From Podarcis liolepis (Eukaryota), in NCBI GenBank assembly GCA_965112155.1, contig OZ218107.1: a stretch of DNA of 64,000 nt; one strand, 5' to 3'. Below the pieces are notes generated by a model. That model saw only the letters and a list, made by a program, of their open reading frames with translations, was not told the DNA's origin and searched no databases. Positions 1-64,000 of the stretch are shown here, one piece after another. A program made the position numbers and the translations under genes. Positions within the stretch are counted from its first letter, which is position 1, and every line of letters starts with the position of its first letter.

Positions 1-39
1 ACAACGATGAAGATGGAACAACAACCGTTTCTTGAATGA

Positions 40-790
40 AAGGAAGCCCCAAGGCGGCCGCCCTCTCCCCTCAGAGGCCCGAGACCCCAGTCCCCCACAG
101 CCGCCCTCCTGCCTTGCTCCTCGCTCGGCGGGTCCAGAGGCCTACAGGGCAGGCGGGGAAAGGGGGTGGGGCCCAGGCTCAGCTTCCCTGCCAGGCCTCG
201 GGCCAAGGCCTCGCTTCCCCCGGGCGACAGAGGGACCCCCGTGCGGGTGGGACCCCCCGCTTCCTCCGCCCGGTCCCTTGGCTCCGCGGGAAGAGGGGCA
301 GAGGCGCGGCGGGGCTTCTCCCGCCTTACCTTCGCGGTACTTCTTGCGCAGCCGCCGGTGGACGCTCTTCACTACCCCGGAGAGCTTCTCCTGCTGCAGC
401 TTCCGCTCTTGCTCCCGGGGCGGCGGCGGCGGCGGGGGGAACGGGAAGGAGGCGGAGGCGCCCGAGGGGGGCCCCAGCTCCGGCTCCATAGCTGTGGTAG
501 CGGCAGCAGGGCGCCTGCGCTCCGCCTCGCTCCCTCCGCGGAAAGGGGGCGGCGGCCGTCGCCAGACTCTTCTGCGCCTCACGGCAAGCCAGGCAGGCAG
601 AATTAAAAGTCTGGCGAAGGTCACGTGGCCCGGCTCGTCTCCCGTGGCTTGCTGGGTAGTGTAGTCTCGCGCTTTTCTTTCCTCTCAGGCGCAGCCGCCG
701 GAAGCGCTGCCCGTTTCCGGATGCTTCGTTGTTGTTTTTCCCACCACCACCCCGCTCCCCGTGGCTTGATGGGAAATGTAGTCCTTAGGC
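40..790 (-). promoter_or_regulatory. CpG-island promoter of SAMTOR
   Basis: Very GC/CpG-rich against an AT-rich background. Motifs: E-box GTCACGTG (620-627); two extended ZNF143/SBS-type motifs (minus strand GACTACACTACCCAGCAAGCCACGGG at ~641-666 and GACTACATTTCCCATCAAGCCACGGG at ~758-783); ETS/GABPA CCGGAAG (698-704) and TTTCCGG (714-720). Confidence 0.8.
330..489 (-). CDS. SAMTOR: First coding exon of SAMTOR/BMT2 (S-adenosylmethionine sensor upstream of mTORC1, C7orf60); the gene continues leftward beyond the window
   Basis: ATG at 489-487 opens [10 protein letters not shown]...[32 protein letters not shown], matching the recalled vertebrate SAMTOR N-terminus ([33 protein letters not shown]). 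The exon is 53 codons + 1 nt and ends at a G|GTAAGG donor (intron starts at 329). Confidence 0.93.
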
Positions 791-1001
791 CTTTGGAATG
801 TTGCTAGCGCTTCTGCTGCCAGGGGCAGCTCTAGGAAGCAAGCATATGCACCAGCGGCGATGCCTAAGCGTAAAGGGGAGGCAGGTTCTCAGAACTGTGG
901 ATTATAAACCACCTAATGCGGTCCAAGTGACATGAAGATCCACCTCCTGCTCGTAACATGATGCAAGGAAGACAAATTATCCAGTTTTTACATCCCCCAC
1001 T

Positions 1002-1227
1002 CATAGGAGCCAACTCCTAGGGGCCACGGGGGCTTTGCCTAACAACAACAACAATTTATTCTTTATACCCCGCCCACTCATAAAATATTTGAGGGGACCA
1101 CACAAACCCCAAGTTGATGGGCATTGTCATTCAAATGCTGTCTCTGCATTGCATCATGTGATCAATTATGCAAAGCTGGGCTTACTTGCCCTCCCACCCA
1201 ATATTTTATTCACGTTGCCCCCCCCTG
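1002..1227. mobile_element. Degenerate hAT-type MITE with CATAGGAGCCAACT end, related to the element at 44581
   Basis: Imperfect terminal inverted repeats. The 8-bp flanks CCCCCACT and CCCTCCCT match at 6/8. Confidence 0.45.
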
Positions 1228-1631
1228 CCCTCCCTTCTTTGTAATAAGAGATGCTTGTAGGGCTTGGTTTGGTCAGCACTAGTAATGTAATACATTTGTT
1301 TAAAAATACATTAAAAACAAACTTGTAAAAAAAACCTAACAAAACCACTCAATCCAGGGACAAGGGAGATTGGCAAGGTTTGGGATTATCCTGCTGTGTC
1401 CCCCAGTTCACCTCAAGGGCAAATCCATTGGCTTCGTTTTTATCCTTTCTGCTTTCTCTCTTGCTAGTCATTCGTTTGCTCTTGATTTTGTACAGATTAG
1501 TCAATTTTTTTAATCATTTGAAGGAGCCTGAACTTTTCCGCACTTGTTTATAGTGTTATTCAACCTGTCCACATTTCCTAAATGCCAATTTCAACCCCTG
1601 CCAACCTCTGAATTTGGGCATTCGTCTAGAG

Positions 1632-1950
1632 CATGGGTAGGCAAACTAAGGCCCAGGGGCCGGATCCGGCCCAATCACCTTCTCAATCCGGCCCGAGGAC
1701 GGTCCAGGAATCAGCGTGTTTTTACATGAGTAGAATGTGCGCTTTTATTTAAAATGCATCTCTGGATTTTTGGGGGGCCTGCCTGGTGTTTTTACATGAG
1801 TAGAATGTGTGCTTTTATTTAAAATGCATCTCGGTTATTTGTTGGGCATAGGAATTTGTTCATTTTCCCCCTTCAAAATATAGTCCGGCTCCCCACAAGG
1901 TCTGAGGGACAGTGGACCGGCCCCCTTCAGAAAAAGTTTGCTGAGCCCTG
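1632..1950. mobile_element. hAT-type MITE, family A (CA[G/T]GGGTAGGCAAAC...GTTTGCTGACCCCTG)
   Basis: Terminal inverted repeats and an internal ~45-bp duplication (1717/1787). Homologous copies at 10785-10938 and 23340-23676. Confidence 0.75.
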
Positions 1951-2578
1951 CGTTACTAAGTGTTCAACTCCTATTCATATCTTGCAGTGCATGCATCAAA
2001 TCAACCTCTTGTGCCAAATTCCTTCTACCTGTCTATCTTTAACCGGTACCATACTATTTCATATTTAACTTCAAGCATGTAGCTTTTTTTAATGAGAGAA
2101 ACTACATAGATATATTTTTTGAAAAGTTGCAAAACAAAGGCCATGTTGTTCATAGGATGGGAAACCAATACTAAAATGTCATAAACAGAATTGTGATATA
2201 GGGTCACAGTGAAAAATTGAAACTACAGTTCAAATATAAAAGAAGTCTCATATTTTATTCTGAACTTGAAGAGTTGCTAGATAATCAGAAAGATAACCGG
2301 GCTGGCCTGCTCCTATGACTTTAAGAGCAGCTTGATGTACAGACATCAGCAGATGAAGCCAGGCCACTTTGATAAACATTATAGCCTGCTAATGTCTGCA
2401 CATCAGGGTATTCTTAAAGGAGTGGTTATTTGAAAATTACTTAACCCTAGGTGCCAACCACCCCAACCTACTTATCTAGGGTTATTATCCCTTTTCTGTC
2501 AAGAGAGCTGACAAAAGTTAAAAAGGTCATTATTTCTTGGTGGTAGTTTTGGTTAACATAAGCAATATACAGAAGCAG

Positions 2579-2579
2579 A

Positions 2580-2618
<39 letters not shown>
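2579..2618. repeat. (CA)n microsatellite
   Basis: Directly visible. Confidence 0.95.
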
Positions 2619-2620
<2 letters not shown>

Positions 2621-2724
2621 ACAGTATGTGTATATGTACATATATAAGGATCTGCATTCAGAGCCACTTTCAATTGCATATTTTGAAGTTATCAAAGGTA
2701 ACTTCTTGTTTTTATTCCTTATTC

Positions 2725-2775
2725 CAAGGGGGTTGGACTAGATGAGGTGCCTTCCAACTGCACAGTTCTATGATT
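2725..2775 (+). mobile_element. CR1 LINE 3'-end fragment
   Basis: GGGGGTTGGACTAGATGA...CCTTCCAAC...TTCTATGATT is the typical CR1 3' hairpin plus the ATTCTATG tail. Confidence 0.6.
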
Positions 2776-3022
2776 TCACCTATGTTCTTTTGGCATGTCT
2801 AACGCAACACGAGCATTATTAATTTTAAGCAAACAGGTGGGAGCCAGACTAAGTCTGCCATCCTAGGTATGCTTACGAGGAAGTAATTTTGATTAAACCC
2901 AACAAGTTACTCCTGAACAGACAAAGAATTGCACTGTAAGTTGCATTTAGTTCCCAGTGAAATAAATGAGACCCAAGTCATCACTAACTTTTTCAAGTTT
3001 TTTAAAAATGGGCCCCGTGTAA

Positions 3023-3111
3023 CAGTGCAATCCTCTGCACATTTACTCGGAGACAAATCCCACTCAGTTAAATGGAGCTACTTACAGGTGAACATGCCTA
3101 GGATTGCAGCC
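3023..3111. repeat. ~90-bp quasi-palindromic dispersed repeat (GCAATCCT...TTACTC...GTAAG...AGGATTGCAGCC)
   Basis: Related copies at about 6275-6360, 12880-13010, 17445-17533, 18252-18330, 18560-18651, 28645-28723, 31912-31998 and 55775-55803. The ends are self-complementary. Confidence 0.65.
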
Positions 3112-3705
3112 TTTGTCTTGATTCAATCCAAAGGCTGGGTGCACCACAGAAATTATGTTTCAAACATCTGTTCTTAAAGCTGTAGGGAGCTGTAAGTACT
3201 TCTTAATATTCTCCATCATGCTAAAATGATATACTAAGCACAACAGGAACATGGGGACATGTTAAAATATAATATACAAGACGCTTGGATGATTTCTAGG
3301 AGACAAACTTCAGGTTACTCTTTCAAAACCAGGCCTATCTTGAGGGTATATTGTACTGGATAAGGAAGGACACTAACAAAATCACATCTAGGCACTTGCA
3401 CACCTAGATAGATGCCCGTTCAGGATTATCAACAACTCTGTGCTATCAAGAACAATAAGCGACCTTTCCACACAATGGTGCCAAAGCAGCTAACAACAAA
3501 CAAGATAAAAGGCAAGAGAAACAGTCCTGAGAAACACAATGCATAGAATAAGAAGGTAAGAATCCCCAGCCAGGTGAGTAGGACCCTGGTAGAGACACAT
3601 GCCTAACTGGAATGTTCTCTCCCTCCTGGTCGTTCCTTCGGGAGCTTCAAAAGCTTTCTTCAGCCTGAATATCACATTGAACGATGCCAACAGACACAGG
3701 CACAC

Positions 3706-3997
3706 TTAGGGATCCACAGAGTCTTCGCAGCTTGCATAACAGACCTCAGCAACTCAGCATTTTGGCTAATCTACTTTATTTACATATAAGCACACACGGA
3801 ACACTGCAAGATGGCTCCCTCTCTCTCTAGCATCAGACAGCAAAGAGAAAGAACAAAGGACAATAGTCCCACTTCACGGAACACAGTAACACAAATATCC
3901 TGTCTCCATCACTTCCCACTCGGTGGAGTCAAAACATACACCATCATGTGATAGACAACAATCCCATGACTGCAATCACAGAGCAGGAATTCTAACA
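3706..3997 (-). mobile_element. Possible solo LTR
   Basis: Minus strand begins TGTTAG and has AATAAA at 3780-3775. The far end is degenerate and no TSD was found. Confidence 0.3.
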
Positions 3998-4741
3998 GAG
4001 AAGACACGCACAGTAAGTGAGCTTTTTCCTTACTACTGTGTTCAGCACTAAGGAAGCGAATATAAGGCCTATGTGTTTTGGTTCTCATCCTTTCCTCTTA
4101 TTTAAAGCACCCCTACCCATATAAACCTCCCTAAACAATGAGGTACATCCTCTTCAGAGGCCCTTTGTGACTCACCTACTAACAGGCAAGTGGACAAGGA
4201 CTAGGGTTCCCCCCCCCCAGGCCACACACCCACAACCTGTTCTGCTTTTTCAGCATGGGGCAAAACCCATTTTATGCACCCAGGTTTTTAAGTACAATTT
4301 TCATTTGTGATTCAGGTTCCACATTTTAATCCTGATTTCTGTCAATTTGTGTGACTGATTACTGTAAGCCACACAGGAAAACTCAAAGCAGGCCCAAAAG
4401 TGAGTAAAAAGAAAATGCATTCATACTTACTCCTGCTGCTCTCGCCTGATGCATTGCTTCCCCTTATCATTATGTTAAACAAGGTAAGGCTAGAAGGGCA
4501 TGAAGTGTGCTTTCTTGATGTGTGTAGCACAGCCGCTGTGCTCAAGCCCCTAGGTACCCTATACACTTACAGCAATCCTCTCAAACATGACACCTGTGCC
4601 AAATAATCCCTTTACCCAATTGGTGGGCTGGCCAGATATCTGATAGCCAGATAATTAGATGGTGGGGTGGACCTGAAAATGATCTGCTAAGAATACTGCA
4701 GAATCTAAATGTGCACTTTTCTTTTTTTTTACCTTAATCTT

Positions 4742-5297
4742 TGTTATATTCATTCATATATGACATAAGTTGGTAGAATAGGTGGCTCAAGGAAAGAATA
4801 ACGCCATTACTATTAGATTATCCCCCATCCATCCCATGGTCTCTGCACCTTGTCTCTATTCTGTTCCTTCCACAGCATTCTGCTGTACAGAAATGTGGGG
4901 CCTTTTCTGGTATGCTGATCATTAAATAATGCTAAAAGCTTCCCATATTGCTAGATAGTTAAGTCACACCCTCTCTCCTCCAGAGAGGAAGTGAAGTTTC
5001 TTTCCTCTTCCTTCCTCTCTCTCCCTCTCTGCATTATGTAGCCAACAAAGACGGATGTGTATAAGCTAGTTCAGAACTTAGAGCACATGTCTGAAGCTAT
5101 CTTGCTGTATTTTCTACTGAAGAGCATTTTGATTGTTTTATCCTTGCTGTTGCATGGAACAATGCATGACGGAGTCCTTGAATCTGTAAGTATAGCATTT
5201 TAAACTTACTTAACAGTGTGTGGTCTGCTCGTTGCAAGAGAGGGTAGAAAGAGGTTAGCTGCTGTGTGTAGCTGAAGCTGGATAAAAAGGTTTAACA
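4742..5297 (+). mobile_element. Possible solo LTR
   Basis: TGTTA...TAACA termini and LTR-like composition, but no convincing TSD. Confidence 0.3.
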
Positions 5298-6563
5298 GCC
5301 TATATTCATGATGATTCACTGTGCTGTTTATTTTGTGAATTTAATACCCTGCAGCTGGAGATCTCTGTGTGCTAGCCCCATGTTTTGAATTCAGGCACCC
5401 AGCCATTTCTTTTTGTTGTTTACCCACACATGGATTCATATATTTAATTCCCCACACTTCATGCTCACAAATGGATCTGAAGGATTTTATATACAGTGTC
5501 CCTGCTCATATCTTCATATCTTCATTTATTTTAGCAAGCCTCCCTGTTGAAATCTTTTGCTGAGTCATTCACAGCAATAGCTAGATTCTATGAGTGTATA
5601 TGTTTACACCCCCTATTGCAGTCAGTATGAATACACCAGTGTAGTAGGCTTCTGAATTTCCTCCATGGGATAATAATCTAAGCATTTGCTACGTGTTTAG
5701 CAGGACTTATCCAGCCCTCAGCAATGACCCCTGTGTCCTGTTGACTATTTCCCCCCTTCCCTTTCTTCTTACAGTTCCTGTCTGCCATGAGCTATTACTG
5801 ATTTTCAAGCTGCTTCTTTTGTGTCAACCTTTTTGTTGGCACACAAGTTTCTTTCTTTCTTTTCTTCTTTAGCAAATGTTGTCAAAACAGTCAGCCAGTC
5901 CAACAGGCTCTCCTGTCTTGATGTCACTCAGAATGGCCTGTGTCTTTTGCATGGATTCATGATTTTGTCAGCACTTGCTATGTATAATCTTGCTTACTAG
6001 TCAGTTCATGTGCAGTGTGCTGAGGACAGTACACTGATGTCAGGAAATGACAGGACAGAGGAGGAGATGTTAGTTGGGCTAATCTAAAGAGGCTGGCGAT
6101 ATCATAAATATTTAAAAACTGGAATATTTGTGTCTACTGAAGCCAGGGCAAGACTCAAGAAAACAGAGACTACCGAAACAGCATCCAAAGAACTCGTGTA
6201 ATACTAATTAGTACTAAATTAAGCTTGTATATATATTTTTCCCAACTGTGTACCTTTAAGACATTCTTTTCAGCACAACCCTAACCCTATCTACTCAGAA
6301 TTAAGTCCCATTATATTTTGTGGGTCTTACTCCCAGGTAAGTATGATTAGGACTGCAGTCTTAGTATGAAGTAGCAGATGTTAAGAGAATATATAAAAAA
6401 ATGTTAGGGTGGAGTAGGAGACAGACAGAGAGAGAAATTTAGTAATGTAACATAACACTTAGGTATTGTTCTGACCATTGGACTGTTTGTCTCTTTTGTT
6501 AAGCAGGTTGCTAGCCAATGGCCCAGAATAGCTAGTAGGTATTTTTTTAATGGGAGCTAATGG

Positions 6564-6806
6564 CAACCTAGCAGTTCGAAAGCACATCAAAGTGCAAGTA
6601 GATAAATAGGTACCGCTCCAGCGGGAAGGTAAATGGCGCTTCCGTGCGCTGCTCTGGTTCACCAGAAGCAGCTTAGTCATGCTGGCCACATGACCCAGAA
6701 GCTGTCTGCCAGCTCCCTCGGCCAATAAAGCAAGATGAGTGCCGCAACCCCAGAGTCGGTCACGACTGGACCTAATGGTCAGAGGTCCCTTTACCTTTAC
6801 CTTTAC
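6564..6806 (+). mobile_element. Sauria SINE (Squam1-type), 5'-truncated
   Basis: Body GCAGTTCGAAAGCAC...AGTCATGCTGGCCACATGACC...CCAGAGTCGGTCACGACTGG followed by an (ACCTTT)n tail. Confidence 0.88.
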
Positions 6807-7694
6807 TGGCTGGCAAATGTACAGAGATCATATCTGGAATCCTTGGGATGTAAGCAGAGGCTACGGCAGGACCCCCAACATTTTTGGACCCCAGGGGGGC
6901 ACTATTGGTAACTCTAAAAAACTGTTGTGGACATCACAAAATACCCACTTTAAAGAAGGAAAAACTGGTGTTACTCAGAACCAACAGGGAAGGGCAGGGG
7001 CTTTGTGGGGCACCAAGGGGCAGGTATCAAAGCACCTACAAGTGCCATTTTGGGGATGCCATGTGATACGAAAGAATTCATTTTCTCCTCCACAGGCCAT
7101 CCCAGTGAAAGGGAAGAGGTTACGATAGGTATGTGTAGAGAAACCTGCGGTTTGGAAAAGCAAGGCACAGTGAAACACATGGAGATTGCTGAGAGCTATC
7201 TGTCAGCTCTGAAGATGCATTGAGGTGTAGAATTGAGGGCCGATTCAGCACTTGACTTGCTGGAATGTCGATCTGTAATGCAAGGCAAAAGCAAGTTAAT
7301 GCTATGGGTGAAGAACCTCATGACTGCTCTTAAAAATATTGTGCCTTCTTTAACCTACCGGATAATGATGGTGTTGATAATGATTATAGTCATTACAATC
7401 ATTCTGCCATTATATTTTTAATGTGTTTTTTCCCAAAGGGCTTGCACTTTTCTCCCTGTAGCACTAGTGAACACAGCTACTGTCTTTTTAAAAAAGCGAG
7501 CAGCTTTCCACTTGGTTTGCAAGACTACTTTCATTGCAGAAGGATCCATTCTTTATGCTAAGCTGAAAGAGTGGTCACGCTATCGTCAGAGTTGAACTAG
7601 CATCACGGTTTCTCGGCTGCTGAGCTGAAGGTGCTCCCTTTGTTGTCTGTGCAATTCTTTATTCTGTTGTCCCTTCACTGGTTCAAACTGTGTA

Positions 7695-7875
7695 CAGTGG
7701 TACCTCAGGTTAAGTACTTAATTCATTCTGGAGGTCCGTTCTTAACCTGAAACTGTTCTTAACCTGAAGCACCACTTTAGCTAATGGGGCCTCCCGCTGC
7801 ACAATTTCTGTTCTCATCCTGAAGCAAAGTTCTTAACCCGAGGTACTATTTCTGGGTTAGCGGAGTCTGTAACCT
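7695..7875. mobile_element. Tc1/mariner-type MITE, truncated copy of the 27069 family
   Basis: Left end TA|CAGTGGTACCTC; collinear with 27069-27294. Confidence 0.75.
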
Positions 7876-10784
7876 CTGCACTCTATACTCACTCCAGTGA
7901 TGTCACTGGAACTGTCTGGAGGAAGCAGTCTTGTATTATTGATTCATTCATTGAACTACTCTATTCATTTCAGTTTGGTGCCTAGAAATCTGTAGTAATC
8001 TTGCATTCTGTTCTGAAATCCTTGCAAGTTACCTTATCGGCCATTTATGTACTTGTGTGGTTCTAGGATTGCTCAGGGCTCTAGCTCTTCTGGTGAGTCA
8101 AGCCAACAGGCCATTTGCAGATGTTTTAAGATGTATGTAATCTTGGCTCTTAAGATGCTTGCTGTTGCTGAATCCACATACATGTACTAGGTCCCAGAGA
8201 TGAGTGTCCACAAGTGTCCACAATCTATGACAGTGACTGCTGATCCATGCTAAATATGAGCAGTTTTCACAGCTCAACGGTTTAAGGTCTATTACAAAGT
8301 TAATTGCGGTGCTATTGCTATATGCACACAACTTTTGACTTAATTCTGGTACAGTTCCGAAACCAAAAATACAATCAATATAAGGAATATTTTGGGCAGG
8401 GAAGGCTATTTGCAAATGTTCTTCCAGTTTATAGATTCAAATGTCATGCTCCATTTCACGTGGCTGTGCTGAAAATAAGGCTAGTTCAGCTCTTTGTGCC
8501 ATAAGGACCTAATTGTAATTCAGCGAGGAGAACAGGGGTCTCCTAAGAACTATCAACACATTTAACAAGCTTCCATTCCCAGGGTTCTTTGGGGGAAGCC
8601 ACAAGTCTTAAGGTAGTATAGGCGCTGTAAATATATGGTGTGGGTCTGGGTATTATCTACCCTTTCCACAAACAAATCAGAGTGAATGCTCCTTAAATAG
8701 CCCATGCCATCTGATCTTCCTACAAACAAATCAGGATGAATGCTCAGTAAACAGGTCTTCTGGAACCATACCGAGAGGGCAAAACAGAAGTTCAGGACCT
8801 GGACAGCTCCAAATCACACTGGGACAGAATTTAATGGCTCCAGGATTCCAAGAGCTAGCGTGTTGCTCCAGTAAAGTCTGGAGCTAATTGAAGATTTAAA
8901 TTGTCTGCAGATAAATCAGAGAAGAAAGGCTCTGGAGATAAATCCTGTCTTTTAAAATCTGGCAAGATTTACCTTGGAAATGGTCTCCGACCATTGTTTT
9001 CTTGCAGAGGAGCTATTTTACCTCTGTTCCTTTAAAATGACTTAAAAACACATTTTCTATCTCACCTATTAAAGTAATCAAGGTGGCTAACAGCAAAAAA
9101 CAGTCCACAATTCAACAAAAATATAAAAATGATAGTCACAATGTAAAAGCATGGCAACAGGTAAAACCAGATGGTTATTTCTTAAGCAGCGAAACTGGTA
9201 TAAAATGATATATATCTGTAGTACAGATAGGACTTCCATTCCGTCACCCTTGATGAAACTGATTCCTTCTGTGGTTTTGGATGATATAGATCCTGGGGCC
9301 AAAATAGTCATAAAGTCCTGCCATTCCTGTGTACAGACAGCACCCAATAGTTGTGTTATTTGCATTGTATCAAGAGAAAGAAATTACAACATCACAGTGT
9401 AAGACTCCTAAAATTGGAAGGGACTAAAAGGCTCTTGTTGTGAGGCATTGCCATTTGCAAGCCATACTTTTAGCAATGCATTTTGCATTTTGCTTTGTTA
9501 GAAATAAAAGCAATTTTCAGAGTAAGTGCTTTTGCAAATGCAAGCTGCATATGCCTATAAGGAAATAAAAATATATCTTTAGAGCTAAGCCTAGCTATTT
9601 TGTCGCAATACTTACCCTGGGGAAGGAAATCCAGTTGGTCTCGCAGCTGGTTTTGTAGCTGATGTCATTTTTTGATACTCATTCCCTTCAGGTATAAGAG
9701 CATTTGAAAAGAAAGGAGTCATTTAAGTGAGGAAGCGGGAGTACCAAATTATGTTACTTGAACCATTCCTGTGCTTTTTATCCATGCCTGCAGGTCGTGT
9801 TAATTGTCGTTCTTACTTTTTTTTTAATATTCCAAATTATCCTTTATAAGCAAAATGCAATATAGCAAGTATGCACCATCTGCAGCGCTCAAATGAAACT
9901 TTCAGGGAGCAGTTTCTCTTGCAAGCCTGACTTTCCCAATTGAAAGTGTATGATTACAATTCCTGCTTGTATATATAATAGAAAAATGGATAGACGGAGA
10001 AGGTGTAAAGGTGCTCAGCCCAAATTAGTGCAGGTGATCTCTATTGTGTAAACTGGTCTTCTGCATCTGTATCACGTATTGGTTTAGGAACTGTGGGGTG
10101 TAAATTAGATGCACATCTCAATGTACACATGAAGGAGCACCTTCATATACACCCTCTGGGCTAGCCAGTTGCCCTCAGGTATGGTGGAGGATGCCCTGTC
10201 ATCAGTACTGAGGTAGGATTCAATTCTCAGTCCAGTTGGCCACTTTACCTGGCATTGGGTGAGGGACACCATCTTGTCCTTTGCCTCAGGCAGCAAAATG
10301 TCTTGAGGTGGCTCTGTGCTACACACCCCTAGCCACAGAAAAATGTTTTTATGCATTATTGTAGATGGACTTGAGCAGCTTAACTTCTCCCTCAAAAAGT
10401 AAACACCACCGTAGCTGGTCTACATTTTGTGATAGGTGCAAATATGTTCTTAAGATGCTTGTCCGTTTAGTATTTAGGTGTGCAATGCTGCATTCTGGAG
10501 GAGGTTATGTGATACAGGAAAGCAGAGTAAGTGAAGCAGTAGAACCTGGGAAAGTAAGATGGGAGAAAGGATGGGTTTTGTTCTCCCCGCCACACTCTGT
10601 TTAGTTATAAAATTAAACCCACCCTCAGTTTTATCTGTAATAGAAAGTCCGCACTGTGGATCATGATACAGTTTGAAGTAGAAACTTCTCTTTCATGACT
10701 GAAGAGACTGAATGGATGAAATTATAGTATGTGCTTGGGAGGGAGCCTGTCTACTGACTCTCCCCAGAAAATTATAGGGGCCTG

Positions 10785-10938
10785 CATGAGTAGAATGTGT
10801 GCTTTTATTTAAAATGCATCTCTGGGTTATTTGTGGGGAATAGGAATTCATTCATTTCCACCCCAATATAGTCCGGCCCCCCACAAGGTCTGAGAGACAG
10901 TGGACCAGCCCCCTGCTGAAAAAGTTTGCTGATCCCTG
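10785..10938. mobile_element. hAT MITE family A, partial
   Basis: Matches the right half of 1632-1950 and ends GTTTGCTGATCCCTG. Confidence 0.75.
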
Positions 10939-11099
10939 ATCTATACATTTTTATTGAACTTGTGCCCATTACTGTATAGATCTTTAATTCCAGTCAGTTC
11001 TGTCTGCAAGGGCAGTTCTTTATTCTGGTTGTAGTTTATACATAACTGATTCTGGTACCTGTTCCCAACTTGTTAACTTTTATGAAGATTACCCGCTCT

Positions 11100-11374
11100 G
11101 AGACCCCACAGCTAATTCTCCCCTGGTCTCCTCGCTGGCCCAAGTAGGACTAATTCAGCCAGCTAGCCCTGGTGATTATCTAATGCTTATTAGATGGATT
11201 TCCCCTAAATTGATTTCTGAACTTTGAATTTTATTGTTATTCATGTTTTTATACTGTATTTTATGCTGCTTTTACAATTAAGTGTTTTAGATTTGTTGTT
11301 AGCCGCCCTGAGCCTGGTTTTTGAACCAGGAAGGGCGGTGTATAAATAAAAATTTATTATTATTTATTATTATT
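11100..11374 (+). mobile_element. LINE (L2-like) 3' end
   Basis: T-rich UTR, terminal hairpin AGCCGCCCTGAG...GAAGGGCGG, AAATAAA and a (TTA)n tail. Confidence 0.55.
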
Positions 11375-13142
11375 GTGGGCCTCTACGTGGAGGCTCTTTT
11401 AAATTGCTCTGTGTAACAGGTGGTGTCGCTTTGTAAATAGTGTGGGTGAGTCTGTGTTTATTGTGTGAGTTGCGTGCTTTTTAGTACACCGCTGCAAACA
11501 TCGTAAAACAAAAGTTCCAGTAGCAGGGTCAAAGGTAACCCATTCCATGTGATAAGGAGTTTATTGTGGGGTGACAGATGCTTTGTGGCAAAGTTTATTT
11601 TAGAGCAGCTTCTACACGGAAAGAGCTGCCTGAATTTGGTTCTGTTGTCTGCTGCAGAACAGCTCTGGAATCATTAGTTGAAGATGGTGGTCAAACATAT
11701 GGTGGCCTCATCACCTATAGGAACTTGTGGAGCTGCCGACAAGCTTATCATTTCTTTGAAGAGCTCCCATTTGTTCAATGGAAAAATATGCCATTGGATT
11801 ATATTCTCATTGAAATAATATACACATGGTTGACTAAAATAGGAAGACTAGGGCAGTCAACACCAGTTCAGAATCTGTGGGTCTCAGTAAATATTCCCTC
11901 AAAAGTATTCCCTCAGAAATACTCCCTCAAAAATAAAGCACAAGAAATTACTCTCTGGTTCATGCTCAGTTCCTGTTTGCACTGGCTTGGCTTCTCCTAC
12001 ATTGAACGTATCCTCTTAAATATACCCACTGGACACCAGGATTGGAGAACAACTGTTTCATTCTGAACAGAAGAGAGGTGCAAAGAGCTTCTCTCTGGGA
12101 GCAAGTGTAGCAGTGATTGACATAGGTGTGTTTTCCCCCTATGGATGGGCCGGCACGTCTGCACCATTGTGCATCCCTTTCTCTTTTCCAACAGGCATTT
12201 TGTGATATGCAACTGCCCTGTCACAGCCATTTTGTGGTATGTCACAAATACCCTGCACCCATTTTGTGGCCGGCACCCACAGCACCATCTCAAAATTCCA
12301 AATGCACTTGTGGTTCCTGAACTAGGGGGAAATATTCCAATATTTCTTTCTTTAAGAAGCAAAGCAGTTTCAATCTGCCTTTATATACTACCCTGTGAAT
12401 TGCTCGATTGTTTATCTCTTTTGAGGCAGCATGTCCAAAACTTCATTGCTGTGAAACAGTGATTCAATCTGTATTAGACAATACATTATCCAAGCCACTT
12501 TTTATATATTGCACTGTGTACAGTGAAAAATGCTCTATAAACAATCTTATAAAACCAACTGAGCAGCCTAACTGTATAGCCTCAGTGTATACTTTATCTC
12601 TTCGTTTATATAGACTGCAATAAGCAAATGCTTGTAGTGTCCTATGGGGACTGCAAATTAAATTGAAAATTGTTTTGACTTATGTGCAATGTACTGTACA
12701 GTATAAAAAACCTTCCCAAATAAACTGTAATAGCTGAGGGGGAAGATGAATTACAGCACAGAGGATAAAGTAAAAGAAGCATTGGCAATGTGTGGACCAT
12801 TTTTGGCGCTTGAGGGAAAAGAAGGCATGAGACAATGTGCATCAGATTAGAAATTAGGGCTCAGTGCCAGATGTAAGATGCAGTTTTATATATGCTTACC
12901 TGGGAGTAAGTCTCCTTGAATTAGAGAGTGTGTACTTTTGAGCAGATATGTATGATGCATTCCTACATGTACTTACCCAGGAGGAAGTGGTCATTGATTT
13001 CAATGGGAGAAAATTAAGCACATGGTTAATTCTCTCAATGGAAGAAACAGACAAATTTATATAATAGAATGTCTCTATTACAGTCTTTTGATAAAGAAAT
13101 TCCTAAGGTGGCATGCATATATATGAAATACCCTGCAAAGTC

Positions 13143-13745
13143 TATGAAATACCCTGCAAAGTCTGCCCAGCCACGTACATTGGACAAACAAACAGACGAA
13201 TAAATGCACGTATCGCAGAACACAAGAATGCCGTCAAAAAAGAAGAAAAAACTTCCTCTCTTTTCCAACACATGAAAGAAACAGGACACGAAATTAATTT
13301 TGCAGATTCCAAATTGCTCTTTAACATGGAACATCACCACAAGAGAATAATCATGGAAGCCATCGAGATAGAGAAACACCCTCACAACATGAACAAGCGT
13401 GACGACACGTCCCGCCTGCCAGACATCTGGAAATTAGCCCTCCCCACAAAAACCGACACCAGAACCAGAGGCACACAGAACGCCATCACCAATCAACCAC
13501 ACCAGACCCAAACCCAGACCCTCTCCACAGATAAATTACAGACACCATCCAGTAGCCAAACCATAGTGGCACCTCCGGATGCTGCACCCCCCTGCAATCC
13601 CTACACAGATCTGGCTGGCACAGGGCACAAAACCACAGCTCGCCCCTATACACGAAGCCAAGCCAGAGCACAACTAAGTGCAGTACAGCCATCTTCTCAG
13701 AAAAACTCTTCACAAGCTCAAGAGGTCAAGACACGAAAGCTTTAG
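13143..13745 (+). pseudogene. 5'-truncated duplicate of the PLE ORF C-terminus (GIY-YIG + tail) inside the upstream pseudo-LTR
   Basis: Translation is identical from YEIPCKVCP to KTRKL* of the full ORF. Confidence 0.9.
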
Positions 13746-13980
13746 CAACTAATCCACACCTAATGACCCACCTAAGTGGTACTCAGAATATCACTCAAGA
13801 AATCACTCAAGATATCCCTCAAGTAATTAAGGAACAAAAGAAGAAAAGGCACACTAACCTGGGAACTTCCTCTCTGCCCAGAACGTTGGAGGCTATACAC
13901 CACACCCCCTCAACAGTATTTATAGGAACTCAAACACTGAGATCCTGCTCTGTTCCAGTAACAAGAAGCCGAAAGCACCA

Positions 13981-14018
13981 GCCTGAAGATGACGAGTGAG
14001 ACCTCGTCGAAACGTCGC
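13981..14018 (+). ncRNA. Minimal type I hammerhead ribozyme, copy 1
   Basis: CUGAAGA core (13983-13989), one extra U, stem II GACGAG/CUCGUC around a 6-nt loop, GAAA (14009-14012), palindromic ACGU in place of stem III, and GUC cleavage triplet (cut after 14016). This is the architecture known for PLE hammerheads. Stem I has only ~2 canonical bp. Confidence 0.85.
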
Positions 14019-16709
14019 CTAGACACCCCAACTCTTACACGGGAAGACACCCGAAGACACCAAAACCTGCATTCCTGTACCCGTGAAAATCTACGAAAGC
14101 AAATATCTCACCTCTACGGGGAGGAAACCTTCCAGCTGACAAGAACCTACGAGAAACTAGAAATCCGAAGAGCCACCATCTTATGTGATCTCTTGTTCCT
14201 ACGCAACTGCCGAGACAACAACTTAATTCCCACATGCTTCCAACTTAAATTCCACTCTAAAACCCCAGCTACCGAAAGGATCCTGAAACGAACTGAACTA
14301 TCCCTAATCAGAAACGAAATACATAAGAAAAGATACCTACTAAACCAAACCAACAAAGATCTGCTCACTCTTCACCTCAAACTCTGTAAAAAAATCCACC
14401 CTGCACTCTGGGACAAATGCAAACAACTAGCCGTCTGGAGAGCTGAAACTGAGACCTCACATAAGACAGACAGACACACCAACAAACTCCACAAACTAGA
14501 GAAACGCCAGAAGCCCAGCCACCCTCCACAACAACCCATGAAACAAACAGTACATAACATATCAGACAGGATCCTCACCTCAACTGAAACCAAAGTACTC
14601 TCCAAAGGTTTCAACTTTGCAGTCGCCCCGAGACGCATCCCCACGGAAAACATCATATGCGGAGTCGAAGCTAGCCTAACCAAAATCAACCCAGATGAAG
14701 CCAATAAAATCAGACTTGAAGTCACCAACATCCTCTGCTCCAGCAAACCACCCAGAAGCAATTTACACAAAGAAGAACAGAAAGCACTCACCAACCTGAG
14801 GAAAGACAACAACATAATCATTCTCCCAGCAGACAAAGGTAATGCCACTGTTGTGATGAACACATCGGACTACCAAGCAAAACTATCAAATCTACTCCAA
14901 GACCCTACCTACCAACCTATAAAAACAGATCCCACCACCTATCTGGAAAAAACCACCAAATCCAAAATAAAAGCCTCTCCTATCAGTGAAGAAATCCAGC
15001 TAAGAATCATCCCCAGAGAAAAATCATCCAGATGCCCCAAACTCTACGGTCTCCCCAAGATACACAAAGAAGGAACACCACTCAGACCAATAGTCAGCTC
15101 CATAGGCTCACCTCTACAAAATCTCGCTAAATTTCTCGCTAAGCAACTTCAGCCCTATGCAGAATCCATCGCTTCACACGTTACAAACTCCTTCCAGTTC
15201 ATAGAAATAATAAAGAAACAAAACCTACATCCCGATGACCTACTTGTGAGCTTCGATGTTGTATCTCTCTTCACACAAGTGCCCATTAATGAAGCCTTGA
15301 CAGCCATTCAAAACAAATACAATCCCCCCGAATACATCCTGGACCTGACCAACCACTGCCTAACCAACACGTACTTCATCCACAATGGACAAAGATACAA
15401 ACAGATAGAAGGAGCACCTATGGGATCACCCCTCTCACCGGTCATCGCAAATTTGTACATGGAACACTTTGAAACCAATGCTTTAGACAAGTCAGAACAC
15501 AAACCCAAACTTTGGCTCAGATATGTTGACGACACCTTTGTAATTTGGCCACACGGGAAAGAAAAACTAGATAGCTTCCTCACACATCTCAACAGCCTAC
15601 ACCCCAAAATACAATTCACTATGGAAATAGAAGCCAACAACCAACTTCCCTTCCTTGACGTCCTAATCTACAAAAAACCTGATGGCTCCCTAGGACACAC
15701 TATCTACCGGAAAAAAACACACACCAACCGCTACTTACATGCACAATCACACCACCACCCTGCACAAATAAACTCCGTAGCCAAGACTCTCATCTCCAGA
15801 ACCAAACGCCTGGCTGACAAAGACCACTTGACAACTGAGTTACAGAATCTCTCAAATGTGTTAATCGCCAATGGATACCAGCAAAACAGGGTTACGAAGC
15901 TAATCCAAAAAGAAACACCCCCCAAAAACCAAGACACAGAAGAAAACAATGGCATGGCCCTCCTTCCTTATATCAAGGGCACCACAGATAAAATTAGCAA
16001 AATCCTCCATAAACACAATATCAAAACAGCCTTTTGCACCAACCAAAAAATAGCCAATATCCTCAGAAACCCCAAAGATAAAATCCAGTTGGAAAACCAA
16101 GGGGTCTATGAAATACCCTGCAAAGTCTGCCCAGCCACGTACATTGGACAAACAAACAGACGAATAAATGCACGTATCGCAGAACACAAGAATGCCGTCA
16201 AAAAAGAAGAAAAAACTTCCTCTCTTTTCCAACACATGAAAGAAACAGGACACGAAATTAATTTTGCAGATTCCAAATTGCTCTTTAACATGGAACATCA
16301 CCACAAGAGAATAATCATGGAAGCCATCGAGATAGAGAAACACCCTCACAACATGAACAAGCGTGACGACACGTCCCGCCTGCCAGACATCTGGAAATTA
16401 GCCCTCCCCACAAAAACCGACACCAGAACCAGAGGCACACAGAACGCCATCACCAATCAACCACACCAGACCCAAACCCAGACCCTCTCCACAGATAAAT
16501 TACAGACACCATCCAGTAGCCAAACCATAGTGGCACCTCCGGATGCTGCACCCCCCTGCAATCCCTACACAGATCTGGCTGGCACAGGGCACAAAACCAC
16601 AGCTCGCCCCTATACACGAAGCCAAGCCAGAGCACAACTAAGTGCAGTACAGCCATCTTCTCAGAAAAACTCTTCACAAGCTCAAGAGGTCAAGACACGA
16701 AAGCTTTAG
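13989..16709 (+). CDS. Penelope-like element polyprotein: reverse transcriptase + GIY-YIG endonuclease, 906 aa
   Basis: PLE RT motifs LPADKGNATV, LYGLPKIHK..PLRPIVS, SFDVVSLFT, GAPMGSPLSP, WLRYVDDTF, FLDV and YRKKT. GIY-YIG motif GVYEIPCKVCPATYIGQT..R..RIAEH. There is no Cys-rich linker between RT and endonuclease, which favours Poseidon/Penelope over Neptune. No stops or frameshifts. Confidence 0.95.
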   Translation: MTSETSSKRRLDTPTLTREDTRRHQNLHSCTRENLRKQISHLYGEETFQLTRTYEKLEIRRATILCDLLFLRNCRDNNLIPTCFQLKFHSKTPATERILKRTELSLIRNEIHKKRYLLNQTNKDLLTLHLKLCKKIHPALWDKCKQLAVWRAETETSHKTDRHTNKLHKLEKRQKPSHPPQQPMKQTVHNISDRILTSTETKVLSKGFNFAVAPRRIPTENIICGVEASLTKINPDEANKIRLEVTNILCSSKPPRSNLHKEEQKALTNLRKDNNIIILPADKGNATVVMNTSDYQAKLSNLLQDPTYQPIKTDPTTYLEKTTKSKIKASPISEEIQLRIIPREKSSRCPKLYGLPKIHKEGTPLRPIVSSIGSPLQNLAKFLAKQLQPYAESIASHVTNSFQFIEIIKKQNLHPDDLLVSFDVVSLFTQVPINEALTAIQNKYNPPEYILDLTNHCLTNTYFIHNGQRYKQIEGAPMGSPLSPVIANLYMEHFETNALDKSEHKPKLWLRYVDDTFVIWPHGKEKLDSFLTHLNSLHPKIQFTMEIEANNQLPFLDVLIYKKPDGSLGHTIYRKKTHTNRYLHAQSHHHPAQINSVAKTLISRTKRLADKDHLTTELQNLSNVLIANGYQQNRVTKLIQKETPPKNQDTEENNGMALLPYIKGTTDKISKILHKHNIKTAFCTNQKIANILRNPKDKIQLENQGVYEIPCKVCPATYIGQTNRRINARIAEHKNAVKKEEKTSSLFQHMKETGHEINFADSKLLFNMEHHHKRIIMEAIEIEKHPHNMNKRDDTSRLPDIWKLALPTKTDTRTRGTQNAITNQPHQTQTQTLSTDKLQTPSSSQTIVAPPDAAPPCNPYTDLAGTGHKTTARPYTRSQARAQLSAVQPSSQKNSSQAQEVKTRKL

Positions 16710-16944
16710 CAATTAATCCACACCTAATGACCCACCTAAGTGGTACTCAGAATATCACTCAAGAAATCACTCAAGATATCCCTCAAGTAATTAAGGAACA
16801 AAAGAAGAAAAGGCACACTAACCTGGGAACTTCCTCTCTGCCCAGAACGTTGGAGGCTATACACCACACCCCCTCAACAGTATTTATAGGAACTCAAACA
16901 CTGAGATCCTGCTCTGTTCCAGTAACAAGAAGCCGAAAGCACCA

Positions 16945-16982
16945 GCCTGAAGATGACGAGTGAGACCTCGTCGAAACGTCGC
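16945..16982 (+). ncRNA. Minimal type I hammerhead ribozyme, copy 2
   Basis: Identical to copy 1 and 2964 nt downstream; predicted cut after 16980. Confidence 0.85.
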
Positions 16983-17045
16983 CTAGACACCCCAACTCTT
17001 ACACGGGAAGACACCCGAAGACACCAAAACCTGCATTCCTGTACC

Positions 17046-17227
17046 NNNNNNNNNNNNNNNNNNNNNNNNNNNNNNNNNNNNNNNNNNNNNNNNNNNNNNN
17101 NNNNNNNNNNNNNNNNNNNNNNNNNNNNNNNNNNNNNNNNNNNNNNNNNNNNNNNNNNNNNNNNNNNNNNNNNNNNNNNNNNNNNNNNNNNNNNNNNNNN
17201 NNNNNNNNNNNNNNNNNNNNNNNNNNN
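17046..17227. other. Assembly gap (182 N)
   Basis: Run of N that hides the PLE 3' end. Confidence 1.
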
Positions 17228-19899
17228 ATGAAAGCACCCATCAGACAATTAAACAGGACAAACAGTTGTAGCAAGCATAGGTAATTAAATGGCAGAAAAT
17301 ACAAATAATCTCAAATGGTCTCTAGAATAAAACTGCCTTTGCCTGGAACCAAAAGGCCAATAAAGATGAAAAGGATCAAACCTTGATGGGGCAGGAGTTT
17401 CACAGTCTCAGTGTCACAGCTAAGAGGCCCTTTAGCCATGTTTAAGGCTGCAATTCTGTACATGTTTCCACGAGAGTAACTTCTGTTGAATTCCATGGGA
17501 CTTACTCACTTAGACAAGCGTAGGATTGTGCTGAAAGTTTGGTTGGATCATTTCGGTTGGGCATTGAATTAAACATGTCGACCAATTTATGAGTTTTATT
17601 GGTTAATTTAACCGTATAATCTGCATACAATTGCATATGGATAACAAGAATTGTTAAGCCCAAAGCACTCTTCCTTTGTTATTAGGTGATGCATGTGGGT
17701 GACTCATCTTAAAAGAAGCCACTCTCTCTGGTGTGAAATATCTGCTGCCAGTTTCATCAGGGGGTACCCTTTTAAGCAAGCACAATGTTTTTAATCGAAG
17801 TGATCGTTGAACTAAACATTGCAGCCCATATCTGTCATTTTGCATATGGCGGCCACATCAAGGGATTCCTGGTTTACCCTTTGTATACAAACCCTTACAT
17901 AGACTCTGATCATTCTCACGACATCTCGCCCCTCCTGCCCTCAATGAGCAGGGACTGAAAATTGACATGATACTCATAGCTGTGGTATACATTTATTTTA
18001 ATTTGTACAGCCTTTTGAACATTTCTGCTGGTTATTAATCATAGTAACATTCTGCAGCAATGTTGTATAATTGACACATTCACGAAAACGCAGTCTGACT
18101 AATTGCTGGCAGTCTTGTGAAAGTTAATGAACCAATGAATTTCAATCATTTGCTGTTTAGTCATAATTCTGCTCTCAAACTCCACACCCCGTGCATTTCA
18201 CATATCACACCAATGAATGCTGGGATCGCTTCAAAGAAGAAGTAGATTGAAGCTGTAATCCTATTGCACTTACCTGGAAGTAAGTACCATTGAACTCAGT
18301 GAGACTTTCTTCTGAGCAGACAGGTGTAAGTTTGAGTAGTCTGGCTGCACTGTTAGCCAGTTAAAATGCACTCTTAAAACTGGTTCAGAAGGTTAGTAAT
18401 GTAAGAAATATACAAAAACATTTAGCAAGTCAACAGGATTTCTAACTGGTGTAACACAAACTACACAATCTAATTTGGATTACAGCTTGTTATATCAACA
18501 GCAGCATTGTCAAAGATGTGGACGATTTGTCTTTTCTGCAGTTTAGCGATGCCACCCGTTCTTATGCATGTTTACTCAGAAGTAAGTCCATAGAGTTCAA
18601 TGGGGGGGGGAGAGAATTATTCCCAAGTAAGTGTACACAAGATTGCAGCCTCATAGACCTCTTAAAAGACAGCAATAGGAACACTAGACAGTCGGGACAA
18701 ATGTTAACATCACATTCTCCCATTGTTTTTTTTAAGTGGGATATAAATCTTTTAAAATGTGTCTTTTCCCACATCTGACTGCAGAGTTGCTGCAGTCACA
18801 TTTCTTTCTTCTAAGATGCAGTATTTATTAGTGCGATAGATGACTGGCACTCTTCTTTTCCCATGCTGTTAAATTTGTATCCTATATAATATTATGCCAT
18901 TTTTATTGCGCCGTACAATAAGAATAGCAACTTGGCAGGGAAGTCAGGTTGGTGTATATAGCTGTGCTCCAGTAGCAATAAAAATCTGCTCCAATTAATA
19001 GGCATTCTGTGCACATTAATTGCTTCTGCACACAGAAATGAAGAGGCAGTCCCTTGTTACCTATTCTCATCATCCTCTATTTCTGATTAATTTGCTTCTC
19101 TCCTCAGGGCTTCTTAAAGCACTGAAGAAAAAAGAGCAGTTCTTCTGCATACTTAAATATCAGCTCTATTTCCAGTATCTTTGAGGTTACTCGCAGAAAA
19201 AGGAATGCGAAAAATAAAAGCTCATTAGAGTTCCGTGTCCTACACGGCTTCTGATGGGAGACCTTTGCAAACGATCCCTGCATCTACTGTTGGAGAGTCC
19301 AGCAGTATGAATTTAGCTGATTTTCTTTATGCAAAAAATAAAATAAAAAAGTCAATGCAAATATTCATAAAACAATGGGAGAACAATTTAACTTCCCAGA
19401 ACCCTCTGTGGCGGACCTTAAGGCAGGCATTTTGGAGCAAAGGAAAAGTGCATCATGGATTGCAATTTCTCAATAAATACGGTGTTATCGTTTGTGGGCT
19501 AAATCAAGACAAAGGTTTGTTTGTTTTTTAATCACCTTGTGTGTGCTAGTCAACTGAGCAATGCCAGGGTATCTGTGCTATCTGTGACTTGTTTCTTGCG
19601 AATAGTTCCTGGCTCCACTACAGAGGTTGATGCAATCATCTCCACATTGCATACCACCGATCTGCTCAGGAGTGCCAGCTTGGCCAATGACCCTGGGAGC
19701 CCGGGGCCGTGGGTGCCATGCAGCGTGCATGGCCCTGGTACCCAAATTTGTGGGTGCCCAGCCCCTTCATGGGAAATTTTGTGGGTTCTCAGGCACCCAG
19801 GGCTCCAGGGACTTGGCACCTTGAATCTGCTACTGTGTGCCTATTTAACATACATTTATGCTCTAATTTTCACTGACTGTAATTTTTTTGCATCTTCTT

Positions 19900-20055
19900 G
19901 CCATTCAACTTGCGCTTTAAAGTTTTCTCATTAAAATACCTGCCAGCTACGATTTCACTTCATGCATCTCACGAAATGGGCTTGAATCCTTGAAAGCTTA
20001 TCATAAAAGCGGCTTACACCATATTTGTTAGTTTTTAAGGTGGCGCGTGACTCTA
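19900..20055 (+). mobile_element. Decayed Neptune-type Penelope pseudo-LTR/3' end with a hammerhead relic (19968-20000)
   Basis: CATGCATCT[C]ACGA-AATGGG..TCCTT-GAAAGCTTA...TTTGTTAGTTTTTAAGGTGGC resembles the recalled reptile Neptune terminus (CATCTGANGAAGTGGG...CCACGAAAGCTTA...TTGTTAGTCTYTAAGGTGCCAC). Confidence 0.6.
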
Positions 20056-20371
20056 TGCCATTTAAAGCTCTTCTTATTTTTTGCAAACGGTACCTTCAGG
20101 TCATTTCCCACCTGGTGTAAGTGGGTTTGCAACTACTTGCATGCTTGACAGAGAACAGCAGCTCATCCTGGAAGTGGGGTAGGAGAGCTAGAAAAAAATC
20201 ACATCTGGCAACCAGTGCGTCCCTTTGGTTTCAGATAGTACATGGGTAGACAAGTCTAAAAAGCCCAGGACACACATTTTCATGGCCCTCTAGCAGCTAT
20301 GGTGGCTCATTTACCAGAAGTAAAGTATTTAGCATTAACTCTGGAAGTGTATACTCAATTCTGATCAAACT

Positions 20372-20894
20372 CATACCCTCCAACATTTCTCCAGTGAAAA
20401 TAGGGACATCCTATTCCATATGATTATTAATAATAATTTTATTATTTATACCTTGCCTTTCTGACTGGGTTGCCCCAGCTACTCTGGTGGCTTCTGAGAT
20501 ATGTAAAAACATAATAAAACAATCAACATTCAAAAACTTGTTTATACAGAGCTGCCTTCAGGTGTCTTTTAAATGTTGTACCTGTATACAGTGCTTTTTT
20601 TTCTTAAAAAAATGTTTAGGGGTACTCTCATTTTCCTACTTATATTGAAATACTGCCCCTCAATGAGGCCAAATTTGATTCACAAAATGTATAGGGGTAT
20701 GCGTACCCCTGTGTACCCCCCAGAAAAAAGGCACTGGCTTTATAGCTACTTATCTCCTTGGCTCAGGGGTGTCACATAACTCAGATGAAAATAGGGATGT
20801 AACAAGGAAAAGAGGGACATTCTGGGATCAAATCAGAAACCGGGACAGCTTCTGTAAATGTGGGACTGTTTCTGGAAAATAAGGACAGGGTCTG
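20372..20894. mobile_element. MITE family B (CATACCCTCCAACA...GGAGGGTCTG) containing nested inserts
   Basis: Homologous to 40813-41305 and ~43075-43285. Confidence 0.6.
20589..20736. mobile_element. Small hAT-type MITE nested in the 20372 element
   Basis: TIRs CAGTGCTTTTTTTCT / AGAAAAAAGGCACTG; 8-bp flanks CCTGTATA and GCTTTATA. Confidence 0.65.
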
Positions 20895-21582
20895 CAAACG
20901 AAGCCCCCTGATGTATATTTTGCTGGGTGAAATGGACCTGTTCTCTGACCCGGTTTAAGGCATCTTCTCAAGTTCCACGAAAGGTTATCTCAGAAGAGGC
21001 CCCCTGTAGAGATGCTTCCAGGCATTTCAGTTTGATAGGTGACCCACCCAAAAAGTAGTGGCTGATACCAGCCCTGCACTTGCTACCCAGAAGTCAACCT
21101 TCTGCCTTTAAACAGCTATCTGTGGTTTTCTTTCAGAGTTCTGCACAGCATCCCTCCCATACATTTCTGTACATTAGAATAAAGCATTAGCGGCAAGAGG
21201 GGGAGGGGAAGAAAGCTAAATATAGTTCTGCTTCCCCTTTGGGGAGCCATTGCTTGAGCCTCATTACTACACATTTTAGTACAATCTAATTTACTCATGT
21301 GGCTGGCCCCAGGTGTTTGGAACGGCAACCAGAGAAAAATCAGATCATGCTAAAATTAGACGCTCTTGGACGGCTTCCTGTGTAGGAACTCAAAATGCAC
21401 ATGGCTAATTAAATAGGACACACTTATGAAAACCAATACTGGAAACTGGAGTAAGGATGATGGTTTTTGTACACTGACGTAAAGAAGCGGGTGCTCTCCC
21501 CTTCCGACTATTTCTAGCAAGGAGTCACATAAAGCAACACTGAGTGTTTAGATGGCAGGTTGTTAATAGAGATCAGGGCGGC

Positions 21583-21717
21583 CAGGTGTGGGGATCCTTT
21601 GGTCTTCCAAATGTTGCTGAACTACAATTCCCATCAGCCCCAGCAAGCATGGCTTAATGACCAGGGATGATAGGAGTTGTAGTTCAGCAACATCTGGCGT
21701 GCCAAAGGTTTGCCTGT
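21583..21717. mobile_element. Palindromic MITE family C (CCAGATGTT..ACTACAATTCCCA..TGGGAGTTGTAGT..AACATCTGG)
   Basis: Strong internal inverted repeat. Related copies near 23735-23790, 25540-25650, 43905-44018 and 44255-44345. Confidence 0.65.
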
Positions 21718-21874
21718 ATGGGGGGAGGGAGGGATGGGAAAGGGTGTGATTTCCCTGCCTTGTTTCAACACTCCAGATTGCCCCACAAGTGTCTACACAA
21801 ACACATATACATACATGGCCAATGCATGTTTGCTGCCTGTCTCTGGTTACAGATATAAAGGAGTTAACATGCCA

Positions 21875-21876
<2 letters not shown>

Positions 21877-21932
<56 letters not shown>
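21877..21932. repeat. (AT)n microsatellite
   Basis: Directly visible, ~28 units. Confidence 0.97.
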
Positions 21933-21936
<4 letters not shown>

Positions 21937-23339
21937 AGGCATCGCTGAGCAGAGGAAAAACATGACTGTTCCTTTAAAACTGGTGGGTGTTTTGTCATGG
22001 GCTTCTAAAGTGACAGGATGCGCACCTGGTATCAGAATCTGCCTGTAGTCATCCTGAGGAGCCTGTTGGAGTCGGGGTTCATTCACCCTCCATGCGTGCA
22101 CCTCTCGTGTGTGCCCCACCCTAGCTGCCCACTCCACCAGCACTTGCCCCGACCCGGGTGTCAGCAACCCATGCTACACCCCTGGGTGTGATGCCAGGGT
22201 GGGTAACCTGTGGCTTTCCAGATGTTCTTTGGGTAATAGACTGGGACCAGAGAGACCCATTCAACCACAAGGTCACTTGACCTTCGCCCAGTCACTCTCT
22301 CTGCCTAAGCTACCTTGAAAGGTTGTTGTAAAGAGGGAATAACAGGAGAGGGGATAACCATGTGTACACTGTTCTGAGGAAAGGTGGGATAAAAATGAGA
22401 AAATAAATTAATGTGTTAAGGGAGCCTTGCCACTATTTCTTTTTTTCTTTTTCTTTTTTTAAAGTCTGCTCAAATTCCTTTCTAAAGGCAGTTTGGTGTG
22501 TTTGCAAAAACCGTTTTGGGATGTGAAAACATGTATACACTACATGCAGTTGAGTGGATGTCTATAGGACCTGCTATTCATTATCTCTTAGTGACAAGAG
22601 AACCTGGCAAGCAGTGTCTTGATGTGTTAAGCAGAGCTATATTAACAGTGGCCAAGATAGTTTGCTGCCATCACAAAGTTTAAGATGCCCTTCTCAAAAG
22701 CAGCTATTATGGTGGCACGTAAGAATACTTGTCTTGCCAAACACCCGGCAAAAGCAGAACTTCAAAGGAAATGTGTTTCTGGATAGGTTTTTCAGTGCAT
22801 CAACAAAGTGGAGATTACATTAAATCACACAGAAATTGAACAGAGAAGAAAATTGCTGTGTCCACATACAGAAAAGCATCCGATAGTAGATGCATACTGA
22901 TAACACCTCTGATTCTTTGCAGGGAAAGAGATGGACAAGGAACGCTTTGAAAAAAATGTATCGGGAAAGACAGGGGCAACACATCCTGTTTCGCCACTTG
23001 ACACAAAACAGGAATGTGCCCCCAACTGCGAAGAACTTCTCTCACCTGTGTTGCACGGCTGCCCTACAAAGAAACAGCGGCGGCACTGACTTTTGGTGGG
23101 ATCTCACAAGATCTTGCTGAAGTTTCGCGAGGTCTGCCTGATAGGACCGGTGCTGACAAAGAGGTTTTAATTTTAAATAGCTATCCTGCAGATTCCCAGC
23201 TGGGACCTAGTATAAAGAACCAATCCAGAGACTGTTAATTTTGTTCCTGAAATGAGATGGAAGATTAAATCAGAATGCAGAGTGGAATGCCACATTTGGA
23301 AAAGTCATCCATTTTGCATATTGGTAAGAGGTTTTAGAG

Positions 23340-23676
23340 CATGGGAAGGCAAACTAAGGCCCGGAGGCTGGAATCTCATATCATAGCTGTCAACTTTTCC
23401 CTTTTCTTGCGAGGAATCCTATACGGAATAAGGGAATTTCCCTTTAAAAAAGGGAAATGTTGACCAATTGTCGGCCCAATTGCCTTCTAAATCCAGCCCG
23501 TGGAATTAGTGTGTTTTTACATGAGTAGAATGTGTCCTTTTATTTAAAATGTATCTCTGGGTTATTTGTGGGGCATAGGAATTCGTTCATTCCCCCCCTT
23601 CAAAATATAGTTCGGACCCCCACAAGGTCTGAGGGACAGTGGACCAGCCCCTGCTGAAAAAGTTTGCTGACCCCTG
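23340..23676. mobile_element. hAT MITE family A with an internal CATAGCTGTCAA-type mini-element at ~23382-23464
   Basis: TIRs and 8-bp TSD TTTTAGAG/CTTTAGAG. The insert shares its terminus with the 38752 element. Confidence 0.8.
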
Positions 23677-24609
23677 CTTTAGAGACATATTCTTCAGCTT
23701 TCCATCTCTAGTGTATCGATGCAGTTCCTTAGAACAGCCTTCACCAACATGGCACCCTCCAGATGTTGTGAACTACAATTCCCATCCAAGGGTCAAGTGT
23801 CCAACGACATTATAGGAGGATACAAGGTTGTTGAAAGCTCTCCTATATATAATGTTGGATTGCTTTTTTTATTTTCATGGACCTTGCCAAAAAGTGGAGA
23901 TAGCACATCTCTGCTTCTTAACCAGTTTATATATTTTTTCAATTATATTTTGGAATAGTCTTTTACAACATCCAGTAAACTACGCAGACTGCCAAAAACA
24001 AAACAATGCCAACCCTCCAGGAACTCTTGCCTTGTGTTCTGGAACGTTCAATTAGCCACCAGAGGGAGTCTCGTGAATGCAATACAAATGTTCTAATATT
24101 GGCATAGAAATGATATTGAGGGAGCGATCCAGCGCTTAAAACCCTACCAGTCAAGGAGCTACAGGATATGGCAGAACTGCTAAATCTCAAGGCAAGCCAC
24201 TGGCACTGTGCCACTCCACTGGCAGAACACTGGCAAAGATACACACCATTCAAACAGCTGAAATGGGATGGGATTGTGGGCAGGACATAAAATCATAGAA
24301 ATGCAACGAAAAAATGTTGGAGGGCATGGGAAAGTCATGGCACTAAGTAAGTCTTTCCATTGTAGAATACCAATTTGTATTCTACAGTTTATATTTGTAG
24401 TCTAGAAATTGGGCACTGCCACTGAGAAGACCCTTTGGAACCTTGAATGAATATTGTTATAGATTTGGGTAAACCCTAGAAATTAATAAATGCCAGGGTT
24501 TTGATCATTAATTGCCATATGGATTAAAGTGCAGAACTGTGCCAGACAGGGAATTCCTGGGCTATGCAAACCAGCCTGGCCAAGCCAGGGCCATTAAAGG
24601 AACAATAGA

Positions 24610-24984
24610 GGACACGGGTGGTGCTGTGGTCTAAACCACTGAGCCTCTTGGGCTTGCCGATCAGAAGGTTCGAATCTGTGCGACGGGGTGAGCTCCTGTT
24701 GCTCTGTCCCAGTGCCTGCCAACCTAGCAGTTTGAAAGCATGCCAGTGCAAGTAGACAAATGGGTACTGCTGTGGCGGGTAGGTAAATGGTGTTTCCGTG
24801 CACTCTGGTTTCTATCACGGTGTTCCGTTGTGCCAGTAGCGGTTTAGTCATGCTGGCCACATGACCTGGGAAGCTGCCTATGGACAAATGCCAGCTCCCT
24901 CGGCCTGAAATTGAGATGAGCGCCGCAACCCCATAGTTGCCTTTTACTGGACTTAACTGCCAGGAGTCCTTTACCTTTACCTTT
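24610..24984 (+). mobile_element. Sauria SINE, full length
   Basis: tRNA-like head GGACACGGGTGGTGCTGTGG, B box GGTTCGAATC and (ACCTTT)n tail. Confidence 0.9.
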
Positions 24985-26731
24985 TAGTGGACCATTGAGG
25001 GTCATTGCCAATGCAGGAGAACTTCCACCCTGCCCTAAGGTGTGGACAGAGAAAGGGGTTTGAAAGGTTGCCAAGATGGTGGGATGTGTTTTTGAGCAGG
25101 GGTTTTTGGGAGAGAGAAGGAGGAAGGAGAGTTGGGATCCATCTTTGAGGGAGGCAGCCTGAAGGTTGCTTGCGCTGCTGCCTCTGAAAATGTGCATGCC
25201 GTAAGATCTGGACTCCCTTCATGCAGACTGAAGGTAATAGGTGAATAAACCTGGTTTCTTAAAGCACAGCAGTCTCTGCCGTGTCTTCCATTCTCCAAAG
25301 GGACACAGACCCTGTGAGTGTGCCTGGGACCCCATGGGCTCTTTCAGCTGCTTGGCAGAGAGAGGGGCAGGCACCTGGATTTTGTAGCAATATTTTCAGG
25401 TCTGGGTAGGTATGTGTGTGAGGAAGTGATCCTTTAGGTAGCCTGGTTGCCAAGTCCCAGAGGTGAGCAATGATCCGTGGGGGGGAGATCTGTGGGGATA
25501 GGCATAGTAAGTGTAGTGTATACACAACCATGTTGTATAGGGGACCTGTGGGCCTCCGAACATCAGACTACAACTTCCAACATCCCTGACCATTGTCCAT
25601 GCTAGCTGGGGATGATGGGAGTTGGAGTCCGACAACACCTGGAGGGTCATGGCCTGCACTAAATGATGTTGTTGTTTCTTCATAGCACAGAGGAACGTGT
25701 GGTTTTTCCACCTGGCAGAATGTTCTGCACAGGGAAGTTTACCTGACAATGACTTTTCAGCATCCTTATATTCCTAATTTTTTAAACCTCTGATGTGATC
25801 ATTTTAATGCTGCAAATGCTCCGCTGTTTTATCCTTGTGTTGTTTTTATGGCTTGCAGACTTTATTGTTTTAATAAACAATACAATTGTCTCTTATGCTG
25901 GAAGCTGCCTTGAACAGGCTTCTATTGAAAGGTGGGGTAGAATCACAGAATCATAGAAACGGCTAAGGAAAAGAAATAAGCAAATCCACTATGCAAACTA
26001 CTTTCTGCACCTTCTCACTGGCTTCCCCCACTTTAAAGGGTTATAAATGATTCAAAAATCAAATCAAATCATGGTTTACAGTCATTGCTTTCTCTCAAAT
26101 ATTAATTGCATGGCTCTTAGCTCAGTTCAGCTATGCTTACATTTCCACAATGCTTATGGTTTCTAGGGAGGCATCAGTCGATTCCAGCCGACCTGTTTAT
26201 TGAGCATTCATCCTGATCTGTTTGCAACGAAGTTAGGTGATGCTGGCTATGGACTGAACCATCTTTCTGATCTGTTTGAAGAGAGGCTAGAGGACGTTGT
26301 CTCAAGCAAAAGTTGTCCCACATGATCCCTCAAGATTTCCGCCTCACTTCCCTTATTGCAAAAAAATGGATCTTCTGGAGAAGCAGGTTTAACGTGCAGA
26401 TCAACTTTAATTGCACCACTTTGGTTTGCTGGTGAGTGATGAAATCCCACCTAGAAATAGGGAAGGTCATTGCAATTCATTTTACTGTGACATACAACAT
26501 TGTAGAGTTAAGGCTACCATGGCACACACTAAAGGATAGAATTGCTCAGGTTTTCATTTCTTTGCGTTTTGAAAGTGACTTCACCTTGGACATCAAGACT
26601 CCTTGTGCTATGTCTAGATCCATAAGCATGGCTTTCTTTCTTTGTTTGCTTTGCTACAGTGCTAAGAACAGGAAAGGAATGAAAGAGTAGCGGGACCCTT
26701 GGTTATTCTGTCTCCACCAGGAAGCTATGGG

Positions 26732-26926
26732 CAGAGGCGGAGCAACCTGCTCTGGTACCTGGAGTGGTGCATGTTCAAGGGGGAGTGGCGTGCATCCCAA
26801 GGGGTGCACAGTGAGTCGCGCGTGCCCTGGGAGGTGCTGCCAATCGGGGGTTTGCATTTTTTCACCCTCTTTTGGAATGGCACCTGGGGCGAGCCACTCC
26901 CCCACCCCTGCCTCGGAACGCCCCTG
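26732..26926. mobile_element. GC-rich hAT-type MITE
   Basis: Ends CAGAGGCG...CGCCCCTG; 8-bp TSD GCTATGGG/GCTAGGGG. Confidence 0.65.
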
Positions 26927-27068
26927 GCTAGGGGGGATTGTGAGCAAGTGATGAAGGCAGTTTTGTCCAGCCTTTGACTTGATTCTCTTAAGTCAAGCTT
27001 TGGCAACCTGGGCTAAATCCCTGCCAACTCCAGCCAGGATGGGAATTCCCATAATCTCCAGCTTCATA

Positions 27069-27294
27069 CAGTGGTACCTCGGGTTAAGAACTTAATTCGT
27101 TCTGGAGGTCCGTTCTTAACCTGAAATTGCTCTTAACCCGAGGTACCACTTTAGCTAATGGGGCCTCCCGCTGCCGCTGCACCTCTGCCGCACAATTTCT
27201 GTTCTCATCCTGAAGCAAAGTTCTTAACCCAAGGTACCATTTCTGGGTTATCGGAGTCGGTAACCTGAAGCGTATGTAACCCGAGGTACCACTG
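27069..27294. mobile_element. Tc1/mariner-type MITE
   Basis: TIRs CAGTGGTACCTCGGGTTA / TAACCCGAGGTACCACTG with a TA TSD. Confidence 0.88.
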
Positions 27295-29191
27295 TATAGC
27301 GAAGCTGCAGGGCTGGATTAACCATTAAGCAAAATAAGCACATGCTTATGGCATCAACGGAAGGGAATTTTCCATTGCTGAACCAACAACAAAATAGTAA
27401 TAATAAAATAGTAATAATAGAGATTAATGATATACATTAATCTTGGGAATACAACAAAATTAAAATCTGGTAACTGGTAAACAGCCACTCTGTCCCCCGA
27501 GGCTCATATAAGTGTTCTTATCTTGGTTATATTGGCAGTCCTGTTAAGTCGTCCACTGAGAGTGAGTGCAGCAGGGCTCAGTACTGTGGTATCAGATAGG
27601 GGGATGGTTTTTTCCAAATCCATAGGTTTTTAAAGGCCTTGGCAAGTATTTTGGTAATTGATGTCTCAACTTACTTACGCTAAAATTATACACGTATCAC
27701 TATGAACTCATCACATCACTAATTCGGATCCCATTCGGATACCCTCCAGATCATCAAATATATGCCTGGAGAAAGGCAGTGGATTGGGAGTGGAGGAGAG
27801 GGAGAGGGATTTGCTGCAGGGTAAAAATTGGGACGGGGGGGTGGGAATCACCCCCTTCCCTTTTGCTTTGCGGCTGTACAGCGGGGTGACCCGAATTCCT
27901 GGGCCCAAACTGTCAGACTTGGCATTTGCAGAAAGATACACTGAAATTCATTCTTTGTTTGCAAGGGTCTAATAGCTGCAGAGAAGAAGAATGTTAGCTC
28001 TTCTAAACGTTCCAGTTTGTTACTTCATTTGTGCGGGTCAGAATGTAATAATTTGCTTTTCTGTTCCTTTCTTGTGTAAGCACACCAGTTTGGGGAGCTA
28101 GGCTATTATGCGAGGCTGATTAAAGCAACCTCAGATGTAAGGGAAGGAATCCATATCTCTGTTAGGAAAAGAAGAATATTAAATAGCCTTGAAGCAGCAG
28201 CCCTGCGATGTGACATTTTTACAAGGAACTCATTTGTAGGAAGATGAAGCGCAGACACTCAGAAGAGATCGCAAAGAATTAAGCTATTGTGCTTCCCTAT
28301 GATTTGAAAAGCTGACAATTTGTTACTCTTATCTACAGAAAAATATCCTTCAATAAAACCAAATCCTAGCAAAATAGGGAGGCTAGATATATTGTGATAG
28401 GTCTGTCTCCTTAATTCTTCTCCCATTATTTTAAGTAACATTTATTGTTCCTGCTGCTCCTTGCTAATCTCCTTGGAAAATTACCCACGGAGTCTAGCTG
28501 CATTTAAAAAAGAAAAGAAGAAAGAAGAGCAAGAGACACAGAGGCAGAGCGAAGCACCCTGAAGAGGAGATAGCAATGATATGCTCAATTTTGCATGCAG
28601 AGGAACAGATTCTCAGAAGAGAGGGTGGAGCATCGGCAGTGAAAGCCTATGCTTGTTTACTCAGAAGTAAGTCCCGTTGTATTCAGTGGGGCTTGCTCAC
28701 AGGTAAGTGTGCATATGATTGCACCCCCAAGGGGGGAGGGGGAGAGAAGGGACCACCTCACTGCTTGTTCCATGAACAGAGTTCTTGTTGCGATGACAGC
28801 TAATTCAGTCATCTTACAAGAACATCAACTGGGGAAATTTAGGGTGTTGACAATTCAAAGCCACAGGTTTAGAGGCCTCATCCTGTGAGGCATTGAGGGA
28901 GCACAGCAGCTGAGGTGCTGGGGGTCCTGCCATTAGTGCAAGGGCAAAAGTGGGCTGCAAAACACTGTAAACAGAAGACAGTTTTTTTAAAGACTTAGAA
29001 GCAGTGGAGATTTGAATGGTTGAGGTCTCGGTTTTGCCCATAGCATACAAGTCTAGCCATAGACTTGAGGAAACTGGTTTAGGCAGAAGACTGTTTGATT
29101 TCTTTTTTTTGTTGTGCCCTCAAGAGTTCTGGGAAATGTCAGAACTAACACCCAGCAGAGCAAGCAGCATTGATACAATATTATACCTTAG

Positions 29192-29743
29192 AGGTAAAGG
29201 TAAAGGGACCCCTGACCATTAGGTCCAGTTGCGGACGACTCTGGGGTTGCAGCGCTCATCTCGCTTTATTGGCCGAGGGAGCCGGCGTACAGCTTCCGGG
29301 TCATGTGGCCAGCATGACTAAGCCGCTTCTGGCAAACCAGAGCAGCGCACGGAAACGCCGTTTACCTTCTTGCTGGAGCAGTACCTACCGTATTTTTCGC
29401 TCTATAAGATGCACCAGACCACAAGACGCACCTAGTTTTTGGAGGAGGAAAACAAAAAAAACAAAAAAAATCTGAATCTCAGAAGCCAGAACAGCAAGAG
29501 GGATCGCTGTGCAGTGAAAGCAGCAATCCCTCTTGCTGTTCTGGCTTCTGGGATAGCTGCGCAGCCTGCATTCGCTCCATAAGATGCACACACATTTCCC
29601 CTTACTTTTTAGGAGGGGAAAAGTGAGTCTTATAGAGCAAAAAATACGGTATTTATCTACTTGCACTTTGACATGCTTTCGAACTGCTAGGTTGGCAGGA
29701 GCAGGGACTGAGCAATGGGAGCTCACCCCGTCGCGGGGATTCG
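29192..29743 (-). mobile_element. Sauria SINE truncated at the B box and interrupted by a MITE
   Basis: (AAAGGT)n tail on the left; perfect 15-bp TSD AATATTATACCTTAG at 29177-29191 and 29744-29758. Confidence 0.9.
29388..29649. mobile_element. Tc1/mariner (pogo/Tigger-like) MITE inserted into the SINE
   Basis: TIRs CCGTATTTTTCGCTCTATAAGA / TCTTATAGAGCAAAAAATACGG; TA TSD splitting the SINE motif GTACCTA|TTTATC. Confidence 0.88.
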
Positions 29744-30330
29744 AATATTATACCTTAGTGTATTTCAAAAGTATATACTGAGTTATTTCCCCAACTCTTA
29801 AGATGTTTTCATTATGTGCTGCTATATTTTTGCATTGGGGGGGGATTTTCTCTGTTATTGAAGCATTTTTTTAAAAAAAGTTTTGTTGTTTTAATATACA
29901 CACATTTATATTGAATTATTATTCCTTGTAAATTGCTGAGAGACTGTTCAGGCATTAAGCAGTATAGAAATATATGAAATGAGATCAATAAACTGCGAGT
30001 CAGACATATCCTGCCATTCAAGTACATTTTTAAAACAAAGTTTATATTGAGGATGAAATTGATCCCATTTCTCCATTCCATTGTCTTCTGTGGAACTAGG
30101 TGAAACAATTGGAAATAGGATAGAAATTAATAGGTCTTTTCTCCCTGCAGTGAGGCTCGCTCACTAACTTATTACATGTGTCCAGTTTGGGACTGATGCT
30201 GTGCTGATGCGATAAGATAATTTGCTCCTGCCACTGTTCAGAAATGGTCATCTGCACAGGGTTTAGCCTTGGAGTCCTTTTTGGTCATGGCATTGAGACC
30301 AGACTCCTGGTGCTGCCTTGTCATGTCTTA

Positions 30331-30844
30331 GGTAAAGGTAAAGGTAAAGGTAAAGGACCCCTGGATGGTTAAGTCCAGTCAAAGGCAACTATGGTAAGGT
30401 TACCAGGCATCTCCGTTTCCTGGGGACAGTCCCCAGATTTACAAATCAGTCCCCATACAAAATCCATTGAAGTTGAAAAGTGTCCTCGGATTCATTGAAA
30501 AAAATCTGGTAACCTTCGACTATGGGGTTGCGGCGCTCATCTTGCTTTCAGGCTGAGGGAGCCACCATTTGTCCACAGACAGCTTTCTGGGTCATGTGAC
30601 CAGCATGACTGGTGCAATGGAACACCATGACGGAAACCAGAGTGCATGGAAACACTGTTTGCCTTCCCGCCTCCAGTGGTACCTATTTATCTACTTGCAC
30701 TGGCATGCTTTTGAATTGCTAGGTTGGCAGGAGCTGGGACAGAACAATGGGAGCTCACACTGTCGCAGGGATTTGAACCACTGACCTTCTGATCGGCAAG
30801 CCCAAGAGGCTCAGTGGCTTAGACCACAGCGCCACCCGCATCCC
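30331..30844 (-). mobile_element. Sauria SINE, full length, interrupted by a hAT MITE
   Basis: Tail, body and head all present; approximate TSD TCATGTCTTAGG / TCAGGTCTTAGG. Confidence 0.88.
30395..30517. mobile_element. 123-bp hAT-type MITE inside the SINE
   Basis: TIRs AAGGTTACCAG / CTGGTAACCTT; 8-bp TSD AACTATGG/GACTATGG derived from the SINE body. Confidence 0.82.
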
Positions 30845-30860
30845 TCAGGTCTTAGGACCA

Positions 30861-31426
30861 ACCTATTACACCTTCAGTCTGCATGAAGGGAGTCCAGATC
30901 TTACGGCATGCACATTTTCAGAGGCAGCAGCGCAAGCAACCTTCAGGCTGCCTCCCTCAAGGATGGATCCCAACTCTCCTTCCTCCTTCTCTCTCCCAAA
31001 AACCCCTGCTCAAAACCACATCCCACCACCTTGGCAACCTTTCAAACCCCTTTCTCTGTCCACACCTTAGGGCAGGGTGGAAGTTCTCCTGCATTGGCAA
31101 TGGCCCTCAATGGTCCACTAAAAGGTAAAGGTAAAGGACTCCTGACAGTTAAGTCCAGTAAAAGGCAACTATGGGGTTGCGGCGCTCATCTCAATTTCAG
31201 GCCGAGGGAGCTGGCATTTGTCCACAGGCAGCTTTCCAGGTCATGTGGCCAGCATGACTAAACCGCTACTGGCACAACGAAACACCGTGATAGAAACCAG
31301 AGTGCACGGAAACACCATTTACCTACCCACCACAGCAGTACCTATTTGTTTACTTGCACTGGCATGCTTTCAAACTGCTAGGGTGGCAGGCACTGGGACA
31401 GAGCAACAGGAGCTCACCCCGTCGCA
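30861..31426 (-). repeat. Inverted duplicate of 24679-25242 (non-SINE flank + SINE)
   Basis: Reverse-complement match with roughly a dozen substitutions. The ORF track gives near-identical 81-aa and 117-aa translations on opposite strands. Confidence 0.93.
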
Positions 31427-31503
31427 GGGATTTGAACCACTGACCTTCTGATCGGCAAGCCCAAGAGGCTCAGTGGCTTAGACCACAGCGCCACCCACAT
31501 CCC
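31121..31503 (-). mobile_element. Chimeric Sauria SINE: body from the 24610 copy, head from the 30331 copy
   Basis: Diagnostic variants switch at GTCGCA (31421-31426). Confidence 0.85.
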
Positions 31504-34345
31504 TCAGGTCTTAGGACCAACCTATATGACACTTTTCCATTCCAGATAAATATGATTAGCTGTATAAAGAAAGAGCTAGGAGGAAATCTGACCTGAGTGT
31601 TAAGATTATGCTGCATTTGAATGCTTGTGTCGGTTCTGATTTGTAATATTTGTATTTTACTTGTTTTTCTATTTTCTTTTATATAAATTGCTTCAGGAAT
31701 TCTGTACTGAAGGGAAGTATGAAATATTTATGATACATAAGCAGGTACATAATTAATACATTAAACAGTTTGCATTTTTAAAATTTAATAGCGTCTATAT
31801 TTTCAGTCTAATTATTATACATTCCTTTTTTAAAAAGTTACAGGATGTTTGTGGATAATATGCAGAACATTTACACAGGCTCAGATGTGTACCTAATTCA
31901 GATGAAGCTCACAGCGCAATCCTATAGACCTACTCAAAACTAAACTCCACTGCATTCAGTGGAAGTTACTTCCAGGTCAAGGTGGATAGGATTGCTGTCT
32001 TAGGTTCATCAGCAATCCAAAGGATGGCTTTCATATGAAACAACAAGGATGTTTGGAACACACTAATCTATGAGTCATGGATGCAGAATCTTCCAGAAAT
32101 TGCACATCTGTGGTGGGTGGAGAAATCCTGCCAAGGTGAGCAGTGCAGCGGATGTAAATTGGATTAAAGTCTAGGTAAACTCAAGAAATTAGGAAATAAG
32201 GGAATATGGCATCATGCAGACATATCTTGCCAAGGGCACCAGGTTTTATTAAACCACAGACACTGAAAGTGTAAGGAATCAAAGTGATCTATCACGCCTT
32301 GTGTTCTTGTAATTAGACTGCCATCCAATTCAAGAAACCTTAGCCAATTAATTTTCTGAGTTTGTTAATGAATTGCCTAATCAATTGATGAATTATGCAT
32401 GTGAATAAAACAGTATTTCTGAAGGCACACTTTCTTTGTTTTTCGACACATACCTGCCGAGCCTCCCAGCCTGCTCTCCTTGCTGGCTCTTTCCTTAGCA
32501 GGAAGAAACTCCCTGAAAATGCCAAGGGAGGCGCTGGAGAATTTTAAGTCGCGTACAACACCCCAATATTCCCCACCTCTGAAAACAGCCATTTAATGGT
32601 TAACAATGACTTCAAATTTGAGCTGAACTGGTCTATTTTATTTATATGTGTTTCATAATCATTTGTAGCTTTTGTTACCAAAGGTGGGAAGTGATAAACC
32701 TTTCCTCTTGAAACAAAGATCTTGTCTATCATTATGTTCTTTGCACTGAAAAAGGCCCAGTCCTGCCAAGTAGTGGGCAATTAGTCATGATAAGACAAAG
32801 GAAGTTTATAGGTTATGGCATTACCTACTTAAAGTAATTTAGAAATTCAGCCTCATAGGTACTTAGCTGTCAAGATGGCAGCCAAATGACAAGATTAGAA
32901 AAGTCACACACCCGATTCACCCAAGATACTTCTAAAATTATTTCCAGTAGTTCAAAATGTATTTTATCATGCATGAAACAGACATTTCCAGACCCCCCTT
33001 ATCCATATATATCTATAATAGATATAGATAAGATGGCGACCTTTTTATTATATCAGTCCAATTGTCTTCATTACCCACTGCATTGACAAGCTGCAACAGA
33101 GCCCCTAAAAGAGAAGCCTTGGACTTTCTTTGTTGTCCATCCAAAAATGGCCAAAATAAGAAAGCTCTGCTAAGATGAAAGAGAGAACACTGGTCTTCTG
33201 ATAGAAATGAGCTTTGTTTACTAAGATACACACCCCAAGGCCAATTTGCTCAACTGTTAGTTGTCAGGCCTGCTTAGTGCTCATACATTGTCTCCAGCTG
33301 GCTTCCTGCATGAACTAACACCCCTCACTTATGTTGCCAGGAATTCTGAAACACAGAAAGTTGCCTTGTTTTGTCCATGTAGCCTAGTACTGTCTTCTCT
33401 GATGCAGTGGTGCACTACACTCACCACAGGCAGAACATCCTAACGTCAGCCCCCTGATCCCGTTAACTGGAGATCCTAGAAAGTCAACTTTGAGCTTTCT
33501 GGCTGCAACAGCTATCATCCCTCTGGGTGATCAGGGTGAATCTAGGCTTATAAAAGTCTCCACACCAACCAAACAGAGGCAGACAAAGAGAAGTTGCTGG
33601 GGAAAGTGATTCCCCTCCCCCCTTTTGCCAAATGTAATGAGTTTGGAGTATAAAGTCTTCATCAGGTACAACTCCTTTTCCATTTCTGAGGTTTGCTTGT
33701 TTAGTGCTGCCTCTTTCCCCCCTCTGCTTGTACAATGTTTCCAACTATGGGCCGTCTCTTCACAGAAACTGGAAAAATCATTTGTGAATCCAGAGAGGAT
33801 TTGGGGAGCACTCAATTCATCTTATCCATCTCTGCTCAGGTAGGCAAAAGATGCAAACCAGTCTTGATCATTGTGCAAAACCCAAGGCATTATAACTGCT
33901 GTTTATTGTGATTATTTTTAATAAACAATTCACATCCTTTGTGCTATATTAATAACCACTTCCTATATTTAGCGGGCTGCATTTTTCGCACCTTCCAGCT
34001 GAGTGTTAAAGCCCTTTGCAAATATTAAAACATATTTATAATATTGGTACAATACTGCATCCAATTAAAACCAAGAGAGGGGAAGCGGGCTTAAGGTATT
34101 TAATCTAGTTAGACCTCCCTCGTTAGTAAAGCAGCAGTAAAAGGTAGGTTCCTAACTCTCATCCCCCTGCACAACGCATGTGGCAAAGGACCTGGTTTCC
34201 ACATGAACGATGGAACCTTAATGGCATGCTCAGATACTGACACTACATCAGGCTGCAGTAGAGGAGGGTAGGGAAGAGATGCAGGTCCCATCAACACTGC
34301 TGAGAAGCTATGCTCCCTCCTTCATCAATTACCCCGCAGTAAACA

Positions 34346-34773
34346 GTGATGTATGGAAGTGAGAGCTGGACCATAAAGAAGGCTGATCGCCGAAGAATTG
34401 ATGCTTTTGAATTATGGTGCTGGAGGAGACTTGAGAGTCCCATGGACTGCAAGAAGATCAAACCTATCCATTCTTATGGAAATCAGCCCTGAGTGCTCAC
34501 TGGAAGGACAGATCCTGAAGCTGAGGCTCCAACACTTTGGCCACTTCATGAGAAGAGAAGACTCCCTGGAAAAGACCCTGATGTTGGGAAAGATGGAGGG
34601 CACAAGAAGAAGGGGACAACAGAGGACGAGATGGTTGGATAGTGTTCTCAAAGCTACCAGCATGAGTTTGACCAAACTGCAGGAGGCAGTGGAAGACAGG
34701 AGTGCCTGGCGTGCTCTGGTCCATGGGGTCACGGAGAGTCAGACACGACTAAACGACTAAACAACCACCACCA
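34346..34773 (+). mobile_element. BovB (RTE) LINE 3' fragment
   Basis: Typical BovB 3' ORF remnant (..MEISPECSLEGQILKLRLQHFGHFMRREDSLEKTLMLGKMEG..DRSAWRALVHGVTESQTRLND*) followed by a (CAA/CAC)n tail. Confidence 0.9.
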
Positions 34774-35346
34774 TTCCATTAGGCTGCCTATGAGACACCA
34801 GCAATCCAGCAATGTCTACTACTTCCTCTCCTTCCACTTCTCCACCCCTAGTTGGTCAGAAGAACAACTTGCAACTAAGAACTTGTACCTGAGTTTCCTT
34901 ACTTCCTCATCCCACCCCACCCCCTGGTCGATTTTCTTTCTGTGCTATGTATTCTTAGATAGAAAGCCTGAGGGCAGCGACTGTCTCCCCCCCCCCCTTT
35001 TAAAGCAATCTCTAAGACCCTCTGGGAGACTTTTTTGGTTAAATATTGGAATAAATATATATATAACTAAATAGTGGCGCCTCTTAGTTTCTTTTGTGTG
35101 TGTCTAATTTTGTATTAAATTTCACAATTTGACTTCAAATCACATAATTACGTTACAGTATTTCATAAATGGACTTCCCACTCACACCTCCACAGTGTTT
35201 TTGTTCAAGCCCTTTTCTACTGTGTTATATATCAAACTCTATTATGGAAACCCCTCTAATTCAATTGCTTTATCATTTTTCTTCCGCTGCTCCTATCTCA
35301 AATCCTGCCCGCAATTTCATTTGATTATAATACTTTTTTTCAAATA

Positions 35347-36084
35347 CAGTGGTACCTTGGTTCTCCAACGCCTTGGTAGTCAAACAACTTGGAACCCAAA
35401 CACTGCAAACCCGGAAGTAAGTGTTCTGGGTTGCAAACATTTTTTGGAAGCTGAACGTGCTCCATTTTGAGTGCCACACTTCCATTTTGAGTGTTACACT
35501 GAGATCTGTCTGTTTTTGCTATTTATTTTGCGTTTTTGTGACTCTCTTTTTGTGTGTGCCTGTGTAGAACCCAGTTCAGCTACTGATTGATTGATTGATT
35601 GATTGATTGGTTGGTTGCTTGACTGCAGTACGTTGTTTATTGCTTTCATTTTATGGATCAATGGTCTCCTTAGATAGAAAAATTCATGTTAAATTGCTGT
35701 TTTAGGGGTTGTTTTTAAAAGTCTGGAACGGATTAATCCATTTTGCATTATTTTCCATAGGAAAGCGTGCCATGGTTTGGAACGTTTTGGTTTTGGAACG
35801 GACTTCCAGAACGGATTAAGTTTGAGAACCAAGGTACAGTGTGGTGTAGTGGTTAAGAGCGGTAGTCTCATAATCTGGGGAACCGGGTTCGCATCTCCGC
35901 TCCTCCACATGCAGCTGCTGGGTGACCTTGGGCCAGTCACACTTCTTTGAAGTCTCTCAGCCTCACTCACCTCACAGAGTGTTTGTTGTGGGGGAGGAAG
36001 GGAAAGGAGAATTTTAGCCGCTTTGAGACTCCTTCGGGTTGTGATAAAGTGGGATATCAAATCCAAACTCTTCTTCTTCTACTG
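35347..36084. mobile_element. Tc1/mariner-type MITE whose right TIR is split by a SINE
   Basis: Left end TA|CAGTGGTACCTTGGTTCTC; right end GAGAACCAAGGTAC...[SINE]...ACTG|TA; internal (GATT)n. Confidence 0.8.
35837..36080 (+). mobile_element. tRNA-derived SINE (Squam3-like)
   Basis: A box TGGTGTAGTGG, B box-like GGTTCGCATC, CORE-like GGGTGACCTTGGGCCAGTCAC, L2-like 3' hairpin and (TCT)n tail. Confidence 0.8.
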
Positions 36085-38751
36085 TAGTCCAACAAAGACC
36101 TCCATTCTTCTTTAAAAAGTTCATCCTTTCGATCTCTTAATACTGCTGTCAGCTTCGCCATTTCCACATAGTCCATTACTCGTGCCTCTTAGTTTCTCAT
36201 ACTATATTTTATCGTTACCATACTCAGTTTGAAAAATTTCAAATGTAGCATCTCCCTGATATGCATGGAGATGTAGCGGCAGATCTTGCAGGAACTCATT
36301 TTCAGCATGTGCATTATCACCCCAGTCCAGCGAGAGAGTGTATGCATGGAAGCACACTTATACTTCCATATCCTAGCTAGATGTGAACAAAAAGTCCGCT
36401 GTACATGCTATTCTTGGTTTGATCCAACAGCGGCTGGGCTGTTTTAACAAGAGATTTATTTTCTGACGCTGTCAAATGACAGAAAATAGGTTAACTATGA
36501 ACTGGGAAAGGGGGGGCATCTTAAATGCTAGTAGTTAAGCAGCCATTAATAATTTGCTGTCCTGATGTACGAGCTAGGTGGATGTTATTTATCGTATTGC
36601 CCAAATAACCGCCTTCCCCCATGCTCACTCGTCCTTTGTGAAGTCCTGCCCCCTCCCTCCACCTTTGTCTCATCTGTGCAATACATTCTAGGCTGGGCTG
36701 ATGAGCTTTTGACTAATGCTTGAAGGACTGTCAGTCACCTCGATTCTGTTTGCTTCATTTCTCACTCAGGAGAAGCATTCCATTAGTAGGCTCCTAATAA
36801 ATCAACATGGTGGTGATATTGCTTTCAGAAAGGACACTACTATTTTTCATGGTTCTCAGTATCGTCTACACTGAACTGCAATGGGTCTCCAGGGTTTGGA
36901 GGAGCAGGTTTTCCCAGCTCTACCTGCAGGTGCCAAGGATTGTAACCCATTGGACTGCAAAGTCTATGTTCTTCCACAGATCAACAGCCCTCCTTCCACA
37001 GATCAACAGCAAAGTAGCGTTTATTAATAGGAACATTGCAAACATACAACATATTGCTAAACAGGCGCCAACTCTTACAGGTCACCAACTTATTGCTTGT
37101 GTGGAATAGTAGCAAAATGATCCCTTCTATTATCTTCCTAATAGTTTAGACGGGTCCCAAAGCATTAAATAATTGATGCAGTTCATATTCTGCTAATTCA
37201 TTAAATGTAGCATCCCTTATTCACTGGTCTCTTGCAGTTGCAAAGGTTCCAATGTAGGATTGATGTGCCCCCGGGACGCTGCATAAGGGCAAGATTATGA
37301 AGATGGATTTCAGCCAGGTTTTAATTAGAGGTTGTAAGCCCTTGCCTGTCCAATTCTGAATGATCTATGCCTATCCTCTGAGACCGGTGTTGGGCCAGGC
37401 AATTCTATCATCCCCTATTGTCCCCCCCAGTGAACCATTCGGTTTGGATCCTATGCTCTCAAGTTCAGCTCTCCAATCCTAAATTAGGGGTGCAACACCC
37501 GGTGCTGCCTCAATACAGCTACACGCTTCCATCACTGGGCTCCATTGAAAATGGCTTCTCCATGCGAACCAGGAAGTGACCTCTCCAGACAACGGAACAA
37601 CTTTCCCCCCTTATGTCTGTGGCTGAGTGACCTCTCCTGGGTGATGCAGATGCCGTTAGGCAGTTGAATGTGCATGCGTACTCCATCTGTTTCCCTCCCT
37701 CCCACCACCACCCTTCCAGGTGGCCCCGGGTACTGGCAATCCATACTACTCCACTGTCTTTCAGTATCTTTCAGCCCTTGAGTGAACAAGAGAGTTTTAA
37801 AATGCCACCTAATAATGAGGATGGCACACCTCCTCAGGCAAGGCATTGTATTTGCTACCTAAGGAGTCCCAGTCTTGTGTGGCAGAAGTCCACACAGGGA
37901 CACCTGTAAAAGTATTGCAATGACTAACCATGAGATTGCTGAAGGTGGAAACACTCCCATTTAGAAATTGTATGCCTTTTGCAACAGCTATCCTATCAAG
38001 CCACACCACGCCCTTGCTCATTTGCATGATTGGCTGAGCTTCCTGCTTATTGCATCAGCAGACCTTTTCAACCACGCCCCTCCTCTCAACCATTGGCTGC
38101 CTCCTTCATTCTAGCCACAGTGATGGTGCTGCCTGTGATCTCCTTTACCTTTGCTGGACTTTAGTGATCAGAAGGTGGAGATTCTGCCATCCCCGAGCCC
38201 TCGTAGCAGGAAGTCCCAGAGCCCTGCTCCCAGCCAGAGTTCTACCCCGAGGCCAGCTAAAGCGATGAAGAAACAGGGGATTCCTACCTGCAACCCCACC
38301 TGGCAAAGAAACAACAGCTGCCACAAAACCAGAGCTTTTATTGAACAGCATCACAGCTCAGGCAGGTTCTGGAAGAAGAAAAAAGGAAGAAGATATGAAC
38401 GGAGCTGCAAACCTTCCTGGTCTCCTATGCCTGAGTAGGTATTCACCTGTTACGCAACTGTCTAGCAAGATGCCCTCAAAGCTACAGTAGCTGGCTTAAG
38501 AAGGTTGGAGCAAAGGACCAGGAATCTGGCATCTGCTGGCTTTGCTGTAGACCTCACTAGGAGTCTGACTGAGAAAAGTCCTGCCTTCCAACCCAGCTGG
38601 AATGCTGCCTGTGGAAATCCAAGGAAGACAGGAGAAGTGTAATGGTCAACTGCTACAAATGCATAAGCTCTGGATCTGGAGCACCAGTAAACTCCCCCCC
38701 TCCCAGAATTAAGGGAGAGAGTATAGTCACTAATTGGACGCTTTCTCTATC

Positions 38752-38989
38752 CATAGCTGTCAACTTACAGATTTGAAAATAAGGGACCAGCAGCCTCAAA
38801 AATAAGGGATCAGCAGCCAAAATAAGGGATTTTCCAGGAACAGGTATGTTCAGCTTCTGGGCCCCTCTGAGCCAAAGGCAGAAAGCCCAGCCAGCAGCCA
38901 AACGAAGCCTCATCTATAAGGGACAGCAGCGGGACATGGCGCTGGGATAAGGGACTGTCCCACCAAATAAGGGACGCTTGACAGCTATG
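38752..38989. mobile_element. hAT-type MITE with repeated AATAAGGGA subterminal motifs
   Basis: TIRs CATAGCTGTCAA / TTGACAGCTATG; TSD TCTCTATC/TCTCTGTC. Confidence 0.85.
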
Positions 38990-40812
38990 TCTCTGTCTTG
39001 TATGGATTTGCCGCAGAATTCTGTGAAGCACCAGTCTGTTCTGCAGAGATATGTTTTGTGTATTTGTGGGTAGATTTTAAAGGAAAATCCACCAGTTTTT
39101 CACACATAAACACACACACACACACGTCTGAGGATTGTCTCTTTCTTTAACATTTTACAGCCTCTAATGCTTCCTCTGAATAGAGTAGAACAAAAATCGG
39201 CTATAAAATGTTCCGAGGAAGTGATGGTACAATCGTAAGGTGCAGTCCCTTCCTGGGAAAGTTGTACATGCTTCCTTGTATAATAGGGAAGGCATTTCTG
39301 CCTGTGCCCCCGCCCCCAGTACAATGTCCTTGTAAGGCTACTGTGGGTGGGGAGGGGGGAAAGGCTGCCCCCATAGGTACACAGGGACAGCCATCCTTTT
39401 CTCTGTACAATTCCCCGGAAAGACTTTAATGTCACGATGTACAGTTGCTTCCTGGGAGCATTTCAAAGTAGCTGTTTTACTGCACAGCCACGGAAGAAGT
39501 GTTATCTTTTCTAAGCCGGTGGGAAATGTTAAGGAAAGAAAAAGGCAGCCTTTGGATCATCTTGTAGCTACGGAATGAACCCATCCGCACATTGAATAAT
39601 CAGACATGGGGCTTAATCTGCAGATTTATGTTCCGATCTGTGCCTGGGTCTGAGGGGCCAAGCTCGGTAAGTTTGCTCCAAAATGTGGAGTGAATTAGAC
39701 TCCTTGTACACCATAGCAAAGACATAGTTTCCATTGCTCGCATGAGATTATGGATAAATGGCATGCATTTTTCAGCTATTTTAGTACTCTGATACACAGA
39801 CTCCGGCCTCCTTTTGCTTACCTGTGTGTGGTGCTTGTCCTTCCACCCCCAACTGAAGGAGTTGCTGTTTGTGTTCGGAGCCCTGAGGCCATGTACCTGT
39901 AGGAGTTCTGAGAAGAGAAGTGTTAGCAATGCCCTCTTTTTCTGTTCCGTTCATGCAAAAGTGTCCTTTCGCCATGTTGCCCACCACCAAGTTCCCCCTT
40001 GTGTGCACGCAACATGACTGATACAGCCTCATGCTGCCAGTCTTATCTTCTGACTCGCAGTCTCTTTAGCAGCAGGGCTGTCCCTACCATTAGGCAAAGT
40101 GAGGTGGCTGCCTCAGACAGCTGGTTCTGGTTGTCAGGAAATGGCAGCAAATTGTGTGTGGTTTGTTTTTGTTTTTAAAAAATATGGTTATAGTTTCACT
40201 CCCAGGGAAAGGCTGCTGTGGGATTTTATGTCTCAGATGCCAAAATACTTTGGCCAGCTGTGGAAAACATGCACCTTGATTTGGGCAGGAGGTGGTGCCC
40301 TTTGCTGTTCTGTCTTGGGCAGCAAAATGCCTTGGGCCAACCCTGTCTATCGGGGTGGCTATAGCACTGGTAATGAGCAATGATGAGATGCAGAGATAAG
40401 CCTCCTTCACCCATTGTAATTGCATGGGCCTCCCTTCCCGGTCCCACCCAGCAAAGCCTTAAAGTGCTTGGGAGCACAGATCAGGAACCTAAAAGGGAAG
40501 CAGGCGGAGGCTTGCAAAAGCCTTTGTGAGTCTCCCTTGCTCCCCCTTTATGATCAGACCACAAGGGATTTGGACAGGTGGACACCTGGAAATTTTGGCC
40601 TGCAAGGCAGAAGCTGATAAGGATCTGACGCATGGGACCAAAAGGTTTTCCCATCTCAGTTCTACTACAACAATATTGATGTACTGTAACAGTTAAGACT
40701 TTAGAGTTCTCAGAGTGCTTCCCAGCAAGCTTCTTGATTAACCTTTGACCGAGGCCTGACTTTTGATGGAGCTGTTGCCAAAAGGATCTCCACTGTTGGT
40801 TGAACCTTGCCT

Positions 40813-41305
40813 CATACCCTCCAACATTTCTCCAATGAAAACAGAGACGTCCTAAGGTAGTGATGGTGAACCTTTTAGAGACCGAGTGCCCAAACCGCAA
40901 CCCAAAACCCACTTATTGATCACAAAGTGCCAACACAGCAATTTAACCTGAATACTGACACAGTCGTCTGACTCAGTCGAGGGGCACAGAATGGAGCGGG
41001 AGCAGCTGGGCTGGGCAGAGGTGATGTGAGAAATGTCCTCAGGCGCACGTGGAGAGGGGGAGGGGAGCAGCCTGGCCCTGCATTCCTCTAGCTTTCTAGT
41101 AACGAACTCTGGCAAACTCTGTGCTGGGTCAATGGCGCGCGTGTCCACAGAGAGGGTTCTGAGTGCCCTCTCTGGCATACGTGCCATAGGTTCACCACCA
41201 CTGTCCTGAGGAAAAGCAGGGACATTCTGGGATTAAATCAGAAACCAGGACAGCTTCTCTAAGTCCGAGAATGTCCCTGGAAAATAGGGACACTTGGAGG
41301 GGATG
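40813..41305. mobile_element. MITE family B, split by a hAT insertion
   Basis: Ends CATACCCTCCAA...TTGGAGGGGATG. Confidence 0.7.
40858..41203. mobile_element. hAT non-autonomous element with CAGTGATGGCGAACCT-type TIR
   Basis: TIRs TAGTGATGGTGAACCT / AGGTTCACCACCACTG; TSD TCCTAAGG/TCCTGAGG. Confidence 0.85.
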
Positions 41306-41472
41306 TTGGCTTCTGGTGGCAGTGACAAACCGCCATCTTAAATTTCTCACAGTGCCTCCAGCAGTGTCTCTCTGGAGCATTGTAGGAAATCAAAATGGTG
41401 GTCCTGGTGCTAAGTCATGGTGATTAGGGTGGGGATTAAAATAGTAACTCATAAATTCAGATGCCTGAGCCA

Positions 41473-41781
41473 TAGGGTTGCCACATGTCAAAAAGTAAAA
41501 TTCCTGACACCTGCAAAGTTGTTGAGGTTTTTAAAAGAATTGTTGAGCTTTTTTTGGGGGGGGGGGACACAAACCCAAATTGTCCAGCTTCTTTGGGGAA
41601 AGAACCCCAAAATAGTGATTTTAAGCTTTTTGAGCGATTTTCACTGCTTTTTCCATCGTGTTGCTATACATCTGGGTTTTCAATTACATTTTGCCACTTT
41701 GTGCGAAATTATCCTCTGATGCCATTTTTACATCTGAAAACCAGGACATGTCAGGAATGTTCCCGATGTATGGCAAACCTA
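41473..41781. mobile_element. hAT-type MITE with TAGGGTTGCCA ends
   Basis: TIRs TAGGGTTGCCA / TGGCAAACCTA; TSD not clear. Confidence 0.55.
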
Positions 41782-44580
41782 CCTGCAGTTACCTGATGGT
41801 ACCAGGTTCTGGTGAGCGGCCTGTCTTTTTCCTTTAACAATTGGCAGATCCACACCATACCTTTTAAAGTACATTCAAAGCACAACCCCCCCCATCAAGA
41901 ATCCTGGGAATAGTAGTTTGTTAAGGGTTTTGGGAACCGTAGCTCTGTGAGGGGGAACTGGGAACCGTAGCTCCTAGATGGCTGTTACCTGAATGGCTGT
42001 TAGCTGCTTGAGGGAGGGTTACTCATGTCTTGCTCAAGTGCCCTTTATAACCTGTAGCTGACCCTGTTTATGGATTGCTGTTGCTGAAAAGGGGTTATGT
42101 CAAATAATAATAGAGTGCTTCTAGAACTAGTCGTTACAAAGGACATTTTCCAGCTTGTTGTTAATTTGCTGGATAAGGAATTATAATAAGATGCACTTAA
42201 AATGATTGTCTTTGGGAATGATAAATATAAACAATGCCTTGAAAACCATGTCCCCCAGGCTAGTTATTACTGTCATAATCTATTTCTCTTCAGAAGTGTG
42301 TATGTTTTAAAAAAATATTTTGCAGCTGCAGGGACTTAAAGCAAGATGTGTTCAACCCCAGCACAGCTGCAGCTTGAATATTTAAATATTCTATTTACCC
42401 AGTAGACATTCCCAGGTTACTTACACAGATATTTAAAATATAAACACTTTCAAATGGGAATAGGGGGAGGGAAACAATGAGTTTAGGAAGAGGCAATTCA
42501 AAACATGTGAGTTTCACTGCAGCATAGAATCTAGTAAAGACAAGAAAGAAAATAAATTATGAGCCTTATGAGGGTGGCTGATGCTTTGAAGGGGAGTGTC
42601 AAGTGCCCCTAACCCACAGGTTCGGCTGCAAGATCCAATTGCTGCCAGTCTATGTGAACTAGCTAGGATAAAGGTGAGCTATTTTCAATCAAAAACAGCA
42701 ACAATAGCTGTAACTCCCAAGCTTGAAATGGGAACATAGTAATATGCCTTATACCAACCCAGACTGGTCCATCCACGTTGATTGGCAGGAGAGAGTTGGG
42801 ACAAAGCATTTAGCTACATCCCTTAGCCATCACTCCCTGCTGCCGTTTCCTGTTTGTTCATCATTGTTGCAGCTAGGTAATTTTCAGCCCTGGACTTGGT
42901 GGATTTAATAGGTGTGCTAGTGTGCTTCAGATGGCCATGTGCATTACTTTGGATGTGAAACACACAATTAAAATTTCTCTCTCACATCACCACCCTGGTC
43001 AACCTCCACTTCAAGCAACAAACAGGGAAACGAAAAGCTGGGTGTCAACAGAAGCGGATTTAGAGTAGTGTGACTTCCCTATGCAGGGCTGCCTTCAGAT
43101 GTCTTCTAAAGGTTGTATAGTTACTTATCTCCTTGGCCCAGGGGTCGCATAACTCCTGACCCTCCAACATTGAAAATAGGGACATCCTAAGGACCATTGG
43201 GACATTACAGGATCAAATGAGAAACCGGGACGGCTTCTGTAAGTCCGGGACTGTCCCTGGAAAATAGGCACACTTGGAGGGTCTGACCTTATAGTACAGA
43301 TACCCCAGTGCAATTGTAAGAAGTGAAAAGTCATCTCCACTTATGCAAACCATCACTTTTCACATCTACAATCGCTGGTTTCTTCAGTGTAAGTAAACTG
43401 CATATTTGCTTAGACAGCTGCCATTAGAGCTTCAATAGCCTTTCAATCAAAGCCAAATTCTGGTGTCAGTTATTCAGTATCAGCAAAACTGATTTGTATC
43501 AGAGTTCCCCAAAGCATAATGGCGCGCTTTCAAATTTATACATGTATAGCCTGTAACACACAAATATATAAGAAGATTAGTATGTAGGTTAGATGCACTA
43601 GAAGTATCTCATGGTAGTAAATCATGATTTCATTGCAAGATGCTTCTTGGCAATAAATATACTTATATTTCTATACTGTTGTGCTGCAGGTAAATGGCTT
43701 CTGAAATCATTTGGGATTATAGGAAATATGTAAGAATCAAGCATTTCACTGTGACACAAAAAAAGAAGAAAGAAAAAGAAAAAAATACCAGAAAAATGTA
43801 ACAACATTGAAATATGTCCAAGCAATAATCAGTAGAAACAAACTCATACACCTAATCATAAATAACATACTTATCCCAATCCTTTAGGTAACTAATACAA
43901 CATTCTCCAGGTGTTTGGGACTACAACTCCTATCAGCCCCAGCCAGCATGGCCAATGGTGAAGGATGATGGGAGATGTAGTTCATGGCATCATAAGACCT
44001 CCATGTTGGCTATCCCTGTTTTAATTGATGAGCGTATTTCATGAAGTTTTGGTACTAGTTTATGCAAGCATATAATGAGTTGTTCCATTTACCTTGAATA
44101 TACCATATAGCCACTTAATTGCTCCCCCCTATACCTTGGAATCCATTTAAAACAATGAGTTGAGGAGAAAGCTTTCCATCTGCTATTATATTTGCGGTTA
44201 TCAAAGAGCAGATATCATAGCTGGAGATGAAAATCCATGAGCTAGTGTGGAAAGTGGATAGTTAAGGTCTCCTGGGACTGATGTAAATTGCTGGGCTGGG
44301 GGTGATGGGAAATGTAGTCCAAAACATATGGAAGGCACTAGGTATAAGGGGAAAGGATCTGAGCAACTCCAGCCCCCATTCAGGCACAATTACCGTCTGT
44401 CCCTGCCCCGCTCCAGATGTTCTACAGAATTCCATGAAACATGAGATACAATAATAATGTGCCCTACAATATTTTCTGTCTCAGGTGGTGCCAGAATAAC
44501 TTGACCAGCCATATGCACCTTGAATCCAGGCACTGGGTGGGACATTTGCTGCTCTGCTCCAGGTAGAAAACTACCTAGGA

Positions 44581-44925
44581 CATAGGCGCCGACTCCATGG
44601 GGCTTGAGGGGGCCCGAGCCCCCTCAAAAATTCGTTTGGGGGGGCTCTGCCCCCGCAATAATCTCCGGCGCCCCTCCAGCAGAGCGCCATCGCCACCCCT
44701 CCCCCAGCCCAAAATGCACAGGGTCGGGCTGCATGCCTCCTGCCCTCCCTCCCGAGCAAAAGCTCCACCCAATTTCCGCTCCGGAGCTGATTAATAGGCG
44801 CAGCACGCTCTCCCCTATTCGCTCACGAGGAGGCGGCGCCACTTTATTTGCATATTCATGAGCTTATTTATTATTCATGAGCTTTCCCGGGCCCCCCCAA
44901 TATTTTTTATAAGTCCGCGTCCCTG
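44581..44925. mobile_element. CpG-rich hAT-type MITE
   Basis: Perfect 8-bp TSD ACCTAGGA (44573-44580, 44926-44933); imperfect TIRs CATAGGCGCCGACT / AGTCCGCGTCCCTG. Confidence 0.85.
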
Positions 44926-45258
44926 ACCTAGGATGTAGGTGAGCCGGCTGAAATGCTTTTGTTAATTAGACTTTCATCTGGTTTTCTTTGCTTTGGACCA
45001 GGGGAAATCCGGGAAATATTAACTCTGTAGGGAAAATGCCCCTGCATCCCCAACACTGCCCCCCTGCAGATCCTGGCCGCCTCCTTGCCCCCTCCATTGC
45101 CCCCATGCTGCTGGCAGTTCTACAGAAGGCGCAAGGTTGCTGCAGTGGCAGCAGTGGTGCTATGGTGGAAGTGAGGAGTTGAGCCACATCTGCCACTTGA
45201 ATCTTGTTGCTTCGCCATGCCCCATGGAAGCACTGGCTTTGCTTTGACTGCCAAAAAG

Positions 45259-45527
45259 TGGTGGTGTAGGAAGGGGGGAGCGGTGGGTGCGGGCCGCCCT
45301 GGGTGTCATCACTGGGGGGGGGGGAGATGGACGCCTGAGCCACACATCTCTCCTGGGGAGTGATGCGGTGGCTCGGGTACCTGCAAGCCCCGCGCTGCCT
45401 GAAACAGCAACATGGGGCTTGCGGACTGTGGAGGTTACACAGAGTGTGCTCTGCCCCGGCTTGCCCTGCCCCCAGGTTCAGGGCATTTGTGCTGCCCCGG
45501 GCATCCGAGCAGCTGGCTACGCCACTG
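45259..45527. mobile_element. GC-rich hAT-type MITE
   Basis: Perfect 8-bp TSD CCAAAAAG; right TIR CTACGCCACTG with a degenerate left TIR. Confidence 0.75.
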
Positions 45528-47381
45528 CCAAAAAGACAGATTACTATCTTAATATACTGATGTATTTTTATGAATAGCCCTTTTCTATGAAAAAGACTTT
45601 TCTGGAGGGTTTTCTATAAGAGATAGAAAATGATTATAATATCTGTAGGATAGTGATTATACGAGCAACTCAGAACTATAAGATTCATACATATCATTAT
45701 CCATAACGCACCCCAAATCTAATATTTTCCTCTAGAAAGCCAATTAAACAGGCCCCGAAAGTTACAAAAAAGAACAAGAAAAATAATAAACTTGGTTGTA
45801 ATACTGAATAACACAGGGTGGTGACCCCAAAATGGGCATTTTCTGTTGTTGCCCCTGTGCTCTGGAATGTTCTTTTCTCTGCCACCCAGGAAGCAGCATC
45901 CGTCAGTTGCTTCAGATGTCTTGCAAAGATGTATCTTTCTTTGCCAGGCTTTCCTTAATCCATAAATCTGGACCTGTTTTACTGAATTTCTGTGTTTTCC
46001 TGTTTTTTACAGCAATACTTCACTAGTTATGTTTTTATGATACTGTTTTGCTGTATGAATGTTGTGCTTTTGTATGCTGCTTACAGATTTTTAAATAGCA
46101 AGGGATTTCGAAAGGCTTTTGAATAAAGAAAGAAAACCTCCATTAAAAACTTTGATGCATGCATATCTACAGCTATTTAAAAACACAATTACTCATATAT
46201 ATTTGCACAGATATCTGGAAAATACTGTTTTCATTTACTCAAATGCAGTAACAGCTGTGTGTGGGTTTAAAAAAACCAACAAAAACCACCAGAAGAACAT
46301 TTCTTGCCCCCCCCCTTTTATGAGATACCTAAACATTTATCAGCATCTTGAAACATCGTCTCTCTTTCGCGTGGTTCATTTAGTAGATGTTTCCTGGCGG
46401 TTTTTTCTTTTCATTTTATTTGATTTGGACTCATAATCCCTAAAGGGAAAAATGATTTTATAAGCAGAAGGGGTGCACATAGCCAATCCTGAAATGAAAT
46501 GAAGCGTATCAGAGGAATTTTGGGCTTCTCAGAGGTAAAACACAATCTGTATGAGGTGGCAGAGTCAAAGCCATAATCTCTGGGGTGCTTCATGGTGCCT
46601 CAGTGAACCAGATGTAAAACAAAACACCACAACAAAAATGCAGACAAAAGAGAAACCAAACATCTCTAAGATTATGATGTAAGAGAAATACCACAGTGGG
46701 GTGATAGAAGAAGGGAGATAGAAGACCAATGTGGGGGGAGGGAGTTTTGAGTGACAGGTCAAGTTTATAATCAGAGGGAATATTTTATCAGGAAAGCTAA
46801 TCCCTTTCAGTTATTCTCCCCACCTAATCAACTTCAAAGGTGCCTATCCTAAACATCTCTAGACTTATTTGTCTGCAATTTGGCAATTTTCTTACCCAGG
46901 AGCACCTCTCTATGCCTAAAAAAAAAATCAAGGAAGATTAGGTCATTCCTTTTCCCACCACCCCAAAACTCTAATGACTGCCTTTGCCAAAAAACCACAG
47001 CAGACACCCTTCTGAAATTTGGCAGGAGTCGTGCCCTCAAAGTTCAACGTGGCCTACAAATTCCACCCACTTCTGCAGCAAAAGAAAAAGGTCCCTTAAA
47101 AAAATATCAAACATTAAAGGTGCTGAGCACCAAATCTCTGATTTATTTGCCTGTAATTTAGCAGTCTCTGTCTACTCTGGAGGGGCCAATATGCCTATAA
47201 ATTTCATCTGCCTTTTGAAAAGAAGAAAATTATAGCCTTTTAACAAACATTCTTAACAGGGCAGTGAAAGAGAGGACATGAAGTCAACTTAGATGAACCC
47301 TGAGCTGAATCTGCCAGTTTCCAAAGTGCTTTGGGCCAAGGTGGACTGAATTGAGGTTCAAACCCAATCTTATAATCAATA

Positions 47382-47946
47382 GTAAAGGTAAAGGTAAAGG
47401 TAAAGGGACCCCTTATTATTAGGTCCAGTCGTGACCGACTCTGGGGTTGCGGCGCTCATCTCACTTTATTGGCTGAGGGAGCTGGCAAACAGATTCTGGG
47501 TCATGTGGCCAGCATGACTAAGCTGCTTCTGGCGAAACCAGAGCAGCACACAAAAATGCCTTTTACCTTCCCGCCAGTGTGGTACCTATTTATCTACTTG
47601 CACTTTGACGTGCTTTTGAACTGCTAGGTTGGCAGGAGCAGGGACAGAGCAACGGGCGCTCACCCTGTCGCGGGGATTCGAATATTATACCTTAGTGTAT
47701 TTCAAAAGTATATACTGAGTTATTTCCCTAACTCTTGAGATGTTTTCATTATGTGCTGCTATATTTTTGCATTGGGGGGATTTTATCTGTTATTGAAGCA
47801 TTTTTTTTAAAAAAAGTTTTGTTGTTTTAATATACACACATTTATATTGAATTATTAGCAGGGACAGAGCAACGGGCGCTCACCCTGTCGTGGGGATTCG
47901 AACCACCGACCTTCTGATCAGCAAGTCCTAGGCTGTGTGGTTTAAC
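47382..47946 (-). mobile_element. Sauria SINE containing a captured 174-bp segment (47683-47856) and a 46-bp internal duplication
   Basis: SINE tail and body present; 47637-47682 is repeated at 47857-47902 on either side of a copy of 29746-29920. Confidence 0.9.
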
Positions 47947-49656
47947 ACCCCTAAAAAATAGTCTCCTCCTGAAAATTCTCACTTTCACTGTGTATTCCAT
48001 TTAAATTAAAAATGTTCCTGGTATCTTTGGCTTGAAAAAAAATACTTTAAAAAAATTATATACTGTAGTTCTGTTGGTTTTTGTTGCATTACTCATCTCA
48101 ATCTGCCATTCATCTCAACAACCCAGGTCAAGGCCTTTGCCTGCATTCTCTCTTTTATTTTATTTTTTGTTTCAAATGTGGACAAAGTGATTCAGGGTGC
48201 TCGAGAGGACAGTTTTGTGCTGAGAGCTTTTAGTTTGGTGGGGCCTTCATTTGAAATCCTTGGGGATCTAGAGCCCTGAATGCAATTTGCTAATACCCAG
48301 ACCTGCAGAAACAACCAGGATGGCCTTGGATGTTGATACTCTGGGAACAAATAAAAACCAGCTTGCTTATGCACATGAAATGTTCTTCTGTTGTTTGTAA
48401 AAACATTGCGACAGCATAAAAATTATTACAATATGAAAAGAAAGACCTGCAGCCATTAAAAAAAAAAAAAGATATGGCTGCTTCATCCAGTGGACACAAT
48501 GTGGGTTGTCTGGTAGCAGCATGAACAATGAGTGCTTTGTTGTAGGATGTTTCGTGTTGTTGATCATGGAGTGGACAGTTTCCATGGCAAATGAGGCTTG
48601 TTGGAAGGGCAGAGGTACTGTGGTCACATCCTGCATTGAGCAGGGGGCTGGAATCCAAGGTCCTGTCAAACTCCATGGTTCTATATTCCAACAGAGAGGA
48701 CATGAACCGCTACTTTTAAGTTTGTTTCACCTTGGAGAGGGATGCAGGGTCACAGTCTCTCTCTCCCTCACCCGATTTCTGCAGAATCCTTTATGAAACT
48801 CACGGTCCTATTCAAAGACCTATTCCAGTGGGCCTGTTGCGGCTGAATAGGCAAAAAAGAACACAATGAATGACTCAATGCAATGCCTATTCATTTTCAC
48901 CAGACAAGTATCGCAAGGAGGATGACGGAAGTCTTCAGGCTGCTTCCACATGGGGCACACACTGTGGAATAGACATGAGTTGTTCACCCACTTTTTACGA
49001 GGCACGTACATGATGTTGTGAGCTAAACACCAGCCTCCCATGTTACCCTCCTTCAGCTTCTCCCCCCACCCCACCCCAGAGTTCAGAAGATCTGACTTTT
49101 AAAAAACACAATGAAACCACAACACAATTTCCCCATCCCAGATAAGACATTGCACAGCTGCTGAATAACTTGGGGGGCAAGTTATGGCCTGTAAAGATTG
49201 CTCTAGGAAAGATTGCTTTCCTTCTACATCTTTGCCTCCCAAAGGCTTGCAAGAGCTGTTAGTTGAAGCAGCCCTGGCTACAAGCTCTCCAGGCAAAGGG
49301 TGGCTCTGGGGCTGGCCAGGGGGTGGTGGTTGCCAGGAGCTGAGGCAGCCTCAGAGTAAGCAAGCAAGCAAGCAAACGGGGTGAGGGAGCCCAGCCAGCC
49401 AGTCCACCGGCCCTTGCTATTGGGAAAGGACAGACAAATGGGAGGCCAGGCAGGCTGGCGCTGCACTGGCCTTTCTTGTGCTTCCTATGTGCAAGGCCTG
49501 CCTGGGAACTGAGTGCTTTTCCACCATGCAGGGCTGGAAGCATCCATTGCTATCACTGCTGCTTCCCAAGGTAAGGTGCTAGCCTCACATTCACCTTTGC
49601 CCAGTCTCCATTGGGCCACTAAGGCTGGAGGCATCCTTTTCCCAGGCTCCTGTAAG

Positions 49657-49825
49657 CAGTGGCGTAGCGTGGGTTGTCAGCACCCGGGGCAAGACAAGTA
49701 ATTTGCGCCCCCTAACCCGTGGATTTGCGCCCCCTAACCCATGGATTTGCGCCCCCTAACCCTAACCCCCAGATGTTGCGCCCGGTGCGGCCGGCCCCCC
49801 CTGCACCCCCCACGCTACGCCACTG
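49657..49825. mobile_element. Young hAT-type MITE with an internal 22-bp tandem repeat
   Basis: Perfect 17-bp TIR CAGTGGCGTAGCGTGGG and perfect TSD CCTGTAAG. Confidence 0.9.
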
Positions 49826-50569
49826 CCTGTAAGGCAATGTGAGGAGGTACCTCTCTTTTGGGTGGAGTGGGGCAGCTCAGCAGCTGCCCAGAGGACTCCC
49901 AAGGAGGCTGAGGAAACAGCCCACAATGGCTGCCAGCTTGGCAGGCAAAGGGTGACACAAATGGGCTCCTGAGCCCCACAGGGGTGCCGCAGAAGGAATG
50001 TAGCTGGTCAAGGAAGCTGTGGACTGAAAAAGGTTGAAATTTTCTGTCATATACAGATTTAAATATGTGAGGGTGTGGATTACTCTGGTTTAATTTGAAT
50101 AGGGAGAAAGTTGCTTAACAGCTAAATAATAAGGACAGGGCCATAGCTTTATAATGTAACAGCAGCTGGCTTTTTATTCAAATATTGAAAAAGGTTGCTA
50201 CCCTTAAATGAAATAAACGGGAAAGCGTGACCAAGGGGTCACCTTTAAACTCGATCTGCATATTATTTAGGATGTGTGGGTAAAAGCTACTATTTGAAGT
50301 TTCCAAATACATCTGTTATTATCTTCCAGATAGACATCTGCCTAAAACATACATTTTTTTCTATTAGAAAACACAACATGCAAATAAAACAGAAGTAGGG
50401 CACGGACATGCTAATGAAATATAATGACCTGTTTGCGTTAAAACAACAAAGGAAATGAAATGTAGCACTTAAATGAACCTGATCCCGAGTTTCTTCCATT
50501 TCAAAAGCTGTCAATTAACTAAAACTGTACATGTCCAGAAATGCTCATGCTAAGATGATATTAAAAATA

Positions 50570-50894
50570 CAGTGGTGCCTCTCAAGACGAAAAGAATCCG
50601 TTCTGTGATTCTCTTCGTCTAGCGGTTTTTTCGTCTTGCGAAGCAAGCCCATTGACGGATTAGCGCTATTAGCGGCTTTTAGCGGCTTATCTGCTGATCG
50701 GATCAGCTGATAAGCGGCTTAGCGACTTAGAAAAAGGGGGGAGGGGAAAAAACCAGCAGGAACTCGCAAGACATTGTCGTCTTGCGAAGCAAGCCCATAG
50801 GAAATTCGTTTTGCGAAGCACCTCCAAAACGGAAAACTCTTTCGTCTAGCGAGTTTTTCGTCTTGCGAGGCATTCGTCTTGCGGGGCACCACTG
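50570..50894. mobile_element. Tc1/mariner-type MITE with CAGTGGTGCCYCGCAAGACG TIR
   Basis: TIRs and TA TSD; a near-identical inverted copy lies at 60301-60637. Confidence 0.88.
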
Positions 50895-53157
50895 TATGGA
50901 CATGGGGCAATTGGGGGCTTGGAGGTAGGGTGGACACATATCACCAAAAATGTTTTGAGCCTCTCTCTTGAGGGAAATCAAGCAGTTCCCTTCTTTATCT
51001 GCATTCAGGAAACGTGGAAACACTTTACTTAGTTTATCCAGGCTTTTATGAAGTTTTTTATTCTGTTGGTTTTAACTGCTCTCCGCAATACGTTATAAAT
51101 TGTGTTGAATTGTGTTGTGCTGCTTTTATTCTTGTAAGCCCCTCTGTGCTCCTTTTGGGGAAGAAGGGTGTGTTATACATTTGAAATTAATTTAAAGAAA
51201 ACATAAAAAGGACACCAGCTGATAAAAATGTGCACACGACTATTTATATGTATAGTTACAAATTTAGAAATAAATACTCTAAATTAAATAGAGATGCAGC
51301 ACATCTCAACATAGTAGGAAAGACTTTGACCAGGTGACCTATGTTTCTGCCTGCTTATTCTATTGCCCTGGCTCTAACTTCTGATGGGTTCCCCAGATGC
51401 ACTCCACCTTTTTGTGGTTCTCTAACCTTAAACTGCATTTGGACCACACAGCCCTTTGATGTGGGACTCATTCAAACAGAAGGCAGCCTTTCAAATAGAG
51501 GATTTTCCTCTGAAAAGTAGGTAAAGAAGCCAAATTACTCAACAGCTAGTCATCATCAGCATCTACAACTGTCAAGGAATGACCTGCCCTTCCCTACCAA
51601 AGATGACAAACCAAACGCTGACTCAAAAACTGAAAGAAACAAGGCAAAATCCGTGGTTTTCTGCTCAGATAATCATCTCAGCACCACTTTCAGATAATCC
51701 GCTGTAATATTAAATGCACACCCACTCTGGCCCATCCACTGGCTCTGCCGCTCAGGATGAAGTAAAAAATCGTTAGTGCCAGAAATCTGTGAATAATCAA
51801 TCTTTCAGAATGGTTTGGCACTCCTTGTATATTAACATTAAACAGGCACCTTCATTAATACAATTTTAAGTGCCTGCTAAAACCTCACCAGACCAGTCTG
51901 GACATATAATACAGTCATGAATACTTGTTTTAAATTTCTGTTCATTTAATCTGCATGCTATCGATAAATATTTTACGAATTTATGTACACTGCTTAGTGT
52001 TTTTATTATTATTAAGTGGTTTATAAATTTAATTGTGTGTAAGAGCATGTGCACTAAAATCACGCTGCAGCAAAAAACAATGAGCCTCATTTTTTTCACA
52101 TTTCCCAACCCTGCTGATGGGGTACAGGAGGAGGCTGAAGAGAAACCCATAATTTACTCTCGTCTTCCTGAACAGAACCAAAGTCTGCAGGCAGGAAGTC
52201 TGCCATATTCTCCCCTCGGACTGCACAAAATGGAAGGCCTTCGCTGCTTCCAATTTCTTTATGCTTTATGATTATTCCAGCCTGCCTCCCAGGGCTTGGA
52301 ATGTGACAGGGCTCCTATAGTGCCTCATGTTATTCCTGCATAAATGTACTCCAGACAGTATTCTGTTGGATGGGAATTTCTGATGGGAATTTCTGGGGGA
52401 CTTACAGCTCCACCCTGCCTTTAAACCACAGGTTTGCAGACAAAGGTGGAAAGTGGCTCATATAGGCAGAAGGCCATACAAATGACTTCACTAACAATGA
52501 CATGAAAACTGTTGGTTCTGCTATTTTGTGTGGACTGGGACTGCAAGAAAGACAAATGAGTAGACTTGCAGGATTACCTTTGGACTCCAACAAATACAGT
52601 TTTCCTGTATTCTCAGTGACCTCCCTAGAAACACTTGAAGCCAATATGGTTTAAAACAGAGCATGTTATTATTATTGTTTATTATTTATTGCACTTATTA
52701 GTCACTCAAAGCGACTCACAGTATAATAAAATAATAAAACTAAAGCTAAAACATTGACACGCGTTAAAAAGTAGTCTAACACATCCCACCCCACTAAAAG
52801 CGGCAACAAAAGTATGAATGAAAATAATTTTGCTTTGTTTGGATGACAGAAGGCTTTAATGAGTTTTAATTGCACAAACCTAAATCTGTAGGTATGCAAT
52901 TGAATCTCTCATGCAAAATATTGACAGCCTCAAGATGCCCAAGAAGTATTGTGGCACCTTAAAAGGTGCTACAAAAGGAAAATATTTGATGCATATCCCT
53001 GCCATGGTTATTACTATTTTCTGGAAAAATTGAGAGAAGGGAAAACTGGAAATGTTGGTTTTCTTTAAAAAAAAAAACTGTTGCAAAAAGTGCAGTAATC
53101 AGTTTTTAGAAATAAGTTCATAAACATATATAAGCAATTTATACAGATGCTGTATAA

Positions 53158-53190
53158 TGTGTGTGTGTGTGTGTGTGTGTGCGTGCGTGC
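53158..53190. repeat. (TG)n/(GTGC)n microsatellite
   Basis: Directly visible. Confidence 0.9.
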
Positions 53191-53677
53191 CCCAGCTAGC
53201 ATCCAGTCTACCAGGAATAAAGTCTAATGTACTGAAGACGCTATAGAATATTAGCTTTATTTCCACTGTTGTTAACTTGACTTACAAATAATGGCCTCCT
53301 TTGAGCTTTACGCTAATAAAATATTTAGCAGTTGGCATCTATCTTTAGACGGCATGGATCAAGAGGTGTCAATATTAGGCAGAGTGTCCCTACTGGCTGT
53401 CTCATCATCTCTGGAATGAAACGACTTAGAAGAAAAGACAGAATGAATTGTTTTAAGCATTTGAAGCGGAAAGCAAAATCTGCTTAGAATAACCGGATCC
53501 GTGTTTACATCCAGCGAAAACAAATTAAACAACTCTGTGTGCTACTGTGCTCTTAATCATTACCATGTTTAGCAGACAGACCCCACCAATCTATTGGGTT
53601 TCCTTCCTATTGCGTTTCCTGCTAAATAACTTGCTGTTGTGATTGTGATGTGAGTGAACTGTGAAGAATGGCTGAAG

Positions 53678-53813
53678 NNNNNNNNNNNNNNNNNNNNNNN
53701 NNNNNNNNNNNNNNNNNNNNNNNNNNNNNNNNNNNNNNNNNNNNNNNNNNNNNNNNNNNNNNNNNNNNNNNNNNNNNNNNNNNNNNNNNNNNNNNNNNNN
53801 NNNNNNNNNNNNN
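53678..53813. other. Assembly gap (136 N)
   Basis: Run of N. Confidence 1.
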
Positions 53814-55038
53814 AGGAAGATGGTTCAATTTTTGCCCTAATGCTTTGTGGTGTTTTGTGAGAAGCTGCCAAGGAACTGAGAACCATTATGCCAAAGCTGA
53901 ACACATTGTGCATGAAGCCACACAACCCACACCAGACACTTCCAGTTGGTGATATTTCCATGGACTGATAGGTGTTGATAGAAGCAAGGTGATATGTTTT
54001 TCTGTCTGAACGGTGGGTTGGAGCCCTACTCGGTAGAATGGAAAGGGGAGTAAAGACTTGGCATCTCTTTGAGGTGCCATTCTGCCTGACATGCTGAAAT
54101 CCAGTACTGATCATCTGAATCATCACTGGGGCCTTAACTACCCATGTTTGATATTCTGTTGCAGGTCGTATGCCTCAGAATACTGGTTGTTGGGTATTGC
54201 AAGTGGGGAAGGGTGCTGTTGCACAGGTCCTACTTGTGAACCCCTGTGAGAATAGGATGTACTAGAAATGTGACTCTGCTTTGGCCTATAACTGCCCTTC
54301 CTTTCACAAAGCCTGCACCCTTCTCTGCTCCCATTTTGTGTGTCTCTGCACGTTTCAAAATGTAGACATGAGCTCTGCATTTGATAATGTTGTTGGTTTC
54401 CTTTTTTGATTTCCCCCCTCTATTCTGCAAAATATCCACTTTCCCCATAGCATCTCTCTCCTCCCTCACAACATTCATGCATTATTTGCCCACATTCTGT
54501 TCACTGTACTCCCCCCCCCCCCAAATTGGCTGTATTCCCTCTTCTTGCACCTGCACAGAGCCTTCAATTGCCATTATTCATCTAACTGGGTATCTGCAAT
54601 CTGACAATTTCCCACGCTGTTTACTTTATTTAACAGTGCAGGCCTTCTCTCTCTTTCCCCTCCTTTCTTTCTGCCTTTTAAACAAGGTAGGGGGCTCCTT
54701 CAGCTGGGACCCAATACTGCCCTCTCCCAAAGCCTGTTTGGATTCCCAGCACATATACATGTGAAACACTCACTTTGCTATTAAGAGGAATGACTATTAA
54801 TGCAGGTACGCAAATCAATGCACACCAACTTTAAGAGCATAAAAGCAGAGAGCGCTTTTCAAGAAAACGCTTTGATCCAATGCACACAAGTTTAAAATTA
54901 TTGGATTGGTGTTTATAGAAGCTTCATGTGTATCTCTCTGTCTGAGAGATGGATCTTAAGAAACTTCAGTCTAAGAGACTGAACTGCTGGCATTTCTCTC
55001 TCTCTCTCTTGGAAACATCGTGAGATGGTATGACAGCT

Positions 55039-55192
55039 CTGCAGAAGGATGAGTCTATTGTGATTAAGCCCACTGATAGAAGGTATGATTGTCATTTTAG
55101 ATCCCAAGGATTATGTGTCAAAAGTTGAAAGAAAAGTATAAGACAGGAGTGACTGTATCCCTATTGACAAAGATCCTATTCAATTATTACAG
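55039..55192 (+). pseudogene. Decayed fragment of a second Penelope-like RT (Neptune-like)
   Basis: Manual translation across one frameshift gives LQKDESIVIKPTDR / GMIVILDPKDYVSKVERKV*DRSDCIPIDKDPI, which aligns with LRKDNNIIILPADKGNATVVMNTSDYQAKL...YQPIKTDP of the intact ORF. Confidence 0.7.
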
Positions 55193-58100
55193 ATGGCAAA
55201 GAAACAAAAAACCCCCAGTACTATATTATTGTCCATTCTTACTGTGAGTGATCCTTTTGGGAAAATATGGATAAGGATCACTTTCCCTTCCTTGTTTGAA
55301 GTCTCTCAAGATGTTGCATATTCAGGATTGATAACTTACTGCTATTAAAGAACATTTTTGTGCATTGTAATTCACTTTAAAAATAATTAAATCTGCTCAT
55401 TTTACTCATGTGTAATCATCAGCTGCTCCAGCAATGGGTTCATAATATAAATAGAAATGAACTTCTGCAGGGAAAGGCAGACAATAGACAAGTGAACAAA
55501 CATAATGTTCTTAAAGGATAGAGCCAGTGAGCAAGGATTCAATGAACTTCAATGCCCCTAAGGCCTAAAGGTCGGTTGAATGCTGTTTTGTAACAGTATT
55601 TTGTAGCTCTGCAGAATACATTGCTTTCATTCGCTAAGTGGTGAAAGATTCTCCACCAGTCCACATGCCAGCACAGATCCACTGGGAGCCAGCAAAGCTA
55701 TGCCAATTTACACCACAGAAAAAGAAAAAGAAAAAATGAAAGAGAAAGAAATCAAGAGAAAACCGTTTAAGCCCAAATATGTCTACTCAGAAGTCAGTCC
55801 CACTCTCAATATTATTTATTATCATTTTTTAAAATAGACTTCCTCGGGACTGAGGAACCTGTGCCCTCTTGTCGCCTTTTTCAGATCATGCCTTTTTGCC
55901 CAACCTAACCACCGAAACCAGTGAGATTTAGGATATATTTGTTTCCAAGCCCATAGCCAGAAATTTTGCCAAGGTAGGAGAGGCAAATAGCCTACATTGC
56001 AAGTATCTGTATAATAGCAAAAACCTAAATGCAAGCAATCCATTATGTTTTAAATAATTTATTGTAATTAAAATGTATTTGTTATTAAAAATATCTGTTT
56101 AAAAACAATAGCACACGAGTGCCCGCCACTTTATTCCAAAGTTAGAGAGGAAAAACTAAGTACCAAATACCCACAAAGCTACACACAAGCGAAAATAAAT
56201 GAATAATGTCATGTACCCAATCTGTTCCCAAGTCAGGAAAATCAATGTCAATCCTTGCAACCAGAAAAATTAATGCAGCCACGGCCAAATGGAGAAAAAC
56301 AACTGCCATAATTGACAAGGAAGAGAAGTTCAGAAATCCTCCCCACCTCTCCTGCTTCATTGCCCTGTACAAGCAGCAGAAGGAAATGAAGCTGGACTTC
56401 ATTGCTTTCCTGGCTTGTCAATCAGGTTCTGAGCATTTGGAAAGAATGCTGCCTGCACATTTCCCCTGCTCTGCACAAGTTAAGTGCTTGTAAATCTCAG
56501 AAATTCCAGTGAAGGCTCTGGATTTTGGCAAGTCCCCTTCGGCAACCTTCCTATCAGGTTTCTCTCTCTCTCTCTCTGCATGTGTCTCAGTACAAAAACG
56601 AGGTGGATACTATGTCTACCTTTGACTTCCCCAGCGTTACCCATGGAGTCCTGTTGCAGCAAAGCAATGCCAGACCAAATAAGCCCCATGCTCATCAGGA
56701 ACATAGAAAGCTTCTGTGAAGATAAGGCTCCATGAAGAGTCAGGGTGGAAGGAATAAGGAGGTGAAGGAATATGGCTCCAGAGAGGCAGTGGAAGTGCAC
56801 AAGCATCCAAGATGGAAATCTCTCGTATTGGAACACAATTAAAATGTTGTTTTCTAGTTCTGTTCCATAATACAGCGAACAACACATGGCCCCAGGAGGT
56901 GGTATCCACAAGGTGATATCGAAGACTGGAAGGGTGAGAAAGAAGGTAAATGGAACATCTCTTCCAGACATGTTAGATCTTTCAAACCATGCTCCAGTTG
57001 AGTTAAGCAGCAGTTTGGCCTGTTCATGGAAGCCAGTGGAGCTGTGGCTAAGGCAGATAAAAAGGAAGGTAGCTATTTAATTGAATCGTGCAGGGACCCA
57101 AGCCACTGATTTGTTTAACACTTTAACTGCAGAAGGAAAGTCTAATATTGCAGATATTGCGGGTAAGAAGTTTTGAGGGATGCAGTGCACCAAGAAGGAA
57201 TAGACTTTTGAGATGTTTTTCATACAAGAAAACAACACGATGAAGAATCGTCGCAGCATTTGTTGCTGATCTGAAAGGGCCTGTATCAGCTTGAACCAAA
57301 GTTGTCACATATATGTTTGCATATGCAGGAAATAGTATGTGCTGGTTGTAGACTATTTTTCTCACCATCCAGAAATTGTCTACTAACTTATACCACAGGT
57401 TCTCAGGTGACTGAACAAATCCAAGTTCATATTTGGGGGGCATAGGATTTCTGAGGTGGTTTGGCTAGCTAATGGCCCTCAGTTTGCTTGCCATGTGTTT
57501 AAGAACTTTTCAAAAGTATATGGGTTTCTCCATATCGTTTCAAGGCTCAGATAATCTCAGTCAAATGTCCTTGTTGAAAATGGAGTACAAATTGCCAAGA
57601 AATTGCGAAGGAAAGTACAAGAGGCAGGCACTGACCGAAACCTGGCATTGGTGAATAATAGGGCATTTCCACTAGAACATGGAAAGGCACCTGGAGTGCT
57701 TCTGTTTGGAAGGATTAGTTGAACAATATTGCCCAACTTATTAGAGGTTGTGGAAATGGCGTAGTTTGAAATACACTTCCAAAAAGGCTCTATGAAATTT
57801 AAAGAAAAGGCGTACTACGACAATGACTTGCAGAATATTGTAAAATATTGTAGCCAGCTGCACATTTATGATGGCTCCACACGGAAACTGACTGCAAAGG
57901 TTACTAAGGAAGAGGCTCCATGCTCATACATTGTCTCCACATCAGATGGGCAGTCATAAAGGAGGAATACACAGCATCGTTATTATCAGAAAGGGGGAGA
58001 AGTGAGAGCAAGGCTCCATTAAGAGATGGGGTGGAAGGAATAAAGAATGATTGGAAAGACCAAGGAGTGAAATAAGAAAAAGAGTGGAAGAGCAGAAGCC

Positions 58101-58299
58101 AAAGGGTCATCTGAGGTGGAGAATTCAGTAAAACATTTGTTGTTAGCTCACAGCAGTTTCTAGCTTTGATCCATAATACAAGGAACAACCCAGAGCTCTG
58201 CCTTTTACTAAGCCACCTCAGTATTGTCTACACATTCTCTCAGTATTGTCTACACCAATTAGCAGCAAATTCTCTAGGGTCATAGGTAGGGAACTGGAC

Positions 58300-58385
58300 T
58301 TTTTCAGCCCTATCTGGAAGTGCTGGGGATTGAACCTGAGGCCTTCTGTGTTCGAAACCTGTGCTCTACCACTAAGCTATGGTTG
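58300..58385 (-). mobile_element. tRNA-derived SINE head fragment
   Basis: Minus strand TAGCTTAGTGGTAGAGCAC (A box) ... GGTTCAATCCCC (B box). No complete cloverleaf. Confidence 0.55.
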
Positions 58386-58798
58386 CTCCCCATGAGCTAA
58401 GGTTCTTCCCTGGGGCTGTATTCTATGCTCTAATCACTTGTCACCCTGTCTCATATGGGTTTGCAGGTCAGCCAAGTACAGAACACCATATATCATGGTA
58501 TATGCATAGGTTGCAAAGTTTAATCAGTGCTTAACCAGTAAATTAATCAACTGCAGCTTTAGTACCAAAAGGGGGGGAAAGAAATCCCTCTGTTAATCAC
58601 TAGGCCATAGAGCAAGAAAAAAACCTTTTGAGCTTTAATTCACTACTGGGCAGGCCACAGATATATTCACACAGAGATAAACACTGTAGGGAGTTTGACA
58701 TGTAAGGAAAATTGCCTGCCCTTCATTATTCTAAGAAAAAAAGGAGGGAGGGTCATCACAGAGGTTTTACAATGTTTAAGCATTTAAAAGGTTAAACT

Positions 58799-58915
58799 CA
58801 GGGCTTTTGTTGAAACTCAGTTCAAGCACCTCTCATGTGGGCGTCATTGCCATTATAAGAGAACAAGGTTCATGGTGAATTCCAGTATACCTTCTTTTCT
58901 AGTAAAATAGCACTG
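58799..58915. mobile_element. Small hAT-type MITE
   Basis: Ends CAGGGCT...AGCACTG; TSD GTTAAACT/GTTCAACT. Confidence 0.6.
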
Positions 58916-60300
58916 GTTCAACTAACTGTATTTCAGAAATCATAGAACAAGATGTCAATGGAATGATACACACTACACAATTATTGTGCATATAGTGCTT
59001 GATCAACATGTTGTGGTTTTAGTAGGTACACATTAGAAAATGGGCTTGGGCGTGTTTGGCCAGTCTAGCGAGACAATGTCACACAATGCCTTTCAAAACT
59101 GCAACCCAGTCATCATAGTGGAACATACCAAAAGTAGCTGTCATGACTCCTAAATTTAATAAAGGTAGGGCAAGTATGGAAGGGGTAACTTTATGGGGGA
59201 AAGGAGCAGATTGAGAGACATTGTTACTTCAGTAGGTTTTCACTGCCTAGTTAGAGATATTATTACAACTGCTGAAGTCACTGAAATCAAACTGCACATT
59301 CAGAAATACCATGGAGTACTGTATGCATTCCATGCACATTGACAGGCATTTTAATATGTGACCCCTCCTCACCAAAGTCTGAAGTAGTACAGTCCAACGG
59401 GAACTGTACCATGTGGTACTTCTAAATGCAAAGCTTAACTCCGATATTGGGTTATATGGGGGGGGGGGAGAGATAAATGCTGACATCAAGAAAATAAAAT
59501 TAAATATGAAACTCGAGTAAAGCGTGTCATTGCTTTGTCTGTCAGTGGCCTACATCCCAACGTTTAGAAGGAAATAAAGTACTCGCATTGTAAGAAGCCA
59601 GCTTTGCAACAACACAGGCATAATTTTCTTCTTGATCTCTACCCGTTCATTCGCTGAACAATACGCTACCCAAAATTATAACAGCTGTCCCCACACACCA
59701 TTTTAATCCATGTAAGCATATAATCCTTTTAGGAGCTGTATTAAGACATTTGCCTGAATAATTTTGTGTCACAGAGTATTTTGCAAAGTAAGTAACTATA
59801 TGCTAAAATATTTCATGTGTTGCCTTTTAATTTCATTTGGTACACCTCTGCTCTTCTTGTTGAAGCAAAATAAAAGGAAAACCTGTCCAAAAACATGCAA
59901 AAGAAAAAATGAAAAAACACCAAGCCTGAATATTTTAAACATTTAAACTGTTTTTCCATTGATTTTTTTTTATAATGTACTATTTGCAAAACTGTAAACT
60001 GATTAATGGGGAACAATGCCCACTTTATATTCCCAAACTATACAATATATAGGTTATCGTTGTCTATGATATTATTTATTTAGAATGCTTATAATCTGCT
60101 TTATTGCTCTGAGAGGCCCTTCAAGCATCTTGCATCTTACAAACAATTCTCAGAATAAAAATCCATTGCAAAACTCAATTGAGAAGAGTGTTTGAAAGTT
60201 TCTGGCCTTTGAGACATCAACATCTGCATAACTGCTATAAGAATTGCAGTTTTATTGATGTTTTTAAAATATGTGATCATAAGTGCATGTTATGAAAGTA

Positions 60301-60637
60301 CAGTGGTGCCCCGCAAGACGAATGCCTCGCAAGACGGAAAACTCGCTAGACGAAAGAGTTTTCCGTTTTGGAGGTGCTTCGCAAAACGAATTTCCTATGG
60401 GCTTGCTTCGCAAGACGACAATGTCTTGCGAGTTCCTGCTGGTTTTTTCCCCTTACCCCCCTCTTTTTCTAAGCCGCTAAGCCGCTTATCAGCTGATCCG
60501 ATCAGCAGATAAGCCACTAAAAGCCGCTAATAGCGCTAATCCGCTAATCCTTCAATGGGCTTGCTTCGCAAGACGAAAAAACCGCTAGACGAAGAGAATC
60601 ACAGAATGGATTCTTTTCGTCTTGTGAGGTACCACTG
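60301..60637. mobile_element. Tc1/mariner-type MITE, same family as 50570, opposite orientation
   Basis: TIRs, TA TSD and near-identical sequence. Confidence 0.88.
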
Positions 60638-60786
60638 TAACTATTGTATAGAAGTAAGATACCAATGCATCCTAATGGTCTTAGTAGAATATCTTTTATT
60701 CTAAATACTTCCTATATATGAAACTAAACATTGTTTTGCTATCCTATAGTTGGGAGTTCGGCTTGAGTATGTGGTCAAGGTGGGTC

Positions 60787-61207
60787 TAGGGATGGGAAGG
60801 AAAATCAATTTTCATTTGCAGTTTAAGGAGAAACTGCCTAATTCATACTTCTTGAACCAATATGCAAAACAAAACACAGTTATCTTTAGAAATTCAAAAT
60901 CTGAATTTTGCGATGCAGTTCCCTGACCAAGCAATGTATACCTAGAAGATGCATGTATCAGGGATAAGTGTGCCTAAGAATGCATACGTTAGTGAAATAA
61001 CATGCATGTCTGCATGACATTACGGAAAATTGGTTGCAAAGGTGTGTGTGTGTTAGTCAGAACTGCATACAAAAATGTGTCCTTAGGAGAAGTTCACACT
61101 AAAGCGCTGATGAATTTTTCATTAGGATTTCATGTTGAGAACTGCATTTAAGATTGGGGAAATGAGGAACTGAGATACAGTGAAATTGTTGCATTTGTCC
61201 ATCCCTA
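60787..61207. mobile_element. Old MITE with TAGGGATGG...CCATCCCTA ends
   Basis: 9-bp terminal inverted repeat; TSD not clear. Confidence 0.5.
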
Positions 61208-62554
61208 CTTAGGCCTCTCTTTTTCTAGTTAGATATTCTGAAAACATCCTATGGATCACTCTTCACACATGGGTGTTTTTCCTGTTATGCTGTAGAACAC
61301 CACCCCACAGGCCAACACACAGAACATCACCTGTGCTGTCATGGACATGTTTCTGTTTTATCATGCGGAGGCCTTGAAAATGCGCAACACGTATCCTCAA
61401 GACAGTGTGGGCACATGCGTGATCCTTACATGCATGGGAATAAACCTAGGATTTTCATACAGCTGTGCAAGGGGAGGGACGAAGGCCCTAGCTGTCTAGG
61501 AATTATGACGTGGGACTAAATCAGACACATAGCCAAGTACTACAGTTGTTCTATAGCTTGTGGATCAGGAACCAATGCAGGTCCCTGGAACTTTAAATTC
61601 ATTTCAAGCCTCTTGGGGATGGTGACCTGAAATGCTTTTGCATTCATGAAGATTGATTATTGCAGTGCTTCCAACACCACATGCTAAATGTAATCTTTGA
61701 ACCCATCAACATTAGCATGAAGTACATGAGGGTTAAATTAAGAAGCTTGCCGTGAACACCAGTGGAATCAAGATGCCACTTCCCCTCCCAAAATTCTTCA
61801 ACCCATTTAAAAAAATCTATTAGTATGCAGAAACAATACTACTTCTGTTGTTAATAAGAATATCTATATATGCTTACAGCAGTTTAGCTGTCAGTGAAAT
61901 CTAGTTGGTGCCACTACATTGACCAAAGGTGAATAGGGAGGCAGGTATTCCTCCTTCTTCCTGCAGAGCCATAAAATCTACTCCAAAAGGTCTCTCTGCC
62001 TTGTGGAATATATATTTTTGTTTGGGTGTGTGCGCGCAAAGGGCTGTAAATGGGAAGAGGAAACTTGAAAACAGCCTCTGTCAACTCATACTTTCTGTCT
62101 ATGGAGAAACACAAACTGAATTCTACTCTTGTGTATTTTGGGATGGATTGCTCTAGAGCTATAGTGAAATGTAGAGCACAGCATTAATTTGGAGCAAGTC
62201 CTTCTTTGAAGTTAAGGTTTCCCTTGTCAGACTCAGGATGGTGTTCTTCAGCTATACACTGTGTGAAAAATTGCCCTGGGCCATGGATCTCAAAAATCAT
62301 GATCCCCAAATTAACAGTACCTCTCAGCAGAACTGACAAATAGGTATCAGGGTAATTATGATAAACTACACAACAGTGCTATTGTCGAGAATATCATTTA
62401 TCAATCCTGTGGTCCCCATCATTCATGCATTTTACAGTTTGGGAATACAGTGACTTCAAAGAATAATAATCCATAATGGCTACATTCTCAAAAAGTCATG
62501 CTCACTAAACAAAATAATAGTAATAATAATAATCATAATAAAAGGTTTGTTGTA

Positions 62555-64000
62555 TAACTGGAAAAATGTAAAATTTTATTCCAAGAAAATTAACAGGCTA
62601 CACAGGTAAATTTTGGCAAATGCAACTTTATATTGAAATCCACACATCTGTATCTAAAAGAAGGAAAGACTCACAGACTCTAATGTATTTTCTAAAATAC
62701 TAGAAATCATATTATATGCTTTCACAAGTTAAAATTGAAATAATTTGAAACAACCAATACACCAAAATGTGCAGAAAGTATAAACAAGACTGTGCCTTCA
62801 GTAGAATAGATGCTTCACAAATTGTGCAATATATCTTACTAAGGCTGCGGTCTCCCCATGACAGTTGTCTTAAAAATATAAACATACATTGTCTGCCTGT
62901 GTTTCTCAGAACAAACTAGAATGGGCAACATACCTTAGGGCGGGGGAATATAATCCTAGTGATGAGCATACTGATTTGGGGAATCATGAGAATAAAAAAA
63001 GGAAAGAAGGGATTTTAAGTGATCTTTCATGCACTCCCAAATGGCAGACTGGAGTTAACCGATTCACTTTCTTTGCTTATTTCTAAAATGCTAAACAAAA
63101 TGGAAGATACTAGATAACCCTTTAAGGCAACATGTGGTTTATTCTGCGTAATGATTACTCCTTTGTCATGATTGGATAATCTCATTGATGTTGCCTAACA
63201 GACTGATATCTAGCTTTCGAAAATATAAAATGCATCCAATAAAAATTATAGCAAATCGTGATTTTTTTTAAAAAAAAGAAACAAAAATCAAATGAGACAT
63301 AGAACACAATTATATGCCAGTAATACTTCAGCCTGGAAACAAACAAACAAACCAGTATTTCGTTTCGTGGGGGATGGGGGCGAATGGCAGCAGGTGGGTG
63401 GGTGAAAGACGAAGAATGTATTTAGAGAAAAATAAAACCTAAGTTAAAAAAACAACAAGGGGAAAACCTCCCCAGCAACAACCCAAAAACACAAAACTGC
63501 TTTGTAATGCTCCCCAGAACTCACAAGGCAAATGTGGGGTGATAATCCAATACTAAATGGCACATCTCCCATTGGTTACAGGACTTAACACAGTCCCCAG
63601 ATTTTTGTATTTGAAAAACAATAATTGTATGAAATGATCTAAAGGTCATCCAGTGTCTTAAATAGTTTCATCAACACATTAACCTCATGTCAAACTTAAC
63701 TGATTCAGATGTCCAATTTTAATCTTTTTGTGATGGTCTTACTTTTATGTAGTGATATATACAGCATTGAGCGCTGATATATTTAGCACCTGCTACTTTC
63801 TGAATCACGATCTAGGTTTTCCACCACATCAAAGCATTTCAGGGCAGTGGCTCAGTCCTTTACTCTTAATTTACAAACCTTCGCGAGTGGCCAGCAGAAA
63901 CAAGTTTAGGTTTCGAAATAGGATTAGAGATGAGCTATTGCAAAGATTGCAGGACGTCGTTGCCCAAATCCTTACAACCGCTGACAGCCCCTGTTTGATT
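62555..64000 (-). other. GPR85: Probable 3' UTR of GPR85 (SREB2); the CDS would lie to the right of the window
   Basis: Minus-strand blocks AAGGATTTGGGCAAC, CTTTGCAATAG, AGGTTTGTAA, CCACTGCCCT, AAAGTAGCAGGTGCTAA, TTGGACATCT, TTGACATGAGG and GTTCTGGGGAGCATT occur in the order I recall from the human GPR85 3' UTR. GPR85 neighbours BMT2/SAMTOR on the same strand in human. No transposons were recognised in this stretch. Not verified by alignment. Confidence 0.7.
62575..62580 (-). terminator. Candidate polyadenylation signal (AATAAA) for the GPR85 transcript
   Basis: TTTATT on the plus strand at the distal end of the UTR-like block, followed on the minus strand by T-rich sequence. Confidence 0.5.

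Follow-up and report, generated by a model that had tools for sequence, protein, structure and literature searches.

The closest described system is Poseidon_Ac (PAc) of Anolis carolinensis, a Penelope-like retrotransposon (PLE) in which the start codon lies in the core of a hammerhead, the same layout as that considered here (Mob DNA 2024, PMC11167929). The PAc hammerhead, of like architecture to ours, was shown to cleave in a reaction that requires protein and is abolished by C3G or G8C. Hammerhead-dead mutants of PAc insert normally in vitro, reverse transcription starts at +111-118, the tail spans +85..+119, and no RNA-seq ends fall at the cut (PMC11167929). For the minimal hammerheads of PLEs in general, an unpaired nucleotide 5' of stem II and a dimer model had already been described (Cervera and de la Pena 2014, PMC4209133). 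Furthermore, the retrozymes, small elements that carry hammerheads, are thought to derive from PLE pseudo-LTRs (pLTRs) and to be mobilised by PLEs (PMC7229834; preprint 10.64898/2026.07.22.740005).

A preliminary description of the locus studied here overrated its novelty: the circle idea was published in 2014 (PMC4209133) and the AUG-in-hammerhead layout in 2024 (PMC11167929). What the present analysis adds to the published work is the in-core AUG in nine families, in two frames and on one side of a branch, the start past the cut in more distant relatives, the ends of family copies past the cut, the lack of a pile-up of read ends at the cut, and an ORF that outruns its own unit.

Anatomy of the insertion and its two hammerheads

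The window, that is, the whole 64,000-nt stretch of DNA that was analysed, contains an insertion that is best read as a Poseidon-clade PLE in partial tandem, made up of about 1.3 units and the beginning of a third; all the features below lie on the + strand. The 5' junction, read from the sequence at 13123-13143 and preceded by an AT-rich flank (ATATAT), repeats, as an extra 21-nt copy, the opening stretch (13144-13164) of a 5'-truncated upstream unit. This truncated unit (13140-14016), a pseudo-LTR in the wide sense, carries the C-terminal GIY-YIG part, the pLTR and hammerhead 1, and is repeated at 16104-16980 with 99.9% identity, the single difference being 13749/16713. Between the two expected cut sites lies a unit of 2964 nt (14017-16980). 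The third unit starts at 16981 and is readable to 17045, +93 of its ORF; there it enters an assembly gap (17046-17227), which makes the 3' end of the insertion unreadable.

The ORF of 906 aa (13989-16709) encodes a conserved N-terminal domain (LYGE ... FLxRCRD..IP), an RT and a GIY-YIG endonuclease. The domain search returned RVT_1 with E = 4e-15 and GIY-YIG with E = 0.0011, the latter below Pfam's cut-off; in the alignment of 17 families, the endonuclease columns G705, Y707, C711, C714, Y718, G720, R724 and E778 are invariant. The nearest proteins come from Podarcis muralis (98%) and from Anolis PAc (45%). In a quick maximum likelihood (ML) tree, built without named Neptune or Nematis references, the window ORF falls in an 18-row group that includes PAc (P0019), with 99% SH-aLRT. 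The RT/GIY-YIG ORF, the N-terminal domain, the pLTRs and the grouping with PAc bear out the earlier assignment to a Poseidon-type PLE. No relative was found among the viral contigs searched for related loci.

Hammerhead 1 (13983-14016) is a minimal type I hammerhead with the core CUGAAGA, an unpaired U at 13990, a 6-bp stem II, a 6-nt loop II, GAAA and a palindromic ACGU helix III. Hammerhead 2 (16947-16980) is identical to it, and both are intact within the one insertion. The core positions C3-U4-G5-A6-N7-G8-A9, G12-A13-A14 and U16.1-H17 can all be read from the sequence, and the cut is predicted after C17, at 14016. The unpaired U stands at the 5' side of stem II, an offset equal to that in 33/33 metagenomic PLE hammerheads. 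Helix III has 1 bp and a palindromic loop (A-CG-U at 14012-14015), and only two Watson-Crick pairs of helix I adjoin the core (G14017-C13982 and C14018-G13981), against 4-5 bp in the PLE type. Core, stem II with its unpaired nucleotide and 1-bp palindromic helix III are those of the minimal dimeric type of PLEs, in agreement with the preliminary description, which had pointed to the minimal hammerheads of PLEs. The motif CTGAAGA-T-GACGAG/TGAGAC/CTCGTC-GAAA-CG-TC has two matches in the window versus 0 expected from shuffles.

Rfam found no hammerhead at the gathering threshold in the whole window, nor at E <= 10 in 13900-14100. A minimal hammerhead whose helix III has 1 bp is expected to escape the curated models, which require a genuine helix III. 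The sole Rfam match, to Gl_U4 (E = 2.3), was attributed to chance. The single-strand fold of the junction recovered stem II with a z-score of −0.56, which is uninformative for such a motif, and an unconstrained self-cofold returned a structure without the dimer, a result that is not decisive for a 4-bp helix.

The in-core start codon, its frame and its spread among relatives

The start codon of the ORF (13989-13991) consists of core A9, the unpaired U (13990) and G10.1 (13991). An in-frame TAA (13959-13961) lies 30 nt 5' of it, the next in-frame Met is residue 184 (14538), and a second copy of the in-core ATG occurs at 16953. All the coordinates first given for the two hammerheads, the ATG, the TAA, Met184, the 2964-nt unit and the ATG copy were reproduced. 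Residues ~35-183 are conserved in 17 families, with Y43, G44, L68, F70, L71, C74, R75 and P81 among the conserved columns; the motif FLRNCRDNNLIP, pointed out earlier for the N-terminal region, is present and falls on the invariant columns C74, R75 and P81. No in-frame AUG other than the in-core one can express residues 35-183. Thus, an RNA cut at the junction cannot be the mRNA of the N-terminal domain.

At its other end, the window copy is one base shorter at 16677-16679 than most family copies (21/25, 15/15 and 17/20 reads), and consequently its last ten codons are shifted and its ORF ends at 16709. P0001 follows the other frame, not that of the window copy. The frame of most family copies (16679-16963) is open through the whole pLTR, up to a stop TGA (16961-16963) in loop II of hammerhead 2, 8 nt past the ATG at 16953; the same open frame is found in the upstream pLTR (13715-13999). 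It contains 0 stops, versus 7 and 5 in the other frames, and 278/20000 shuffles were open. In most family copies the ORF thus spans from the core of one hammerhead into loop II of its successor and exceeds the unit by 11 nt, which puts it beyond the coding capacity of any linear RNA of unit length. Among the common pLTR variants, 5/6 are non-synonymous and none creates a stop; examined for protein constraint, these variants offered no evidence that the C-terminal extension is under selection.

The in-core AUG leaves a footprint in the protein: L[K/R/T]M (CUG-ANG-AUG) is separated by 6-8 variable residues from KRR or ETS, which correspond to GAAACGUC in two frames. We found this footprint in nine families (the window ORF, P0003, P0006, P0019, which is PAc, P0022, P0024, P0026 from a beetle, P0034 and P0035); the in-core AUG of seven of these is deduced from protein sequence only, and DNA was available for the window, PAc and a decayed P0034-like copy (L072). 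The nine families use two different reading frames over the 3' half of the hammerhead. A clear footprint is missing from about half of the relatives with a complete N-terminus.

In the quick ML tree, a branch with 99% SH-aLRT has all nine in-core families on the same side. The other side holds 13 rows with the ORF start outside the hammerhead core; seven of them show a hammerhead 5' of the ORF, six starting after the cut and one (L071) in helix III, its ATG being within the CATG loop. Among distant PLE relatives from metagenomes (~30-37% identity), L010, L011, L012, L021, L022 and L041 carry a like hammerhead type just 5' of the ORF but, unlike the window element, have their first in-frame ATG ~25-75 nt past the cut, so that cleavage leaves the ORF of their RNA complete. 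A hammerhead 5' of the ORF, followed by a first in-frame ATG past the cut, is likewise seen in L007 and L064; neither was placed, the ORF of L007 being too short for the tree and L064 grouping on the in-core side of the branch. The metagenome loci nearest the window (44-51% identity) mostly lack their 5' part or have a decayed junction: L072 retains a hammerhead with two core changes, and L065 has a join inside loop II.

The preliminary description had named beforehand, as an observation that would speak against it, an in-core AUG not kept in frame in related elements. Footprints and tree together indicate that it is kept in frame in the nine families, and the AUG-in-core layout would thus be an inherited trait of one PLE clade rather than a peculiarity of the window copy. 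In the 33 metagenomic PLE hammerheads the unpaired nucleotide is U (~14), A (~15) or C (~3); judging from these sequences, it appears to be used for an AUG by one clade only.

RNA, copy ends and the working of the junction

RNA reads show that the Podarcis element family is transcribed, mostly in sense, with a depth peak at 13943-14140. Family copies end in a tail interval (14072-14108), at 14072 (+84) and at 14101-14108 (+113..+120), followed by (TA)n-like flanks; among the loose ends listed, beyond which there are 74 more, these ends fall 56-92 nt past the cut. By homology with PAc, 14072 and 14101-14108 are probably start sites of reverse transcription. Since the copies end past the cut, their templates must cross an uncut or religated hammerhead. 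In the part of each run that was covered, no pile-up of read starts or ends was found at 14016/14017 among the listed ends, although 5'-OH and cyclic-phosphate ends may be under-represented in random-primed and single-cell RNA-seq.

The explanation that we prefer, with a probability of about 70% for the whole of it (a multi-purpose junction, an uncut read-through RNA, conditional cleavage and a clade trait), is that the pLTR/ORF junction acts as one compact RNA element with several uses. Its parts would be a minimal hammerhead of the dimer type (-6..+28), the start codon (A9-U-G10.1) with codons 1-9 and, to judge from the homologous PAc, a protein-binding region and two reverse-transcription start sites at ~+84 and ~+118. 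Both uses of the RNA depend on an uncut junction: translation, since the cut falls 3' of the AUG, and target-primed reverse transcription, since synthesis is primed 3' of the cut and then proceeds back across the hammerhead. The RNA at work would thus be a read-through transcript of more than one unit. Cleavage would be conditional, since that of PAc depends on the protein encoded by the element and the motif must act together with another hammerhead. A cut at the 5' junction would remove the cap, the AUG and nine codons, which would end the RNA's life as a messenger, and we infer that cleavage may serve as this messenger-ending step.

Three other readings were weighed against the multi-purpose junction. 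That the overlap is incidental, so that translation would begin at Met184, from a non-AUG codon or on a spliced RNA and codons 1-183 would not represent protein, is coherent with the NCBI model of a Vipera relative (P0002), which begins at the equivalent of Met184, and with residues 2-9, which show no conservation as protein. We regard it as very improbable, given the invariant columns across 17 families in residues ~35-183, the activity of the PAc protein made from the in-core AUG (PMC11167929), the recurrence of the in-core AUG in nine families and two frames, and RNA reads without splice joints at the 5' end. A switch from messenger to template by cleavage, with the unit cut at both ends (14017-16980) as the retrotransposition intermediate, was one of the two readings first offered, and half of it stands: by sequence logic, cut RNA is untranslatable from the in-core AUG, the sole usable one, and so is not an mRNA for the N-terminal domain; moreover, the RNA-binding protein of PAc triggers cleavage (PMC11167929). 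The other half, by which the cleaved RNA is the template, is unsupported. A unit cut at the 3' hammerhead has lost its priming site, as the 3' ends of family copies (+84, +113..+120) lie past the cut. Two uncut hammerheads sit inside the insertion, PAc hammerhead mutants insert normally in vitro (PMC11167929), read ends do not pile up, and no copy boundary among those listed falls at 14016/14017. For the 3' junction this reading is already largely refuted, and overall we consider it unlikely.

The other reading first offered is a coding circle: the unit, cut at both hammerheads, would be joined by a host ligase, which would restore the continuity of AUG and ORF for translation and give a rolling-circle template for tandems. 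Its ends would be chemically compatible and retrozymes do likewise (PMC7229834), circles were proposed in 2014 as more-than-unit PLE templates (PMC4209133), and it would account both for the missing linear ends at the cut and for templates that cross the hammerhead. The 11-nt excess of the ORF in most family copies fits a circle or a tandem. However, junction reads from a circle are identical to tandem DNA, and the Naiad and Chlamys PLEs make equal tandem/pLTR insertions without hammerheads (PMC8557442), so that circles are not needed for tandems. Furthermore, PAc uses linear uncut RNA in vitro (PMC11167929), minimal PLE hammerheads cleave poorly (PMC4209133), and the lizard element has no known IRES or other means of cap-independent initiation. 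Backward read joints (16698/16700 -> 13745), considered as circle evidence, were rejected as an artefact of 8 letters missing from the reference stretch. We therefore hold the coding circle to be quite unlikely, and the same doubt attaches to a ~3-kb protein-coding circle of an autonomous vertebrate retrotransposon, read for one turn plus 11 nt and doubling as rolling-circle template.

Comparison with known systems

PAc and the window element share a single ORF (N-terminal domain, RT, GIY-YIG), tandem units, an A9-U-G10.1 start codon that precedes the cut by ~26-27 nt, a 6-bp stem II and an ACGU helix III. With the lizard family as a whole, PAc shares copy ends at ~+85 and ~+119, AT-rich targets and the lack of RNA-seq ends at the cut. 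The two differ in amino-acid sequence (~45% identity) and unit length (2964 nt versus 2667 nt in PAc), and the biochemistry comes from PAc alone. Stem-loop II is one nt shorter in the window, and for this reason GAAACGUC is read K-R-R there and E-T-S in PAc. Most Podarcis family copies run through the pLTR into the next hammerhead, whereas the PAc ORF stops 126 nt before it. As the in-core start codon and the tail limits +85/+119 are common to a family only 45% identical, the PAc layout extends beyond Anolis. The unit-outrunning ORF sharpens the old rule that PLE competence needs more than one unit.

The window hammerhead resembles the type described in PMC4209133 in its conserved core, long stem II, 1-bp helix III, palindromic dimer loop and pLTR location; that paper makes no link between the unpaired nucleotide and a start codon. 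With the AUG in the core as a trait of a whole clade and past the cut in other PLEs, this contrast would offer a natural experiment, in which cleavage is predicted to leave the messenger intact in one PLE group and to eliminate it in the other. The metazoan non-LTR retrozymes also consist of tandem units, each with a type I hammerhead, but are non-coding, of 170-400 nt, with efficient cleavage and accumulating circles (PMC7229834; preprint 10.64898/2026.07.22.740005), whereas the window unit has 2964 nt, a 906-aa ORF and a weak minimal hammerhead. In what PMC4209133 and PMC13725137 state about them, the HDV-like ribozymes of R2 and other non-LTR elements likewise self-cleave at the 5' junction of the ORF and are tied to processing and translation; there, the cut upstream of the start codon frees a translatable RNA, whereas in the window element the cut site comes after the start codon, and cleavage would put an end to the messenger.

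The insertion and its hammerheads

The window contains a single insertion of the Penelope-like element (PLE), composed of a 5'-truncated unit (13140-14016), a complete unit (14017-16980) and the initial 65 nt of a third one (16981-17045), which runs into an assembly gap (17046-17227). Truncated and complete units show one mismatch in 877 bases (13749/16713). At the 5' junction, a 21-nt extra copy of the truncated unit's own first bases (13123-13143 = 13144-13164) is preceded by an ATATAT flank; this duplication (13123-13164) looks as though reverse transcription ended with a template jump on a GTCT microhomology.

The ORF (13989-16709, 906 aa) encodes an RVT_1 domain and also matches GIY-YIG, though weakly. 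Its closest database protein is from Podarcis muralis (98%), followed by a Vipera protein (83%) and by the Anolis Poseidon protein of PAc type (P0019, 45%), where PAc is Poseidon_Ac of Anolis carolinensis. Two NCBI "uncharacterized proteins", P0001 (Podarcis muralis) and P0002 (Vipera latastei), derive from the same retroelement through gene models that are truncated or chimeric: foreign exons are spliced onto one, whereas the other begins at the Met184 equivalent.

The two hammerhead motifs (13983-14016 and 16947-16980) have the complete core CUGAAGA ... GAAA ... UC, with an unpaired U (13990) and a 6-bp stem II capped by a 6-nt loop. Helix III is cut down to A-CG-U, helix I has two clear pairs only, and the cut site (14016/14017) is predicted from sequence. 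No Rfam match was obtained for the motif, as expected for the minimal PLE hammerhead type. The ORF ATG consists of A9, the unpaired U 13990 and G10.1 (hereafter, the in-core AUG); the same frame has a TAA stop 30 nt upstream of it, and its next Met is residue 184. Motif, ORF, ATG, TAA and Met184 were re-read from the sequence, and all coordinates of the preliminary description were correct. The AUG-in-hammerhead layout is already described for PAc, the element characterised in Mob DNA 2024 (PMC11167929).

Conservation of the in-core AUG

The in-core AUG leaves a footprint in the protein: CUG-ANG-AUG is read as L-[K/R/T/M]-M, followed by 6-8 variable residues and then by K-R-R or E-T-S, the translation of GAAACGUC, with the choice set by the length of stem-loop II. 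We found this footprint in nine families (the window ORF, P0003, P0006, P0019, P0022, P0024, the beetle protein P0026, P0034 and P0035), with DNA-level support from the window, PAc and L072, a decayed P0034-like copy. The in-core AUG is therefore kept in frame in related families, and the claim survived the refutation test that the preliminary description had itself proposed. Among the footprint families, the residues between M and K/E vary freely whereas those specified by the ribozyme core do not, so the first ten codons are dictated by the RNA and not by the protein. In P0017 and P0018, another Met serves as start, directly before E-T-S or K-R-R and still 5' of the cut.

In a quick maximum likelihood (ML) tree, all nine in-core families fell on the same side of one branch (99% support). 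Roughly half of the relatives with a complete N-terminus gave no clear footprint. Judging from these sequences, the in-core AUG is conserved as the trait of a single clade rather than of PLEs at large, since distant relatives start elsewhere; its conservation inside the clade may be incomplete. From 80 metagenome loci with distant PLE relatives we recovered 33 hammerheads, all with an unpaired nucleotide 5' of stem II (U in ~14, A in ~15, C in 3). The first in-frame ATG lies ~25-75 nt 3' of the cut in L007, L010, L011, L012, L021, L022, L041 and L064, and within the CATG loop of helix III in L071.

Hammerheads of L010, L014, L015, L018, L021, L024, L025 and L052 have the core CTGATGATG, with two consecutive in-core ATGs. 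In L021 the pair opens a short upstream ORF that closes just past the cut, the main ORF beginning farther downstream; cleavage would strip off this upstream ORF.

An ORF longer than its repeat unit

Most reads and contigs have one extra base just behind 16677 relative to the window copy (21/25, 15/15 and 17/20 reads), and the resulting frame is also followed by the Podarcis protein P0001. We translated the window sequence in this family frame (16679-16963 and 13715-13999), without adding the base: it has zero stops across the entire pseudo-LTR region (pLTR), while the remaining two frames have 7 and 5, and it is open in 1.4% of shuffles. It closes at the loop II TGA of the next hammerhead (13997-13999, 16961-16963), 8 nt past the next ATG. 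Thus, in most family copies the ORF measures ~2976 nt against 2965 nt for the unit, and so exceeds the repeat that carries it by 11 nt. Common variants in the extension are mostly non-synonymous (5/6), and these six gave no sign of protein-level constraint on the C-terminal extension. The over-long ORF fits the old rule that PLE competence takes more than one unit, and is compatible with tandem read-through as well as with a circle.

Messenger, template and cleavage

RNA data from one bulk stranded run, two single-cell runs and one contig set were mapped to 13745-16700. The family is transcribed, chiefly in sense. Read depth is maximal at 13943-14140 and then falls four- to five-fold. At 14072 (+84 from the ORF start) and 14101-14108 (+113..+120), reads run out of the element and continue in (TA)n-like sequence; these are the same limits as the PAc genomic "tail" of copy 3' ends (~ +85..+119; PMC11167929). 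Copies diverging just before 13983 and terminating at 14072 or 14106 fit short 5'-truncated products primed at tail sites.

Two RNA read sets, of 8 and 7 reads, match the element only from the hammerhead start onward (13977-13983), and within each set the sequence upstream of that point is the same in all reads. The likely source is either short copies made up of hammerhead and tail or a non-autonomous relative whose pLTR differs. Single-cell reads also stop at 16556-16559, 16490, 15859 (antisense) and 15547 (sense) in a constant adapter-like sequence, ...CCCATTGCGCAAT, a pattern suggestive of RNA 5' termini; most would belong to antisense transcripts initiated within the 3' portion of the ORF.

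Residues 35-183 are conserved in 17 families and no in-frame AUG other than the in-core one could express them, so the messenger must hold the 5' half of the hammerhead. This makes translation from Met184 or through splicing very unlikely, and the mapped reads showed no splice joints close to the 5' end. In the same reads, copies end 56-92 nt past the predicted cut; thus, the template must traverse an uncut (or religated) hammerhead. No site where molecules start or stop, and no listed loose end, lies near 14016/14017, and no PAc RNA-seq reads start or stop at the cut (PMC11167929). Ligation of cut PLE RNAs into circles, as more-than-unit templates, was proposed earlier (PMC4209133), and the preliminary description envisaged a coding circular RNA. 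We consider such a circle improbable: it has no direct support, it would demand cap-independent initiation, and it is superfluous for tandems, as Naiad and Chlamys PLEs build the same structures without hammerheads (PMC8557442).

We favour, with a probability of about 0.7, a linear transcript longer than one unit that would act as both messenger and template, with a junction that would unite ribozyme, start codon, protein-binding site and reverse transcription start sites in one compact element. Cleavage would be conditional, requiring the protein and a second hammerhead, and at the 5' junction it would presumably stop translation of that RNA. The alternative proposal that the cleaved unit is the template fails for the 3' junction, given that copies end beyond the cut and the insertion keeps two intact hammerheads, as expected of templates crossing the hammerhead. 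This agrees with the biochemistry of PAc (PMC11167929): hammerhead cleavage requires the PAc protein and is abolished by C3G or G8C, with partial rescue in the double mutant, RNAs with a dead hammerhead insert normally in vitro, and reverse transcription starts internally on the RNA, at ORF +111-118.
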